Source: Picochlorum sp. SENEW3 (taxonomy: Eukaryota). Taken from it: DNA of 64,000 bases. The stretch lies in NCBI GenBank assembly GCA_034226945.1, contig CP120464.1:558001-622000 (forward strand), in the 5' to 3' direction. Below the pieces are notes generated by a model that did not search any database, was not told where the DNA came from, and saw only the letters and a list, made by a program, of their open reading frames with translations. Positions 1-64,000 of this stretch are shown piece by piece (position 1 is the first letter of the stretch; every line of letters starts with the position of its first letter). The translations under genes were made by a program, and so were the position numbers.

Positions 1-789
1 TTGGCATCGACGTCACCTCCTCTAGATGGCTTGGGACTGCTACCCTTGAGTGCATCACGTCTGTCCAGAATATACTGCTGCAGCTCGCGGAACTTTGGCA
101 CAGCTCTCATCTCTACCTTGGATCCATCTTTCAGTGTCACCACCATGTCTCCCCATAATCCAATTCCACGGCCGATGGATTTCACATCGACCACTTCTTC
201 GTAGGCAGCATCCAATTGCTCATTCTTCCATGGAGCAGTCGTGATTGCGGACAAGCGTCGATCAGTAAACCTGTACTTGACGAATGCAGATCTGCCTACT
301 GCGGCAACAGATAAGGGGAGCCACACCAGAGTCGTTCCCAAGGCTACATTGATGGCCAAATCCCCCATATGTGGACCAGATTCAAAATACAATGTTTCAT
401 CAGAGTAATCACGCACTGGAGCACTCTTCTCTGTTGCTGAAGAATCGCTTTCACCTTTTCCCTTCTTCACACCAGCTCCATACGGTGTCTCACCTTTTGC
501 CTTCTTCAGAGCAGCCAAGCGTGCTTCGAAATCGTCATCATCTGCAGGCACATGATCAATCTGTGAGCCCTGTTCTACTCCTACCACATACAACACATTG
601 TCTCGCGATGCCATGGCCTACGCCCGTACCTGATGCTCTAACTATAACATGTGCTCGTGATGTGCGTGGAACCACGGATGCAGGGGCCAATGAGCGAATC
701 CTCTGCTGTTTTTGTGGACCAACAGAGGAAGTCCCCTGTCCATTGACTGCCACAACGGGAGTCGTCGATCGCGCAACTTTTGTCAGCAT
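1..789 (-). CDS. Plastid-targeted bacterial-type PH (bPH_2/DUF304-like) domain protein, 3' end beyond window
   Basis: Exon 1 (789-630) is transit-peptide-like (MLTKVARS...VIVRAS). GT-AG intron 629-542. Exon 2 reads ...GPHMGDLAINVALG...KYRFTDRR...GRGIGLWGDMVVTLKDGSKVEMRAVPKFRE, resembling cyanobacterial PH-domain proteins. Frame is open at base 1. Confidence 0.65.
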
Positions 790-1227
790 TATTTTTTGAG
801 TGCAATGCATTATGAATGCGACTGTGTGGAGATTGCGCAATCGTCAAGTGAGTGGTGGAGATCACCATAGTCTGACGATTGGGACAAGGTATTCGGGAGT
901 CATGCAACTTGCCGCCATATATGACATGAACAGACTTCGCTTTTCACAAACAAAACACAAAACTTTATATTTCTGATCTATTTATACCCCTTATCGCTTG
1001 AAGGTACGAGTTTGTGACTATTGCGCTGAGAGCCACCTTTGTCGGCGCCTACACATGGCTGTGTTCTTGAGAAATCGCTGCCATTTCATTATCTGTGGTG
1101 AAAAATACTTTCAAATAAGGATAATCATGGATATTAATGAGGTTATGTGGCTGATGTAGGGCTATTCGAGATTGCCCTGTGGTAAAAGCGTGCAATTGCT
1201 CAAGTCAATTAACTACACAAAACAGAG

Positions 1228-1398
1228 ATGGGCCACGACGCTGTTTGGAACTCTCATCCAAAGAATTACGGAAAGGGATCTCGTAAGTGCCGTGTGTGCT
1301 CAAACCAGGGAGGTTTGATCCGCAAGTATGGCATGAACATTTGCAGACAGTGCTTCCGTCACTATGCCAAGGATATTGGATTTAACAAGTATCGTTAA
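1228..1398 (+). CDS. RPS29: 40S ribosomal protein S29 (uS14)
   Basis: Manual translation [56 protein letters not shown] (56 aa, below the ORF-track cutoff), with a CxxC...CxxC zinc finger. Confidence 0.97.
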
Positions 1399-1445
1399 AC
1401 AATATTACGTATGTAATTCATCTCCTATATGTATCTATATATAAT

Positions 1446-2541
1446 CTACCAAAACGTGTTCCGATCGTGGGATACTGCCTTTGTCTGTTTATCCACGGAT
1501 GGCTGATCTTGTCCATGTCCAACAAGTGACCTCTCCACAGATGCTCGAGTAGGCATGCTTGGAATTGCACCGGCGGCCTGAATGCATAACGCCGCAGCTT
1601 TGCTTGCCCATGCCATTGATTCTTGATCGGATTTTCCTTGGAGCATACCGACAGCAAATGCGGCTGTGAAACAATCACCAGCTCCAGTTGTGTCCACCAC
1701 ATGCAGCACTTTGTCTGCCTTTTGCCTGATTGTGTTTCCGTAAATATCAACAAGTACGGACCCCTTGGAGCCCAATTTTAGCAACACTTTGTTGACTCCT
1801 TGGTGAACTAATGCCTCGGCGGCTTTGATGCACTCTTTCTCTGTCTTCGTTGGCATCCCCGTAAGGCGCTCAAGTTCCGTCTCATTTGGACTCAATATGG
1901 AAATATTGGCAAGTAAATCACTGGCAAGTGGCTTCTCGGCACCCCCTGCATCAAGAATGACTGGAACACGTGCCGATGTTGCTAATTTCGCAAATATAAC
2001 ATTCACTGATTCTGGGATTTCTCGCTGTAGTAACACTACACCAGCATTCTGAATAGCAGCAGTGACCTCATCAGAAATCTGCCACTCTTCACTCGTGTTC
2101 GCCCCGCCAACCAACACAATTGAATTCTCTCCTCCAGGCTGCAACATGATGAACGCAAGACCAGAAGATCCTTCTATTGAATGCACCATGCTCGTATCCA
2201 CGCCTCTTTGCTGCAATGCTGCCACAAGCATGGGAGCATATGCATCTTTTCCCACCTGCCCAACAAATTGTGTTGAATAGCCCAAATTTGACGCTGCCAC
2301 CGCCTGATTCGCTCCCTACACACGTACACAGAAACACATCGAGTGTTATATACCTGTTTTCTACTACAAACAGCATGGGCATCCATTTCAGCACCTTTCC
2401 TCCAGGGTGCACTGTCATGGCACCCCCACTAATAGTCTCTCCCTTCTTCGGCAGCCGATCCACTTCAATAACCAAATCCGCATTCACTGAACCCACCACA
2501 ACCAATGGTTTATTCTTAGCGCTACTATCTCCCCTGTACAT
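1446..2541 (-). CDS. RBSK: Ribokinase (PfkB family)
   Basis: VVVGSVNADL, PGGK|GANQA across intron 2394-2316, PNETE and DTTGAGDCF motifs. Start codon uncertain. Confidence 0.92.
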
Positions 2542-2891
2542 GGTTATGGTATCGCTTTGACCGAGTTATATGTGGAATATTGTCCTGCCACCACCAGGAC
2601 CGCCAACAGAGACTGTGTGCCGATATCCGCAGTAGCACCTTGTCTTTGATACTGATTTGAATAATAATAATCACCCCTACCTGAGGCATCCAACGAATGC
2701 TATCGAGTCAAGTCATCCATCGAATTTCTTAATAAAACCATTAAATCGAGAATTCAAATAGCGTCCTAAAGATTCAAACCCTGCGTCGTCTAGGCGATCA
2801 GAAACGGTGTAAAAGATTTTTAATTTATTGTATCACGTCGATTGTACGCCATCGTCGTGTTCTGGGGAAACGAGGTGGTATCGGGGCAGAC

Positions 2892-3539
2892 ATGTACTCT
2901 ACGAGTCTTCCTCTTCCAAGAGGAAGTGCTCTTGGGGTGCGCAAGGCGCAAAATAGAAATTCATTTCATGTCAATTTGAAGCAGGTAATGAAGACGCGAT
3001 CTCGAGCTAGCTTTTTTGATGGGTTTTTCGGAGACAAGCAGGGGGACAAGTTCGACAAGGGTAATTTTGTGCCTTTGGAGGCGGACAGCGATACGAATGT
3101 TGGACTTGATGGAAGTACGGAGAAGACATATGGGCCTCTTGCGATTCTTGCGGCAGGGTTGTTCGAGGCAGAGTTTGCTGCATTGCAAATGCTGTTGAAT
3201 GAGATGGGTGCAGATGAGGTGAAGTTGTTGCCATATACGTCAACGATGGCGACAAAGACTCTTGGGGAGGCTCTGGAGAGTATGCAAGATGAGTTTGAGG
3301 ATCCTTTTGAGGGATCAAAGCCTGTGGCGTTCTTGAGTGGAATGTACAGCAGTGAAATTGTGGAAGTTGTAACAGCTCTTCGCTATTGCGAGGATTTGCC
3401 TGATATGGCGTTTGCGGCGGCTGTGCCGAATAATTATGGTAGAATCGTTCAAGAACTCATTGATGATGTACATGCGGATCACGCCGCGGTCGCTGCCATG
3501 AGGGCAGAGATGAGAACAAATGATGACGAGACAGAATAA
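2892..3539 (+). CDS. Plastid-targeted DUF3783-like protein
   Basis: Transit-peptide-like N-terminus; FLSGM...FAAAVPNN...ELIDDVHADH pattern typical of DUF3783. Confidence 0.6.
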   Translation: MYSTSLPLPRGSALGVRKAQNRNSFHVNLKQVMKTRSRASFFDGFFGDKQGDKFDKGNFVPLEADSDTNVGLDGSTEKTYGPLAILAAGLFEAEFAALQMLLNEMGADEVKLLPYTSTMATKTLGEALESMQDEFEDPFEGSKPVAFLSGMYSSEIVEVVTALRYCEDLPDMAFAAAVPNNYGRIVQELIDDVHADHAAVAAMRAEMRTNDDETE

Positions 3540-3557
3540 ACATTTGTATACTACATT

Positions 3558-5338
3558 TTACATATTTTGAGGCCATTGGGCGTATTCTTGTAGCTCATAT
3601 GCCGTATGTGATGGTGTAACACATTCTAATGCGTTCAAAAAGTCCTGCTGAGAGACACAAGAGGCACTTTGCATGTTGTTTCGCAGTGCAATTATTGTTG
3701 CCTCCTGGCATACTGCTTGCAGCTCAGCACCAGTGTACAGTTCTGTTTTCTCCGCAATATCACACAATGATACATCTGAAGCGAGGGGTACATTTTTTGT
3801 GTGCACTTCCAGCGTTTGTAGACGCCCTTGATAGTCTGGAGGCGGCACATAAATGTGAATGTCAAATCGACCTGGGCGCAGCAGGGCAGAATCAATGGCA
3901 AAAGGCCGATTCGTCGTTCCCATGATCAACACCCCAGATGAATCATCTATACCATCGATTTCCGTCAGAAAGGTTGTCAATAGTCTCGTTGAGACGTTCA
4001 CGCTATGGTCATCATCATGTCCTCGAGATCCAACCAGTGTATCAATCTCATCAATGAAGAGAATGGATGGCGAGGAAAGACGAGCCCTTGTGAAAGCTCG
4101 ACGGAGCTCAGCTTCTCCATCTCCCACAAACATCGAATACAATTTAGTACCAACCAAAGGGATAAAGATGGCGCCAGAAGACGTGACAGCCGCACGTGCC
4201 AATGTTGTCTTGGCACAGCCAGGAGGTCCATGGAGCAACACACCTTTTGGGAATTTAATTCCAAGCCTGACAAAATCGTCTGATCGCGTAATAGGCCAGA
4301 CGCAATATTGCTGAAGCAATTCTTTGACATGATCTAAACCCCCAACATCATCCCAAGATGCTGGAGAGAATGTGTCAGTTACTGATCGAGCCACTGATGC
4401 CCCAACATCATGCATGGCAGCTTCAAAGTCGTCTTCGGTCACTTCTTTCGAACTTCCTTTCTGCTTCAAATTGTAAATGATGGCAGCAGTACATAATGAC
4501 TTCAAGTCCGCCCCAGTATATCCATGGCACCTCTGTCCTATTCGTCTCACATCAAATCCTTGCATAACATTCATCCTACGAATCAATTCGGCGAGTATCT
4601 TGCATCGAGCATCTTCATCTGGTATACCAATCATAATTTCTCTATCAAGCCGACCAGGGCGTCGAAGAGCGCCATCAATCGAGTTGGGATGCGTGGTGAC
4701 TGCGATGACAACAACGTGCCCACTGTCACTTGATCGCCTGCTCTTGGCCACTGACCCGTCCATGAGCGTCAACATCTGAGCCACTAGTCGCGCATCTTGC
4801 TGAGAACTTCCTGCCTTTCTCTGAGGAAACAACGAATCAGCCTCTTCAATCAAAATGATTTGAGGCTTCTGAGAATGGCATGCCTGCTCCTCTGCCTTTT
4901 CAAACACCTGCCTCAAATTCCTCTCAGACTCCCCCATATACTGGCCAATCAGAGTTGCTGGCGTCACTGTATGAATTGAAGCATCATATTCACGAGCAAC
5001 ATGCTGTATAGAAGCTGATTTACCCACCCCTGAGGGCCCATGAACGAGCACACCCTGTGCCCAACTCACACCAAGAATGGCCCCTTCCTTCCTGTACTTT
5101 ACTGGCCACCCTATACACTGCATCCATAAATGTATTCTTATAAAAGTGCCATGCCATCAAAGGAATAGACCATCAGGCCTCATACCTCTCGTAGAGCGTC
5201 CAGCACAGAATCCATGCCTAGAAGCTCAGTTGTCACATTTTCTGTTCTAGATACCGTATTATACGATGTCTCAGCGTTCTGTTCTATTGATAATGCTTCT
5301 ATCGCATGCCTAACGTTATCAATTGCATGCAAAGCCAT
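3558..5338 (-). CDS. Double-AAA ATPase, CDC48B/AFG2-like
   Basis: Two Walker A motifs (GPSGVGKS, GPPGCAKT), Walker B (FIDEID) and SRH (RPGRLD/RPGRFD). Short upstream exon from ATG 5338 with an intron at about 5184-5118. Confidence 0.85.
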
Positions 5339-5547
5339 TATTCTGAGTATTCAAGTTTTTGCAACGTTTGTTTCATGGGCAAATTTCGAAAAGAATTCTC
5401 TCCTGGCGCTATATATAGCGATATATTTTATTACTATGGAATCGAAAGACATGGTTTTGGCTTTAGAATCATGCTCAGCGCAGCTAGTTGCGAGGGATTC
5501 ATTCATTGGTCAAGAGCTCTCTTACAAAAAAATAGGGAATCTCTGTA

Positions 5548-8500
5548 TTACATATTGTTTCTACGCTTATAGTTACCCTGGCGGCCTCCTGCAACACGAC
5601 CGAGCTGCATAAAGCTAGAGTTGTCCTTTGATCCTCTAACACGGCCCTTGCCGTAGACACCACCACTGAAACCAGCATCTGCAATGAAACCTCCGGAGCG
5701 ATCATTAAATCGGCGTCCACGTCCTCTGCCACGTCCCCCTGGAAGTCTTCCGCCCATGCGTGTTCTTCTTCCAGCTGCTTCGGGACCTTTCCTTGATCCT
5801 TCTTCATCATCATCGGTGATGAGCACGCCGGTGCGCATGGCAAGTGCTCGCTCATTGTAATCTACCAGCAGGGATGCCCTGTCTGCAAACTTGGCTGCCA
5901 AGGATTGGAGAGCTGTCGGTTCTTCATGATGCATCACAACTGTATTAGTTGGTTGATCAAAGCTGCCTGCTAAAATCTCGTCTGCAATCATTCTACTGAC
6001 TATGGCATGGACACGGCGGTCAGACAATTCAAACATTTGACACAACTGTTCCATGGATAGTGAGGTGTAAAACTTGGCATGAGCTAACAAGTATGATCTC
6101 AGGCCTTCTTCTTGGAATTTTTCCTTCACCATGTCCAACACTGCTTCTTTATGAGAGCCTAACAGGCCCCAGCAGGGCAATGCTGACACATATGCAAATG
6201 CCTTCTTCCAATCACCAGTAGCAAGTGTTCTACAGGCGGCAGTCATATGATCTCTAACATTCTCTGGTGGACCTAAAAAGGTCTGTCTGTCGTACATGTC
6301 CATCAGTTTCCTGAGTGGATGCTTTGCACCAAGCCTCTTGGTGTCCATGTTGCTCCACTCGATTGCACCAAGAAGTGCCATGGAGGATACTTCAAGGAGT
6401 ATTGTACACGTGAGGAAAGAGGCCTCAAGAAGCTCCAAATTAATATGCAAATGGAATGGAACTTGTCGCCTCTTCTCAGCCATCTCCTGCTCTGCTGTCT
6501 TCTCCTGGTATCTGTGTTGCTGCATTCCCTGGGCAAGCAACTCCTTCACCTTGAGAGACGCGTACAAATCAATCAGACAGGAGTACGCGTCGTTAATGAG
6601 ACCATTCCTGAACGCACAGAGACCTAATTGTGCTGTGGTTCTATTGAAGAGGATTTGCATGCGAATATCAAGCTGCTGCGTCTGTTCAGAGATACGAGAC
6701 ATGAGCAGCATATCTCTTGCCCCATAAAAGTCATCATGAATTGACTTGAAATACACAGAATAAAGCATGGCATTTCCTTTCTGATTATCATTCCCGTATG
6801 CATATACAATGAGCGCGAGTTCCTCCATCAATCCTCCAGCCTCTTCAGGAAGGTCGAAATTGGCTGGCAGCACAAGCGTGGGTACATTAGCAGAGTCGTC
6901 ACCACCATCTTCTCCCACATCCTCTTCGGTTGGACGCTGAGGCTGCTCCTGAGCCTCCTTCATAGCAAGAGCCATCTTGCGTGTTGCACTGTACACTGTG
7001 TTTGTCTTATAATATAAGTGATCCATTCTCCTCAGAGCAACTGCAGCAATCTTTTCCTTCTTGGATGACTCACTGAGAGTATTCAAGTAATCTGAGACGA
7101 GCCCAGAAAGCGCCATCAATGCTGCCTCATCCCTCAATCGATCCATATATGCGTTTGTATGTGGATCTAAGGCTTTTAATGACCCAGTCCACTCTTCATC
7201 CAGGCGTTCCAGGAATGCAGCAGGATTACCCCACACTGTGATCTCCTCATCTGCTGCAGGCTCTTCCTTTCTGTCATTCTCCACTGGATTATCAGAGAGC
7301 TTCACAGAAGGATTCTCAGCCACAAGAGACATCAGATCGAAGATTGAAGCCATGCATGTCTTCCAGTTTGCTGTGGTCATTGGTGACGATGTTGGGGTGT
7401 TCATATCAAAGATAACTGTTACCTTATGAACCAACACTTCAATCTTTTGCGCGGCACCACGGGCAACGCCGAACAAAAACGTCAGCATTTCTACCTGATC
7501 TTGACGGTCCAAAGACGTGGCACGTCCACGGGCAGCTGCAACCTCAGCCAGTTTTTTCTGGACCATCTCATAGGTAATCTCCTGAGGTGCAATAGAGAGG
7601 ATTTTATCCTTGGGCCTTTCCACTACACCAGTTCGGACAGTCTTGAATTGACGCTCGGCTTCTGCTTCAGAATCCAACGACTCGATATCAGTCTCATCAG
7701 ATTCCTCAGACTCTTCCTCAGATTCCTCGGGAGATTCTGGGTTCTCCTTGAACGCCTGAATCTGCTCTGCATACCCAGCATTATTCTTTCGAATAGTCTG
7801 CTTCATCCTCGCGAGTGCCCTTGCATTCGTAGGAGACAGCTTTGGCTTATCTGCACAGAACACAATAGATGATGACAATGACTCGAGACAGCCTCATTTG
7901 AACACACCGCGTGCACCAGCGGCAGCCAGCTCGCTCCGATACTGGCCAACGAAAAATTGCAAAATGGGCGGTGTCGTGTCCGAGTGGTTAAGGAGAAGGA
8001 TTCGAATTGTCGAACGGTCAACTCCGGCATTTGAGCGTATCGCCGAACTCATCAAGCTTCGGATGATCCTTTGGGGAAACCCGCGCAGGTTCAAATCCTG
8101 CCGGCACCGATTTTTTTCCATCCCTCATGATGGACTGTTTTGCTGCGGTTCCCACGCCATCATGTAGACAACCCACGCGAAAATGAACGAGTAACAATCA
8201 TACCTTGCAATGTCTTGCTCAAAAACTCCTCCAGTTCCACAATAATCTTTATGTACGGCCGAGGTGTCCCCAACATGCCGATAGCCCTCTTTGTCTTCTC
8301 AACCTGCTTGTGAAGCTTATCCCACAGCGTCTGAATAGAAAACCAATCATTGATATTCATCTTGTTGCGAATTTCGTTGCAAATGTTCGCCAGCTCCTCT
8401 GTCGCCTTTGTCTTGGCACTCTTCACCACTCGACGCTCCTCCTCAGACTCAGACTCTGACGACCCAACCAGGAACCGAGATGCCCCCTTTCCAGAGTCGT

Positions 8501-8633
8501 CTGACTCAGACTCCTCGTCTGTAGAAATCTCAGATGAATCATACTCTGATTCTGACGTCGTCTCCTCCTCTGACGTTGTAAACTCGTCCTCACTCTCCTC
8601 ACTGTCACTTCTTCCCCAGAACTTGGACTGCAT
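5548..8633 (-). CDS. EIF3C: Translation initiation factor 3 subunit C
   Basis: MQSKFWG start, acidic/Ser-rich N-terminus, RQVPFHLHINLELLE, GPPENVRDH and a C-terminal PCI domain. Intron 8203-7851 joins ...KTLQ-D-KPKLS in frame. Confidence 0.95.
7970..8109 (+). tRNA. tRNA-Ser(CGA) with 59-nt intron (8007-8065)
   Basis: Acceptor stem GGTGTCG/CGGCACC plus G73; D-arm CCGAGTGGTTAAGG; anticodon stem AAGGA/TCCTT with TT-CGA-A; long variable arm GGG-GAAA-CCC; T-arm GCAGG-TTCAAAT-CCTGC. Confidence 0.93.
8111..8117 (+). terminator. RNA polymerase III terminator (T7) of tRNA-Ser
   Basis: Run of 7 T immediately after the discriminator base. Confidence 0.8.
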
Positions 8634-9030
8634 AGCACCATCCATGTATGTAAAATAATTAGGGAAAAGAAATGCTATATATATAGATGCACATTAGAAG
8701 CAACACCGCCCTCACGTCACAGTGCAGCCACAGGGCGGCGTCCACGAAGATATTCGACGATGCCTCTTCGACCTCATTTTCAATCCCATTGAATATAACA
8801 TACCATAATGATCCACTCTGTCTATTGAAGATGAAGAAAAGGCGCTCCGTAGAACTACTGAACGGATGAAAACTAAAAGACGTGCTTTTGCTTTGCACTA
8901 CCTCGTCCTCTCCCAAGCAGTAATGACACTCGGAATTCTGCGATTATGATTTGTTTTTACAGTGCTGTTTGAGTGACAGGTGGTGCTTTATACCGTACGT
9001 GTCCTCATGCGCTACGGACGAGAGCACTCC

Positions 9031-10614
9031 CTAATATGATGATAATGAATTTTCAGATCTTGCTGGCCTTCTGTCTGTTACATAATGTTCGAAACTACAC
9101 AACTGCATGCAATTATCTAAGACTGATCGGCCAGCACTCTTTGATACATCCTCGAGGTCCTGTCGCACTGGATGCATGACAAATGCCTCGCGCATCAAAC
9201 CATGCATACCCTGGGTCTCCAAGACATCAATATTGGTGTCAACAGTAAACCCACCAGGTGTGACCCGCTCGGTACAATGCATTGCCGCAAGGCTGGAGTT
9301 CGGTAGTAATAACTGATGTAGAGCATCAGCTGACTTGATCCAGGCACCACAGAACAATTCCCAATAATCACAGAGGCTCATAATCTGGCTGTTGTTAAGT
9401 TGGAGTGTCTTCACGAGCTCCAATATTGATGACTGATCGATCCTTGCTGGATCATCTGGCACAACACATTGACGCAGCATCTTACCCACTGGATCATCAC
9501 TGAGATGCGACAAGATGCCTTCAGGCTGATTCTTAGCCATGTCAGCAACAACCTCTGCTCTCATGCTAAAGAGATCTTTCATTCCCATCTCCACCTCGCC
9601 CTGCTTCTCAGGGTCATCTCTGCATGCTTCATATGCATCAACAAGGCTTGACGCCTGTCTGCGGAATAGATTATACACGGAGGTAGGTGGAACTGTCTTC
9701 AGGACATTACAAAACATGCCCATCATTGTATCAGGCATGTTGCCATCTGTCTCAGCATTGGCCGCTTGCACAGACGGTGAACCATCGGCATATGAGATAC
9801 CGATATTTGCATGTTTGTCCTCCAAAAATACATGAATGTCAGGTATCGCTCTCGTATCCAATGAAGGCTCAACTTGCTCACATTCAGATTGATCCCGCAG
9901 CATGGTGTATGCTTCCTGACTATATTCCAGCGTTGACACGATTGCATGCTGCTTGCTCCTCAGCTCTGTGTTTTGCTTTTTGGTCGATCCGATGGCTTTC
10001 TTCAGATCCGTAATCTCGGTTTTGATCCTCTTCTCTTGCTGCCTCTTCCTTTCACGGTACCTGCGCTGCCTCACAGCATTCTGATTATCTCGAGCATGTT
10101 TATTGGAGCTTTGTTTGCCCTTTTCACTCCTTGAATCACCAGAAATTACAGTCTTAGGACAATGGTCTAGGACTCCTGTAATCGTAGCACTTGTTGAGCC
10201 GTGATGCTGACTTGGGGTGCAGCCATGCCCCTGGGTGGCTGCTTCTTGCAATGCGGCTTTTGTCGGAACGCATAGCAGAGCAGGGTCCATGTCAAGGCAC
10301 AGATCATCTCCCAAGCCTTTTATTGCGCCAATGTCACCAAAATTGAGGCAATCTTCTGCACTGCCTGGTTGTGCCTCCATCCCAAGCAGAGAGGCTGTCT
10401 CTAGGGTATGCACATCAAACTCAAATCCACACGACTGCGTAGCAGGAACTGCTTCGATATACTTGTTTTGGGGGGAAGAATTTGCAATAAAGTGCGCCAA
10501 ACGCCCAGAGATGTCGCTTTGCTCTCCCAAGAAGGAGCCACGGCCAGGGTTGACGTCTTGCGTGCTAGTTATGACACCAAGATTCTTACTCTGTCGCGGA
10601 GGGGAACGTTTCAT
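9031..10614 (-). CDS. bZIP-like transcription factor, copy 1 (C-terminally truncated, possible pseudogene)
   Basis: Basic region NAVRQRRYRERKRQ plus zipper. Matches copy 15332-16975 until ...AGRSVL, then runs into unrelated sequence and loses the conserved FTPLQKARLC tail. Confidence 0.65.
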   Translation of the reverse strand: MKRSPPRQSKNLGVITSTQDVNPGRGSFLGEQSDISGRLAHFIANSSPQNKYIEAVPATQSCGFEFDVHTLETASLLGMEAQPGSAEDCLNFGDIGAIKGLGDDLCLDMDPALLCVPTKAALQEAATQGHGCTPSQHHGSTSATITGVLDHCPKTVISGDSRSEKGKQSSNKHARDNQNAVRQRRYRERKRQQEKRIKTEITDLKKAIGSTKKQNTELRSKQHAIVSTLEYSQEAYTMLRDQSECEQVEPSLDTRAIPDIHVFLEDKHANIGISYADGSPSVQAANAETDGNMPDTMMGMFCNVLKTVPPTSVYNLFRRQASSLVDAYEACRDDPEKQGEVEMGMKDLFSMRAEVVADMAKNQPEGILSHLSDDPVGKMLRQCVVPDDPARIDQSSILELVKTLQLNNSQIMSLCDYWELFCGAWIKSADALHQLLLPNSSLAAMHCTERVTPGGFTVDTNIDVLETQGMHGLMREAFVMHPVRQDLEDVSKSAGRSVLDNCMQLCSFEHYVTDRRPARSENSLSSY

Positions 10615-11250
10615 ATCCTGTGATGTCCGATAAATTACATCTATTAGATGCTAATAGCAGTTAAACTGCTAATGTTCTCGGAAACTGTAAGAAGTGCTCG
10701 TACGGTTGTTCTCAAGTACCGGATACCGCAGAGTTGTAGGATTTTGTGCTCAGAGCGCGACCCTCAAGGGTACCCTTCAACCGGTTGATACCGGTCAACG
10801 TTGAGCTCGACTTCTAGGCCGTACGGTAGTTCCAGGATAGGGTCTGCAAGCAATGGATCATGTTGCCCGCCCCCCTGTTTCCCTGTAATTCTATTAAGTT
10901 AGGATCCTCTCGTCTTGGTACGATTGTTTCCGTCATCAATCTAGGTGTACGGCAAGTCATGGAGCTCGTCGGGAAATGGTGAAGCCAACTGACTTGGGTG
11001 CACAGCATACCTTGATCAAAAAGCACACCATCATGATCGGCCGCCGTGACGCGCACCAGTCGAGACTTGAAGTTCCTCTTGAAGATTTGCTATGTAACAA
11101 TAGTAAACAACATTATAAACATTATAAAGGCACAAAACAGTTTTGTTATCAGATGTGTTTACCTACTTAAATATGCCTTGCTCCCAGTTGCATTCAAACC
11201 AAGTGCACAGAATCATGGTGGCTGCTAACTTGGTAGTAAAACTTTTCTCC

Positions 11251-12828
11251 TTACACGTGAAGACCTGTGTCAAGCGAGAGATCCGCTAGCATCAATGGCA
11301 CATGTATGCACCATGGTGCTGCCTGTTGAGACATGCAGAGTCTAGCTTTTTGTAGTGGAGTGAAAACCGCATAGATGTTCTGGGCGAGCCCTAAGGCCAT
11401 CACTACCCGATTTTTCAATACAGCATCAATCTTTTGGCACAATGTATACATCCTGTTTGTATAGTGCATCAATCCATGCACACCTTGTGATTCAAGGACA
11501 TCAACCAGGGTGTCAACCAAGCTCTCAGATGTACACTTTGCAGTGCCATCCACCTCCTGACGCCCACAGCTTCGTGTAAGACAAAGCCACAAGGCTTGAT
11601 CAGATTCGTTGCAAAAGCTTCTGAATATTTTCCAATGCGAATAAAGGGATGCTATCTGGCTACTGGTGAGTTTCAGCTGTCTTACAATTGCCAATATGGA
11701 TACCTGACTCGCTTTCATGGAGCTACCAGGCAAAGAGCTTTGATGTAGAAGATCACCTATCCATCCATCAGTGACAAGCGACACGATGATGTTAGGCTCC
11801 TTTTCAGCCATTTCATCAACCACAAGAATCCTCTTGCTGAACAGAACCTTCATTTCTGTTTCTAGTACTTCTTGCTTCGCATCATCACCATTGCACTCAT
11901 CATATTTATTGATCAAGGTTTCGAGTTGGCGATGAAATCGCTGATACATAGAGTTAGAAGGAACTGTCTCCAGAATATTGGAGAACATATCCAGCATAGT
12001 GCTGACTGGAACATCTTTTTGTGCATGTTGGAAAGAAGACAGCACATCAGCATATAAAGGGTATACATTTGGATCCATCTTTGCCAAAAAGGTTTGAATA
12101 TTATTTTCAGCCCCCTCATCCAACTTACAGTCCATGTACTCTCTTTGAGTTCGACCCTTCAGCACATGGAATGATTCCTCACGACGCTTCAGCGTTGCCG
12201 TCAGGGAATCTTGTTTACTTTTCAATTCCATATTCTCTGTCTTGAGAGACTCGATGGCTTCCTTTGCAAGCTCGATTTCCTCCTGGAGTTTTTTCTCTCT
12301 TTGCTTCTTCCGAAGTCGGTACTGAAACTGTCTCGTGGCCTTCCTACTCCTTTTAGATTGTTGGTTGCCCGCCTGTTTTCTCTTTAAGTTACATTGAACT
12401 TTTTGGCCTCCAGTAATTTCCGGTGCCAAGCCACAGGCCATCTCTGGGGCGTGTTCCAGCATGGAGTCGAGGCACTGATCAGTTGCTTCCTGCAAGCTGG
12501 GCTTTGTTGAAGCAGAGGCTATCGTCATCTCAAATTCTTTAGGTAATAGACCTTCCAGAAAAGTTCCGTGCAGGCCAACATTGGGAGACTGCGAGGGATC
12601 TTTGGTCCCTTCCTGAGACCCTATCCCAGGCAGAGAATCTGGCTCCAAGAAACTGATAATATCAGCCCCATTGAGTTGCGGTACTCCAATTTCTACATTA
12701 TCATTCTTTGTACAAGAGGCAGCACCACGGCTTAAATGATCCCTGCTACTATGTACATCTAGAGGGAATTGGGACCGAGTGCTACGACCTAGGTCGACGT
12801 TCTCTCTCCCAGTCATATCATCCCACAA
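11251..12828 (-). CDS. bZIP-like transcription factor, diverged paralogue
   Basis: RKATRQFQYRLRKKQRE basic region and heptad zipper; shares LKLTSSQI, LESQGVHGLM and FTPLQKARLC blocks with 15332-16975. Confidence 0.7.
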   Translation of the reverse strand: MWDDMTGRENVDLGRSTRSQFPLDVHSSRDHLSRGAASCTKNDNVEIGVPQLNGADIISFLEPDSLPGIGSQEGTKDPSQSPNVGLHGTFLEGLLPKEFEMTIASASTKPSLQEATDQCLDSMLEHAPEMACGLAPEITGGQKVQCNLKRKQAGNQQSKRSRKATRQFQYRLRKKQREKKLQEEIELAKEAIESLKTENMELKSKQDSLTATLKRREESFHVLKGRTQREYMDCKLDEGAENNIQTFLAKMDPNVYPLYADVLSSFQHAQKDVPVSTMLDMFSNILETVPSNSMYQRFHRQLETLINKYDECNGDDAKQEVLETEMKVLFSKRILVVDEMAEKEPNIIVSLVTDGWIGDLLHQSSLPGSSMKASQVSILAIVRQLKLTSSQIASLYSHWKIFRSFCNESDQALWLCLTRSCGRQEVDGTAKCTSESLVDTLVDVLESQGVHGLMHYTNRMYTLCQKIDAVLKNRVVMALGLAQNIYAVFTPLQKARLCMSQQAAPWCIHVPLMLADLSLDTGLHV

Positions 12829-13337
12829 GATGTGGTTTGAACAAGCGATACTTCAACAAATATATAGGGAAAAATGGAAAAGACATAATCTTCAAGAACC
12901 CCAGGAAACCCCAGGGTAACCTCGTGCCACTGAGTGCGGCACGTAGTGTCATCTTCTCGATCGCCATATATGGCGTATATACGGCCTGCACCAACCCCCG
13001 GCCGGGTCTGTGGCCATCCGCTGGAGTCATCCACATGGATGAGTGCACCAGTATCCCCCTTCGTACAGAAATTTCACCGAGAGCATCATACAGTCATCTG
13101 CATGTCGCCTCTTACCTTCGGTCAACAACCTCCTTTGATAGGTGGTGGATCGTTTCAATACCGAAACAATAAAAGGACAAGGACCCATCAATCGAATATC
13201 GTTCCAAGCACCAAAACGTGCAACTGTATTTTAAAATACACCAACATAGAGCCATATAAGTTGGCCATGTGCTCCAAGTTGCCACGAAATTCACCCGAAA
13301 CAACTCTCTTTCTCAGGGAAAATGACCCTAGCAAGCC

Positions 13338-14957
13338 TTGGCCACGTATATATGCTATATAATGATGGGTGAGAATTCTAGACAAAACTACAGTAGTAGT
13401 AACAAAACCCACAGAAGAGGAGAGGAGGCAGTGTCTTTGCACAACATCATTCCAGTGCACATTCTTGGGGCTGAAGTGTTTTGTCATTTGAATGCGAGGG
13501 ATTCGTACGTGGCTCGGGCAGTATGTAAGGAGTGGAGGGAAACATTATCAACGTGCTGCGACTGGAAGAAGCATTATGCGTCGTTGTGGAAGATGCCGAT
13601 AGAGAGGAGCCTGTATGCTGTGCACCAAGGTGACATGAGTACAAAGATTGGGGATGGAGCCTTTTGGAGGGAATTGTTTGACTACAAGTATAGGCAGATG
13701 ATGGGTTTGTACTATAGACCAGAGAGATGTACATTATATGGGCATTCGTCGGGGGTGAAGGCTGTAAAGTTGTGCCCAGGGTATGATAAATTGTTGACTG
13801 GGAGTGTTGATCGGAGAATGATTTGTTGGGATGCACAGTATTTTTCATATTGTGGCGTTAGTGAGAGTCATGGTGGGACCGTTCGAAGTATTGCATTAGA
13901 TGATGAGGTTCTTGTGACTGGGTCCACGGATCACAGGATTCGAGTGTGGAGGAAGAGAAGGGATGAGCAGAATGCCTCTCCTCTCCTGCCAAGGGGTGAT
14001 GAGAGGCAGCGTCTTGTACGGGATGATTGGGACGCCATGGTGATGCGGGATACTGATAGTAAGATGTCTGAGATATTTTCAGATTCCAAGCCCCACAGTC
14101 GTCAGAGTCTGAATTCCGATTTTCCCTTTGACATTGCATCAAACGATGATCGAGAGGTATTGGTCAGTGGGCACTCTGGGCCTGTTTCATGTCTGGCTTT
14201 GACTGATGCAGCCATTTTCTCAGGATCTTGGGATTATAGTGTCCGAGTGTGGGATAAGCATGATCTTCATGATATCCACTGTGTTCAAGTACTTCATTTT
14301 GATGATTGGGTGTTGGATATGAAGAGAACACGGAATCACGAGAGGTTGCATGTGGCTTCTGGTTTTAACATTCACCAGGTGGATCTAGGCAAAGGGGAAG
14401 CGCGTGTTATTGGGAGTATGAAGCATGACGTGGCGAATGAAACCGCTCCTGTTACGTCTTTGGTCAATTCAGAGGATGGACATTCGGTGTATTATGGATC
14501 TGGTGATGGGTACATTTACAGTCTTGATATGAGATGTCGTCATCAGAGAAGTGTACCTCCATTCGATTGCTCGCTGCTCGCTGGCTCAGGAAGGGGTGGA
14601 AGGAACACATTAAATCGCACATCTGTGACGGGAATTTCATTTGAATATCCATGGATAGCATCTTCAATGAATACTGGTGAAGTCATCTTGCTCAACATAG
14701 AGGACATGGTCAGAGGCACAAATTCAAAGAAAGGCACCTCGCGAGTGTTGCGGCATGGGAGCGGTATTGGAGCGCACTGTGTCGATATTGCTGAAGCTAG
14801 AATCGCCGCTGGTTTTGAGGACGGGACTGTGTTGACCTGGGACTTCTCCAGGGCCGAGGAAGCAGCTCACAAACTGGTAATGGTTCGGCAGAGGAAAAGG
14901 GATGCAAAACAACAGAGAAGAAAGCAAATAGCTTCTTCTACTTCAAGAAGATCGTAG
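13338..14957 (+). CDS. F-box/WD40-repeat protein
   Basis: F-box-like IPVHILGAEVFCHL...VCKEW; several GH...WD repeats (GHSSGV, GHSGPV...SGSWDYSVRVWD). Confidence 0.85.
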   Translation: MATYICYIMMGENSRQNYSSSNKTHRRGEEAVSLHNIIPVHILGAEVFCHLNARDSYVARAVCKEWRETLSTCCDWKKHYASLWKMPIERSLYAVHQGDMSTKIGDGAFWRELFDYKYRQMMGLYYRPERCTLYGHSSGVKAVKLCPGYDKLLTGSVDRRMICWDAQYFSYCGVSESHGGTVRSIALDDEVLVTGSTDHRIRVWRKRRDEQNASPLLPRGDERQRLVRDDWDAMVMRDTDSKMSEIFSDSKPHSRQSLNSDFPFDIASNDDREVLVSGHSGPVSCLALTDAAIFSGSWDYSVRVWDKHDLHDIHCVQVLHFDDWVLDMKRTRNHERLHVASGFNIHQVDLGKGEARVIGSMKHDVANETAPVTSLVNSEDGHSVYYGSGDGYIYSLDMRCRHQRSVPPFDCSLLAGSGRGGRNTLNRTSVTGISFEYPWIASSMNTGEVILLNIEDMVRGTNSKKGTSRVLRHGSGIGAHCVDIAEARIAAGFEDGTVLTWDFSRAEEAAHKLVMVRQRKRDAKQQRRKQIASSTSRRS

Positions 14958-15224
14958 AGTATGTCACAATGTATTGTATTTATTTGATTCAATTGTTGTT
15001 GTTGTCGCTATCATCACTATCTTTATCCTCGCTCTCATTGTCCTTGTTGACAGACTCTGGCAACAGTTTGAGGAAGGGTAACGGAGCGAGGGTCAATAAT
15101 GTGCACAGCGCAATCAGTGGAGCCAGGTTATCAAATGATTCCGCTGTGACACCGAACAGACCGGTCAAGCCTGATCCAAGGGCTGATCCCAAGAATGATC
15201 CACCATTCAACAGACTCATGAGTG
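14791..15224. repeat. 434-bp direct repeat, copy A (WD40 3' end plus a fragment of the BT1 3' end)
   Basis: Matches 17621-18054 (offset 2830); I found two substitutions by eye (15068, 15199). Confidence 0.95.
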
Positions 15225-15331
15225 CAAACGATGTCGTGTTACGCGCCCTCCAAGCGTAATCCAATCAAATTCGCATGGCCTACTGCCACACTGCATCCAA
15301 TGTTTTCAAACTATTGGCATGTAAAACTTTG

Positions 15332-16975
15332 TTAGATAAACTGGTTCCCGATTAGCATGCCTTTGTCGAGCAGGATATTTGTTGGCATCAACAGGACATG
15401 CATCCACCAGGGAGCTCTCCTTTGAGAAACACAAAGTCTTGCTTTCTGAAGTGGAGTAAAGACCGAGTATATCTTCTCAGCAAGATGTAAGACTGATCGG
15501 CCAGCACTCTTTGATACATCCTCGAGGTCCTGTCGCACTGGATGCATGACAAATGCCTCGCGCATCAAACCATGCATACCCTGGGTCTCCAAGACATCAA
15601 TATTGGTGTCAACAGTAAACCCACCAGGTGTGACCCGCTCGGTACAATGCATTGCCGCAAGGCTGGAGTTCGGTAGTAATAACTGATGTAGAGCATCAGC
15701 TGACTTGATCCAGGCACCACAGAACAATTCCCAATAATCACAGAGGCTCATAATCTGGCTGTTGTTAAGTTGGAGTGTCTTCACGAGCTCCAATATTGAT
15801 GACTGATCGATCCTTGCTGGATCATCTGGCACAACACATTGACGCAGCATCTTACCCACTGGATCATCACTGAGATGCGACAAGATGCCTTCAGGCTGAT
15901 TCTTAGCCATGTCAGCAACAACCTCTGCTCTCATGCTAAAGAGATCTTTCATTCCCATCTCCACCTCGCCCTGCTTCTCAGGGTCATCTCTGCATGCTTC
16001 ATATGCATCAACAAGGCTTGACGCCTGTCTGCGGAATAGATTATACACGGAGGTAGGTGGAACTGTCTTCAGGACATTACAAAACATGCCCATCATTGTA
16101 TCAGGCATGTTGCCATCTGTCTCAGCATTGGCCGCTTGCACAGACGGTGAACCATCGGCATATGAGATACCGATATTTGCATGTTTGTCCTCCAAAAATA
16201 CATGAATGTCAGGTATCGCTCTCGTATCCAATGAAGGCTCAACTTGCTCACATTCAGATTGATCCCGCAGCATGGTGTATGCTTCCTGACTATATTCCAG
16301 CGTTGACACGATTGCATGCTGCTTGCTCCTCAGCTCTGTGTTTTGCTTTTTGGTCGATCCGATGGCTTTCTTCAGATCCGTAATCTCGGTTTTGATCCTC
16401 TTCTCTTGCTGCCTCTTCCTTTCACGGTACCTGCGCTGCCTCACAGCATTCTGATTATCTCGAGCATGTTTATTGGAGCTTTGTTTGCCCTTTTCACTCC
16501 TTGAATCACCAGAAATTACAGTCTTAGGACAATGGTCTAGGACTCCTGTAATCGTAGCACTTGTTGAGCCGTGATGCTGACTTGGGGTGCAGCCATGCCC
16601 CTGGGTGGCTGCTTCTTGCAATGCGGCTTTTGTCGGAACGCATAGCAGAGCAGGGTCCATGTCAAGGCACAGATCATCTCCCAAGCCTTTTATTGCGCCA
16701 ATGTCACCAAAATTGAGGCAATCTTCTGCACTGCCTGGTTGTGCCTCCATCCCAAGCAGAGAAGCTGTCTCCAGGGTATGGGCATCAAACTCAAACCCAC
16801 ACGACTGCGTCGCATGAACATCGATATAATCAGGATTTGGGGTAGAAATATCAATGTGGCTTGCCAAACCGCTGGAGATGTGGCCTTCGAGCAACCTGCC
16901 ACCGCTGGCGTCGACGTCTTGTGTGCCACTTGTAGTACCAAGTTTCTGCCTTTCTCGCGGAGGGGAACGTTCCAT
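15332..16975 (-). CDS. bZIP-like transcription factor, copy 2 (full length)
   Basis: Basic region plus zipper. The C-terminal FTPLQKARLC motif is reminiscent of the TGA/DOG1-type helical domain (inference). Confidence 0.72.
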   Translation of the reverse strand: MERSPPRERQKLGTTSGTQDVDASGGRLLEGHISSGLASHIDISTPNPDYIDVHATQSCGFEFDAHTLETASLLGMEAQPGSAEDCLNFGDIGAIKGLGDDLCLDMDPALLCVPTKAALQEAATQGHGCTPSQHHGSTSATITGVLDHCPKTVISGDSRSEKGKQSSNKHARDNQNAVRQRRYRERKRQQEKRIKTEITDLKKAIGSTKKQNTELRSKQHAIVSTLEYSQEAYTMLRDQSECEQVEPSLDTRAIPDIHVFLEDKHANIGISYADGSPSVQAANAETDGNMPDTMMGMFCNVLKTVPPTSVYNLFRRQASSLVDAYEACRDDPEKQGEVEMGMKDLFSMRAEVVADMAKNQPEGILSHLSDDPVGKMLRQCVVPDDPARIDQSSILELVKTLQLNNSQIMSLCDYWELFCGAWIKSADALHQLLLPNSSLAAMHCTERVTPGGFTVDTNIDVLETQGMHGLMREAFVMHPVRQDLEDVSKSAGRSVLHLAEKIYSVFTPLQKARLCVSQRRAPWWMHVLLMPTNILLDKGMLIGNQFI

Positions 16976-17620
16976 GAATTGTTGTGTTCAATAAGTAACA
17001 ATGATCGTATTTATTCTTGCCTACCGGGTCTTAAGGACAACCTCGTAATGTTGTTCCCGGCTAGTGTATACGATGAGTCATCCTGGGACAATCGTGCCGT
17101 CATCCATCTGGCGAGATCTTCATATACCAAGTCCCCTTGTTGCATAATTTCAGTGGGAACCAACGGAGCCGATCTATTGACTGGGATCCAGCGCATTTTT
17201 TGATATGTATACCACTGTGCAACATACCAGCCGAATCTTGATGCACGTCTTCAAGATACGCTGTTACAGATAGAAACATCAAAAATGCACACAGAAGAAG
17301 ATATCTGATGTATCCTCTCTCCACACTATGCCCTTTACACGTGGGGTTGTTCTAGAACAGCAGATCTGCATTGGTAGAAAAAAACTAGAATTTTTAGCTT
17401 GTTTCCCAAGCATAACCGGTGGCAAGCACTTTGCCTAGCATTCTCTAATGAATTAAACTATGTTTTAAAATGTCCTCAATCTGTATACTACTACTGTACG
17501 TTTTTCCGGAGTGTTGAGTGCATCAATTTGCAGCAAAAAACTCTAAACGGATGTTTGTGCATGTGGACAGTGAAGCTCCCGCCGTTCACTGAGATATTGG
17601 GGAATGACCGCTTGATATCA

Positions 17621-18054
17621 CTGAAGCTAGAATCGCCGCTGGTTTTGAGGACGGGACTGTGTTGACCTGGGACTTCTCCAGGGCCGAGGAAGCAGCTCAC
17701 AAACTGGTAATGGTTCGGCAGAGGAAAAGGGATGCAAAACAACAGAGAAGAAAGCAAATAGCTTCTTCTACTTCAAGAAGATCGTAGAGTATGTCACAAT
17801 GTATTGTATTTATTTGATTCAATTGTTGTTGTTGTCGCTATCATCACTATCTTTATCCTCGCTCTCATTGTCCTTGTTGACAGACTCTGGCAACAGTCTG
17901 AGGAAGGGTAACGGAGCGAGGGTCAATAATGTGCACAGCGCAATCAGTGGAGCCAGGTTATCAAATGATTCCGCTGTGACACCGAACAGACCGGTCAAGC
18001 CTGATCCAAGGGCTGATCCCAAGAATGACCCACCATTCAACAGACTCATGAGTG
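17621..18054. repeat. 434-bp direct repeat, copy B
   Basis: Near-identical to 14791-15224. Here the BT1 part belongs to the intact gene and the WD40 part is an orphan fragment. Confidence 0.95.
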
Positions 18055-19447
18055 TTGCAAACAATGTAGCCTCTACGCCCTCCGGACACAGCCTGGCGGC
18101 AAGAACAAGCACCGGCATGAAACTCACCTGCCCCAACACAGTGAGTAGGGCAGAATCCGACAAAGCAAAGAGTTCGTTGCTGATGCCCAATGTTCTATTC
18201 ACGCCCGTTATCAGCATGAGCTGGGTCATACCCAGCCCTGTTCCAAGGACAGCGGTCCATAAGAAGATCTTTTTCAGATCCACATCCTTTAAAAATGAGT
18301 TGTATACCCCCACTCCAATCAATGAAGCAATGCTTGCCAGCAATCTAATTCTACCAAGAAATTCAGTTGAAAATCCCAACTCGTTTGTTTCAAAATACAA
18401 CATTGCTGTATCAGCAGTCGGAGTCGCTTGCCATAAGAACACAAATATCGCAGGATACAGAATTGATTTCTGACTGATGGCATCCCAGAGCGCCACGGCT
18501 TGATTCTTCAATGCAGGTACAAGTGATTTGATTGGATCCTGTGTGTCTATCACTTTACTTTCAATCCTCTTTTCCGGGATAACTGTAGCTGCAACGGTTA
18601 CCAACAACGGAAAGCACGCTGTTAATAAAAATACTGGCCTTGGACCATATAACTGCACCAGTGATCCACTGAAATAGGCACTCAGAATAGATCCAGTGGA
18701 TTGAGATGCCCAACAAAGAGACTGCAACGACCCCGCAGTGCTCTGTGGCCCACCTCGGGATAGCTCGACCACTATAGAATCTGCAACGACATCTGCACAG
18801 GCAGTTGACAGCGATCCACACGTCAATGCAAAGACAATTACTGGACATGACACCACTGGCCCTGACACGACCAACCAGGATGCAGCACCGAGAGCCCCAC
18901 ACAAAATCAAATACGAGCGCCTTTTATACCCTCCTATTGGAACCGAATCTGACAAGAATCCATACACGGGTTTGATTACCCATGGAATCATTGTCGCTCC
19001 TGTCAGGATGCCCACAGTAGCTGGTGACATGTGCAACTCATCTTTGAACAATGTAAATACTGCTAAACGACTCAGCCCTAGTAATCCCTGAACCAAGTAT
19101 ACCAATGAAATTGCAACTAACTCTAACTCAGGTCGAGTGAAGAAATCCGACGCAGATTTCCCCCAGAGATAGCGATTGACCCTCAGGGACTGCAACACCT
19201 TTTGGCCTTTGCTAGACCTCTTTGGCACAGAAATGTGACTTGTATTCGCTCCTTCATCCACTACATCAGCCTGTCCTATTTTATTTATCACGTTAGGCAT
19301 ACCACGCCGTCTTGTTGCGCGAGATGACATGTAACGAGCGTTTCTATGGCTTTTGCTTGACAAGGAAAGTTTTGCAAGAGTAAAACGACCTTGACCAACG
19401 CTGTTGGGATCCGTATGCGCTCTAACAATATTTTGATGGAATATCAT
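17819..19447 (-). CDS. Folate-biopterin transporter (BT1 family, MFS), probably plastid
   Basis: PWVIKPVYGFLSD, DVVADSIVVE, LCPEGVEATLFATLMS; many TM helices. Confidence 0.93.
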   Translation of the reverse strand: MIFHQNIVRAHTDPNSVGQGRFTLAKLSLSSKSHRNARYMSSRATRRRGMPNVINKIGQADVVDEGANTSHISVPKRSSKGQKVLQSLRVNRYLWGKSASDFFTRPELELVAISLVYLVQGLLGLSRLAVFTLFKDELHMSPATVGILTGATMIPWVIKPVYGFLSDSVPIGGYKRRSYLILCGALGAASWLVVSGPVVSCPVIVFALTCGSLSTACADVVADSIVVELSRGGPQSTAGSLQSLCWASQSTGSILSAYFSGSLVQLYGPRPVFLLTACFPLLVTVAATVIPEKRIESKVIDTQDPIKSLVPALKNQAVALWDAISQKSILYPAIFVFLWQATPTADTAMLYFETNELGFSTEFLGRIRLLASIASLIGVGVYNSFLKDVDLKKIFLWTAVLGTGLGMTQLMLITGVNRTLGISNELFALSDSALLTVLGQVSFMPVLVLAARLCPEGVEATLFATLMSLLNGGSFLGSALGSGLTGLFGVTAESFDNLAPLIALCTLLTLAPLPFLRLLPESVNKDNESEDKDSDDSDNNNN

Positions 19448-19924
19448 GCAAAGTGATTAGGAAACAGATCACACCAAGAAGACAAGAGGAGATTTCAACC
19501 AATCAAACAACCAACTACACATGTGAGAGCTTTGTGGCTGAAGCATTCATGAATACATCAGCGTTTGAAAATACATAAATACTACACTGATCATTAAGTC
19601 GGCATGAACGAGGGTGATGAATGGCTATGTAGACCTCTTTTTTGGAATGGTCATTGCAGATCCTGTACCAGTGTTGGAGGGTGGTTGTTGATGGCCATTT
19701 TCAGCACTGCATTGGGCACAGTGGCTGTTTAAAATATTGAGAGATTCATATATTTACATAGCATAGGGAGTTTCTGTCATAATGCTTTGATCAGTGGTGT
19801 TGGGTGAACTTGTTTGTCGCATGCCATGCAAAGAAGATTCCTTGTCGCCATTAATTGCCACGAAAGCCAGACATTTTACCCATAGACAGGTGCTGATGAT
19901 ATAATTTTATATCTATTTAATGCG

Positions 19925-22764
19925 ATGGTAAAGTCTAAAAGGAAAGGTTCAGGGAACGGGAGTGTAGGGAGTAGGAAGAAAAAGGTTTGTGTGCTGCCTT
20001 CTGGGTTGTCTATTGCGTGCTGACGGGTGATTCGAAATGCATATTTGTGTAGAAGTCGATATTGAAGGTGCCTTTGCCTGAAGAAGATGTGTTGGGGCTG
20101 GATTCTGACGCTTCAGATGTTGGGGAGGATGAGCTTGCTGAGGAGGATTTGGAGTTGTTGGAAGCCTCTGCTGGCGAACTAGAATTTTTGAGTCGGTTGC
20201 CCCGGAAGGAAATAGATAAATCGGTGTCAGAAACAAGAAAGAAACAGTCTCTCCCTCGCCATTCCTTGGAGCAAGGAGACCCACGGGACCAGGCATTGCC
20301 AGAAAGCAGCAAAGAAGAAGAAGACATTGAGGATGACGGTGAGGCATGGGAACGTGGACCACGAAAGCTTGAGCCATCGAAAAAGGAGAAAAAAGCGAAA
20401 GGGAAATCGTTGCCAATCAAATCTCTGGATGGCAAAATGGTGCAGCATCCTGATGGTACTTCAGGTCAGGATTTTGAAGCTGATGACATGATGTTTGAAG
20501 GTGTTACGGTCCTTGATGATGGAACATCGAGCAAGAAAGAAGAAGAAAGGATTGCTGATGAAGTGAAGCGTCAGAAAGAAAGAGAATTACAGCGGATTGA
20601 GAAGGAGAAAGAGAAGGCAGCTGCGATATTGAAAAAGCAGCAGGAAGCGCAGCAAGCACTGTTGGATGAGAAGAATAAAGAGAGAAAATTCAAAGACCAA
20701 GCGTTAGAGTCCTTAACGGGATGTACATCAAAATCAGAGAGGAGAGAAAAGGCTAAATACGTGATTGCAAAAGCATCACAATCTCTTTTAGCTGCTCCAG
20801 AGACACAGCTCAAGAAACAGATACCCATCTTGTTGGAGCTGATCGGTGATTACGATTCCTACGTCTCCAAACTTTCAATCTTAAGTATGCTTGCAATTAT
20901 GAGGGATCTCATTCCAGCGTATAGAATCCGACCCATCCACGAGCGAGAAAAGGAGGACATTATCCAATCTAAAGAAGTCAGGGAGTTGTGGGATTACGAG
21001 AACATTCTCCTGAAATCCTACCAGTCGTATTTGAAAGTCCTATTGAAGGCTTTCAAGAATCAAAAAAGTGGAACCAAGTCAGCACTGATGCTGAGCAAGG
21101 TTGCTGCGAAATGCCTGTCATCTTTGGTAGTTTCTGCTCCGCATTTCAATTTTTCTGGAGACATTCTCCAGGTGATCATCCCAGGGATTGCAAACAAGGA
21201 AGCTGATATTAGGGAGATGTGTTCAAATGCAATTACAACGCTAGTTAAAAGTGCTCTCCATTCGGCCGATAGTGGCCAATGTGCAGTTGAAGCGACACAA
21301 CTCTTGGCTGATTTTGTCAAGAGAAGAAAGTGCACTGGGCTGCCCCCTCACGTTGTCGCGTGCTTACTAGACTTTGAATTTCCTGATATCACATCAGCTG
21401 ATGATCTTGAAAAAGCTTCCAGAAGTAGGAAAGCGAAGAAGAAGAAGAAGAAGAAGACCAATGACGACGTAAGCAAAGCATTCAAGGAGGCCCAAGCAGT
21501 GATCGATAAGGACACAAGGCTGCATCAGCAGTCGGCTGTCCTTGAGGCCATGTTTGAGATATATTTTAGAGTACTAAAGACAGCAGAGGGATCTCTTAGA
21601 GGAATCCAAGCTTCCCATGGCAATAGTGCAGCACCTGCATCGTGGTCATCCAACAAGTTTGCAAAGAGATTTCCACTCATGACGCCAACATTACACGGAT
21701 TGGCCAAATTTTCTCACCTCATTAGGTGCGTCCAGCAATTGTGTTTCGTACTCTGCGTTCAGATCTAATACATACTGTCTTTTGTTCAATGCAGTGTTGA
21801 TTACTTCAACGACCTCATCGTGACGCTGGAGAACATTGTAGAACAGCCAGCTGTTCCCCATGACATTCGCTGTAGGTGTCTTCTGACAGCCTCTCAGATT
21901 TCTAAAGGACAAGGAGAATCCTTGAACATAGACCGAGCAGCGCTGTATACAGCGCTATACAAGGCCATGTATTCAACGACCACCATTCCAATGGAGGAAG
22001 AGGATCCCAAACTTCCTGGAGTCCTAACAGCAGAAAGAATGCACCAATGCTTGCCGCCTTCCATTATCAATCAACCCAAGCGCTCGATCGAAGATTCGTC
22101 ACAATACCTTGTATCAAAAATTCTAGAGGATATGCTTTTAGATTCTCAAAAGTCATTGGATATCCACAGACAAGCCGCCTTTACAAAGAGAACAGCAACA
22201 ATTGCCCTGCATACCACAGACAGCGGCCTCGCCCTGGCCATGCTCTTCGTAATCTATAGGATGATGAAGCGATATCCAAAACTTAGAATCATGCTTGAGG
22301 ATGACGAAGGATCTGGACCATCAAGCACATACTATGGCTCGATTGTTTCCAAGAAGAATAGCAGTAAAACATCAGTGGAGTATGCCAATGAAGACCCATC
22401 CCTCCACACTGGGGCCCTATACACTCCATTGTGGGAACTTGCCATCCTGGCCAATCACCATGCAAACCCAGGAGTTCGGCGAGCTGCAAGCTTTGTCTCT
22501 GCTATGAATGTATCGGCTGCCCAAGCTGCAGCATCTGGGCACACAGGAGAAGGGGGAGTGGCATCCTTGCCAAGCATATTCCAGACACCGGGTACAACAC
22601 TGTCACCATCTGCGGTGGCGTTGTCCAACTCGACGCAGCTAGGCTCCTTTCATCCCTCAGTTCAAGGTCGTAGGACTTTCAAGCGGTCCAAGACGACCAC
22701 ACTGCGTGAAAGGTCGCCGAATCGATGGGTGGGCTTTTTAGATGTGAATGCACCTGGCTTGTAA
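19925..22764 (+). CDS. NOC3: Nucleolar complex protein 3
   Basis: LPIKS, DLIPAYRIR, PHFNF, FEIYFRVLK, HLI-S-VDYFNDL across intron 21726-21794, LWEL...HH.NP. First intron 19985-20052. Confidence 0.9.
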
Positions 22765-22849
22765 AAGATTGATTGTCATATCCCATCAACGTGTACACTG
22801 AAACGGGTATTCCTATCCACGTCACTATGGTGGCGCCCTCTGGTCGTTG

Positions 22850-22905
22850 CTTCTAGAACATTCTCCATGCAACCGTGGGCGGCATGGAATCAAACATGGT
22901 ATAAA
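22850..22905 (+). promoter_or_regulatory. Heat-shock element and TATA box of HSP70
   Basis: cTTCtaGAAcaTTCt (22850-22864) is a perfect three-unit HSE; TATAAA at 22900-22905; ATG at 22980. Confidence 0.8.
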
Positions 22906-22979
22906 TGCTGCACACCAGCCCAAACGCTCTCAGATCAATAATATTATAACTAGATATTGATACTTGATTGATAACAACA

Positions 22980-25235
22980 ATGGTTAAAGCTGTAGGGTAC
23001 GTTATTGGGAATACGAGTCAACTCCTGTCTCTTCAGCCCCACTTGAAAGATCAGAACACCGCATTCTCAGGAAACGCTTGTGTTCGTGGTATATGTCACC
23101 TATTTCATGTTTCATATTATTATGAGCGCGTGGGATGGTGCATATACCGCTGAATCAACAGTACCTGAGAGCAGCAGCCTTTGGGTCGTCATTCTTCTAG
23201 AAGACTCGATTGGAACCTTCTGTGGCCGCGGTGGACCCATCTGTGGTGCTGACTCTTGTAGCGCTTTTCCGTGCACTAGAAACTGACTGATGTTATCTAT
23301 GTTTGCAGAATTGATTTGGGAACAACCTACTCCTGTGTTGGAGTGTGGCAGAATGACAGAGTGGAGATTATTCCAAATGAGCAGGGTAACAGAACTACCC
23401 CATCGTATGTTGCCTTCACCGATACCGAGCGTTTGGTAGGAGATGCTGCCAAGAATCAGGTGGCTCTCAACCCACACAACTCTGTGTTCGATGCCAAGCG
23501 TTTGATTGGACGCAAGTTTGATGAGCCAGCTGTCCAGCATGATATGAGCCACTGGCCATTCAAGGTGGTCAAGGGTGCTGGAGACAAGCCAATGATCCAG
23601 GTGACCTACAAGAACGAAGAGAAGACATTCTCTCCAGAGGAGATTTCTTCCATGGTCCTTGGAAAGATGAAGGAGGTAGCAGAGACCTACCTCGGAGGAG
23701 AGGTGCAGCAGGCTGTGGTGACTGTGCCAGCCTACTTCAACGATTCTCAGAGACAGGCAACCAAGGATGCCGGTGTGATTGCTGGACTCGAGGTGCTTCG
23801 TATTATTAACGAGCCAACAGCAGCCGCTATCGCCTATGGTTTGGACAAGAAGAGCGAGGGACACAAGGAGAGAAATGTGTTGATTTTCGATCTTGGAGGA
23901 GGAACCTTTGATGTGTCCTTGTTGACCATTGATGAGGGTATCTTTGAGGTCAAGGCCACTGCTGGAGATACACATTTGGGAGGAGAGGATTTCGATAACA
24001 GATTGGTGACTCACTTTACCAATGAGTTCAAGAGAAAGTACAAGAAGGACATCACTGGAAACCCTCGTGCTCTCAGACGTTTGAGAACAGCATGCGAGCG
24101 TGCAAAGAGAACCTTGTCTTCCTCATCTCAGGCTTCCATTGAGATTGACTCCTTGTTTGAGGGAGTTGATTTCTACTCCTCCATCACCCGTGCCCGTTTC
24201 GAGGAGCTTTGCATGGATTTGTTCCGCAAGTGCATGGACCCAGTAGAGAAATGCTTGAAGGATTCCAAGATGGACAAGGGATCTGTCCACGATGTGGTTC
24301 TTGTCGGAGGATCCACCCGTATTCCAAAGGTGCAGCAGTTGTTGAGTGACTACTTCAATGGAAAGGACTTGAACAAGAGCATCAACCCAGATGAGGCTGT
24401 TGCCTATGGAGCTGCTGTCCAGGCAGCCATCCTCACTGGTGAAACACACGAGAAGGTACAGGATCTCTTGTTGTTGGATGTGACTCCACTGTCTCTTGGT
24501 CTTGAGACTGCTGGAGGAGTGATGACCACATTGATCCAGCGTAACACCACCATTCCAGCCAAAAAGGAACAGGTCTTCTCCACATATGCTGATAACCAGC
24601 CAGGAGTGCTTATCCAGGTGTTTGAAGGAGAGCGTGCCCGTACTTCTGAGAACCACTTGCTCGGAAAGTTCGAACTCAGTGGAATCCCACCTGCACCGCG
24701 TGGTGTGCCACAGATTACCGTGACATTTGATATTGATGCCAACGGTATCTTGAACGTGTCTGCAGAGGACCGCAGCACCGGAAAGTCTTCCAGAATTACT
24801 ATTACCAATGACAAGGGAAGACTGTCCAAGGAGGAGATTGAGAGAATGGTTGCGGATGCTGAGAAGTTCAAGGCTGAGGATGAGGAAGTCCGCAAAAAGG
24901 TTGAAGCCAAGAATGGCCTCGAAAACTATGCGTACAGTGTCAAGAACACCCTCTCCGATCCAAACATGGAAGGAAAGGTACCAGCAGAGGATAAGGAAAA
25001 GTTGGAGAAGCTTGTCTCTGAGACTATTGAGTGGCTGGATGCCAACCAGCTCGCAGAGGTGGATGAGTTTGAGCACAAGAAGAAGGAGCTCGAGGAAGTG
25101 GCTTCACCAATCTTCGCCAAGATTTACCAGGCCGCTGGTGGTGCACCAGGTGCCGGAGGAATGCCAGGAGGAATGCCAACTGACATGCCAGGAGCTCCTC
25201 CAGCAGGTGGACCAACTGTTGAAGAGGTGGACTAA
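22980..25235 (+). CDS. HSP70: Cytosolic heat-shock protein 70
   Basis: [14 protein letters not shown] across intron 22997-23308; DLGGGTFD; C-terminal EEVD. Confidence 0.98.
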
Positions 25236-25350
25236 ATTCAATATACCCTATATAGGACTATCATGCAGCCATAGATGAAGATTGATTGATTTTTATAATA
25301 AATAAATAATGTAATCCAACTGCATATTCAGGAATATCACAACATGGCAT

Positions 25351-25596
25351 TCAAGGGCTCTCATTCTTCATACCAGTCTCTGCTGCCTCTGGTTTATTTT
25401 TTGAGACAGCACCAGGCCGAGGCCTATCAAATGCACAGTGAAGACTGGTAGGGTGATCTCTACAGCACTCTTTCAATTTTTCAATCTCCCACTGGCATTT
25501 ATTCATATCAAACATGGTCTCTTTCATACATTTTTGAATTCGACACGCCCAACCTTTGCACGCTTCTGTTGCTTGACCTTGCAACACGTTGGGCAT
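25351..25596 (-). CDS. Small twin-CX9C mitochondrial protein (CMC4/MTCP1-like)
   Basis: CKGWACRIQKCMK....CQWEIEKLKECC cysteine spacing. Confidence 0.65.
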   Translation of the reverse strand: MPNVLQGQATEACKGWACRIQKCMKETMFDMNKCQWEIEKLKECCRDHPTSLHCAFDRPRPGAVSKNKPEAAETGMKNESP

Positions 25597-26085
25597 TTCG
25601 CAAATCACATGAATATTGTGAATGGAAATTAGATATAGTAAACACAAGTGTCACTCGATTGATTGTCTGTCGAACTCTGGATCTCTTCATATGGAGATCT
25701 CTCTCTGCAGCACGTTTGAACGGTGTTGCTCTAGAGCGTTTTTTAGCGAATGATGCGCATTTCTTGGTCTTGTTGTTTATAGCGATGCGATCTTTCTCCT
25801 GGTACCACTTATTTGCTATGGATTGAATCAAATTTCGTCGTATCGCTAAATGTTGACATAGTTTGGCGACCATCAAGAGTGAATCCTGCTGTTCTACATT
25901 GATGATTTTAGGAGACGTAACGTTACGTTAACGTAATCCCACAGTCGAGCAGGCGTATCCTACTGGGAATGATGATGCTAGACGATATCCCAACCTTTAT
26001 TTTTGACACGGAACAATATCATCGCAAATTTCAATCTAGGCACATACTGTATGCACGCCATCACAATACTCTTCAGACAGAAAAT

Positions 26086-27424
26086 ATGCCCCAGAGAGAA
26101 AAGGCCTTTCTGGTCCCCTTTCTCTTGGTCATCTGCGCATGCTGTGCGGTGCAAACACAAGCAAATGCGCCAATAAAATTTTTAGCAGGTGGGGGACGGG
26201 TCTCGACACTGGGTGGGATGTGCTTTGACAACACACTTGGTGACAACTCAGCCCTCAGGGATGTTCGAATGCAAATCGTGAAATTCAACCAGAAGAAGAG
26301 GTACGTCGTAAAATATACTCGTTCATACAGGGAGATCGTATGTTTATGGTGTGAATCCATGACAATCTCGGTGCAACATATTCGTGTGCAGTATGTATAG
26401 AGATGGTGACATAATCGCCGTGTACAAGTTGGACAGACCAGGACATGGCAGTCTCGCTGGATGTGCGGATGCCTGTCTGTTAAATTGGAGATTGACAAAT
26501 GACTTGAGTCAAGCGTTAGACACAGACTGCTCTTTAGGTGAAAACAGCCACTGCCCCATGACATCTGGAATACTTGTGGCAGACAGAAAGTGTGAGGCAT
26601 TCATGTTTAATCGTATCACGAGTGTATGTACGTTACTGTCAGCTGTGAAATCTATGATGCTTACTGGAAGCAGCAACCATTGGTCCGGGAAGCTGGTGTG
26701 CGAGGATATGAGCAGTGTAGATGATTGGGCACAAGGTGTTGTCAGCAGGCGCAGTCCACCACCACCGCCACCATCGTTAGCCACGTATGCCAGCTTAGTC
26801 AGTTTGGTTAGCGTATCCAGTCAGGATCTCGTGAAAAATGCCGATAAAACGAGCATCACTGATCTAGCATCAGGATTAGAATGGAACTTTGGTGGAAGTG
26901 CTGCATTGACCTCTGAAGATGGTGTGCCATGTGTTGACCTGACTGCTGGTGAGTTGATTGTGGACGGAATTGGACCCACGTTGGGAAAAGAGTACACACT
27001 AGTGTACTACTTTAAACCGCTTTTGAGTTCATCGACCTGGAGAACTCTGCATTTTGTGACAACTCGAAGCCTCATCCTCACCAAGGCTGGGACAAATGAT
27101 ATTGGTACATATGATTCAGGGGCTTTTTATGATTCAGGCTACGACATTGTTCCCAATGTATGGCAGACTCTTATTATTACAAATGAAGGCGATGATACGG
27201 TTTCAAAGACAGGGACAAGTGTATGGTATTCGAATGACATCCAAGTTGGATCATTACCGAGGGTTGGCTCTGGTGAAGTGATTTCAAGCATTGGTAGAGG
27301 CACACAGTATCCTGGGCATGTGGCTGTCGCTGCCGTCCTTAATCGTATTCTTAGCAGACAAGAAATCATCAACGTGCATGGAATCCTCCAGGGATGGGCT
27401 CGCATGCAGCATTTTAATACATAA
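26086..27424 (+). CDS. Putative secreted protein (Cys-rich PAN/apple-like region, Pro linker, concanavalin/LamG-like C-terminus)
   Basis: Signal-peptide-like LVPFLLVICACCAVQTQA; intron 26301-26400; CEAFMFN...CTL; SPPPPPP; C-terminal AVLNRILS..EI. Confidence 0.5.
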
Positions 27425-27686
27425 ATACATAAATAAATCTCAGCATTGGTTTCATGCTGACAATCATCATCTTGGTTCTCTCGACCTGGAACGATGCCTG
27501 AAAAATTCCCTAAAAATAAATGTAATTCTTACAATATAATGGATTTGATTTATTGTTAGATATTTCACATCCAACAGAGGTTGCGAGGCGACAATATTTC
27601 TCTCTCGTCGTTCCAAACCGAAAGCAAGCTTATGGACAGCATTGCAATGCAGTTTCTAGACTAGTATATTCATAGATAATTGCAAT

Positions 27687-29312
27687 ATGATTAGAACTAT
27701 ATTATCCAAGCAAGGGTCCCGGAACGCGGAGAGACTGAGGATTCTGTTCCAAAGAAGAGGGAAAAGCGCCAGCACGACACAGGCTCTCGAGCAACAGACT
27801 CGAGATGCAAGGCAGGCAGCCTTGCTCGGGGGAGGAGAGGAGAGGATATCAAAACAGCATAGTAAAGGAAAGTTGACAGCGCGAGAACGACTTGCAGCGC
27901 TCTTAGATGCGGGGAGTTTCAATGAAATTGGTACATTTGTTCAGCATAGGACGCATGATTTTGGGATGGAAGAGCACATGTATTCCGGAGATGGGGTGGT
28001 GACTGGGTCGGGCACCATGTTTGGGAGAGATGTGTTTGTAGCATCGCAAGATTTTACAGTGTTTGGAGGGAGTGTGGGGGAAATGCATGCCAGGAAGATG
28101 TCTCATCTGATGCAGCAGGCCATCAAGATTGGCGCTCCACTGATTTCACTCATTGACTCTTCTGGTGCTCGGATCCAAGAAGGGGTGAGGAGCTTGGCGG
28201 GATACGCTGATATATTTCAACAAAATGTAGATGCTTCTGGAGTGATTCCTCAAATATCACTCATTCTTGGTCCCTGCGCGGGGGGCGCTGTCTACTCTCC
28301 AGCACTCACAGATTTTGTCTTCATGGTGGAGAATTCAAGCTACATGTTCTTGACTGGTCCTGATGTTGTCGAGTCTGTGACTGGTGAAAAAGTCACGAAA
28401 GAAGAGCTGGGAGGATCAAATGTCCATACAGTCACATCAGGTGTGGCGCATGGATCGTATAAGCACGAATTGGATGCCTTGGCAGCCATGAGGCAGTTGC
28501 TGACGTATTTGCCAAGCTCATGCAACGATACACCTCCTCGACTTGCCCAGATTGACCCCATCGATAGAGACATACCATATCTAGATGCATGTATTCCAGA
28601 GTCTGACACAGCATCCTATGATATGCATGATATCATAGAACCCTTGGTCGATGGTTCTGAATTCTTTGAAATTCATGCACGGTACGCCCCCAACATCATT
28701 GTGGGGTTTGCCCGCATGGGAGGCATCAGCATCGGCATAGTCGCAAATCAACCCAACCATCTTGCTGGCTGTTTAGATATAGATGCATCTGTCAAAGCAG
28801 CTCGGTTTGTCAGATTTTGTGACGCATTCAATATTCCTCTTTTGACCCTATGTGATGTACCTGGCTTTCTGCCAGGTACATCTCAAGAAGCAGATGGGAT
28901 AATTTCTCATGGAGCAAAGCTATTATACGCCTACGCCGAAGCATCTGTTCCAAAGATATCATTAATAGTTCGAAAAGCATACGGTGGAGCATACGTGGTC
29001 ATGTCATCGAAAAATCTGCGGACAGATGTGAACCTGGCTTGGTCGACAGGCAAGATTGCCGTCATGGGGTCAGCCTCTGCTGCCCGCATCCTTCATCCAC
29101 GGGACGATGCCAAAGCTCTTGAACAACGAATCAAAGAATACGATGATGCCTTCAACAACCCCTTCCAAGCTGCCAAAGATGGCTTTATAGACGACATCAT
29201 CGCCCCCAGAGACAGTAGGAAGCGAATCTGCAGGGAACTCGACAGGCTAATGAATTCAAACAACAAACAGCCAACCATGAGCGGGAAAAAACACGGCTGC
29301 GGTCCTATTTGA
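27687..29312 (+). CDS. PCCB: Propionyl-CoA carboxylase beta chain (carboxyl transferase), mitochondrial
   Basis: [55 protein letters not shown]-terminal KKHG. Confidence 0.9.
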
Positions 29313-29335
29313 ATTCAATTGTAATTTGATATACC

Positions 29336-30871
29336 ATGGGGATTGATGGGTTCCATCAGTACACAAAACACTATCTCGAGCGGCGCCATATTCAACAATA
29401 CGAGCGCCAACGAATTGGAATTGATGCCTCAGGATGGCTTCATCGGGGAGGGGTACACTACGCTTGGGATATTCATATGAATCAACAACCATGGAAGAAT
29501 ATCACAGGAGCCCAAGCCCCTTGGGTGGAATTTCCAATCCGAATGTTGAACATGTTGTTGAGTCATGACATTGAACCAGTCTTTGTATTTGATGGTTGTC
29601 AATCGCCAGCCAAGGCACCGACTCGAGCGATGAGAGCAGCAAAGAAGGAGAGGGCCCGTGAGAGGGCGATGGAATTCCAGTCTCAGGGACGACAACAGGA
29701 TGCAGCACGGATGATGCAACAGGCATTTGATGTGACGCATGACATGGCAAAAGATTTGATCGACGAGCTCCGGAAGCGTCAGATCGAGTTCATTGTGGCA
29801 CCATATGAAGCTGATGCGCAGTTGGCGTATTTGGCAAACATACCTGTGGACAAGGGCGGAGTACATGCCATCATGAGTGAGGATTCAGACTTGATTGCGT
29901 ATGGGTGTCGTGTAGTGTTATTTAAAAGTTCTCTGGATGGATACGTTGAAGAATTGAGGAAAGATGTGCTTTTAGGACCATCAGAAGATGTCGTGAAAAG
30001 ATTCATGGCGTTGGAAGAAGAAAAAGCGGCGTTTGTCTCTGGTGACGAGAAGAAGACGAGCTTGAAGAAAAGGACACAGCCCGTCACATTTGATGGATGG
30101 ACAGATGATCAAATGTGTTTGTTATGCATTCTGTCTGGCTGTGATTTTCTCCCTAGTATACACGGGATGGGATTCAAACGAGCGCATGAGATTGTGGCAA
30201 GGGCCAAGACCATGGACAAGGCACTGAGGCAGATTCGTCAGAACAAGAGATGGCAACCATACATGAAGGAGGGCTACGTCGCGAATGTCGCCAAAGCTTT
30301 CCAAACATTCCGATATTCTCTCGTGTATGATGTATCGTCGGGTCGAGCCGTCTTTATGAGAGAGTTGCCAGAGGACCTTGCCAAGAGCAATGACCTCATC
30401 CATCTGGGTCCATCTCTGGATGATGCCCTTATCCAAAGCATCGTCAAAGGGCTGGTTCATCCACATTCTAAGAAATTATATACTGAACAGCGCCATCATC
30501 AAAAGGGACCGATACAGATGATGATGCCGCCGCGTGAACCAGCAGCCACCACACAACAAGGCCACGATTGTTGTGACACTGGAGTGAATATGAATAACAA
30601 CATGATGTCAGGAGACAACACACCACATGTCAACGTAGAAGAGAATGCGAATACTACCGAGAAGAAGAAGAAGGAGAAGAGACAATGTGACACATCACTC
30701 GCACCCAGTCAAAAGGATGAGAAGAAGAAGAAGAAGAAGAAAAAGACGGTGGACTTGGTGCAATTGCACCCAAATGCTATCCAAGCAGCCCGCAGAAAGA
30801 TCCGAGACTACTTCAAAACAAAAACAACCTCTGCCAATCTCTTACAAACCAATAATCAATACCCTTCATAA
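29336..30871 (+). CDS. EXO1: Exonuclease 1 (XPG/RAD2 family)
   Basis: MGI, IDASGWLHRG, VFDG, APYEADAQLAYL, SEDSDL, ILSGCDFLPS. Confidence 0.9.
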   Translation: MGIDGFHQYTKHYLERRHIQQYERQRIGIDASGWLHRGGVHYAWDIHMNQQPWKNITGAQAPWVEFPIRMLNMLLSHDIEPVFVFDGCQSPAKAPTRAMRAAKKERARERAMEFQSQGRQQDAARMMQQAFDVTHDMAKDLIDELRKRQIEFIVAPYEADAQLAYLANIPVDKGGVHAIMSEDSDLIAYGCRVVLFKSSLDGYVEELRKDVLLGPSEDVVKRFMALEEEKAAFVSGDEKKTSLKKRTQPVTFDGWTDDQMCLLCILSGCDFLPSIHGMGFKRAHEIVARAKTMDKALRQIRQNKRWQPYMKEGYVANVAKAFQTFRYSLVYDVSSGRAVFMRELPEDLAKSNDLIHLGPSLDDALIQSIVKGLVHPHSKKLYTEQRHHQKGPIQMMMPPREPAATTQQGHDCCDTGVNMNNNMMSGDNTPHVNVEENANTTEKKKKEKRQCDTSLAPSQKDEKKKKKKKKTVDLVQLHPNAIQAARRKIRDYFKTKTTSANLLQTNNQYPS

Positions 30872-31002
30872 TTGTAATATTGTTTACTGAATGAATACGC
30901 GGGTGTTGCTGTAGTATTTGAGAGTACTCGCCCTGGTAAAGGACACAAAGAAAAGAATGAACTAGTCACCAGCAAAGCCACAGCGATGACCAGTGACTAT
31001 AA

Positions 31003-31848
31003 ATGAATCATATACATAGAAATACAATGACACAGACTGATGAAGAACAGGGTTATGCGACACATGGCACAGGTGTGGTTGTGAGGCCTGTCGACAACGA
31101 CCAGTCCCGGGCACATCATGATTGCCATGATGATGATCACGCATCGCCTCCATCTTCTTCTTCTTCCTCTGAAGCAGCAATGAGGAATGATGATGAGAGT
31201 GATGCTGCTGCTTCGCTGCAGCAGCAGCAGAAGAAGAAGATTATGGCCAAAGGGGCAGAGTGCAGAATATGCCTGTCCTCTGAGCAATCTGAATCATTTG
31301 TGCAACCCTGTTTATGCGATGGGTCGCTGAAATACGCCCATCTGCATTGCTTGAAATCATGGGTTCATGAGAGGCAAAGACTCACGTGTGAAATTTGCAA
31401 AGCCAAGTATGCAGAGCCACTCTTACCAGAGCTCAAGGAGGAGATGCATGATCCTGACCATGCTGGCTCTGGAGGATCTGTCACTCGGCACGGATACACG
31501 GTGGATGACAATCACTCTCCTAGGGTATTCATTCTACCTGGAATGGCTCACGATGGATCAAATACGAGGCAGAGGAACAATAACAAAGCACTCATCAACA
31601 TTTTCATCATTGCCTTTGTCATCATTGTGATTGTTGTCATTCTGGTCGTCTTGGGACTGAATGCCAGCCAGCACACCTGGGCAGCCGTCTTGTTACGAAT
31701 CATTGCCTTCGGGCTCCCCCTGCTGATCATTGGCCGAGCATTCATCGTATGCTGCGAGATGAGAAGAACCTCTGCAACACTTTCCAATCAGCATACACAT
31801 AATAATTCCAGGAGTACGAATGCTAGTAGCTTTTATGTCATGTCGTAG
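31003..31848 (+). CDS. RING-CH (MARCH-type) E3 ubiquitin ligase with two TM helices
   Basis: CRIC...PCLCDGSLKYAHLHCLKSW...CEICK followed by hydrophobic segments. Confidence 0.88.
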   Translation: MNHIHRNTMTQTDEEQGYATHGTGVVVRPVDNDQSRAHHDCHDDDHASPPSSSSSSEAAMRNDDESDAAASLQQQQKKKIMAKGAECRICLSSEQSESFVQPCLCDGSLKYAHLHCLKSWVHERQRLTCEICKAKYAEPLLPELKEEMHDPDHAGSGGSVTRHGYTVDDNHSPRVFILPGMAHDGSNTRQRNNNKALINIFIIAFVIIVIVVILVVLGLNASQHTWAAVLLRIIAFGLPLLIIGRAFIVCCEMRRTSATLSNQHTHNNSRSTNASSFYVMS

Positions 31849-32159
31849 TAGCTCTTTTTCTTTATCTTTTTTCCATCCTTCTTTGTCCTTTCTTCTTTCC
31901 TCTTGTCATGTAATCATACACAGATCAGATCCAGTCTCTTTCTATGAGAGAAGGGAGCCAGCTCTCAACAGAGATCTCTTTCTCCATGGAGAGATCTCTG
32001 TTGCTGCGAATGATCATTCGCACTCATGATGACGATGAGTCGGGGTTACTCCAATCAATTGAGCCGTACTCCTTACTTTAATTGAAATATAAAAAGTATA
32101 TCTCAAAGGCTCCTTCGCGCTAGGGCATCGTGACAACAACGAGCAGAATAATAATAATC

Positions 32160-32474
32160 ATGTTGGCTCTACTCCGGCGAGAAGCTTTTAAGAAAGCAGC
32201 CACCTCTTGTGGCACTCTGACTCAGAAAAGAAACGTAGGAAATTTACCAGTGAAATCGAACAAGTATATTGAGGAATTTGGGGCACGCAGAGAGACGATT
32301 GAAAAGGAGTTCGAGTGGGATGGACCAACGCTGAGGAGAATAGCGGTGTGGGGTCTTCTTGTGCCATATGGTGTGTATCAGATGATGTTGTTTGAGTTTG
32401 ATAAGACGGATGCGTTTGGGGGTAAACCGAAGAGGGACATGTGGGGGAGTCCATCAGCCAAGCACCAGTCATAG
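32160..32474 (+). CDS. Complex I accessory subunit NDUFB4 (B15), plant/algal type
   Basis: NKYIEEFGARRETIEKEFEW...WGLLVPYGVY resembles the plant NKxIEEW..RRE.LE..F.W motif plus one TM helix. Confidence 0.7.
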   Translation: MLALLRREAFKKAATSCGTLTQKRNVGNLPVKSNKYIEEFGARRETIEKEFEWDGPTLRRIAVWGLLVPYGVYQMMLFEFDKTDAFGGKPKRDMWGSPSAKHQS

Positions 32475-32671
32475 AGAGTTGTCTGCACTGGCATCATATG
32501 ATGCATCATCATCATGATGATTCATATAGTAGCAATAGTAGTAGTAGTAGACATTCATCATCATTCTTCTTGATATTCTGTAATAATAATCATGGTATGC
32601 CTCCATCTAGAATTTGGATGATCCTAGCTGTATTACAACAACAGTGAATGAATGAATGAAAGATTATTCTT

Positions 32672-33741
32672 CTACACATGTGCGGTGGTTGGGGGATAGA
32701 GAGGAAGAGAATTGGCAGGGACATGAAGCGATTCTTCCAATAATCGCTGCCTTTCTTTGGTAGAGAGAATGGGAAGACACCATCCATAGGGATCTCTTCC
32801 AAACACATCAAAAAAGTTCTCTCGCCAACCACCCTTGTCATGAGGCCATGGTGTGATGGGGACCTTTTCATACGCTTCTATGGTTGTCATGTTCTTTGCA
32901 ATCAGATTCCAATGCATGACGATGAACCCAATGAGGGCGAGAGAGAAGGATGCTGTGAATACAAATGACATGAATGATATGAGCAGTGGCCATACTGGGA
33001 GGATACTAGATGTTGATGTGACGAATGCAACGCATGGTTTGAAGAGGAGCACCGCACTCATGATGCATGCGATGCATGCCCACACGAGGAACAGAACGAA
33101 CGATTTGTAATTCAGCATACCGATGGTGTTGACCATCCAGACGCAGTAGTGGTCCATTCGTAGCACACATTCATTCATCATGGAGCAGTGATGCGACCGA
33201 GGAGGCTTCCATTTCTGCACATATTGCATATATTTTTTTTTATCATCATGATGACGAGGAAAAAAAATGGATATCATCCTTCACGTACCCTGCATTTCTT
33301 GCACCACCTTGGTCGAGTAGCATACATGTATGCCAACTGAAATTTGGATCCATCCGTTGGTGTGGCCTGCTCCAATGCCTGCGCATATCCTTCCAACACA
33401 GATTTCCTATATCCATCATCGTGTTGCAAATACTGTCTCTGAGACTCGTCTTCAAAGGGATACCACGCTGATGGGACCTCCCCAGGGCTATCCAGCACTG
33501 TCCTGATGTAACACCACACCAGCATCGCAACACATGAGCCATACATGAAAGACATGATGGCATACCCCAACTGAGTCAGTATATTGACATCACCCATACC
33601 AGGAATAAGAACATGCCTCCATACCGCATAATTAGCCACACAGATGAGGAAAAATACCATGCCCACCATGGTGGTTTTGCCAATATGTTTCAAACACCAT
33701 GTGCACTGTTTGAACACATTAAGGGCAAGGATACTCTTCAT
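32672..33741 (-). CDS. DHHC-type protein S-acyltransferase
   Basis: WCKKCR|KWKPPRSHHCS...CVLRMDHYCVW (DHYC variant), NMTTIE; intron 33288-33215. Confidence 0.9.
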
Positions 33742-34171
33742 GACTGTATTCTGTATTATTCATCTACTATGCATTATTGGTGCTGAAAAGGGTATTCAAA
33801 GAAGCAGCAGTTGAGTGAGTCTGCCTTACAATTCCTGGATACAATCATCTCCCTCCTCCGACAATACAAGAGACTGTGTCTCTGATAATTAAATATATTT
33901 TCTAGTTTTATAAACAGTAGAATCCAGTGTCTGTGTCAAGAGCCTGGTGAGCACGATGGCAGGATGTCGTAAATCGAACATTAAGGAAGAATTCGAAACC
34001 CTGGATGGGTGTCAAAATTCTGTCTCTCTGATGGATTTCTTATAATATGCATGAAAATGATCTTTCAGCATCTTCCTCAGGATCGAGAGGGTTGCTGGTG
34101 TGTTTTTGGCAGAAAGTCGGGTTGCATGGATATGTAAGCTCCACATTGAAATTTCTTACAAGAGGCGTAGA

Positions 34172-35838
34172 ATGTCGATGCGTTTGAAGCATCATAGGAT
34201 GAGGGTGGTTGGATATTCAACTAATTCAATAGATATGGCAAGCGAGAAGGGAGGTAGTGGTTCGGTTGGAATAGTTCAAGGTGGGGAATTTTGCTGGGAA
34301 GGACGTGTCAGTGGTGTACGGTTTTGTTCTGCATCGATGGGGGTGTTGGCGACGAATGCGTCAGAGACGATGGCGTATGTTTGGGATGGCAAGCGAGTGG
34401 CGATTCAGGAGTATGGCAAGGAGGGAAGTCAGTGTGATGGGAGGGAGCATGTGTCTTCTTCTCGGGAGGCCGTGTCCTGGGTGGGTGATGCACAGAAGCA
34501 TTTTCGGCGTCGGATTGAAAGCTTGCACTCTGCGTTTTTTCCGAGGCGTGATATGGTGACACCAGGTAAGCAATTTGAATTTATGTGAATTATTGTCTGT
34601 CTACTTGTACAATGGACAAGTGACTCTAAATACCATGTGTGTGTTTCTGCAGACTATTGGGAGTATGTGAAATGGAGAGGATGGCACAGGCTGTTTTCGT
34701 CCATGGTGTCCATATTTTCTACTCAAAGTCTTCTTCTTGCGGTTGGTGTTGGTGCGAAAAAGACACTTCCAGCAGCTGCTGGGATCAATTGGGTGTTGAA
34801 AGATGGGTTGGGGCGTCTTGGGCGCCTGACGGTTGCGACACGGTTTGGAGAATCTTTTGATTCTGACCTCAAGGTATGTGTGATTTCTTTCTTTTATTGC
34901 ATTACCTGGCACTTTTTTTGTAACGTGTATATGATGCGCAGAGATTTAGATTTGCTTCCTCGCTCGTGTACGGAGGAGCAGTTGCACTGGACTATTTAAC
35001 CCCTCTGATGCCGGCATATTTTTTGCCCATGGCAGCAGTTGCTAATATTGGAAAGTCTGTAGGATTGACGACATATATTGCAACACAGCCTGCATTTTTT
35101 AAATCCTTTGCAAAGTCGGAGAATATTGCAGATATATCAGCAAAAGCTCAGGCCCAACAAATGGCTATAGACACTCTGGGCTTGGCCCTAGCAGTATCAC
35201 TCAACCTTGCCGTGAGGCGGCATGATACGGCGCGGAGGTTTCTACCACTGGCATTGTTTCCGATTTTAGTACCTGCAGATTTGTATTCTATTTATAATGA
35301 GCTCCGATCGGTTCATCTGCGGACGTTGAATAAAGAGAGAGCAGAATTTCTTGCCAAGGCTTGGGTAGAACATGGGCATGTGCCAACTCCGGATGTGGTG
35401 AGCAGACAAGAGAGGCTTGTTTTGCCGCCGCTGACAGCATTAGGGACATATCCTTTGACTATTATGCCATTAGAGGAATCTTTGAAAACGAAAGACAGTG
35501 TTGATGCGTTTATACAGCCATTGCAAAGGAAGAAGAAGAAATACTTCCTTTCTGTTGAGAATGCTCCACGAAGAGATGTGTCTGTCACACTCCGACATGA
35601 TGCGGAGACACGAGATATTTTGGAGATGGTTTTAGTCGTTGCGTATTTGCGCCGTGATATGCCAAAGATGATTGACATGAACGCGCACGGCCCAGGGAGT
35701 TGTTCTGTGAGTGAGAAGAGCAAGGCAGAGCGGCGTGCAATATCTGCATTGCCTCGCTTCCTCCAACAACTGAAGGAAGCTGGATGGCAAATTGACCCCA
35801 TTACATTAAGCAGGACTGAGAGACTATTTTACAAGTAA
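34172..35838 (+). CDS. Root UVB sensitive (RUS/DUF647) family protein
   Basis: VTP-DYWEYVKWR, AAAGINWVLKDGLGRLG, FDSDLK, NIADISAK, LRTLNKER; two introns. Confidence 0.85.
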
Positions 35839-35849
35839 TAAATAAATAA

Positions 35850-36937
35850 TTATTGTGTTTGAGCTTTCTTCCCTCCAAGACCAGAAGGCTTTTTCTTCTT
35901 CTTTGTCTTCTTCTTCTGTGTATCATGCATTGCACTGGCAGGTGTGGAAGAAGAAGAGGGATCTGGAACCGAGACATCTGGTACTTTTTGATCGGTTCGA
36001 GAGAGAACTTTGGGGGCAGTGCCAGCGGCAGGCTTCTTGTTGAGCACTTGAGCAGGAGGCACTGGCTTTCCACCTGAAGAATCTTGCTTTTTCTCCTCCC
36101 CGGTCTGTTGAGCACCGCCTTTCTTCTTCTGATTCTTCTTCTTTCTTCTCTGATTCCCTCCCTTGTTTTTGTTGTCCTCCTCAGTGCTGCTCTTCTTTCC
36201 CTCCATCATCATGTTGTTCTCCTTCATCATCTTTTGCTTTGGGAGCCTCCCCTTTGAATCACCTGTCCTTGCTTTATTTTGGTTCCTTACTTGATCTTGA
36301 TACCTCTTCGTCAAAAACTCCATCAGTGGAGTCACTTTGGCACCTTCAGCAGAAGGTGCATTCTCCTGCCCTTCTTCCTCTTGAGTTGACACAACAGGAT
36401 GACCGTACACAGGCTTGCCCTCTGCTGCCTCCAACGCAGCACAAAAGTCCTTAAATCCCTTATCACACTCTATAGTCCCTTCCAACGTATTTTTCTTCCC
36501 TGTTGGCGCACCACCACGCCGATTCGGAGCATACATGACCACAACATGCTCCCCAGAAAACACCTCCTCTTCTATGCTTCTTTTGAAATCCCCAACCATG
36601 GCTTTTGGGCCCTTCCACCTCAAATACGCCCGCCCATCTCTCATAAATGATTTCCTACACACCACCCATAAAGAATATCGACTCTCATACCATCACATCA
36701 ACCAGAATTAACAAAAAAAGCCAGAGCCAGTGCAGGTATCACACACCTATCATTCCCAGGAATGAAATTGACCCGATCTACATGTTTCGACCATGCATAT
36801 GAGTCCAATGCCGTATGTAATTGTGCCTCAGTCAGTCCAACAGGCAGTCGACGGATAACCAATTTCAGACCAGGCTGGGAGTGACGCTTCTTCTTCGAAC
36901 GTGCTTGCTGCTCATTCGATACGCTCTCTTGTCCCAT
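35850..36937 (-). CDS. UPF3: Nonsense-mediated decay factor UPF3
   Basis: KLVIRRLP..LTE, RAYL, VMYAP, EGTIECD..F..F, TPLMEFL; one intron at about 36746-36655. Confidence 0.75.
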
Positions 36938-37142
36938 CGTCCATCTTTTTTTTACCAAATGGATTAATGTTGTCTAGAACCCATGACGTGACCTTGTTTC
37001 GATCGACTGCAATTCCGTATTTTGAACATCGACCGCAATTGCGGTTTTGCAATCTGACCGTCATGGCTACAAGAGATCCAAGGCACGGCGATGCCAATGT
37101 AATTATACTCTGCATTTTCAGATTCCAAGACACGTGTCTGGT

Positions 37143-38666
37143 ATGGCCGAGAATAATCGCCTCATTGTTGGGGTGTATCTGATATCCTTGGTGGTCAAAG
37201 TGCTGCTTATTCCAACCTACAGGTCCACGGACTTTGAAGTTCACAGGAACTGGTTGGCAATAACGCACTCGAAACCATATGGAGAATGGTACAGCGATGG
37301 CGCTTCAGCATCAGAATGGACATTGGATTATCCTCCACTGTTTGCATGGTTTGAGTGGGCTCTGTCCCAGTGCGGAGCTCTTGTGGACCCAGGCATGGTC
37401 AATGTAGACAATTTGGGGTATGAAAGCGATGCAACTGTCGTGTTTCAACGATTGACAGTTATTATGTCAGAAGTTGTGCTAGTGCTCGGCGCATTGTTTG
37501 CGATGCACGGGACCTCTATTAGCAAGAAGGCATTGGCAGTCTTTCTGGTGGCAGCACACCCAGGCCTCTACATTGTGGATCACATCCATTTTCAGTACAA
37601 TGGCATGTTGCTGGGTTTGTTAGCTTTATCAATATATTTTGCAACGTATGGAAATGATGCGCTGGCGACAGCAACCTTCACAGTGCTGTTGTGCATGAAG
37701 CATATTTACTTGTACGTCGCACCAGCCTTTGGGGCATATTATCTTGGGCTGTTATGGGATCTGCCACTTGTTCAGAGCGTCAGGCTATTCAGTACATTAG
37801 TTGCTATTGCATTGAGCGTATTAGCGGTGTCATTTGGACCATTCATAGGAAAAGGTATGCTGCCTCAGATTATTTCTCGGTTATTCCCTATTGAGAGGGG
37901 CCTGGTTCATGCATACTGGGCGCCAAATTTCTGGGCTCTCTATGCTGCGTTAGACAAAGGATTATCCGTCATGTTACCTGGCATTGGAATGGAGAGGTTC
38001 GTGAGCAGCACCAAGGCAAATTTGACCGGTGGCTTGGTGGGTGTGAGCTCCTTTTCAGTACTTCCTGAAGTGACATCATCCACGACCTTTATCATCACCG
38101 TGTGTGCCATGATGCCCGCACTCATTCAGATCTTTCGGAGACCATATCCTGGTACGCTTGTGGAGACTGTCGTGTACTGCTCTTTGTGTTCCTTTTTGTT
38201 CGGCTATCATGTCCACGAAAAGGCCATCCTCATGACACTCATTCCAATGGCCATCATGGTGGCCAAGGCTCGGCATGGAGATCGTATGGCTGGTCTGTAT
38301 ATGTTCTTGACAACGATCGGAACCTATTCCCTGTTCCCGCTGCTCACAGAGCCACAGGAATACCTCATAAAGGTGTTTCTGCTGCTGACATATCTGATCA
38401 TTGCTGTCCCTTGGCTCATGCGTGAGGGTGTTCTATCAACAACAGCCGGGCATAGCAGATTGGAGAAGATATATCTCATGGGTATAGTGCCTGTTGAGCT
38501 GTACTGCTCGTTTGGACATGGCATGGTATTCAAAGATCGGTGGCCTTTTATTCCATTGATGCTTATTTCAGTATACTCTGCCATTGGAATTGTGTACGCA
38601 TGGGGAGTCATGGGGATGTCGTACATTGGCACAGGTCAGCATAGAGAAAAGATTAAAATTAAATAA
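37143..38666 (+). CDS. ALG8: Dolichyl-P-Glc alpha-1,3-glucosyltransferase
   Basis: [53 protein letters not shown]. Confidence 0.95.
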
Positions 38667-38673
38667 GACAAGG

Positions 38674-39390
38674 ATGAGAGTGATCAGATCGGGTACGCAG
38701 GGGGCAGTCAGGGCACAGACAGGGGCTAGGGCTTTGGTTGCCCATGTCGGTGTTCGAGGAAATAGGTGCGTCTGCATGGCCTTTCGGCATAGCCTGAGAT
38801 CTGCGCACCAAAGATATGGTATGAGAGATTCATGGAGATGGTGCAGAGTCGCTACGTATACGTTTGAGGGCAGGCCTCGTCAGCTGCACCACATGCGTCA
38901 GTCTGGTTTGGACTCGATTTGCGCATCAAGCACAGCTAGTAATCCATATGAGGCCCTTGAGTCGGTAACATGTGATTTGGATTCGTTTCCAGACTGCAAG
39001 TTCTTCAGAGTTGAGGCAATCGTCAGGCCCTGGAGGATTCCAAAGTTGGTGGAAGTTTTGAATTCTGCTGGCATTCGTGGCATGACGGTGTCGGATGTGC
39101 TTGGTGCTGGAGTTCAGGGAGGATCTCGAGAGAGATTTAGAGGGACCGAGTTTGGGAGTGTCGGGAATTTGTTGGTAGATAAGAGTAGAATTGATATTGT
39201 TGTGACGAGGGCACAGGTGGATGCTGTTGTCCGTCTGATTTGTACATCATGTTATACAGGAGAGGTTGGGGATGGGAAAATTTTTGTGCACCCTGTCGCA
39301 GAAGTAGTTCGAGTGCGTACTGGTGAGACTGGTGCTGTAGCTGAGCGTATGGCTGGTGGTATGTCAGATTTACAGAAAAGCACATTGTAA
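38674..39390 (+). CDS. GLB1: Plastid PII nitrogen-sensing protein
   Basis: Transit peptide; [39 protein letters not shown]-terminal AERMAGG Q-loop extension. Confidence 0.95.
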
Positions 39391-39407
39391 ATACAACTTT
39401 GATATTC

Positions 39408-41385
39408 CTACTCCTTCTTGCTCTTCTTTTTGCTCTTTTTCTTGCTGCTACTAGTGTCTTCATGTTCGTCCCTCTTCTTTTTCTTCTTCTTCTCCTTCTT
39501 TTTCGTTTCTTTGTCCTTCTCGTCCTGCGTCTTTTTCTTCTTCTTCTTGTCCTGTTTGTCTGATGATAACAAGGCTTGTTGTGTTTCCTTTGAATCGTTG
39601 GACCCGAATAAATCTTCAAATTCCTTCTTCGTTGCTTCTACAGATTCAAAGCGATGCTCCCATCCTTTCTCATCCTTCTTCACATCATCAACCCGGCACC
39701 TTTGAAGAAGAGCAGGTCCACGATGCGTACCAGCAATCCGTTCCTCTGCCTGTGCGAGTTCCAGGGCGATCTGTTTCTTCTCTGGTGCTCCAGCTATTCC
39801 AAAGCATGTATCTACAAATTTATTTCCAGACCCAAATGACGCAACATCTGCCCACGCTCCATCAATTTTCCTGATGAGGTCATGTGCCCGTCGTGCCCCT
39901 GTGTCCTCATGCTGCAAATATGCTTCCAGCACTCTACATCCTCCAGCATCCAAGGCAATCTGAGCAACCTCCTTATTCGAAAGATTCTCTAACGCCTTAT
40001 TCCACTCAACAGCCATACCCTTTGGGTACTGGAAGAGAGACACCAGCGCTGCACACCCCAGCGGAGAAAGCCTGCCAGTCTGCCCACCAAGCTCCACAGT
40101 TGTATCCAGGGTGATCAGACTATGCAACGGCGTCTTTGCATCTTTAAATGACGTATTCAATGCATCCCATAACGTTTTGGAACACTCGGACTGCAAACAA
40201 TTCAATCTCGCAGCTGCAGCAAGCAACACAGTCACCACTCCTCCTCTCCGACCCAACAGCAACCCACCAAAACAATCCTTCAAATCTTCAAACATTCGTT
40301 TCAATTGCTGCGATTTTTTAACATGAGCAATGGCTGCTTGGACCGTAAAGTTGGCCGATGGATGCTGTGCTAATGCTGGAAGTCTTCCTTTGAAACCATT
40401 CGTACACAGCTTGCTAAACAACCCATCAGGGGCAGCCAACAGAGCCGCCTCCACTATATGACTGCCAGATCTATCCGTCATCAATCTATACAACGTATCA
40501 GACGTGATAGAATCAGCACCAACTGCAGGATTCCCTCCAAGCAAACATATAACAACATCTGATCGCAGCTGCTCATCCCCTACTCGCCCAACACCCTCCA
40601 ATAATGCCTTTAAAAACGGACCAGCGAAAGGACTCGTCTGTAAATCGTGAATATCCTTCACCGTCACCTCATCCGATACAAATTGCTTGCACACCTTGTC
40701 CAACAAATCCACCCTCGGGGCAACCGATGGACCACTCCCCTGCCCACCATCCACCTTTTTCGCAAGATTCATCCTCGCACCATGTGCATACGATCTATTA
40801 TCGCTTTGTGCATTCTTCCTGTTCTTCTGCGACGAGGATGGATCCCTCAGCTCTCCACACAACACACCCACCAACCTCCTCCCAACAAAAGATCCATACT
40901 TTGAACTAATCATATCAAACAGATGCGCACACGCCACATCGGTAAACCCCTCCAGCACATCATCCAATTCCCAACGGTCATAGTACGTTCGCCTCACAAT
41001 CGTATCCAACAATGTCTCCAACACATGAGACCCAAATGGACCCCTGCACCACAATTCCACTCAGTACCCATTAAGTAAGCCATCAGAACACATAGATAAC
41101 CTACGATGTACATATAAGACCCAGATTATCGTCCTTGATGCAAATCCCAGCAAACTGTTTCAATTGCGCATGCGATGCATGACCAATCAAAGCCTCGACG
41201 ATCCGACTACACTCTGCATCCGTCACAATATCCACTTCCCTCCCCTGAATCTCTTCAAAGACATTCCCAATCAGTATCTCCTGCTCCTCAGACGACGATC
41301 CATCCTCCACGAGTGTTTTAAAATGAGCGTCAACCTCTCGAAAGTATGATTGCGTTTCTGAATCTAATCGACTGTATCGCTCCAT
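39408..41385 (-). CDS. NOP9: Nucleolar PUF protein NOP9/APUM23
   Basis: LDSETQSYF, SRIVE, GSHVLETL, GSHIVEA, ANFTVQ; Lys-rich tail; one intron near 41104-41045. Confidence 0.85.
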
Positions 41386-41408
41386 TCTAGTTCTACATGT
41401 AAAAAGTA

Positions 41409-42407
41409 TTATTCATTATCAGGCTGGTGTGGACGAATCAGGACAACCTGCTGCGGCAATGGACTCTCCACGGTCAGGTACAAGTAATGATATTTATACT
41501 CCTGGCCCTCCTTGTACATATCCGCATGCACAACAGCCCTACCAGAAGGACCCTTGGCATGAAACTGCAACTGAACATGCTCAACGCCATTCGCATCATT
41601 ATAGATACGATGAGGAATGCGCTGACGAGCTGATCTATTACGAGACTCTGTCCCATAGGCATGAATGGGGCTTCCCAACCGAATAGTCACCCGAGGATCA
41701 TCTTCAATCCTCGCCAAAGCTTTGGAATAACACGTGTATTCTTTGGGGGAAAATAAAAGCTCCGAAAACGCAGCATACAGCACGGCCGCTGCAAACCCGA
41801 GCGCTGCGATAATCACCAGGGTGTAGGATGTCCCCTCCACCACTGACATTGGGCGCTGAGGAATCTTGTCTGTAATAGCACTAAACTCCTCCTCATCGTC
41901 AATCACCAAATCTTTGCTTGACTCCTTGCGATCAGACGATCCATCACCACCATGCTGATGTTTTGCATCCCCTCTATTGCTACTACTCGTGCTGCTGCTG
42001 AACTGCCGCTCCTCAACCCGATACCCTCTACCACCATGCTGCCGCATCGAACACAGACTACTATTATAACTGCTACTAAGACTCCTCTTGATACAGTGTC
42101 CAGTATCGCGAGGCAAGAAGGAAGAAGAAGACAAGCAGCGTCTCCACCACCCCCCACCTGGTCCCAAGCCTTGCCGCATCGTTACAGGCATATATCCTGA
42201 CGAAGGCACCGATAATCCTATAAAGGTGAAATTATTACATAATAAAACCCATCGATACCATCAATACGCCTAAAGTAATCAAAGCGTACCGAACAATCCA
42301 TGAACGACGCTAGCTGATGATGACGCTGTCCCACCTTCAGCAAAGGCAGCAGCAGCCACAGCCGCGCTGTTTCTAAACAGTGTGAGCAATGAACCCTTCC
42401 GTGACAT
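41409..42407 (-). CDS. TIM21: Mitochondrial import inner membrane translocase subunit Tim21
   Basis: TM helix then ELLFSPKEY...RLGSPIHAYG.ESRNR.ARQRI; probable short first exon from ATG 42407. Confidence 0.88.
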
Positions 42408-42633
42408 TATTATTCTACATAAATAGCAACAATCACACAGACAAGGTTTGGTATTCGTAGGATTATTCCGTATTTTGAATGCATTGCTCTCCCTAAATGA
42501 ATACATTATGTATATATAAATTCATTGCATCCATGATTGTCATTCAGACAGTCCTAGCAATATACTTTTACTTATATAGTAATCATGATGGCATATATCA
42601 CACTGGATTCGTAGCATAGGTGGGGGATACAGG

Positions 42634-44211
42634 ATGAACGTGCAATCTCCTCGGGTGCGTGGTCCAACCACCTCCTTGCCTGGGAGTAGCGGTGGATTCC
42701 AGCCCACTGGATTGGCTATGAAGAAGTCAAAGCCTTTAACGATGCTCCCATTGATCGCATTGATATTCTATGATGTGTCTGGGGGGCCATTCGGGATTGA
42801 GGATGCGGTGCGTGCCGGAGGGGCTCTGTTGGCAATTCTGGGATTTATGGTGTTGCCTCTTGTATGGAGTGTTCCTGAGGCGCTCATTACCTCTGAATTA
42901 GCGACAGCGTTCCCTGAGAACAGCGGATTTGTGGCATGGGTGACTGCAGCATTTGGTCCTTGGTGGGGGTTTCAGGAGGGCTTTTGGAAGTGGTTGAGCG
43001 GGGTGACGGATAACGCGGTGTATCCGGTTATTTTCCTCACGTATTTGCAGCAGGTTGTTCCTGTATTGGAGGAAGGTATATTGCGAGTGGTTGTCCTGGT
43101 TGGAGTGAACATGGGGTTGACGTATTTGAATTATAGGGGGTTGCATGTGGTTGGGAATGCTGCCATTGGGATGACAGTGTTTACCCTCCTGCCCTTCATC
43201 ATCATGTGCTTGGCTGGTATTCCTCATGTGGATCCAAAGAATTGGTTTGAAATTGGAGATTGGAATAGCATTCAATGGATTCCTTTTCTGAATGTGATGT
43301 TTTGGAATCTGAATTATTGGGATACAGTGTCCACCTTGGCAGGGGAGGTGGAGTCTCCTGGAAAGACATTCCCCAAGGCTTTGGGTATTGCGGTGGTGCT
43401 GGTGGTGCTGGCGTATCTTCTTCCGTTGTTAATAGGTATTGGTGTGGTATCGACATCAGGAGATTGGACGCTGGGGTACTTTGCTGGTGTGGCTGACAAG
43501 GTTGGGGGATCGTGGCTCGCGTGGTGGGTGGTGATGGCTGCGGCTGTGAGTCAGCTGGGGCAGTTCCAGGCTGAGATGAGTACAGATTCATATCAGTTGT
43601 TAGGTATGGCGGAGAGGGGGTTTATTCCCGAAATCTTTGCCCGTAGAAGTGAGCATGGAACCCCCACCATGGCAATCTTGTGTAGTTCACTGGGCATCAT
43701 GACCATGGCCAGTTTCGACTTTCTGGAAATCGTGCAGCTTTTAAATATAGTATATTGTATGGCAGAACTCTTGGAATTCTTAGCATTCTTGTGGCTTCGG
43801 ATCAAGTATCCTGACCTGAATAGGCCTTTTCGAGTCCCATTGTCCACCATGGGGTGCATTGCCATGCTCACACCAGCCATGCTGTTGTTGGGCCTCATGC
43901 TGCTGCTCCCAATCATTCAGGGCCAATGGGAAGTACTGGTATTCACGATAGCTGCTGTATTGGTAGGATCGCTGTTGTATCCATTACTACAGTATGCTCG
44001 TGAACAAGGGTGGTGTCAGTATTCCTCCATGACACCAGAAGATTTCAAAGCCCACTTGTACACGCTGTATGGTGGGAGCAGCAGTATGGAGGATCTCATC
44101 ATAGAAGACGGCAGCCCAGATGGTGGTCTTGGATTTCCTGGTGACGTGGAAGAAGAAGAAGAAGACGCGGGAGAGCGCCAGAATCTCTTGCCACAGGCAC
44201 CGCCTCGGTGA
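42634..44211 (+). CDS. Polyamine transporter (PUT/LAT, APC superfamily)
   Basis: LIFYDVSGGPFGIED, PEALITSELATAFPEN, WNLNYWD, RPFRVP. Confidence 0.9.
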   Translation: MNVQSPRVRGPTTSLPGSSGGFQPTGLAMKKSKPLTMLPLIALIFYDVSGGPFGIEDAVRAGGALLAILGFMVLPLVWSVPEALITSELATAFPENSGFVAWVTAAFGPWWGFQEGFWKWLSGVTDNAVYPVIFLTYLQQVVPVLEEGILRVVVLVGVNMGLTYLNYRGLHVVGNAAIGMTVFTLLPFIIMCLAGIPHVDPKNWFEIGDWNSIQWIPFLNVMFWNLNYWDTVSTLAGEVESPGKTFPKALGIAVVLVVLAYLLPLLIGIGVVSTSGDWTLGYFAGVADKVGGSWLAWWVVMAAAVSQLGQFQAEMSTDSYQLLGMAERGFIPEIFARRSEHGTPTMAILCSSLGIMTMASFDFLEIVQLLNIVYCMAELLEFLAFLWLRIKYPDLNRPFRVPLSTMGCIAMLTPAMLLLGLMLLLPIIQGQWEVLVFTIAAVLVGSLLYPLLQYAREQGWCQYSSMTPEDFKAHLYTLYGGSSSMEDLIIEDGSPDGGLGFPGDVEEEEEDAGERQNLLPQAPPR

Positions 44212-44365
44212 TGCCTCTAGAGGCTGAGGTCAGACGTGATGAACGAGTCCTGTGTACTAAAATCATCATATTAAGGAATTTCGATGCCATGATACCACAA
44301 CGCACTCTACGGTCGCTGTATATTCTTAATAGATTAATATTAATAGATATAGAACACGCATAGAG

Positions 44366-45769
44366 ATGAATAAGGAGGAGATACCGTATGAGGTTGGCAT
44401 AGAGGCAATTGGCGCGGGTAGGTGGTTGGAAGGACGTTTACGAGTCATAGCCTTTCTGCGTCTTCTACACGCATTCTATATGTTCTTGACTATTTTCAAT
44501 TTTATTTTACAGAGGGTTTGGATGTTGAGGAAGGGGCACTTGTTAGTTTCATGTGGAAGAGGAATGACATGTTCTATCTCTCAGAGACTGGGGAAGTCTG
44601 GGAGCATGGGATTGTGTATTGGGATGCATGCAGTAGCCAGGTATGTGCTCTTGATGCTTATGGTAGTGGAAGATTTCATGTAATCAACCAGGGTGGTGGG
44701 TGTGCAGACATGTTGCTTTGAAAAGATTGGGGAGGAGGAGGTCAAGGCCAAGTATCTCAAGTTGTTTGTCCAGCTGGTGCCGATCGGGCCCGATGGGCTG
44801 CCTACAGATTTTGGTACGACGATTGCGTCTGGATATATCAATCTGTCGGATCTGATCATGCGTGAACACACGGATGGAGAGGACACAGAAGATGGCATTC
44901 TCAAGGTGCCTTTGAATCCACGAGGATGTATGAATCTGCGGGTGACCATGTCCAAGGTGGATGGGGATTCGTCGTTGCCTCAGCTTGTGGGGGAGGAGGC
45001 GCAGGGGTCTGATTGTCAAACGCCGGAAGCAGAGTATGTGGATGGGCATGTGAATGGGACTCCAATGCTGAAAAAAATGATGCCTGTAGACCAAGACTAT
45101 TCCACACCAACGTCAACCATGTCGTCGAGTCTGGTGAACCAGTCATCTGATGCCGGCGTAGAAAATGGCGATGATGCATCTCTGCTGAGAAAGCTGAAGA
45201 GGATGACAAAGCAGTGTGAGGAGGCCAGGGCCAGGGCATTTTCAGAGGCATCAGTGGCACTGCAGAGAGGTATCGAGATTGATAATCTACGTACGTGCTT
45301 TTTCAACTGTATTCGTGTGTATTTGATAGCATGTGAAATTTCCGTGGTTGCTGTGTCTGCAGAGAGGGCAAAAGATGTGCTGATGCGCCGGTTGGAGACT
45401 GCAGAACAGCAATTGATGACCATGATGAAACAAGACTTGTCGGCGACGCTGCAGCAGAGTGGTCAAGTAGGAATGACTGCGAATACTGAGGCTTTGATTC
45501 ATACACTGGCAGAGACAAAGGTGGCTCTGGCAGAAAAAGAGTTTGAGGCAATGGAGCTTCAGGGGAAATTGAGAGCTCGAGAGGCGCATATTGAAGCGTT
45601 GACTATGCATTTGGATGCCATTCGGCAGAAAGCAGAGAGCGATAGTATTCAAGCGATGAATCGTTTGTCGCTGCAAGAAGAGCATGAGATAGAGGTACCC
45701 ACAAAGGCACAAGAGAATGATTGCAATGCAACACACATAGTCCATGTCAATGCATCTGTGGTGCACTAG
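44366..45769 (+). CDS. Putative NT-C2 domain protein with C-terminal coiled coil (spliced)
   Basis: VSFMWKR...GIVYW, SGYINLS; coiled coil LIHTLAETKVALAE. Exon structure approximate. Confidence 0.45.
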
Positions 45770-45773
45770 CCTA

Positions 45774-47551
45774 TTACCTTGTTGAATATATATAGTTCTG
45801 GTAGGAAAACATGAGTCTTGCTGCGCAATAGAAACTCGTCAATGATGTGATAACCAAGAGTGGAGATGATACCAATTCCTGTATCAGAGGCAGGAGACCA
45901 TCCAATCCCACGACAAATCCCACCATATTTCCACACATTAATGCTGCAATATTTAGCGATGCTACCATCCCCTGAACAACTCGCAATAAATCTGGTTGAC
46001 GTCGCAACCAGTCCCACCTAGGATGATTGGCAAAATCATGCTTGATGACAATCTCTGGCAGAAATGCTAGACACATGAGTGATGCCCATCCCAAAAGCCT
46101 CCAATCAATATCATGCCATAATGCGACAAAGAAGAAAATCGGCCAGATCACGTATACCTGATTTCGCGCACCACCGAATGGAATGTACATGTACCGCACA
46201 AGCCACTGGTTGAATGATGCATGCCAATTCTTCCAAAACCCTTGAACATCATAGTTCATTGCAAAACATTTCTTCATATTTTCCGGCGGATCTATTCCTT
46301 CAATTAAAGCAACGCTTCTGAAAAATCTCCAAATCACAGTGAATTTGAGCCACATGAAGGACAATGTCCACCACCCTGTCATGGCCACCTGCAGGGCGTT
46401 ATACTCAAGGCCATGAGGTTTATACTTTAGGCCTATTTTATGAACTGCGATGGAGTTAAAATACATGAAATGGGTAAGAACTTCAATGCATAGGATATCC
46501 AGAAGACATCGGCCGAGATACACCAGTATTCGACGAATGGATGCAGACTCTGAGAGCCTGGCCCACCACGGATGCTGAGATGCACCCTTGTGTTCCTCGG
46601 CACCAACCACTTGCCACACGAAATCATTGTAACATATAATAGGCCCAGCAATATACAGAGGGGGGTACAATGCGTGGGCCATACATGGCAAGTATCCATA
46701 CAAGTCTTTTGATGCCAGAGACTTTTGCCTACGTATCCGCCGAGCATCCTCACAAGATGGTGCCCCCGTGTTCCGAGCACCAGCATCCTCATCGTCCTCG
46801 CTCCAAAGCATGTCCATGGAGTAACTAATCATTCGCAACATGGTCAGATTGTAGCATATTTCCCAACGAAACACTCCCCTGTATTCAGCAAAGAAACCTG
46901 GAGACATGGACAAGAATCCATCTGTAATCCTAATGATGAGTAACAGCACCACATTAGAGATCCACACGCATGCCATGCTTACAGTGCGATGTTTACCCAC
47001 CAACGTTTGAGTGAGAGCCCAGTTATACGTAACAAGCAGCAGAACATAAAGGGCACAGGCACCATGAAGGTATGCCAAAAAGACAACTGACCATGCAAGC
47101 ATGTACATCATGCGATACCTATACCCCATCCTAAAACCATGTCGAAACACCCGAGATGTACTTCCAAAAGCTAAAAATACAATAGATAGTGCAGGAAGCG
47201 ATGAACGAAATCCCCTCCATTGTGCATCAGAGAGATCCTGCAAGGCATACCACCTTATTCAATCGATACAGCAAGACACTCTCCGAGATGTTGCCCACGC
47301 ACCACTGATCTTCCTCCAATCCATCCGTGTTGCAACTGTGGGGCCTTTCCTTCCCATGGCCCACCGAGATCAAATTGTGCTGAGAAGGAATACCCCTCCA
47401 CCACCAATTTCACAAAGCAGACCAGAACAACCTGGAGTCAAACGCCCCACATAAACATAACACGCTGCATAAAGACATCAGTGAAAACAACATTCATACG
47501 CACCAATGCATAGACAGCATCCCTACCACCATGGCCAAGGTGTGAGATCAT
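45774..47551 (-). CDS. MBOAT O-acyltransferase, GUP1-like
   Basis: DLSDAQWRGFR, LRMISY, YPPLYIAGPI, FWKNWHASFNQWLVRYMYIP, FVALWHD. 5' exons approximate. Confidence 0.88.
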
Positions 47552-47829
47552 TTTTAACCAGACAAGTATGAACTCAACTAATACTTGCTGGTATCAGGTA
47601 GCAAACACTGAGCGCTCTCTCATCCTTCATTCTACCACAAGCGCTCAATCATACGATTCATATAGTGATTTCGAAATGAAATCGAGTGTCCAGGGACAAT
47701 CCCTAGCACCGGCAACCGGAACAATGCATCAAAATATGTCGTATTTCGATATATTGAAAACCCAAAATTCCTGTTGATGGGTGTCGATTGACGTAGGATT
47801 CGATGGATGAATAAAACCTAGTTTTTACT

Positions 47830-49154
47830 ATGAATGGGATACAGCAGTACGTAGGATCGGTGGCTGCTTCTATTCGCCAAGAAAATGGTACGTTTCCAAA
47901 CAAATGCTTCTTTTGTGGCAACGAGCGCAGGCTAGATTCTTGATAATGACTCCATATGTATCAAATTCAGGTTTCAAACTAAGAGAACTGCTGTCGTTGC
48001 ATTATGAGCAGTCGAGGAGGGCAGTTGCGACGGTTCTTTCTCAGCAACCACACTGGAGAGCTTCCTCAGGAGGTGTATGCAGGGGACTGGTGTCCCCATG
48101 GGACGAGTTTTTAGAGTGTCACTTGTCGACATTGGTATGTTTAGAGAAGGGACAGTATGTGGAAGCGTATGAGAGTGCAATTGCAGGGTTGCAGCCATTT
48201 CTGAAAGTGTTTCGGGAAGATCAGGGTTCGTGGCTGGTCCATCCCATGTATAGTGTTGTACATAATCTTCGCGATGTGGCGGAGAAAGGAGATGATCAGT
48301 TGAAAGTACAAGGGAAGAAGCAGGGCAAGTTGGTGGACTGTGGGGACCAACTGCGAAAGTGTTTCAGTGTGTCTCTGCAGGCACCTGGAAATAAAGACAA
48401 AAAGCTTGCAGCGCTGGATATCGTGAATGTGTCGATCAAAATATACTTCAAGTTGAACACCCTCCGTCTGTGCAAGAATTTGATACGTACGGTGGAGAGT
48501 AAACAATTTCCTCCGTTTGATGTGTTCCCTGTATCACAGAGGGTCACCTATAGATTCTACTTGGGCAGGCTTGCTGTGTTTGATGAAAAGTACGAGGATG
48601 CGCAAGAGTCATTAGAATATGCGTTGCTCCATTGTCATAAAAATGCAAAGAAGAATAAAGCGCTGATTTTGAAGTATTTAATTCCAGTGGGACTCTTGTT
48701 GGGGAAACTACCCTCCTCGCAGCTATCACAGCATTATTCAGATATCCTTGCGCCATACATGCCAATTGCTGATTCTTTAAAATCAGGGAATATTGGAATG
48801 TTTTATGACTCGATGAAGAAACAGAGAAATAGATTGATACGCGATGGGACCTACCTGCTGCTAGAAAAGTTGCAAGCAGCTGTGTATCGTAGGCTCTTGA
48901 GGAAAGTATGGCTCATTCATGCACAGCAAGACCAAGCAAAAGCTGCACAGATACCACTCGTGTATTTTCAAAAAGCATTACAGGTTGCTGGGATAGATAT
49001 TGAGATGGATGAGATAGAGTGCATTGCTGCAAATCTGATTGCTCGCAAGTATGTCAAGGGATATATTAGCCACAAGCTCAAGGTCATGGTGGTTCACAAA
49101 ACATCCCCATTCCCACCCTTGACTGAAGCGATTCTTGTCGATGATACTGTGTAA
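47830..49154 (+). CDS. PCI-domain protein PCID2/THP1 (TREX-2)
   Basis: KIYFKLNTLRLCKNL, VTYRFYLGR, ECIAANLI..KYVKGYISH, PFP; short first exon MNGIQQY. Confidence 0.85.
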
Positions 49155-49331
49155 TTGATGTATGAATGTGTCTGTTTTCTAATCAGTCAAAACTTGATTG
49201 ACTGGAGTCAACAAGGGGCACACATTAATTAATGAGCTTTGATTGGTTGTTTAACGAACTCGTTGCGATTAAAAGCACATTTCTTCTACATACGAACTAC
49301 ATCTATAGTACTTGTTATTCACAGTGCCAAC

Positions 49332-49913
49332 ATGAGCACACAAAGAACAACACGAGGTGATACCTCTGTAGACTCCATCAGAGCAAAGCTTTGGTCATGT
49401 GGATTCAAAGTATCTTCTAATACAATTAAAAACTTTGTAGATTACATTGCAGATCAAGAGGATATTATGTATGACTCTGACACCTCTGAAATGCAATCGA
49501 CCACCAGCACAATAGAGGACATACACCCCACCACCAAGACACCTCATGAACCATCACATGCCACCACCAAAAGTGCCACTGAGACGACCGATACGACAGC
49601 AGGACAATTGATGGAACATAGGCTGACTGTGATCGAACAAGAGATTGCTTCTCTGCAACATACACTTGATGCATTCATTGCAGAAGAAGAAAAGGAGCAG
49701 GACACTACATGGCACTGCTCTGCTGTCAATATTCATCCTGAAGATGACACTATCGCAGAAGAAACCGAGTCGCTACACCAAGAAAGGAAGGAAACACCGC
49801 CAAAGGGAAGAATCAAACATGCCAGAAAGTCAGACCCTGTCAGCATGTACCACAAAATGCAGTCACTCTGGTGCAAGAACAAATTCCTCGCCCACAACCA
49901 GCCCCGCAACTGA
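49332..49913 (+). CDS. Hypothetical protein with HYLS1-like C-terminal motif
   Basis: KSDPVSMYHKMQSLWCKNKFL resembles the HYLS1_C K.DPV.RY..Y...W motif. Confidence 0.45.
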   Translation: MSTQRTTRGDTSVDSIRAKLWSCGFKVSSNTIKNFVDYIADQEDIMYDSDTSEMQSTTSTIEDIHPTTKTPHEPSHATTKSATETTDTTAGQLMEHRLTVIEQEIASLQHTLDAFIAEEEKEQDTTWHCSAVNIHPEDDTIAEETESLHQERKETPPKGRIKHARKSDPVSMYHKMQSLWCKNKFLAHNQPRN

Positions 49914-49932
49914 TACTCTATATATATTATCA

Positions 49933-50290
49933 TCATGTAAAATAACGATACAAAAGAAAGAGCGCAAGTGATATACCGACGACGGCATACAAATACTGCC
50001 TCCCTTGAGGACTCTCCATCACCCTCGTCATCTTCTTCACAGCCCCATCCAAACCAAGATGGACCCCGCCAACATTCTTACTCTACACCAAATAACCATC
50101 ATAGTACACTGAAAACTCGCGCGCCATCATATATAAAATACATCCATCAACCCACCATGGCATCCAGAACAGAGTGGTGCTGCTTCACCTCCCCATGAAT
50201 TCCAGACGTGATATTCTTCAACAACGCCGTCTTCTCCCCCAGCGCAGCTATACTAGCATCATTCCTCTTTTCTAAAGATTCGATATCCAT
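49933..50290 (-). CDS. BET1-like Qc-SNARE (two exons, not in ORF track)
   Basis: MDIESLEKRNDASIAALGEKTALLKNITSGIHGEVKQHHSVLDAM | SKNVGGVHLGLDGAVKKMTRVM...YAVVGISLALFLLYRYFT*: SNARE heptad plus C-terminal TM anchor. Confidence 0.82.
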
Positions 50291-50616
50291 CCAACCCTTT
50301 CGTACACGTCACTATTTCAATATTTCAAATGGAATTGATGATGGTTCAAACGTTTTTTAATTCATGACCCAGCTCCAGCGATCAACAGTTCATCCATTCA
50401 TTCATTCAACTGACATAGTATTTTGTTTGGATGTATACATCCAAGCGCGTATCACTATGATGACATCAGATGAGGTCTTCCCTTTGATCCAAGGCCATGG
50501 AATCCTTAAAAAGTAGATATAAAAAACACCCTCAAAGCCACGTGCCGATACGCTGATCACACGGTATACATTAATGCTCAAAACTGGTACATGCTATTGC
50601 GATTGAAAATTCAAGC

Positions 50617-51522
50617 ATGATGATACAAGAATTAACTAGCAGTAGACTTACAGGGAATCATCGCATGGAAGGAAGAGTTTGGACAACAGCCAAGCAACAG
50701 ATGCATGGTCATCATCATCATCATCCAAGGACTACAGGTACTGCATCCACAAGACACCACATGGTATTCAGAAGCAAGACACACGGAGATGGGCGATGTG
50801 CTGGACTAGTGACTCGAGCATCATCCACAGATGCACAGAGTGGAGGAGAGAAGAAGAAGAAGCAGCCCCCATCTCAAATGCTCGTGTATGTCCCTCCTCA
50901 TCCTCTTGTGAAGCATTGGATGGGTGTTATGCGCAGTGTAGATACACCCACTCCTGTTTTCAGGAGTGCAGCAGCAGAACTGGGCAGGATTCTGTTGTAT
51001 GAAATGCTCAGGGAATGGATGCCAACACTTGAAGCTCAGGTACAGACACCAACGGGAAGCACGGCGGATGCGACGTTTGTGGATCCCACTCGACCCATCG
51101 TATGCGTCCCTGTGCTCAGAGCTGGAACGGTGCTCTTGGATCAGGCGCAAACATTGCTGCCTGCATCCATCACATACCATGTTGGGTATGTGAGGAATGA
51201 GGAGAATTTGGAGGCGTCCTGTTATTTAAATAAATTACCAGAAAAAATAGATCCAAATGCTTTATGTATCGTATCGGATATGATGTTGGCTACCGGCGGC
51301 ACCATGGTACAGGTTATCAAGGACATGGTGGCTCGTGGTGCAGACCCATCCAACATCCGGGTATTATCTGCCCTCGCAGCGCCACCCGCGTTACAGAAAC
51401 TCAATGACGCTTTCCCAGGACTTGTTGTATACACTGGTATGATTGATGCAGAGGTTGATGACAAGGGATACATCATACCTGGCGTGGGAGATGCTGGTGA
51501 CAGAGCCTTTGGCACCCAGTAA
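50617..51522 (+). CDS. UPP: Uracil phosphoribosyltransferase, plastid
   Basis: HPLVKHW, VPVLRAG, DMMLATGGT, YIIPGVGDAGDRAFGT. Confidence 0.95.
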   Translation: MMIQELTSSRLTGNHRMEGRVWTTAKQQMHGHHHHHPRTTGTASTRHHMVFRSKTHGDGRCAGLVTRASSTDAQSGGEKKKKQPPSQMLVYVPPHPLVKHWMGVMRSVDTPTPVFRSAAAELGRILLYEMLREWMPTLEAQVQTPTGSTADATFVDPTRPIVCVPVLRAGTVLLDQAQTLLPASITYHVGYVRNEENLEASCYLNKLPEKIDPNALCIVSDMMLATGGTMVQVIKDMVARGADPSNIRVLSALAAPPALQKLNDAFPGLVVYTGMIDAEVDDKGYIIPGVGDAGDRAFGTQ

Positions 51523-51687
51523 CCACTGTTTTGTTCTCTCCATTTCTGATGCTTACTATATTTCATTTTCTTTCTGTCATACTGCTGTATAGTATTATAT
51601 ATATTTTTATAGATATATATGGAGAGAGAGAGAGAGAGAGCATGCGCCAAGATTAGAATAGAATACAATACAATGGCTACTGGGATG

Positions 51688-52144
51688 TCATGGGTGAGAA
51701 TTCTCTTCAAAGACCTCGATCGCATGTTTCTTCCCATGTACCCGCTGACTCTCTCGCAACACAGCCGACATGATGTGCCGCATACACTCATCCGGATTCC
51801 CTCCATCATCCACATATTGCAAAACCTCCAACGGTACCTCCACCTCATCCCCATGGAGGGAAGACGCCTCTGTATACAAAGACTCTAGAGCACCAATGTA
51901 CGCATTCAGCTGATCTCGCACAACAGAGGCATCTTTTGCATCTTTACCAATCGATTCAACCGCATCTATCTGCTGCAATACCAATATTAATCATAATGAA
52001 TCCTTTGGTACTCAATCAATCAGTCAATCAGAGTGAAACAACCTTTGATAAAACCTCTTCAACCCTTCCACGCAGCCCTTTGATATATTCTGAAGCAATC
52101 TTTGGATCATGGACTGTTTCAGGAGCACCATGCGTGTCAGACAT
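51688..52144 (-). CDS. MED10: Mediator subunit 10
   Basis: VPLEVLQYVDDGGNPD...GKKHA; first exon from ATG 52144. Confidence 0.8.
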
Positions 52145-52486
52145 GATGTCGTATCGAAATATTCTTCTTCCACCTTGTTGTTGATGATGATTGAGAGGAA
52201 TGGAATGGCATTATTAGTACAAGAACCGCATTCTGATCAAACACAATCATGATCCATTTTTCCAATATTCATCCATAGTATTAAATAAGGATTGCATTGC
52301 TCAATTCAATCATAAAGACAATCCTCCGAGTGAAAAAAGAAAAGTTCCTTGTTTCGAAGATTTAGTAAAACAAGGTTGTTGTTCGTGATGATGATATCAC
52401 AGACCCATGCATTCTTTAATGCAATGTGCTTTGTAATATCAATAATAAAATAGTATTTGTCTCTTTCCTAGACGACTGGAACAAGG

Positions 52487-52992
52487 ATGAGTTGGCAGGT
52501 AGGTTGTCAAGAAGTGGTGGTGGTTGGTGTCTGATCAAGACGCGGTTATTTGCTGGAACTGGTAAACTAGGATTCTCTTATTCTTATTATTCACATGCGC
52601 AGGCGTATATTGATCAACAGCTGATGATGCCTCTGGCATCTGGGTATACGTTGGATCATGCTGCCATTTGTGGACTCGACGGGGGTATTTGGGCTCAGAG
52701 TGAGGGTTTTCCTGGTTTGAATGACACCGAGTGTGAGACATTGTTGAAAGGGTTTGAAGATATTGGGGTTTTAGGGGAGAAGGGAGTGACGATTGGGGGG
52801 AATAAATACATGCTGATTGCCAGTGATCCAGAGGATGGGATTATTCGAGGGAAGAATGGTCCAACTGGAGTGACGATTAAAAAGACGGTGGGTGCGATGG
52901 TGATTGGGATTTATGGGGAGAATGTGACTCCGGGGGAGTGCAATGTGGTGGTGGAGAATTTGGCAGATTATTTAAAGGAGCAAGGGATTTAG
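52487..52992 (+). CDS. Profilin
   Basis: MSWQ|AYIDQQL across intron 52499-52602; AAICGLDGGIWAQS, GNKYML, VVENLADYL. Confidence 0.95.
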
Positions 52993-53016
52993 TCTACATA
53001 TTTGTAATACACATCA

Positions 53017-54373
53017 TCATGTCTTTTTTTTTTGTTGTTTCTGGAGGAGTTTTCTGGCTGCAACAGCAGGCCTCTTTCCTGTTCTCTTTTTGGTTATTTT
53101 GGTCCCCGTGGCTGCGCGGATGCCTTGAGAGGATGCCCTGAGAGGCTGTGCACCTCGAAGGCGTCCTGATTTGGTGGCGGTCGCACCCTGCCAAGGTTTG
53201 CTGGAACGTGCAGGTGGTTTGTACTGCGTTGCTTCTGCAGATGGATTGGATTCTGCAGGCTGTATTCGTAATTTCCTACCCTGGAGAGCTTTTCTGTCCA
53301 GTTTCAAGGCATCTTTTGCGGCTTTTCTTGTTTTGAAGAGCACAAAGGCGATTCCTTTCCCAACAGATGTCTTGGGATCTCTGACCACTCTCACAGCTTC
53401 CAGCAGGGATTCGCTCCCAGTCCCAAGTCCAGCAATGAAGAAGCGTATAACATCTTCATCTTCTATCTGTAGGGGTAAATTGCCCACGAAGACACTCTTG
53501 GTCACATCATATCTGACTTGGTGGGATCCGCTCACCATTTCTGCTGCTGCCCGTGAGCCTTTTGCTGCTCCCACCATTTTCACTCTCATCTTATTCACAG
53601 CTGCCCTGTCCACTCGTAAATGTCGATCGTGGAGTACCTTCATATTCTCTTGTAGAGCTTGAGATACACATTCTTTGTTTTCAAAGATGATGTACGCATG
53701 GAATGATCCCTTGCTTTCATCAATAGTCCCACTTGCTGCAGCAACTCTGCGAGGAACTCTTGAATCCCCTTTCAATGGCATGGAGCGGAATCTAATGGAT
53801 TCAATGGCACCATATCTGCACATAGTTTTTGATAAAAACATGTATTATTATAGAAGAAGCAGAACACATATTCTTCATCATGAGCAATACATAAATAAAG
53901 TCGTACTTTTGAAAATGAGTCTTGAGGATCTTCTTTGTGATGGTCTCTGACAAATTGCCCACAAAGACAGTCCTCTGAAGAGATTGATCTTTCAGCTCGG
54001 GACCATCCTCCATGTCGCTTTTTGTTGTCTTTTTCTTCTTGTTGTTCTTGTCATCTACAATTGCACACACAACAGCAGTGTCATCACGTGGATTCTGTTT
54101 CAGAGAAGAATCAGACATGTTTCTTCTTCTCTTCAGTAATAGTATTCATCACAACTCACCATGCGTTGCCCCTCGTGTCTCGCGTGCATTATCAGAATCA
54201 CTGCTACACTCACTACTACTGGGACTGTCCGGTGCTGCCTCGCGTCTCTGCTTCTTCGCTGACTCATTAAATCTATTTAAATTCTTAGGAGCGTCCACTA
54301 CAGCACTATATTTGACCTTGAACTTGCTTTGAGGTGAGAATAAACTAGATGCATGAGCACGCTCCCCGGACAT
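53017..54373 (-). CDS. Two-RRM nucleolar protein RBM34/NOP12-like (spliced)
   Basis: RTVFVGNL, YGAIESIRFRS, SVFVGNLP, GKGIAFVLF, GKRPAVAARK. Confidence 0.8.
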
Positions 54374-54638
54374 GGTTCTCAATTGGGACGTCCTTTCAAC
54401 CGTAGAGTATGCAGATCGCTCTTCTATTTTCTCTTAAACCCGTATATATGTCATCCATGGAGCTCTCGTGATGAGATCATTGTTTTTTTCTGGCACCACC
54501 AGATGCTTGCTCATTTTTTTTTCATGGAGGCAATTAATTGCCTCCCCTGTATTTATACAAGGTATGGTATGCTGACGGGCGATCGGAATCTAGAAATCTA
54601 GAATACATACATCAAAACAATAAGGAATGAATGAATGA

Positions 54639-55961
54639 ATGATATTGTTGAAACGATTGCTTCACATCCATAGCAGACCCATTGGGTCACGTTGCATGAC
54701 ATTGACATGTCAGCGTGGATTGACAACTGTGAACAATGCATGCCATGATGCCGATAATCAACACTCAATTGGTATAATTGGAGGTGGTATGAGTGGTGTG
54801 GCTGCAGCAGAGAAGTTGATCAGTGGCCTCCTGCAGGGAGGTAAGAGCCCTGAGGTTCACCTGTTTGACCGTGGTCGTGTGGTTGGGGGACGATGCTCTA
54901 GCAGACATGTGGATGTCGACGGATACCATATTGAATTCAATCATGGGTGCCAGATTATTTGTCCCAGGACGGATGCGTTTCTGCAGCACGTGGACCAGGT
55001 GTGGCGACGAGAGCTGGGTTTGGTCAGACAGTGTCCTCAGGTTATTCAGCTGGACTCTTTTGGAAAAAAACTGCATCCCGCATCGTCCCAGATGAATGGT
55101 GTGGAGAATTTCATGGGACATGGAAGAGGGCGCGATGTGTTCGTCGGCACTCCCAACATGAATGCCATTGTCTCTGGAGTGGCACATCAGTGCCAGTCCA
55201 GATACCCAGGATTTTCAATCAATGCAAACACTGCCGTCACCGATATACGTTGGGTCGGCACAGCATCTTGGAAAGTCACATATGGTGGAGGAGAATGCAA
55301 ATACTTAACACATCTTGTTGTGGCGGATGCTGCAGCCGTAGACCTTGTCCAGCATCCTGACACTCCTGCTGCTGTGAGAGATGGCTTCAAGGCCGTCACC
55401 TCTGTGGAATATGAACCGGTATTTGCATTCGTCGCAGCTACCCAAGGATCATCATCTATTACATTCACGAACGCGATATTGGACCATCAGAACACGACAG
55501 AGACGACTCCTTTGACCCCATTTAGCATGATTTCTCGCCAGCAACAGCTTGCATCTTATGACACATGGGTTGCCCTCACAACCCAACGAAAGGCGCGAGA
55601 GATTCTTCAGCGATGGCCAATGAGAACGGCCACGGGAACAGTCATCCCTCAAGAAGGAGAGTATAGAAAAAAAGTGGCCGAATATCTTGCGCCAGATTTC
55701 AAACAGGCACTGCAGTATCTCGAAGGAAGAAAAGAATGCCAGGAGATCGACCAACCAATGGTTCTATGGACATTCTCCCATCGATGGGGAAGAGCCTTTC
55801 CGACACGTGATACCGTCCTCTCAACCCCATCAATATACATGGAAGAGTATGGCATCGGTGCCTGTGGCGATGCATTCCACTCCCCGCCTGCGTCTCCTTT
55901 GGAATCGGCTTGGCTCAGTGGAAGGCATCTTGGCAACCAGATTCTCAAACAAGTCCTCTGA
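54639..55961 (+). CDS. Renalase-like FAD-dependent oxidoreductase
   Basis: GIIGGGMSG Rossmann motif, FDRGRVVGGRCSSR, FNHGCQ, HRWGRAFP, ACGD...ESAWLSG. Confidence 0.85.
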   Translation: MILLKRLLHIHSRPIGSRCMTLTCQRGLTTVNNACHDADNQHSIGIIGGGMSGVAAAEKLISGLLQGGKSPEVHLFDRGRVVGGRCSSRHVDVDGYHIEFNHGCQIICPRTDAFLQHVDQVWRRELGLVRQCPQVIQLDSFGKKLHPASSQMNGVENFMGHGRGRDVFVGTPNMNAIVSGVAHQCQSRYPGFSINANTAVTDIRWVGTASWKVTYGGGECKYLTHLVVADAAAVDLVQHPDTPAAVRDGFKAVTSVEYEPVFAFVAATQGSSSITFTNAILDHQNTTETTPLTPFSMISRQQQLASYDTWVALTTQRKAREILQRWPMRTATGTVIPQEGEYRKKVAEYLAPDFKQALQYLEGRKECQEIDQPMVLWTFSHRWGRAFPTRDTVLSTPSIYMEEYGIGACGDAFHSPPASPLESAWLSGRHLGNQILKQVL

Positions 55962-56018
55962 TGCGCCCACATTGCAGATAGTTCCTCTCCAAACACCAAC
56001 ACTATGCAAATTTTTGCC

Positions 56019-56216
56019 ACCAGGTGTGGCGACGAGAGCTGGGTTTGGTCAGACAGTGTCCTCAGGTTATTCAGCTGGACTCTTTTGGACGACAACTGCA
56101 TCCCGCATCGTCCCAGATGAATGGTGTGGAGAATTTTATGGGACATGGAAGAGGGCGCGATGTGTTCGTTGGCACTCCCAACATGAATGCCATTGTCTCT
56201 GGAGTGGCACGTCAGT
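56019..56216 (+). repeat. 198-bp displaced duplicate of renalase-like internal segment 54994-55191
   Basis: Direct repeat with offset 1025; about 6 mismatches counted by eye. Confidence 0.93.
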
Positions 56217-56715
56217 TGGGAGCCCCCATCATCCACGTGAGCACCTTCTCCACCACAGCACTCGAATCAACCGACGGCATCTCCGACGGGGCATTCAGCA
56301 TGTCCACAGCCGTCATACAAGAGAACGACGGAGGGGAAGCAGTCTCTCCCTGATGGAGAGCCAGAACTCTATCCATCCGAAGCACTGTGTCCCAGAACGG
56401 ACCTTGGTCTCCGTAAAAAGATTTGCAGTGCACTTCGGCTATCTTTTCGTAATCGGACGCAGTCGCGTCATGAATTACGTATCTCTCGACCTCGATCCGA
56501 TCCTGTATGCGCGTAGAAGCCTTTGTCACCCTGTTGGTCGCACGACAACCTATTCTCCAAGGTGCGAGAGCACTTCGACATCGCCTGTGGCCACGACATC
56601 CTGGTGGCGTGTGTGGGCCAACGAGCAAACTATTATGTGGATGAGCGAATATCGGATGATATTGATGCGCACGTGAGGGCTGCAGAGAGTACCCACCGCC
56701 TATGTGAACCCACAT
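56212..56715 (-). pseudogene. 3'-truncated GNAT-like acetyltransferase
   Basis: IHDATASDYEKIAEVHCKSFY...LRMDRVLAL resembles the N-half of plastid GNATs. The stop falls at the duplicate junction and no acetyl-CoA-binding motif follows. Confidence 0.5.
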
Positions 56716-56777
56716 TTTTTTAGTTTCTACACTCGTACTTTCAAATTGAATTGAATTCAATTCAATTCAATCATACT

Positions 56778-57917
56778 TTATACATTAACATTTTGTATAA
56801 GTTTAAGTTTAGCCAGATGCCTTCTGCGAACATAAACTGATGCTGCCAATCCGAGAATCCCGACGAGTGAGAAGAAGATCAAGGTTTTGGGCTCTTCCCC
56901 ATCGGTCTCGTCTTTGTTCTCGCCTTCTCCTTCAGCAAGGTTGGTGTGTGTCATTCCCAGTAATCTGAAAATGAATTTCTGGACGGTCCCCAAGGAATCA
57001 AGACCTGTTGGCACGGAGGGGTCATCTGAATGCTTTTTATTCCACTCCTGATCTCGTGTGCCAAAGAACTCCAACTGCACAGGCGATATTGCCAGATCAA
57101 ACTCTTCTTTGGGGGCACGGTCCCCGCCCTCAAAACTGTTGGATGCTCGCAACGACTTGTCTGGGCTCACACCATAGCCAGAAAGAGTGGGTCTGCTGCC
57201 ATGGCTTGTTCTCCTAGACATGCTCTGCATCGGTGACAACACAGGGCCTTGCGTCGGAACCCTATGTGGTAACTGCTGTTGAAAGTCCCTGGATAGGTTG
57301 TCGGCTCGTTCATCCTTATTTCCTACCCTCTCCTGCTCGTGGCTCTTTGCTGCAATCTCTTTCTCCAAGAAGAGGCGCTCTCTGGGATCCAATGGCAGGA
57401 ATGTCTGCCTCCGGAGCCAAAGCTGTACTTCTGAGGGATCTTTCAGGGTATCTAGAAGTATTTCAGTAGTGTACATGTGCACCAGTGTCAGATACTGCTC
57501 TCGAGTCCATCCGCTCTGTCGCGAAGCCTTCGACTTGAGCAGCAGGAGGACAAGAGAGTCAGCATGTCGTCGCTCTTCCGTTTCCAACGCGAGTGATATC
57601 CAAAGCAGGACCGCATTGGGCGGGGCTAAATCTAAAGATACAAACAAGGAGCAGAGGCGAGACCTTGCTGAGGCAAAGTTCGAGGTTTCGTAGCACGACT
57701 GCAGAAACACAACTGCTGCTCTCTCCACGAGTTCATCTCTGATTTCCAATGTTTCCTCCGATACTTCCAATTTTCTCAAAGAAGAGAGAATGTTTGACGA
57801 TATAGATTCGGATTCTGCGTACTTTCCAAGGATCAAACACCTCTCCGACTCTTCGACGAGGCCGCTCAGCTGAGAACTGAGGTCGTGCATTCCTTCCTTT
57901 AGGCTTAGAGAAGCCAC
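56778..57917 (-). CDS. APEM9/PEX26-like tail-anchored peroxisomal protein
   Basis: ESERCLILGKY, AAVVFLQS, YLTLVHMYTTEIL; C-terminal TM followed by basic RRRH. Confidence 0.6.
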   Translation of the reverse strand: MASLSLKEGMHDLSSQLSGLVEESERCLILGKYAESESISSNILSSLRKLEVSEETLEIRDELVERAAVVFLQSCYETSNFASARSRLCSLFVSLDLAPPNAVLLWISLALETEERRHADSLVLLLLKSKASRQSGWTREQYLTLVHMYTTEILLDTLKDPSEVQLWLRRQTFLPLDPRERLFLEKEIAAKSHEQERVGNKDERADNLSRDFQQQLPHRVPTQGPVLSPMQSMSRRTSHGSRPTLSGYGVSPDKSLRASNSFEGGDRAPKEEFDLAISPVQLEFFGTRDQEWNKKHSDDPSVPTGLDSLGTVQKFIFRLLGMTHTNLAEGEGENKDETDGEEPKTLIFFSLVGILGLAASVYVRRRHLAKLKLIQNVNV

Positions 57918-57958
57918 ATTGTGTTCTAGATTTTTACAGCAGATTATTCATTTTGATG

Positions 57959-59140
57959 CTACGCCCGCTGACCTCCATCACGCTGTCTACAGGATTCAAG
58001 GGCCTTCTCCAAAGCCACCATGCCTTGTCCAAGCAGATGGTGAGACAGGGCTCTCTTGGAGACAAGGATTCCCTCGTCCATCAGATCTTGTGCATGTATC
58101 CACACCGCGTCCCATGTGATGTCTTTCGAGTTTTTTGTGAGATTTCCGTATGGTCTCAAAAATATGATCCGACCTGGTGGGTACATGGGCATGGTGTCCA
58201 CATCTTTCTGATGCAGTTGGGCCCTCGCAAGATACTGCTGGAGCACCTCCCTGACATCCGGATCAATGCTTTCAAACGGCTTGAAAACATGGGGTGCGGC
58301 GGAAGCATTCACATATCTTCCGACGAGCGTATCCAAGAGGATGGACAGCTTGGGACGATAGCATGTGCCTAGGGCAAACATCATATCGTCAATCACCCGC
58401 TTCATGGTCTGCATCGACATTCGTGATATTACATCCTGACCAACCACAATCGACGTGCAAAAGCTTTCAGATATGGCACGAAATGTGTCATTCACAAGCC
58501 CACCTGGTGGATTGTACGAAAGACACCGCAAAGATGGAAAAATTTCGATTAGTTCAGCCCCAATGATACTCGAAACTGCCGCACCTAGGGAGTGCCCTGT
58601 GATCACCAGACCATACTGCTGGCCATGTATTGCATGTTGAATGAGAGCAATTGCCCTGGATGTACTGAATTCCATCTGCTCTTCCTCTTCCATCGCATCA
58701 AACTCCTTGATTTGAGGTTCGTTATAGGAAGACTCTGGAGATAACAGATCTGCATCTGCTGATATTGGCCCAGAAAGATGCTGGATTGCCTCGTAAATGC
58801 CAACCTTCTTTAAATCCTCTAGCAGGGCTCTGGCAGATGACACGATGCCTTCGTGCGCGTACATTTCTTCTGAATCTCGACCAGTCAGAGTTCTTATTTG
58901 ATCTAAGCTCCAAGGGGACACCTGGCGATTGAAATTCTTGGGACTGCTCAGAAGGTCTGTGACCAAATCAGAAAACCCAACGGTGCCCCTGATACTTATG
59001 CAAATGTTTTGCGTCACCTTGTCTACCAAAATCAGATACGGCAAGATCCCCAAAGGACTAGAGGCATAAGAGATGGGAAAATAGGCCACGAAGTTGATGG
59101 GGTCTGACCCTATTGTTGATCTGTACGCCATTTCCATCAA
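57959..59140 (-). CDS. Class-3 lipase (DAG-lipase-like), apparently missing its N-terminal part
   Basis: LPYLILVD...SIRGT...DLVTDL, AHEGI, TGHSLGAA, VVGQDVISR, MYPPGRI, SHHL. In-frame stop just upstream of 59140. Confidence 0.8.
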   Translation of the reverse strand: MMEMAYRSTIGSDPINFVAYFPISYASSPLGILPYLILVDKVTQNICISIRGTVGFSDLVTDLLSSPKNFNRQVSPWSLDQIRTLTGRDSEEMYAHEGIVSSARALLEDLKKVGIYEAIQHLSGPISADADLLSPESSYNEPQIKEFDAMEEEEQMEFSTSRAIALIQHAIHGQQYGLVITGHSLGAAVSSIIGAELIEIFPSLRCLSYNPPGGLVNDTFRAISESFCTSIVVGQDVISRMSMQTMKRVIDDMMFALGTCYRPKLSILLDTLVGRYVNASAAPHVFKPFESIDPDVREVLQQYLARAQLHQKDVDTMPMYPPGRIIFLRPYGNLTKNSKDITWDAVWIHAQDLMDEGILVSKRALSHHLLGQGMVALEKALESCRQRDGGQRA

Positions 59141-60111
59141 TGTCCGCCATATTCAGTTTGATGTAAGTATTCTTAATGATATATATGCTCATTTAAATCA
59201 TATTTGAGTGACCTTGGCCTCATGGAAAAGGCCTCCTATTGTCGAGATACCGGGATGAAAATGTGATCTTTCACACTGCCAGGCCAAAACATCACTTGCC
59301 GTCGCATGGAAACATGTCGACCCTCTCATTGAAGTCTTATATTCATTTGTAGAGGTTTGTCAGCATTTTCTACAAGTTTGAGTGGTCTTCTTGGTTTGAC
59401 TTCCTCATCCAACACTCAATCAAGGCATCCCATCAAAGACATACTTTGATAGGACCCTTAAAGTTGGTACCCTATTTGCCAAAAAAAAATTCCACCCTAC
59501 CCTACCCTAGTGATGACATCCGACTCGTGCCGTGAGGCCTCATGGCGATGCATGGAGTTGATATGCTGTGACAATTCCTGTCAGACCCATATTTTTTTTG
59601 TGAGAATTATCTCGTCCCAAACTGACGTCTGTCAACGGCATCTCGCGAAGAAACAAAGCTGCGCTGTGGTAGGCTACTACAGCAGCGACAGTATAGACTC
59701 GGACGACGACTGGCGTGGTCGTGCGTTTCCGACCCTTGGTGTCGTCGCCTCGTATTATCAAAGTAGTAGAGTTTATATACGAATTACAGTTCCATAAAAG
59801 GACCGCCGGTGCTGTTGTTGCTGGGCGTGCGGTTGGTTGTTGAGTTGAATACCAGTTGTTGTTGTTGTTAGTTTTTTGCACGGGCGTTGACCCAGCAGCT
59901 CTGATCAACGCCCGTGGAGGCCGCGCACTGATCAGCCGAGCCTGTTCGGACGGTTACAGAGACAACTATTGCACACACAAGGTACGAATCCCATACAGAC
60001 ATGAAGGACCACGTTTGATAGCAGGGGAGTTACGATCAGTTTCCTTGTGTAGGTGACAAAAGAACCGTGGCGCGTGTGTGAGGAGGAAGATATAAAGATA
60101 CGGTAGTACCG

Positions 60112-63100
60112 ATGGAAAAAGGGTTCGTTAATCAAGGTCCTATCGTCGCAACATCGACGCCTGGAGGGGAGGCTCCCCACATGGAGTGTGATGACCCAAC
60201 AGGGTCCAGACCTAAAGGAGACCACAGGAAAGAGGCAAAATTCAGGACTGAAAAGTTAGGTCTGTATAGAAAAACACGGGGAAAACAGAGTAAATACGCG
60301 CAAGAAGTGAGGAAGGTGATAAAACCTGGATCTCTGGGCGGGTATCAAGATCACAACCGAAAGAACAAGGGACAGTGGAAGGGTATTGCTCGCACATCCA
60401 GAATCAAAGAGCTTCTGTATGACACGGCCACGATGGTGGGCCACATATCCGTCGAAGCCACCCAAGCTGCTCATTACCACGTGTACCGATGCCTCGAGGA
60501 AGGTATTGATCTGGGGAAGATGGATTACAACAACTTTTGGAACTACATCTTTGATGCCATCAAAGACCTCAGGTATGGGGACGGCCTCAAACAGGACATC
60601 AGGACACCCCTGTACGACTCGCTCCGACAGTATGCAGAAGAGGCTCTACTACCTCAGGCAGGCGAGTCTCTGAGATGGGACGTCGACGGTCACACGGCCT
60701 GGCGTCGGCGTTGCCTCCTCGCTGCGGCGGATGCAAAGGCTCAGAATTTGCACATTATTCTGCACCACAATGCGTATCACAACCTTTGCAAGATTGTCAA
60801 GGTTCGGCTTGCACGCACCTTTGGGGCACGGTATGCGGATGACTTTCGTTCTTTGGTGTCTGCCGTTGCCGTCGCTGTGTGGGAGGACGTGGAGTTCCGT
60901 GATGTAAAGGAAGGGTACGACAGATTGAAGAATCTAACCGAGGAAGAGATCCAAGACATCCAGGAGGCGATCGTCACCCCTATTCGGGAGAAATTCCCGG
61001 ATCAGGAAGGCCGAAAGGAAAATGCCAAGATGATAGAATTCGTGCACTTCGTTGCGGGCGAGGTGATGGAATACAACCGCCATCGTTCTGAGCAGTCCGG
61101 CCCGGGGAGCCCACGGCAGGCCATCGAGTTAGTGAATGTGTGTGTGGGAGAAAAACTGGCGGTGGCCATCGAGCGAGATTTGAGGAAAGGATCGCTCACC
61201 AAGAAGGCGTTTGTGCACCACATGAAACATGCGCTGGACATATTCCGACAGTGTTCTGGTCCAGACGTGTTTACCACCCGCACAGACCAGGGACTCCGGG
61301 ATGGGGACAACGGACAACGTGTCGTGGACCGAAACGACAGGTATCGGGGGCAAATTTTGTGCCTTCTGTCGGAGAGGATTCTGTACCAGAGTCAGAAGGG
61401 TGGTGCCGAATTCCTGAGCCAAGACCAAGTGGGTTGGATCGATGGCATCTCGTCTGAACTGCGCCTCCCTTCGTCCTTGGCCGACTACGGCATGACCAAG
61501 AATGATTTTGCCGACTATATGGAGAGGGTCATTCTGCCCAAGCTCCGCTCGTCGTTCTTGTTCGTTGCTCCGAGGAGAAGCAAAGATGCAGAGGCCCCAT
61601 GGGGAAAGCGAATCCAGGTGCCGTCCGTCCTCCCCCTGGCAAAGAAGAGGGCCTGTCATATCAGCATTCCGACTGCGGCTATCACCGGCCTCGCAGAGAG
61701 CCTGGCGCGGGAGAGTAGTGACATTGCTAAAGCGATACACGGCCCCCGGGAGACACTGCGCGAGGCACGGCAAAGGGTGACATCAGTCGAGTCGAGAATC
61801 GTGGGCATGGACAAAGAAAACTGGTTGACCGACGAGCAACAGAAGGTTAAACAGGAACTTGAAGATAATAAGAAAAAAAGCAAGCTCGAATTTGAGCAGA
61901 CCCCGACTGGAAAGCGGCACCAGTACAAGAAGTCTGACGAGGAAAAGAAGCTGTGCAAGGAATTGACAGACAGGAAGAACGCGTTATTGAATGGCAGCCA
62001 AGAGTACGTGGATGCTCGAGAAGAAGTGACAAAAGCCGAGTTGCGGTATCAAGAGTGTTGTTGGACGGCCCTGTTCAATATCAAAGTCAGCAGGTGCCAA
62101 GACGGACACCAGTGGCTGTTTGGAGGGCAGCTGTCCACGGACGGTGTCGACGTGTCGATGCAATATTATCGTCTGAAGACGGACGACGAAATTCGAGCCG
62201 ACGAGGAGGAAAAGGAAAGGATAAAGGCCAGGGCGGCGGAGAAGGCGACAGAGTCTTCGACAGCAAAGCCGAGGAAGCGAAAACGAACGAGTAGGGCGGG
62301 GCCAGGCACCCCGCAATCCTCGAATGTCTCCAGTCGAGGGAACCTGGACAGAGCAAAAGACCTGCTGGCCGCATCGCCCGACAACGCATGGGTCTTCGAT
62401 CCAGGGCCCGATGGCCACGTGGGCATCAAGCTGGAGCAGGGCAAGATGAGGGAGCTCTGCCAGGAGAACAAGCGACACGGGGACTACGACCCGTTCGAGA
62501 CGATGAGCCTGACCAACCACGAGATGCAATCGCGTGCGGGCATCCTCAAGCGAAAGGCGCTGGAACGGGCGTGGTCGCAGGCCAGGCCAGGCATCGGGGC
62601 ATGGAAACAGGAGGCACCCACCAGAAAGGTCGGAACAGCAAGGGATATGTTGGCGTTCTGCAGAACGACCAATAGCCACCTGAACACGGTGTATGGATTT
62701 TATTCCCAGAACTGTTTCCGGAGGCAAAGGTTCTCTGTGTACACGAGGACGCAACGAATGCTGGACTCCATGGTTGAACGGATCTGCGGGACGAAGGACA
62801 GGGAGGCTCAGAGCAAGACCGTCGTTGTGTTTGGGGACGCCTCGATCAACTCGGGGAAACACGGAAAACAGAGGATCTGCTTTCGGGCCCTCAAGGACCT
62901 GCTGCGGCAGAGGTGCTGTTTCATCGAGATTGGCGAGTTCCGAAGTAGCCAGTACTGCTGTGCCTGCCATGCCAAACTGGAGGACCCCCCCGCGGTGGGG
63001 CTTCACAAGCGCTGGAAAGTACGCCGTTGTATGAACAATGGATGTGAGCGTGCTTTCTGGCAACGAGACGTGAATGCAGCCATCAATCTCGCCAAGTTTT

Positions 63101-63186
63101 TCCTGTGGGAACTCAACGGCGAGGAGAAACCAACAGTCTTCCAAAGGCCTCGGACACGAGCAGAGGAGGACATCCCCGACGTGTGA
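60112..63186 (+). CDS. Fanzor1-like RNA-guided endonuclease (eukaryotic TnpB/Cas12 relative)
   Basis: RuvC-I WVFDPG (D763); bridge-helix-like FYSQNCFRRQRFSVYTRTQR; VVVFGDA; RuvC-II IGEFRSSQ (E942) directly before CCACH; CMNNGC; RuvC-III WQRDVNAAINL (D986); FGGQLSTDGVDVS; NLS-like KPRKRKR. Confidence 0.9.
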   Translation: MEKGFVNQGPIVATSTPGGEAPHMECDDPTGSRPKGDHRKEAKFRTEKLGLYRKTRGKQSKYAQEVRKVIKPGSLGGYQDHNRKNKGQWKGIARTSRIKELLYDTATMVGHISVEATQAAHYHVYRCLEEGIDLGKMDYNNFWNYIFDAIKDLRYGDGLKQDIRTPLYDSLRQYAEEALLPQAGESLRWDVDGHTAWRRRCLLAAADAKAQNLHIILHHNAYHNLCKIVKVRLARTFGARYADDFRSLVSAVAVAVWEDVEFRDVKEGYDRLKNLTEEEIQDIQEAIVTPIREKFPDQEGRKENAKMIEFVHFVAGEVMEYNRHRSEQSGPGSPRQAIELVNVCVGEKLAVAIERDLRKGSLTKKAFVHHMKHALDIFRQCSGPDVFTTRTDQGLRDGDNGQRVVDRNDRYRGQILCLLSERILYQSQKGGAEFLSQDQVGWIDGISSELRLPSSLADYGMTKNDFADYMERVILPKLRSSFLFVAPRRSKDAEAPWGKRIQVPSVLPLAKKRACHISIPTAAITGLAESLARESSDIAKAIHGPRETLREARQRVTSVESRIVGMDKENWLTDEQQKVKQELEDNKKKSKLEFEQTPTGKRHQYKKSDEEKKLCKELTDRKNALLNGSQEYVDAREEVTKAELRYQECCWTALFNIKVSRCQDGHQWLFGGQLSTDGVDVSMQYYRLKTDDEIRADEEEKERIKARAAEKATESSTAKPRKRKRTSRAGPGTPQSSNVSSRGNLDRAKDLLAASPDNAWVFDPGPDGHVGIKLEQGKMRELCQENKRHGDYDPFETMSLTNHEMQSRAGILKRKALERAWSQARPGIGAWKQEAPTRKVGTARDMLAFCRTTNSHLNTVYGFYSQNCFRRQRFSVYTRTQRMLDSMVERICGTKDREAQSKTVVVFGDASINSGKHGKQRICFRALKDLLRQRCCFIEIGEFRSSQYCCACHAKLEDPPAVGLHKRWKVRRCMNNGCERAFWQRDVNAAINLAKFFLWELNGEEKPTVFQRPRTRAEEDIPDV

Positions 63187-63262
63187 TACAACGGAAAACA
63201 CTACAGTCACATAGCTACATGCATATGATGTACAATATAAATACTATTATTACATTATATTT

Positions 63263-63398
63263 TCAATTTGACGTTGCTCTTGTGAGTCCCACTGACTGAT
63301 ATCGGAAGGACCATCAGGCAATCAATATCAATTTGTTATTGCTCCTGTGAGTCCCACTGACTGATATCGGAAGGACCATCTGGCATTCAATATCATTT
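63263..63398. repeat. 65-bp tandem repeat (2 copies plus the start of a third)
   Basis: 63263-63327 vs 63328-63392, 6 mismatches; identical 35-nt core TGTGAGTCCCACTGACTGATATCGGAAGGACCATC. Confidence 0.95.
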
Positions 63399-63811
63399 AT
63401 AGTTATATTTCTCATCCATTGGTATCGCATTGGAGTCGTGATCTGTCGTAGGGACTGATTTTGGAATCCCTCGACCCTAGGCAATCACAGCAAGGTACGG
63501 CATTGGGTTCTTTGATGGTGTGTATGGGTGCTATTTTAATAGTAATGAGAATAGATGGGAGCATTCTGCGATATGAGTGCTGCGTCAGGGTCAACCTCGA
63601 GTTCAGATCAATGACTGCAGCCACGATACGCCTTGTCGGCTCATGGGGGTATGGACATGGTTTTATATGGGATTTATAGTAAATGTATGGGGCGGATAGG
63701 GGCGCATTGTGTGTGATCGGTGCAATGAGCCGTCTTTGGGTTTGAATGTGATCTGTTCCGTTTTGTGCGCAGGCAGCTGTATTGTGCATTTAAATTTGGT
63801 TTATTAGATAT

Positions 63812-64000
63812 ATGAGTGATTTACATCCTCTTCAAGGGGAGGATGGTGGCGCAGTGAAGGTAGAGCCAGAGGTTGGTAGTGTAGTACAGGCAGAGCCTGA
63901 GGGTGCCCCCATGGATATTCCTGTAGAGCAAGAGGCTGTGCCTCTGTCGATTCGAACGAGTCGGCGGAGAAAGAGTCGACGGGATGATGAGATTGTGGGG
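63812..64000 (+). CDS. 5' end of an unidentified ORF running off the window
   Basis: ATG 63812, 63 open codons MSDLHPLQGEDGG...SIRTSRRRKSRRDDEIVG, including an NLS-like basic patch. Confidence 0.45.
   Translation, partial: MSDLHPLQGEDGGAVKVEPEVGSVVQAEPEGAPMDIPVEQEAVPLSIRTSRRRKSRRDDEIVG

What the first reader, a model, noticed from the sequence alone, without database searches (positions are those of the whole stretch)
60112..63186. Intact, unusually large Fanzor1-type RNA-guided nuclease in a compact green-algal genome
Seen: a 1024-aa intronless ORF with a split RuvC in TnpB/Fanzor order: DPG (D763), E942 just before a CxxC, a second Cys pair, then RDxNAA.N (D986). It also has the F.G.l.TDGv.vS and FY....FRr.RF..Y...QR blocks and a KPRKRKR NLS-like patch. 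Established: this layout, with the RuvC-II glutamate next to the zinc finger, characterises Fanzor proteins, the eukaryotic omegaRNA-guided DNA endonucleases carried by transposons and large viruses. Inference: all three catalytic residues are intact and the frame is unbroken, so this is probably an active or recently active programmable nuclease. I cannot tell whether this particular protein has been described.
Basis: partly seen in the sequence, partly recalled or inferred. Interest (0 to 1): 0.92.

Follow-up and report, generated by a model that had tools for sequence, protein, structure and literature searches.

The report
Intact large Fanzor1 nuclease gene
This is an unbroken gene for a Fanzor1-type protein, the eukaryotic relative of the bacterial RNA-guided DNA cutters, sitting among ordinary genes of a compact algal-type genome; it is a new, larger-than-usual member of a known family, not a new kind of system.

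Summary

It is a Fanzor1.
- A 13-sequence family profile hits the solved Fanzor1 proteins SpuFz1 (E 1e-16), GtFz1 (1.6e-16) and PpFz1 (1.1e-5).
- An AlphaFold2 model (pLDDT 78.3, pTM 0.75) has Fanzor1 chains as its 7 best PDB matches: Z 14.6-17.0, against TnpB 10.1 and Fanzor2 9.2.
- D763, E942 and D986 fall in the columns of SpuFz1's magnesium-binding D383, E541 and D606.

The large size belongs to a well-supported clade of 948-1024 aa proteins. Its nearest named members come from Picochlorum.

The gene is a composition outlier (GC3 z = 5.1). In related strains it appears in several versions with different downstream sequence, and one contig looks spliced.

No inverted repeats, transposase or proven guide RNA were found. 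The 3' end folds better than shuffles on the sense strand only. Nuclease activity is untested.

Verdict: a new member of a known kind, of moderate interest.

The parts
60112..63186 (+). Fanzor1 ORF, 1024 aa (P0001)
   Evidence: Open frame. Family profile hits solved Fanzor1 at E 1e-16. Fold matches Fanzor1 at Z 14.6-17.0.
60112..60297 (+). N-terminal disordered, basic region (residues 1-62); possible nuclear-localisation region
   Evidence: pLDDT below 50. Not conserved with the 989-aa relative, whose alignment starts at residue 49. The NLS role is inferred from Jiang 2023 (passages) and was not tested.
62137..62145 (+). TDG motif of the WED domain (T676-D677-G678)
   Evidence: Invariant in the 13-row alignment A1. 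In the 80-row A2, G678 is invariant and T676 at least 90% conserved. Named a Fanzor1 hallmark by Yoon 2023 (passages).
62266..62286 (+). KPRKRKR basic patch (residues 719-725), lying mostly in a disordered loop
   Evidence: Sequence. The loop at residues 720-739 has pLDDT below 50. The patch is only loosely conserved in the clade.
62398..62406 (+). RuvC-I motif DPG (D763)
   Evidence: D763 is invariant in 80 rows. It aligns with SpuFz1 D383, from my count in the alignment using residue numbers.
62833..62835 (+). G908 in VVVFGD, the presumed position of the lost canonical RuvC-II glutamate
   Evidence: Conserved in at least 90% of 80 rows. Assigning it to the canonical position is an inference from Jiang 2023 (glutamate replaced by G or P). 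It was not aligned to a canonical TnpB here.
62935..62937 (+). E942, the alternative RuvC-II glutamate
   Evidence: Conserved in at least 90% of rows. Aligns with SpuFz1 E541.
62956..63045 (+). CCCC zinc finger (C949, C952, C973, C978)
   Evidence: All four are conserved in at least 90% of rows. Pfam PF07282 scores E 8.1e-5 and 23.1 bits, below the 26.3 cut-off; 7 of 12 relatives pass the cut-off.
63064..63087 (+). RuvC-III motif RDVNAAIN (D986 at 63067-63069)
   Evidence: Conserved in at least 90% of rows. D986 aligns with SpuFz1 D606.
59982..60052 (+). Probable 71-nt GT..AG intron in the 5' leader
   Evidence: One contig of run X17 skips exactly this stretch (table 5). The run's RNA nature is the tool's guess.
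63120..63262 (+). Candidate guide-RNA (omegaRNA) scaffold: end of the ORF plus 76 nt downstream, three predicted stem-loops
   Evidence: Fold z = -2.91 (2 of 200 shuffles as good). The opposite strand gives -0.69 and two ORF-internal controls give +0.45 and +1.33. No Rfam match. There is no covariation or small-RNA evidence, so this is inference only.
59506..59509 (.). Candidate left boundary of the repeated or inserted unit
   Evidence: Contig loose ends in opposite directions in two runs: X10 'before' 59506 and X15 'behind' 59509 (table 7). Weak.
63233..63259 (.). Candidate right boundary of the repeated or inserted unit
   Evidence: Contigs of X10 and X17 leave the window sequence at 63233, 63247 and 63259 with different continuations. 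An X18 contig joins from other sequence at 63256 (table 7). Weak.

Best explanation
The ORF encodes an intact member of the Fanzor1 family, the eukaryotic TnpB/Cas12 relatives that use a guide RNA (omegaRNA) to cut double-stranded DNA.

Shown here:
- Homology to Fanzor1 and a Fanzor1-type fold.
- An intact D763/E942/D986 triad at the positions of SpuFz1's metal-binding residues.
- An intact CCCC zinc finger and the TDG motif.
- Membership of a distinct clade of roughly 950-1020 aa proteins. Their extra length is made of helical insertions in the recognition (REC) half.

Inferred:
- The protein binds an RNA made from the 3' end of its own gene and the roughly 70 nt behind it. It uses the adjoining sequence as guide, recognises a short motif beside the target and cuts with the RuvC site. 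This is how SpuFz1, GtFz1 and KnFNuc work.
- The gene forms a roughly 3.75-kb single-gene unit (about 59507-63259) that was inserted between two host genes and exists in several copies in related strains. The nuclease would serve to keep or spread that unit.
For: Sequence:
- The family profile A1 hits SpuFz1 at 1e-16, GtFz1 at 1.6e-16 and PpFz1 at 1.1e-5. All other PDB sequences score E >= 0.0044 (14 sequences at E <= 1).
- 621 library proteins match at E <= 1e-3.
- 7 of 12 first relatives pass Pfam's cut-off for the Cas12f1-like TNB domain.

Structure:
- The AF2 model has pLDDT 78.3 and pTM 0.75.
- The 7 best Foldseek hits, of 8 at E <= 1e-3, are Fanzor1 chains.
- VIA-align gives Z 14.6-17.0, 505-546 residues aligned and rmsd 3.9-4.5 for Fanzor1. 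The next best are Cas12p at 11.2, TnpB at 10.1 and Fanzor2 at 9.2.

Catalysis: in the alignment, fusion-chain residues 777, 935 and 1000 are SpuFz1 D383, E541 and D606 (offset 394; residues named in Saito 2023). They fall in the profile columns of D763, E942 and D986. These three and the four cysteines are conserved in at least 90% of 80 relatives.

Long-term constraint: the protein is 57% identical and colinear with a 989-aa relative over residues 49-1024. The large clade has SH-aLRT support of 100.

Mobility and foreignness:
- GC3 is 0.657 against 0.485 +/- 0.034 for 19 other ORFs of the window (z = 5.1).
- Within single runs of related strains, contigs leave the sequence at 63145-63259 with different continuations. 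Two versions cover 61842-62088 in X15.

Expression hints:
- A GT..AG joint lies in the leader in X17, and four contigs of an oligo-dT RNA run (X18) lie on the ORF.
- A relative in the Picochlorum cluster is on record as an MMETSP transcript.

Guide RNA hint: sense-strand-specific folding at 63120-63262.
Against: - No terminal inverted repeats link the flanks: best score 18 against a shuffle mean of 20.2.
- No transposase lies nearby. The neighbours are a class-3 lipase, an FAD/NAD-binding protein and two ORFs without a family.
- There is no second copy in the window, and no whole genome is held, so the copy number in this genome is unknown.
- All read evidence comes from assembled contigs. The tool warns that summed depth is not copy number and that an RNA library may hold DNA.
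- The guide-RNA candidate rests on one sequence with a modest z-score. It has no covariation support and no Rfam match.
- The query alone falls below Pfam's cut-off and finds nothing in the PDB by phmmer.
- The model's coordinates could not be read, so convergence of the three residues was not measured directly.
- An intact green-algal Fanzor1 (CrFNuc-1) failed to cleave in vitro (Jiang 2023).
Confidence: 0.75

Rival explanations
1. Domesticated or stranded Fanzor1. The gene is a fixed single-copy host gene, no longer part of a transposon, kept for some other nucleic-acid function or simply not yet decayed.
For: - No inverted repeats and no transposase were found.
- The locus is tightly packed between host genes.
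- The Picochlorum sp. BPE23 entries in the 90% cluster number only two.
- Saito 2023 note that GtFz1, NlovFz2 and MmeFz2 loci seem to lack IRs and a transposase, and may have another function.
Against: - The strong GC3 outlier (z = 5.1) is not what a long-resident host gene would show.
- Several versions with different downstream sequence occur within single runs.
- In run X17 the contig carrying the neighbouring lipase gene stops matching the window at 59075 and continues for about 2150 letters that do not lie on it (table 8). This hints that the gene is not at this site in that strain.
Confidence: 0.15
2. An intact-looking but inactive nuclease. The frame and triad are preserved, but the protein no longer cleaves because a partner RNA is lost, a motif-reading part has changed, or the decay is too recent to be visible.
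For: - CrFNuc-1 of Chlamydomonas formed an RNP but gave no cleavage (Jiang 2023).
- No guide RNA could be shown here.
Against: - Conservation is colinear over the full length at only 57% identity to the nearest full-length relative.
- All catalytic and zinc-binding residues are conserved across the clade. This indicates selection on the protein.
Confidence: 0.2
3. A remnant of a giant-virus (Nucleocytoviricota) insertion, not a cellular transposon.
For: - The nearest ESM Atlas clusters (scores 0.94-0.98) are mostly labelled Nucleocytoviricota. This is a lead only.
- The gene is a composition outlier.
- Fanzor1 genes are reported in giant viruses (Saito 2023).
Against: - Only this one gene is an outlier, and both neighbours are ordinary cellular genes.
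- No relative was found in IMG/VR viral contigs or in phage records.
- The nearest named relatives are algal nuclear genes.
Confidence: 0.08

Closest known systems
SpuFz1 (Spizellomyces punctatus Fanzor1; PDB 8GKH, 9CEU-9CEZ)
   Same: - Same fold: Z 15.5-16.1, 522-546 residues aligned.
- Same DPx / alternative-E / D triad in aligned columns.
- CCCC zinc finger.
- A single-ORF locus, with a short stretch after the stop codon as the likely guide-RNA site.
   Different: - 1024 aa against 638 aa. The roughly 400 extra residues are mostly helical insertions at about 296-500 and 533-654.
- Only 11-15% identity in the structural alignments.
- SpuFz1 has 30-nt inverted repeats and 42 loci in its genome. 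No repeats were found here.
PpFz1 (Parasitella parasitica) and GtFz1 (Guillardia theta), solved Fanzor1 structures (9CF0, 9CER)
   Same: - PpFz1 gives the best structural Z (17.0, 531 aligned); GtFz1 gives Z 14.6.
- The profile hits GtFz1 at E 1.6e-16.
- GtFz1 loci also lack inverted repeats and a transposase (Saito 2023).
   Different: - Sequence identity is 16-17%.
- Both are shorter.
- Their guide RNAs and target motifs are known; here they are unknown.
Green-algal Fanzor1s in print: KnFNuc (Klebsormidium nitens), CrFNuc (Chlamydomonas reinhardtii), and the Fanzor element of Auxenochlorella
   Same: - Fanzor1 genes in green-lineage nuclear genomes.
- KnFNuc is intronless, present in 5 copies and cuts DNA.
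- CrFNuc has a non-coding RNA from its 3' UTR (Jiang 2023).
- In Auxenochlorella, an uncharacterised Fanzor element is the most abundant repeat of a streamlined genome.
   Different: - I could not align these proteins because no sequences were held, so their relation to this clade is untested.
- CrFNuc rides Helitron2 elements. No Helitron or other transposon features were identified here.
Picochlorum hypothetical proteins (KAI8105828.1 and KAI8106444.1 of Picochlorum sp. BPE23; P. renovo fragment; MMETSP transcript; 989-aa metagenomic P0173)
   Same: - Same clade (SH-aLRT 100).
- 57% identity over the full length, same architecture and same motifs.
   Different: - They are annotated only as hypothetical. 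The BPE23 gene models are truncated (759 and 740 aa).
- At 57% identity they are diverged paralogues or orthologues from another species, not the same gene.
Fanzor2 and IS607-type TnpB with the alternative glutamate
   Same: They share the DPG motif, the alternative glutamate and the zinc finger (Yoon 2023).
   Different: - The fold match is much weaker: Fanzor2 Z 9.2, TnpB Z 10.1.
- No serine-recombinase TnpA was found in the neighbouring ORFs.
- This protein has the Fanzor1 TDG motif and large REC insertions.

Membership tests
Fanzor1 | Homology to Fanzor1 stronger than to other TnpB or Cas12 groups | tested here: met
   Profile against PDB: three Fanzor1 proteins at E 1e-16 to 1e-5, and all others at E >= 0.0044.
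Fanzor1 | Fanzor1-type overall fold (WED, enlarged REC, RuvC, NUC) | tested here: met
   The top 7 PDB matches are all Fanzor1: Z 14.6-17.0, 505-546 residues aligned over model residues 63-1013. The best non-Fanzor1 match is Z 11.2. The model has pLDDT 78.3.
Fanzor1 | RuvC-I DPG motif and alternative RuvC-II glutamate next to the zinc finger (Jiang 2023; Yoon 2023) | tested here: met
   D763 is invariant, and P764, G765 and E942 are conserved in at least 90% of 80 rows. E942 aligns with SpuFz1 E541. That G908 occupies the lost canonical position is inferred only.
Fanzor1 | RuvC-III aspartate and CCCC zinc finger | tested here: met
   R985, D986, N988, A989, N992 and C949/C952/C973/C978 are conserved in at least 90% of rows. 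D986 aligns with SpuFz1 D606.
Fanzor1 | TDG motif in the WED domain (Yoon 2023) | tested here: met
   T676-D677-G678 is invariant in the 13-row alignment A1. In the 80-row A2, G678 is invariant and T676 is at least 90% conserved.
Fanzor1 | The three catalytic residues converge on one metal site | not testable with these tools
   The model's coordinates are not readable here. The only support is alignment to SpuFz1's Mg-binding residues.
Fanzor1 | Eukaryotic (or eukaryotic-virus) genomic context | tested here: met
   The window's other ORFs encode eukaryotic housekeeping families: HSP70, eIF3c, ALG6/8, NOC3p, XPG, PUF/NOP9.
Fanzor1 | Cognate omegaRNA encoded at or behind the 3' end of the ORF | tested here: inconclusive
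   Sense-strand fold z = -2.91 against -0.69 (antisense) and +0.45/+1.33 (ORF controls). There is no Rfam family match, no related loci for covariation and no small-RNA data.
Fanzor1 | Carried by a eukaryotic transposon (ends, target duplication, several copies) | tested here: inconclusive
   No inverted repeats and no second copy in the window. Contigs of related strains do show several versions and coincident break points at about 59506-59509 and 63233-63259.
Fanzor1 | RNA-guided, motif-dependent double-strand DNA cleavage | not testable with these tools
   Needs a bench assay.
Fanzor2 / IS607 TnpB | Compact TnpB-like protein next to an IS607 serine-recombinase TnpA | tested here: not met
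   The protein is 1024 aa. The neighbouring ORFs are a lipase, an FAD/NAD-binding protein and two ORFs with no family, and none is a recombinase. The fold match to Fanzor2 is only Z 9.2.
Cas12 (CRISPR type V) | Adjacent CRISPR array | tested here: not met
   The only repeat near the gene is a two-copy 65-nt tandem at 63263-63392. The context is eukaryotic.

The most novel reading that the evidence does not exclude
The roughly 950-1020 aa clade may be a separate, undescribed branch of Fanzor1. It comprises this gene, the Picochlorum proteins and five metagenomic relatives. The clade would have grown its recognition lobe by about 400 helical residues, towards Cas12 size. It would live in streamlined picoalgal genomes as a single-gene unit without inverted repeats, possibly acquired from giant viruses. 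Such a unit would move or persist by a route not yet described for Fanzor elements.
Probability: 0.2. Interest if true: 0.6.

Novelty: new member of a known kind. Interest (0 to 1): 0.35.

Why it matters
Fanzors are the only known eukaryotic RNA-guided DNA endonucleases and are being developed as genome editors. An intact, nuclear-adapted Fanzor1 from a fast-growing picoalgal lineage could matter in three ways.
- It could be a native editing tool for such algae.
- It samples a large-REC branch with no structure or biochemistry, which bears on how small TnpB-like nucleases grow towards Cas12-like size.
- It adds a case of a Fanzor locus without recognisable transposon ends, which bears on the open question of what Fanzors do for their hosts or elements.

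None of this overturns current understanding.

Tried and rejected
- phmmer of the single protein against the PDB gave only noise: E 0.16 and 0.92 to unrelated proteins.
- Pfam on the query alone gave a sub-threshold TNB hit and a spurious REP_ORF2 hit at E 0.066.
- No whole genome is held for the window, so genome copy number could not be counted.
- Searches for related loci that would allow covariation and end-definition failed.
  - JGI metagenome contigs with the protein: 31 pattern matches, 0 confirmed.
  - JGI metagenome contigs with alignment A3: 67 matches, 1 weak locus, L001, covering residues 724-776 only.
  - IMG/VR viral contigs with A3: 75 matches, 0 confirmed.
  - IMG/VR viral contigs with P0006: 6 matches, 0 confirmed.
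  - Alignment A1 was too diverse for pattern search.
  - Prokaryote genome contigs: 75 matches, 0 confirmed.
  - Phage records by tblastn: no match.
- Rfam scan of 59000-64000 at E <= 1: no match.
- Inverted or direct repeats between the flanks, and between 56100-56350 and the downstream flank, scored no better than shuffles.
- The antisense ORFs over the gene (408 aa and 214 aa) and two flank ORFs have no Pfam family at E <= 0.1. I take them as by-products of the G+C-rich frame.
- Earlier notes of this scan held nothing on this protein or genome.
- 'Picochlorum' and the two BPE23 accessions do not occur in the held supplements of Saito 2023 or Jiang 2023. For Saito, 9 files were searched and one picture-only PDF was not.
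- In one search, summed contig depth over 62675-63208 was several times that of the flanks in X10, X15 and X17. The tool warns that this is not a copy number, so I use only the existence of distinct contigs and loose ends.
- In one search, the oligo-dT RNA run X18 has no contigs on parts of the ORF. That is no evidence of absence.
Full report
**Observation**

Window 60112-63186 (+) is a single ATG-started frame of 1024 codons.

In an alignment of 80 relatives, D763 and G678 are invariant. The following are conserved in at least 90% of rows: T676, P764, G765, G908, E942, S946, C949, C952, C973, C978, R985, D986, N988, A989 and N992.

The basic patch KPRKRKR is at residues 719-725 by my count. 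It lies mostly in a loop of low model confidence (residues 720-739). The first 62 residues are also predicted disordered.

The antisense ORFs over the gene have no Pfam family.

**What it is**

The query alone is a hard case. Pfam gives only a sub-threshold Cas12f1-like TNB hit (E 8.1e-5; 23.1 bits against a cut-off of 26.3). phmmer against PDB sequences finds nothing real.

Relatives settle the matter.
- The word-indexed search found 12 proteins at E <= 1e-3 among 6435 candidates. Seven of those 12 pass Pfam's cut-off for the TNB domain.
- The exhaustive search found 621 proteins at E <= 1e-3, 109 at E <= 1e-10 and 12 at E <= 1e-30.
- A profile of the first 13 sequences hits the solved Fanzor1 proteins SpuFz1 (E 1e-16), GtFz1 (1.6e-16) and PpFz1 (1.1e-5). 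TranC, TnpB, Cas12f and Cas12m follow only at E >= 0.0044.

An AlphaFold2 model built on the 80-row alignment has mean pLDDT 78.3 and pTM 0.75.
- Foldseek against the PDB returns 8 matches at E <= 1e-3. The first 7 are Fanzor1 chains.
- VIA-align re-scoring of 966 chains puts the same 7 entries on top: Z 14.6-17.0, 505-546 residues aligned, rmsd 3.9-4.5, spanning model residues 63-1013.
- Clearly below them are Cas12p (Z 11.2), ISDra2 TnpB (Z 10.1) and mimivirus Fanzor2 (Z 9.2).

**Catalytic site**

Saito et al. 2023 (PMC10432273; I read passages) state that SpuFz1 is 638 aa and binds two magnesium ions through D383, N385, E541 and D606.

I counted residues along the HMMER alignment. The MBP fusion adds 394 residues, so these sites are fusion residues 777, 935 and 1000. 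They fall in the profile columns that hold D763, E942 and D986 of the window protein.

Jiang et al. 2023 (PMC10530073; passages) report two things about Fanzors. The canonical RuvC-II glutamate is replaced by glycine or proline, and an alternative glutamate about 45 residues downstream takes over. Yoon et al. 2023 (PMC10711439; passages) make DPG plus this alternative glutamate the signature of Fanzors and a narrow TnpB clade. They also name a TDG motif in the WED domain and kinked REC2 helices as Fanzor1 hallmarks.

The window protein has all of these:
- DPG;
- a nearly invariant G908 in VVVFGD, 34 residues before E942;
- TDG at residues 676-678;
- long paired helices at 536-654.

I could not read the model's coordinates. 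Convergence of the triad is therefore inferred from the alignment and was not measured.

**Size and relatives**

The protein's extra length is not an artefact. Six other proteins align over the whole length, including the N-terminal half: five of 948-1003 aa (P0002, P0003, P0014, P0015, P0016) and the truncated Picochlorum sp. BPE23 model P0004.

The 90%-identity cluster of P0004 holds:
- two hypothetical proteins of Picochlorum sp. BPE23;
- a P. renovo fragment;
- an MMETSP transcript;
- a full-length 989-aa metagenomic protein, P0173.

P0173 is 57% identical to the window protein, colinear over residues 49-1024. The exact window protein is not in the 15-billion-protein collection.

I built a quick IQ-TREE tree of the C-terminal 368 residues. 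It used 79 of the 80 rows of A2 plus P0173 and P0170. One A2 row had fewer than 200 residues in that part and was dropped; I take it to be the truncated P0004. The tree puts the eight large or large-derived rows in one group with SH-aLRT 100. Next to them sit three proteins of 808-851 aa.

Compared with the 700-780 aa relatives, the extra residues lie mainly at about 325-500 and 533-640. These stretches are helical, and the first has only moderate confidence.

Of the 150 best library hits, 7 are 900 aa or longer. The size is therefore unusual but not unique.

**Surroundings**

The window is a dense run of uninterrupted ORFs for eukaryotic housekeeping proteins.

Directly upstream, on the other strand, are a class-3 lipase gene (57959-59140) and an ORF without a family (56778-57917). 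Downstream, a gene starts within about 160-600 nt and runs off the window. A GT..AG joint at about 63494-63771 in a related strain's contig looks like its leader intron.

Features looked for and not found:
- No transposase is nearby.
- No second copy is in the window.
- No inverted or direct repeats link the flanks beyond what shuffles give.

The Fanzor ORF is a clear composition outlier. Its GC3 is 0.657 against 0.485 +/- 0.034 for 19 other long ORFs (z = 5.1). Its codon-usage distance of 1.28 is second only to the HSP70 gene.

**Evidence from public runs (contigs only)**

Twenty of the 24 listed runs, from 11 studies, hold part of 59400-64000. I laid four of them on 56000-64000 at 85% or greater likeness.

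Three isolate-type runs (X10, X15, X17) cover the ORF with contigs mostly 95-99% alike. Within single runs, contigs leave the window sequence just after the stop codon, at 63145, 63171, 63233, 63247 and 63259. Their continuations differ from one another. X15 holds two versions of 61842-62088, with 3 and 14 differences. I read this as several copies or alleles with different downstream contexts.

Break points in opposite directions coincide on both sides. On the left they are at 59506 (X10, 'before') and 59509 (X15, 'behind'). On the right they are at 63256 (X18, 'before') and 63233-63259 (X10 and X17, 'behind'). Together they would bound a unit of about 3.75 kb.

In X17 the contig that carries the lipase gene stops matching at 59075 and goes on for about 2150 unmatched letters.

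These are hints, not proof. The tool warns that summed depth is not copy number and that contigs cannot show ends.

Transcription hints:
- One X17 contig skips 59982-60052 with GT..AG ends, which would be a leader intron.
- Four contigs of an oligo-dT RNA run (X18) lie on 60363-60976, 62699-62856 and 63073-63238.
- The tool notes that DNA can be present in RNA libraries.

**Guide RNA**

In characterised Fanzor1 loci, the omegaRNA lies at the 3' end of the ORF or just behind it and reads into the flank (Saito 2023; Yoon 2023, which describes a three-stem shape without a pseudoknot).

Here, 63120-63262 on the sense strand folds into three stem-loops with z = -2.91; 2 of 200 shuffles fold as well. 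The antisense strand gives -0.69, and two same-length controls inside the ORF give +0.45 and +1.33. The longer stretch 63000-63270 gives z = -3.12. Rfam has no match.

No related loci could be fetched, so covariation could not be tested. The guide RNA remains a prediction.

**Comparison with what is known, and novelty**

Fanzor1 genes in the green lineage are in print.
- KnFNuc of Klebsormidium cuts DNA.
- CrFNuc of Chlamydomonas rides Helitron2 and did not cleave in vitro (Jiang 2023).
- An Auxenochlorella preprint (PMC12633428; passages) reports an uncharacterised Fanzor element as the most abundant repeat of a streamlined genome. It also cites Fanzors in C. reinhardtii and Chloropicon.

A full-text search for 'Fanzor' together with 'Picochlorum' found 4 papers, of which 2 were listed. 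I read passages of one; it does not report a Picochlorum Fanzor. I saw the other only in the listing. 'Picochlorum' and the BPE23 accessions are absent from the held supplements of Saito 2023 and Jiang 2023 (one picture-only PDF was not searchable). The Picochlorum relatives are annotated only as hypothetical proteins.

The gene is therefore a new member of a known family, on a branch with no biochemistry or structure. The ESM Atlas lists mostly giant-virus-labelled clusters as its nearest neighbours. That is a lead on origin which I could not confirm.

**Verdict**

- The Fanzor1 assignment is well supported.
- Activity, guide RNA and mobility are plausible but unproven.
- Interest is moderate (0.35). 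The most novel reading that remains open is a distinct large-REC Fanzor1 branch that lacks inverted repeats and lives in picoalgae.

Noticed in passing
window 63263-63392: Two tandem copies of a 65-nt unit (91% alike) begin right after the candidate right boundary of the Fanzor unit, in the short gap before the next gene. The core 35-mer occurs nowhere else in the window. The region varies between strains: an 8-nt deletion at 63374 in X15, and loose ends at 63256 and 63318 in X18.
   Followed up: partly
window 56215-56216 and 63345: Contigs of X10, X15 and X18 start matching the window only at 56215, inside an ORF. One X17 contig joins 56019-56216 to 63345-63495 through 888 other letters. That contig skips the 7.1 kb holding two host-type genes and the Fanzor gene. 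This could be a structural difference between strains, a paralogous locus or an assembly chimera.
   Followed up: no
window 59495-59509: A short (CCCTA)x3 run, preceded by a poly-A run, ends exactly at the candidate left boundary.
   Followed up: no
window 63494-63771 and 63813-64000: A GT..AG joint in an X17 contig suggests a 278-nt leader intron of the downstream gene. That gene's ORF starts near 63813 and runs off the window.
   Followed up: no
window 23316-25235: The HSP70 ORF is the strongest codon-usage outlier of the window (distance 1.69, GC3 0.552). This is as expected for a highly expressed gene, and it is a reminder that a composition outlier need not be foreign.
   Followed up: no
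P0001 against the ESM Atlas: The nearest Atlas clusters (scores 0.94-0.98) carry PF07282 and/or PF26935 (DUF8286) and are mostly labelled Nucleocytoviricota. One cluster is mostly Chlorophyta.
   Followed up: partly
window 61984-63210 (-): A 408-aa antisense ORF overlaps the G+C-rich 3' half of the Fanzor gene. It has no Pfam family and is probably a by-product of composition.
   Followed up: yes
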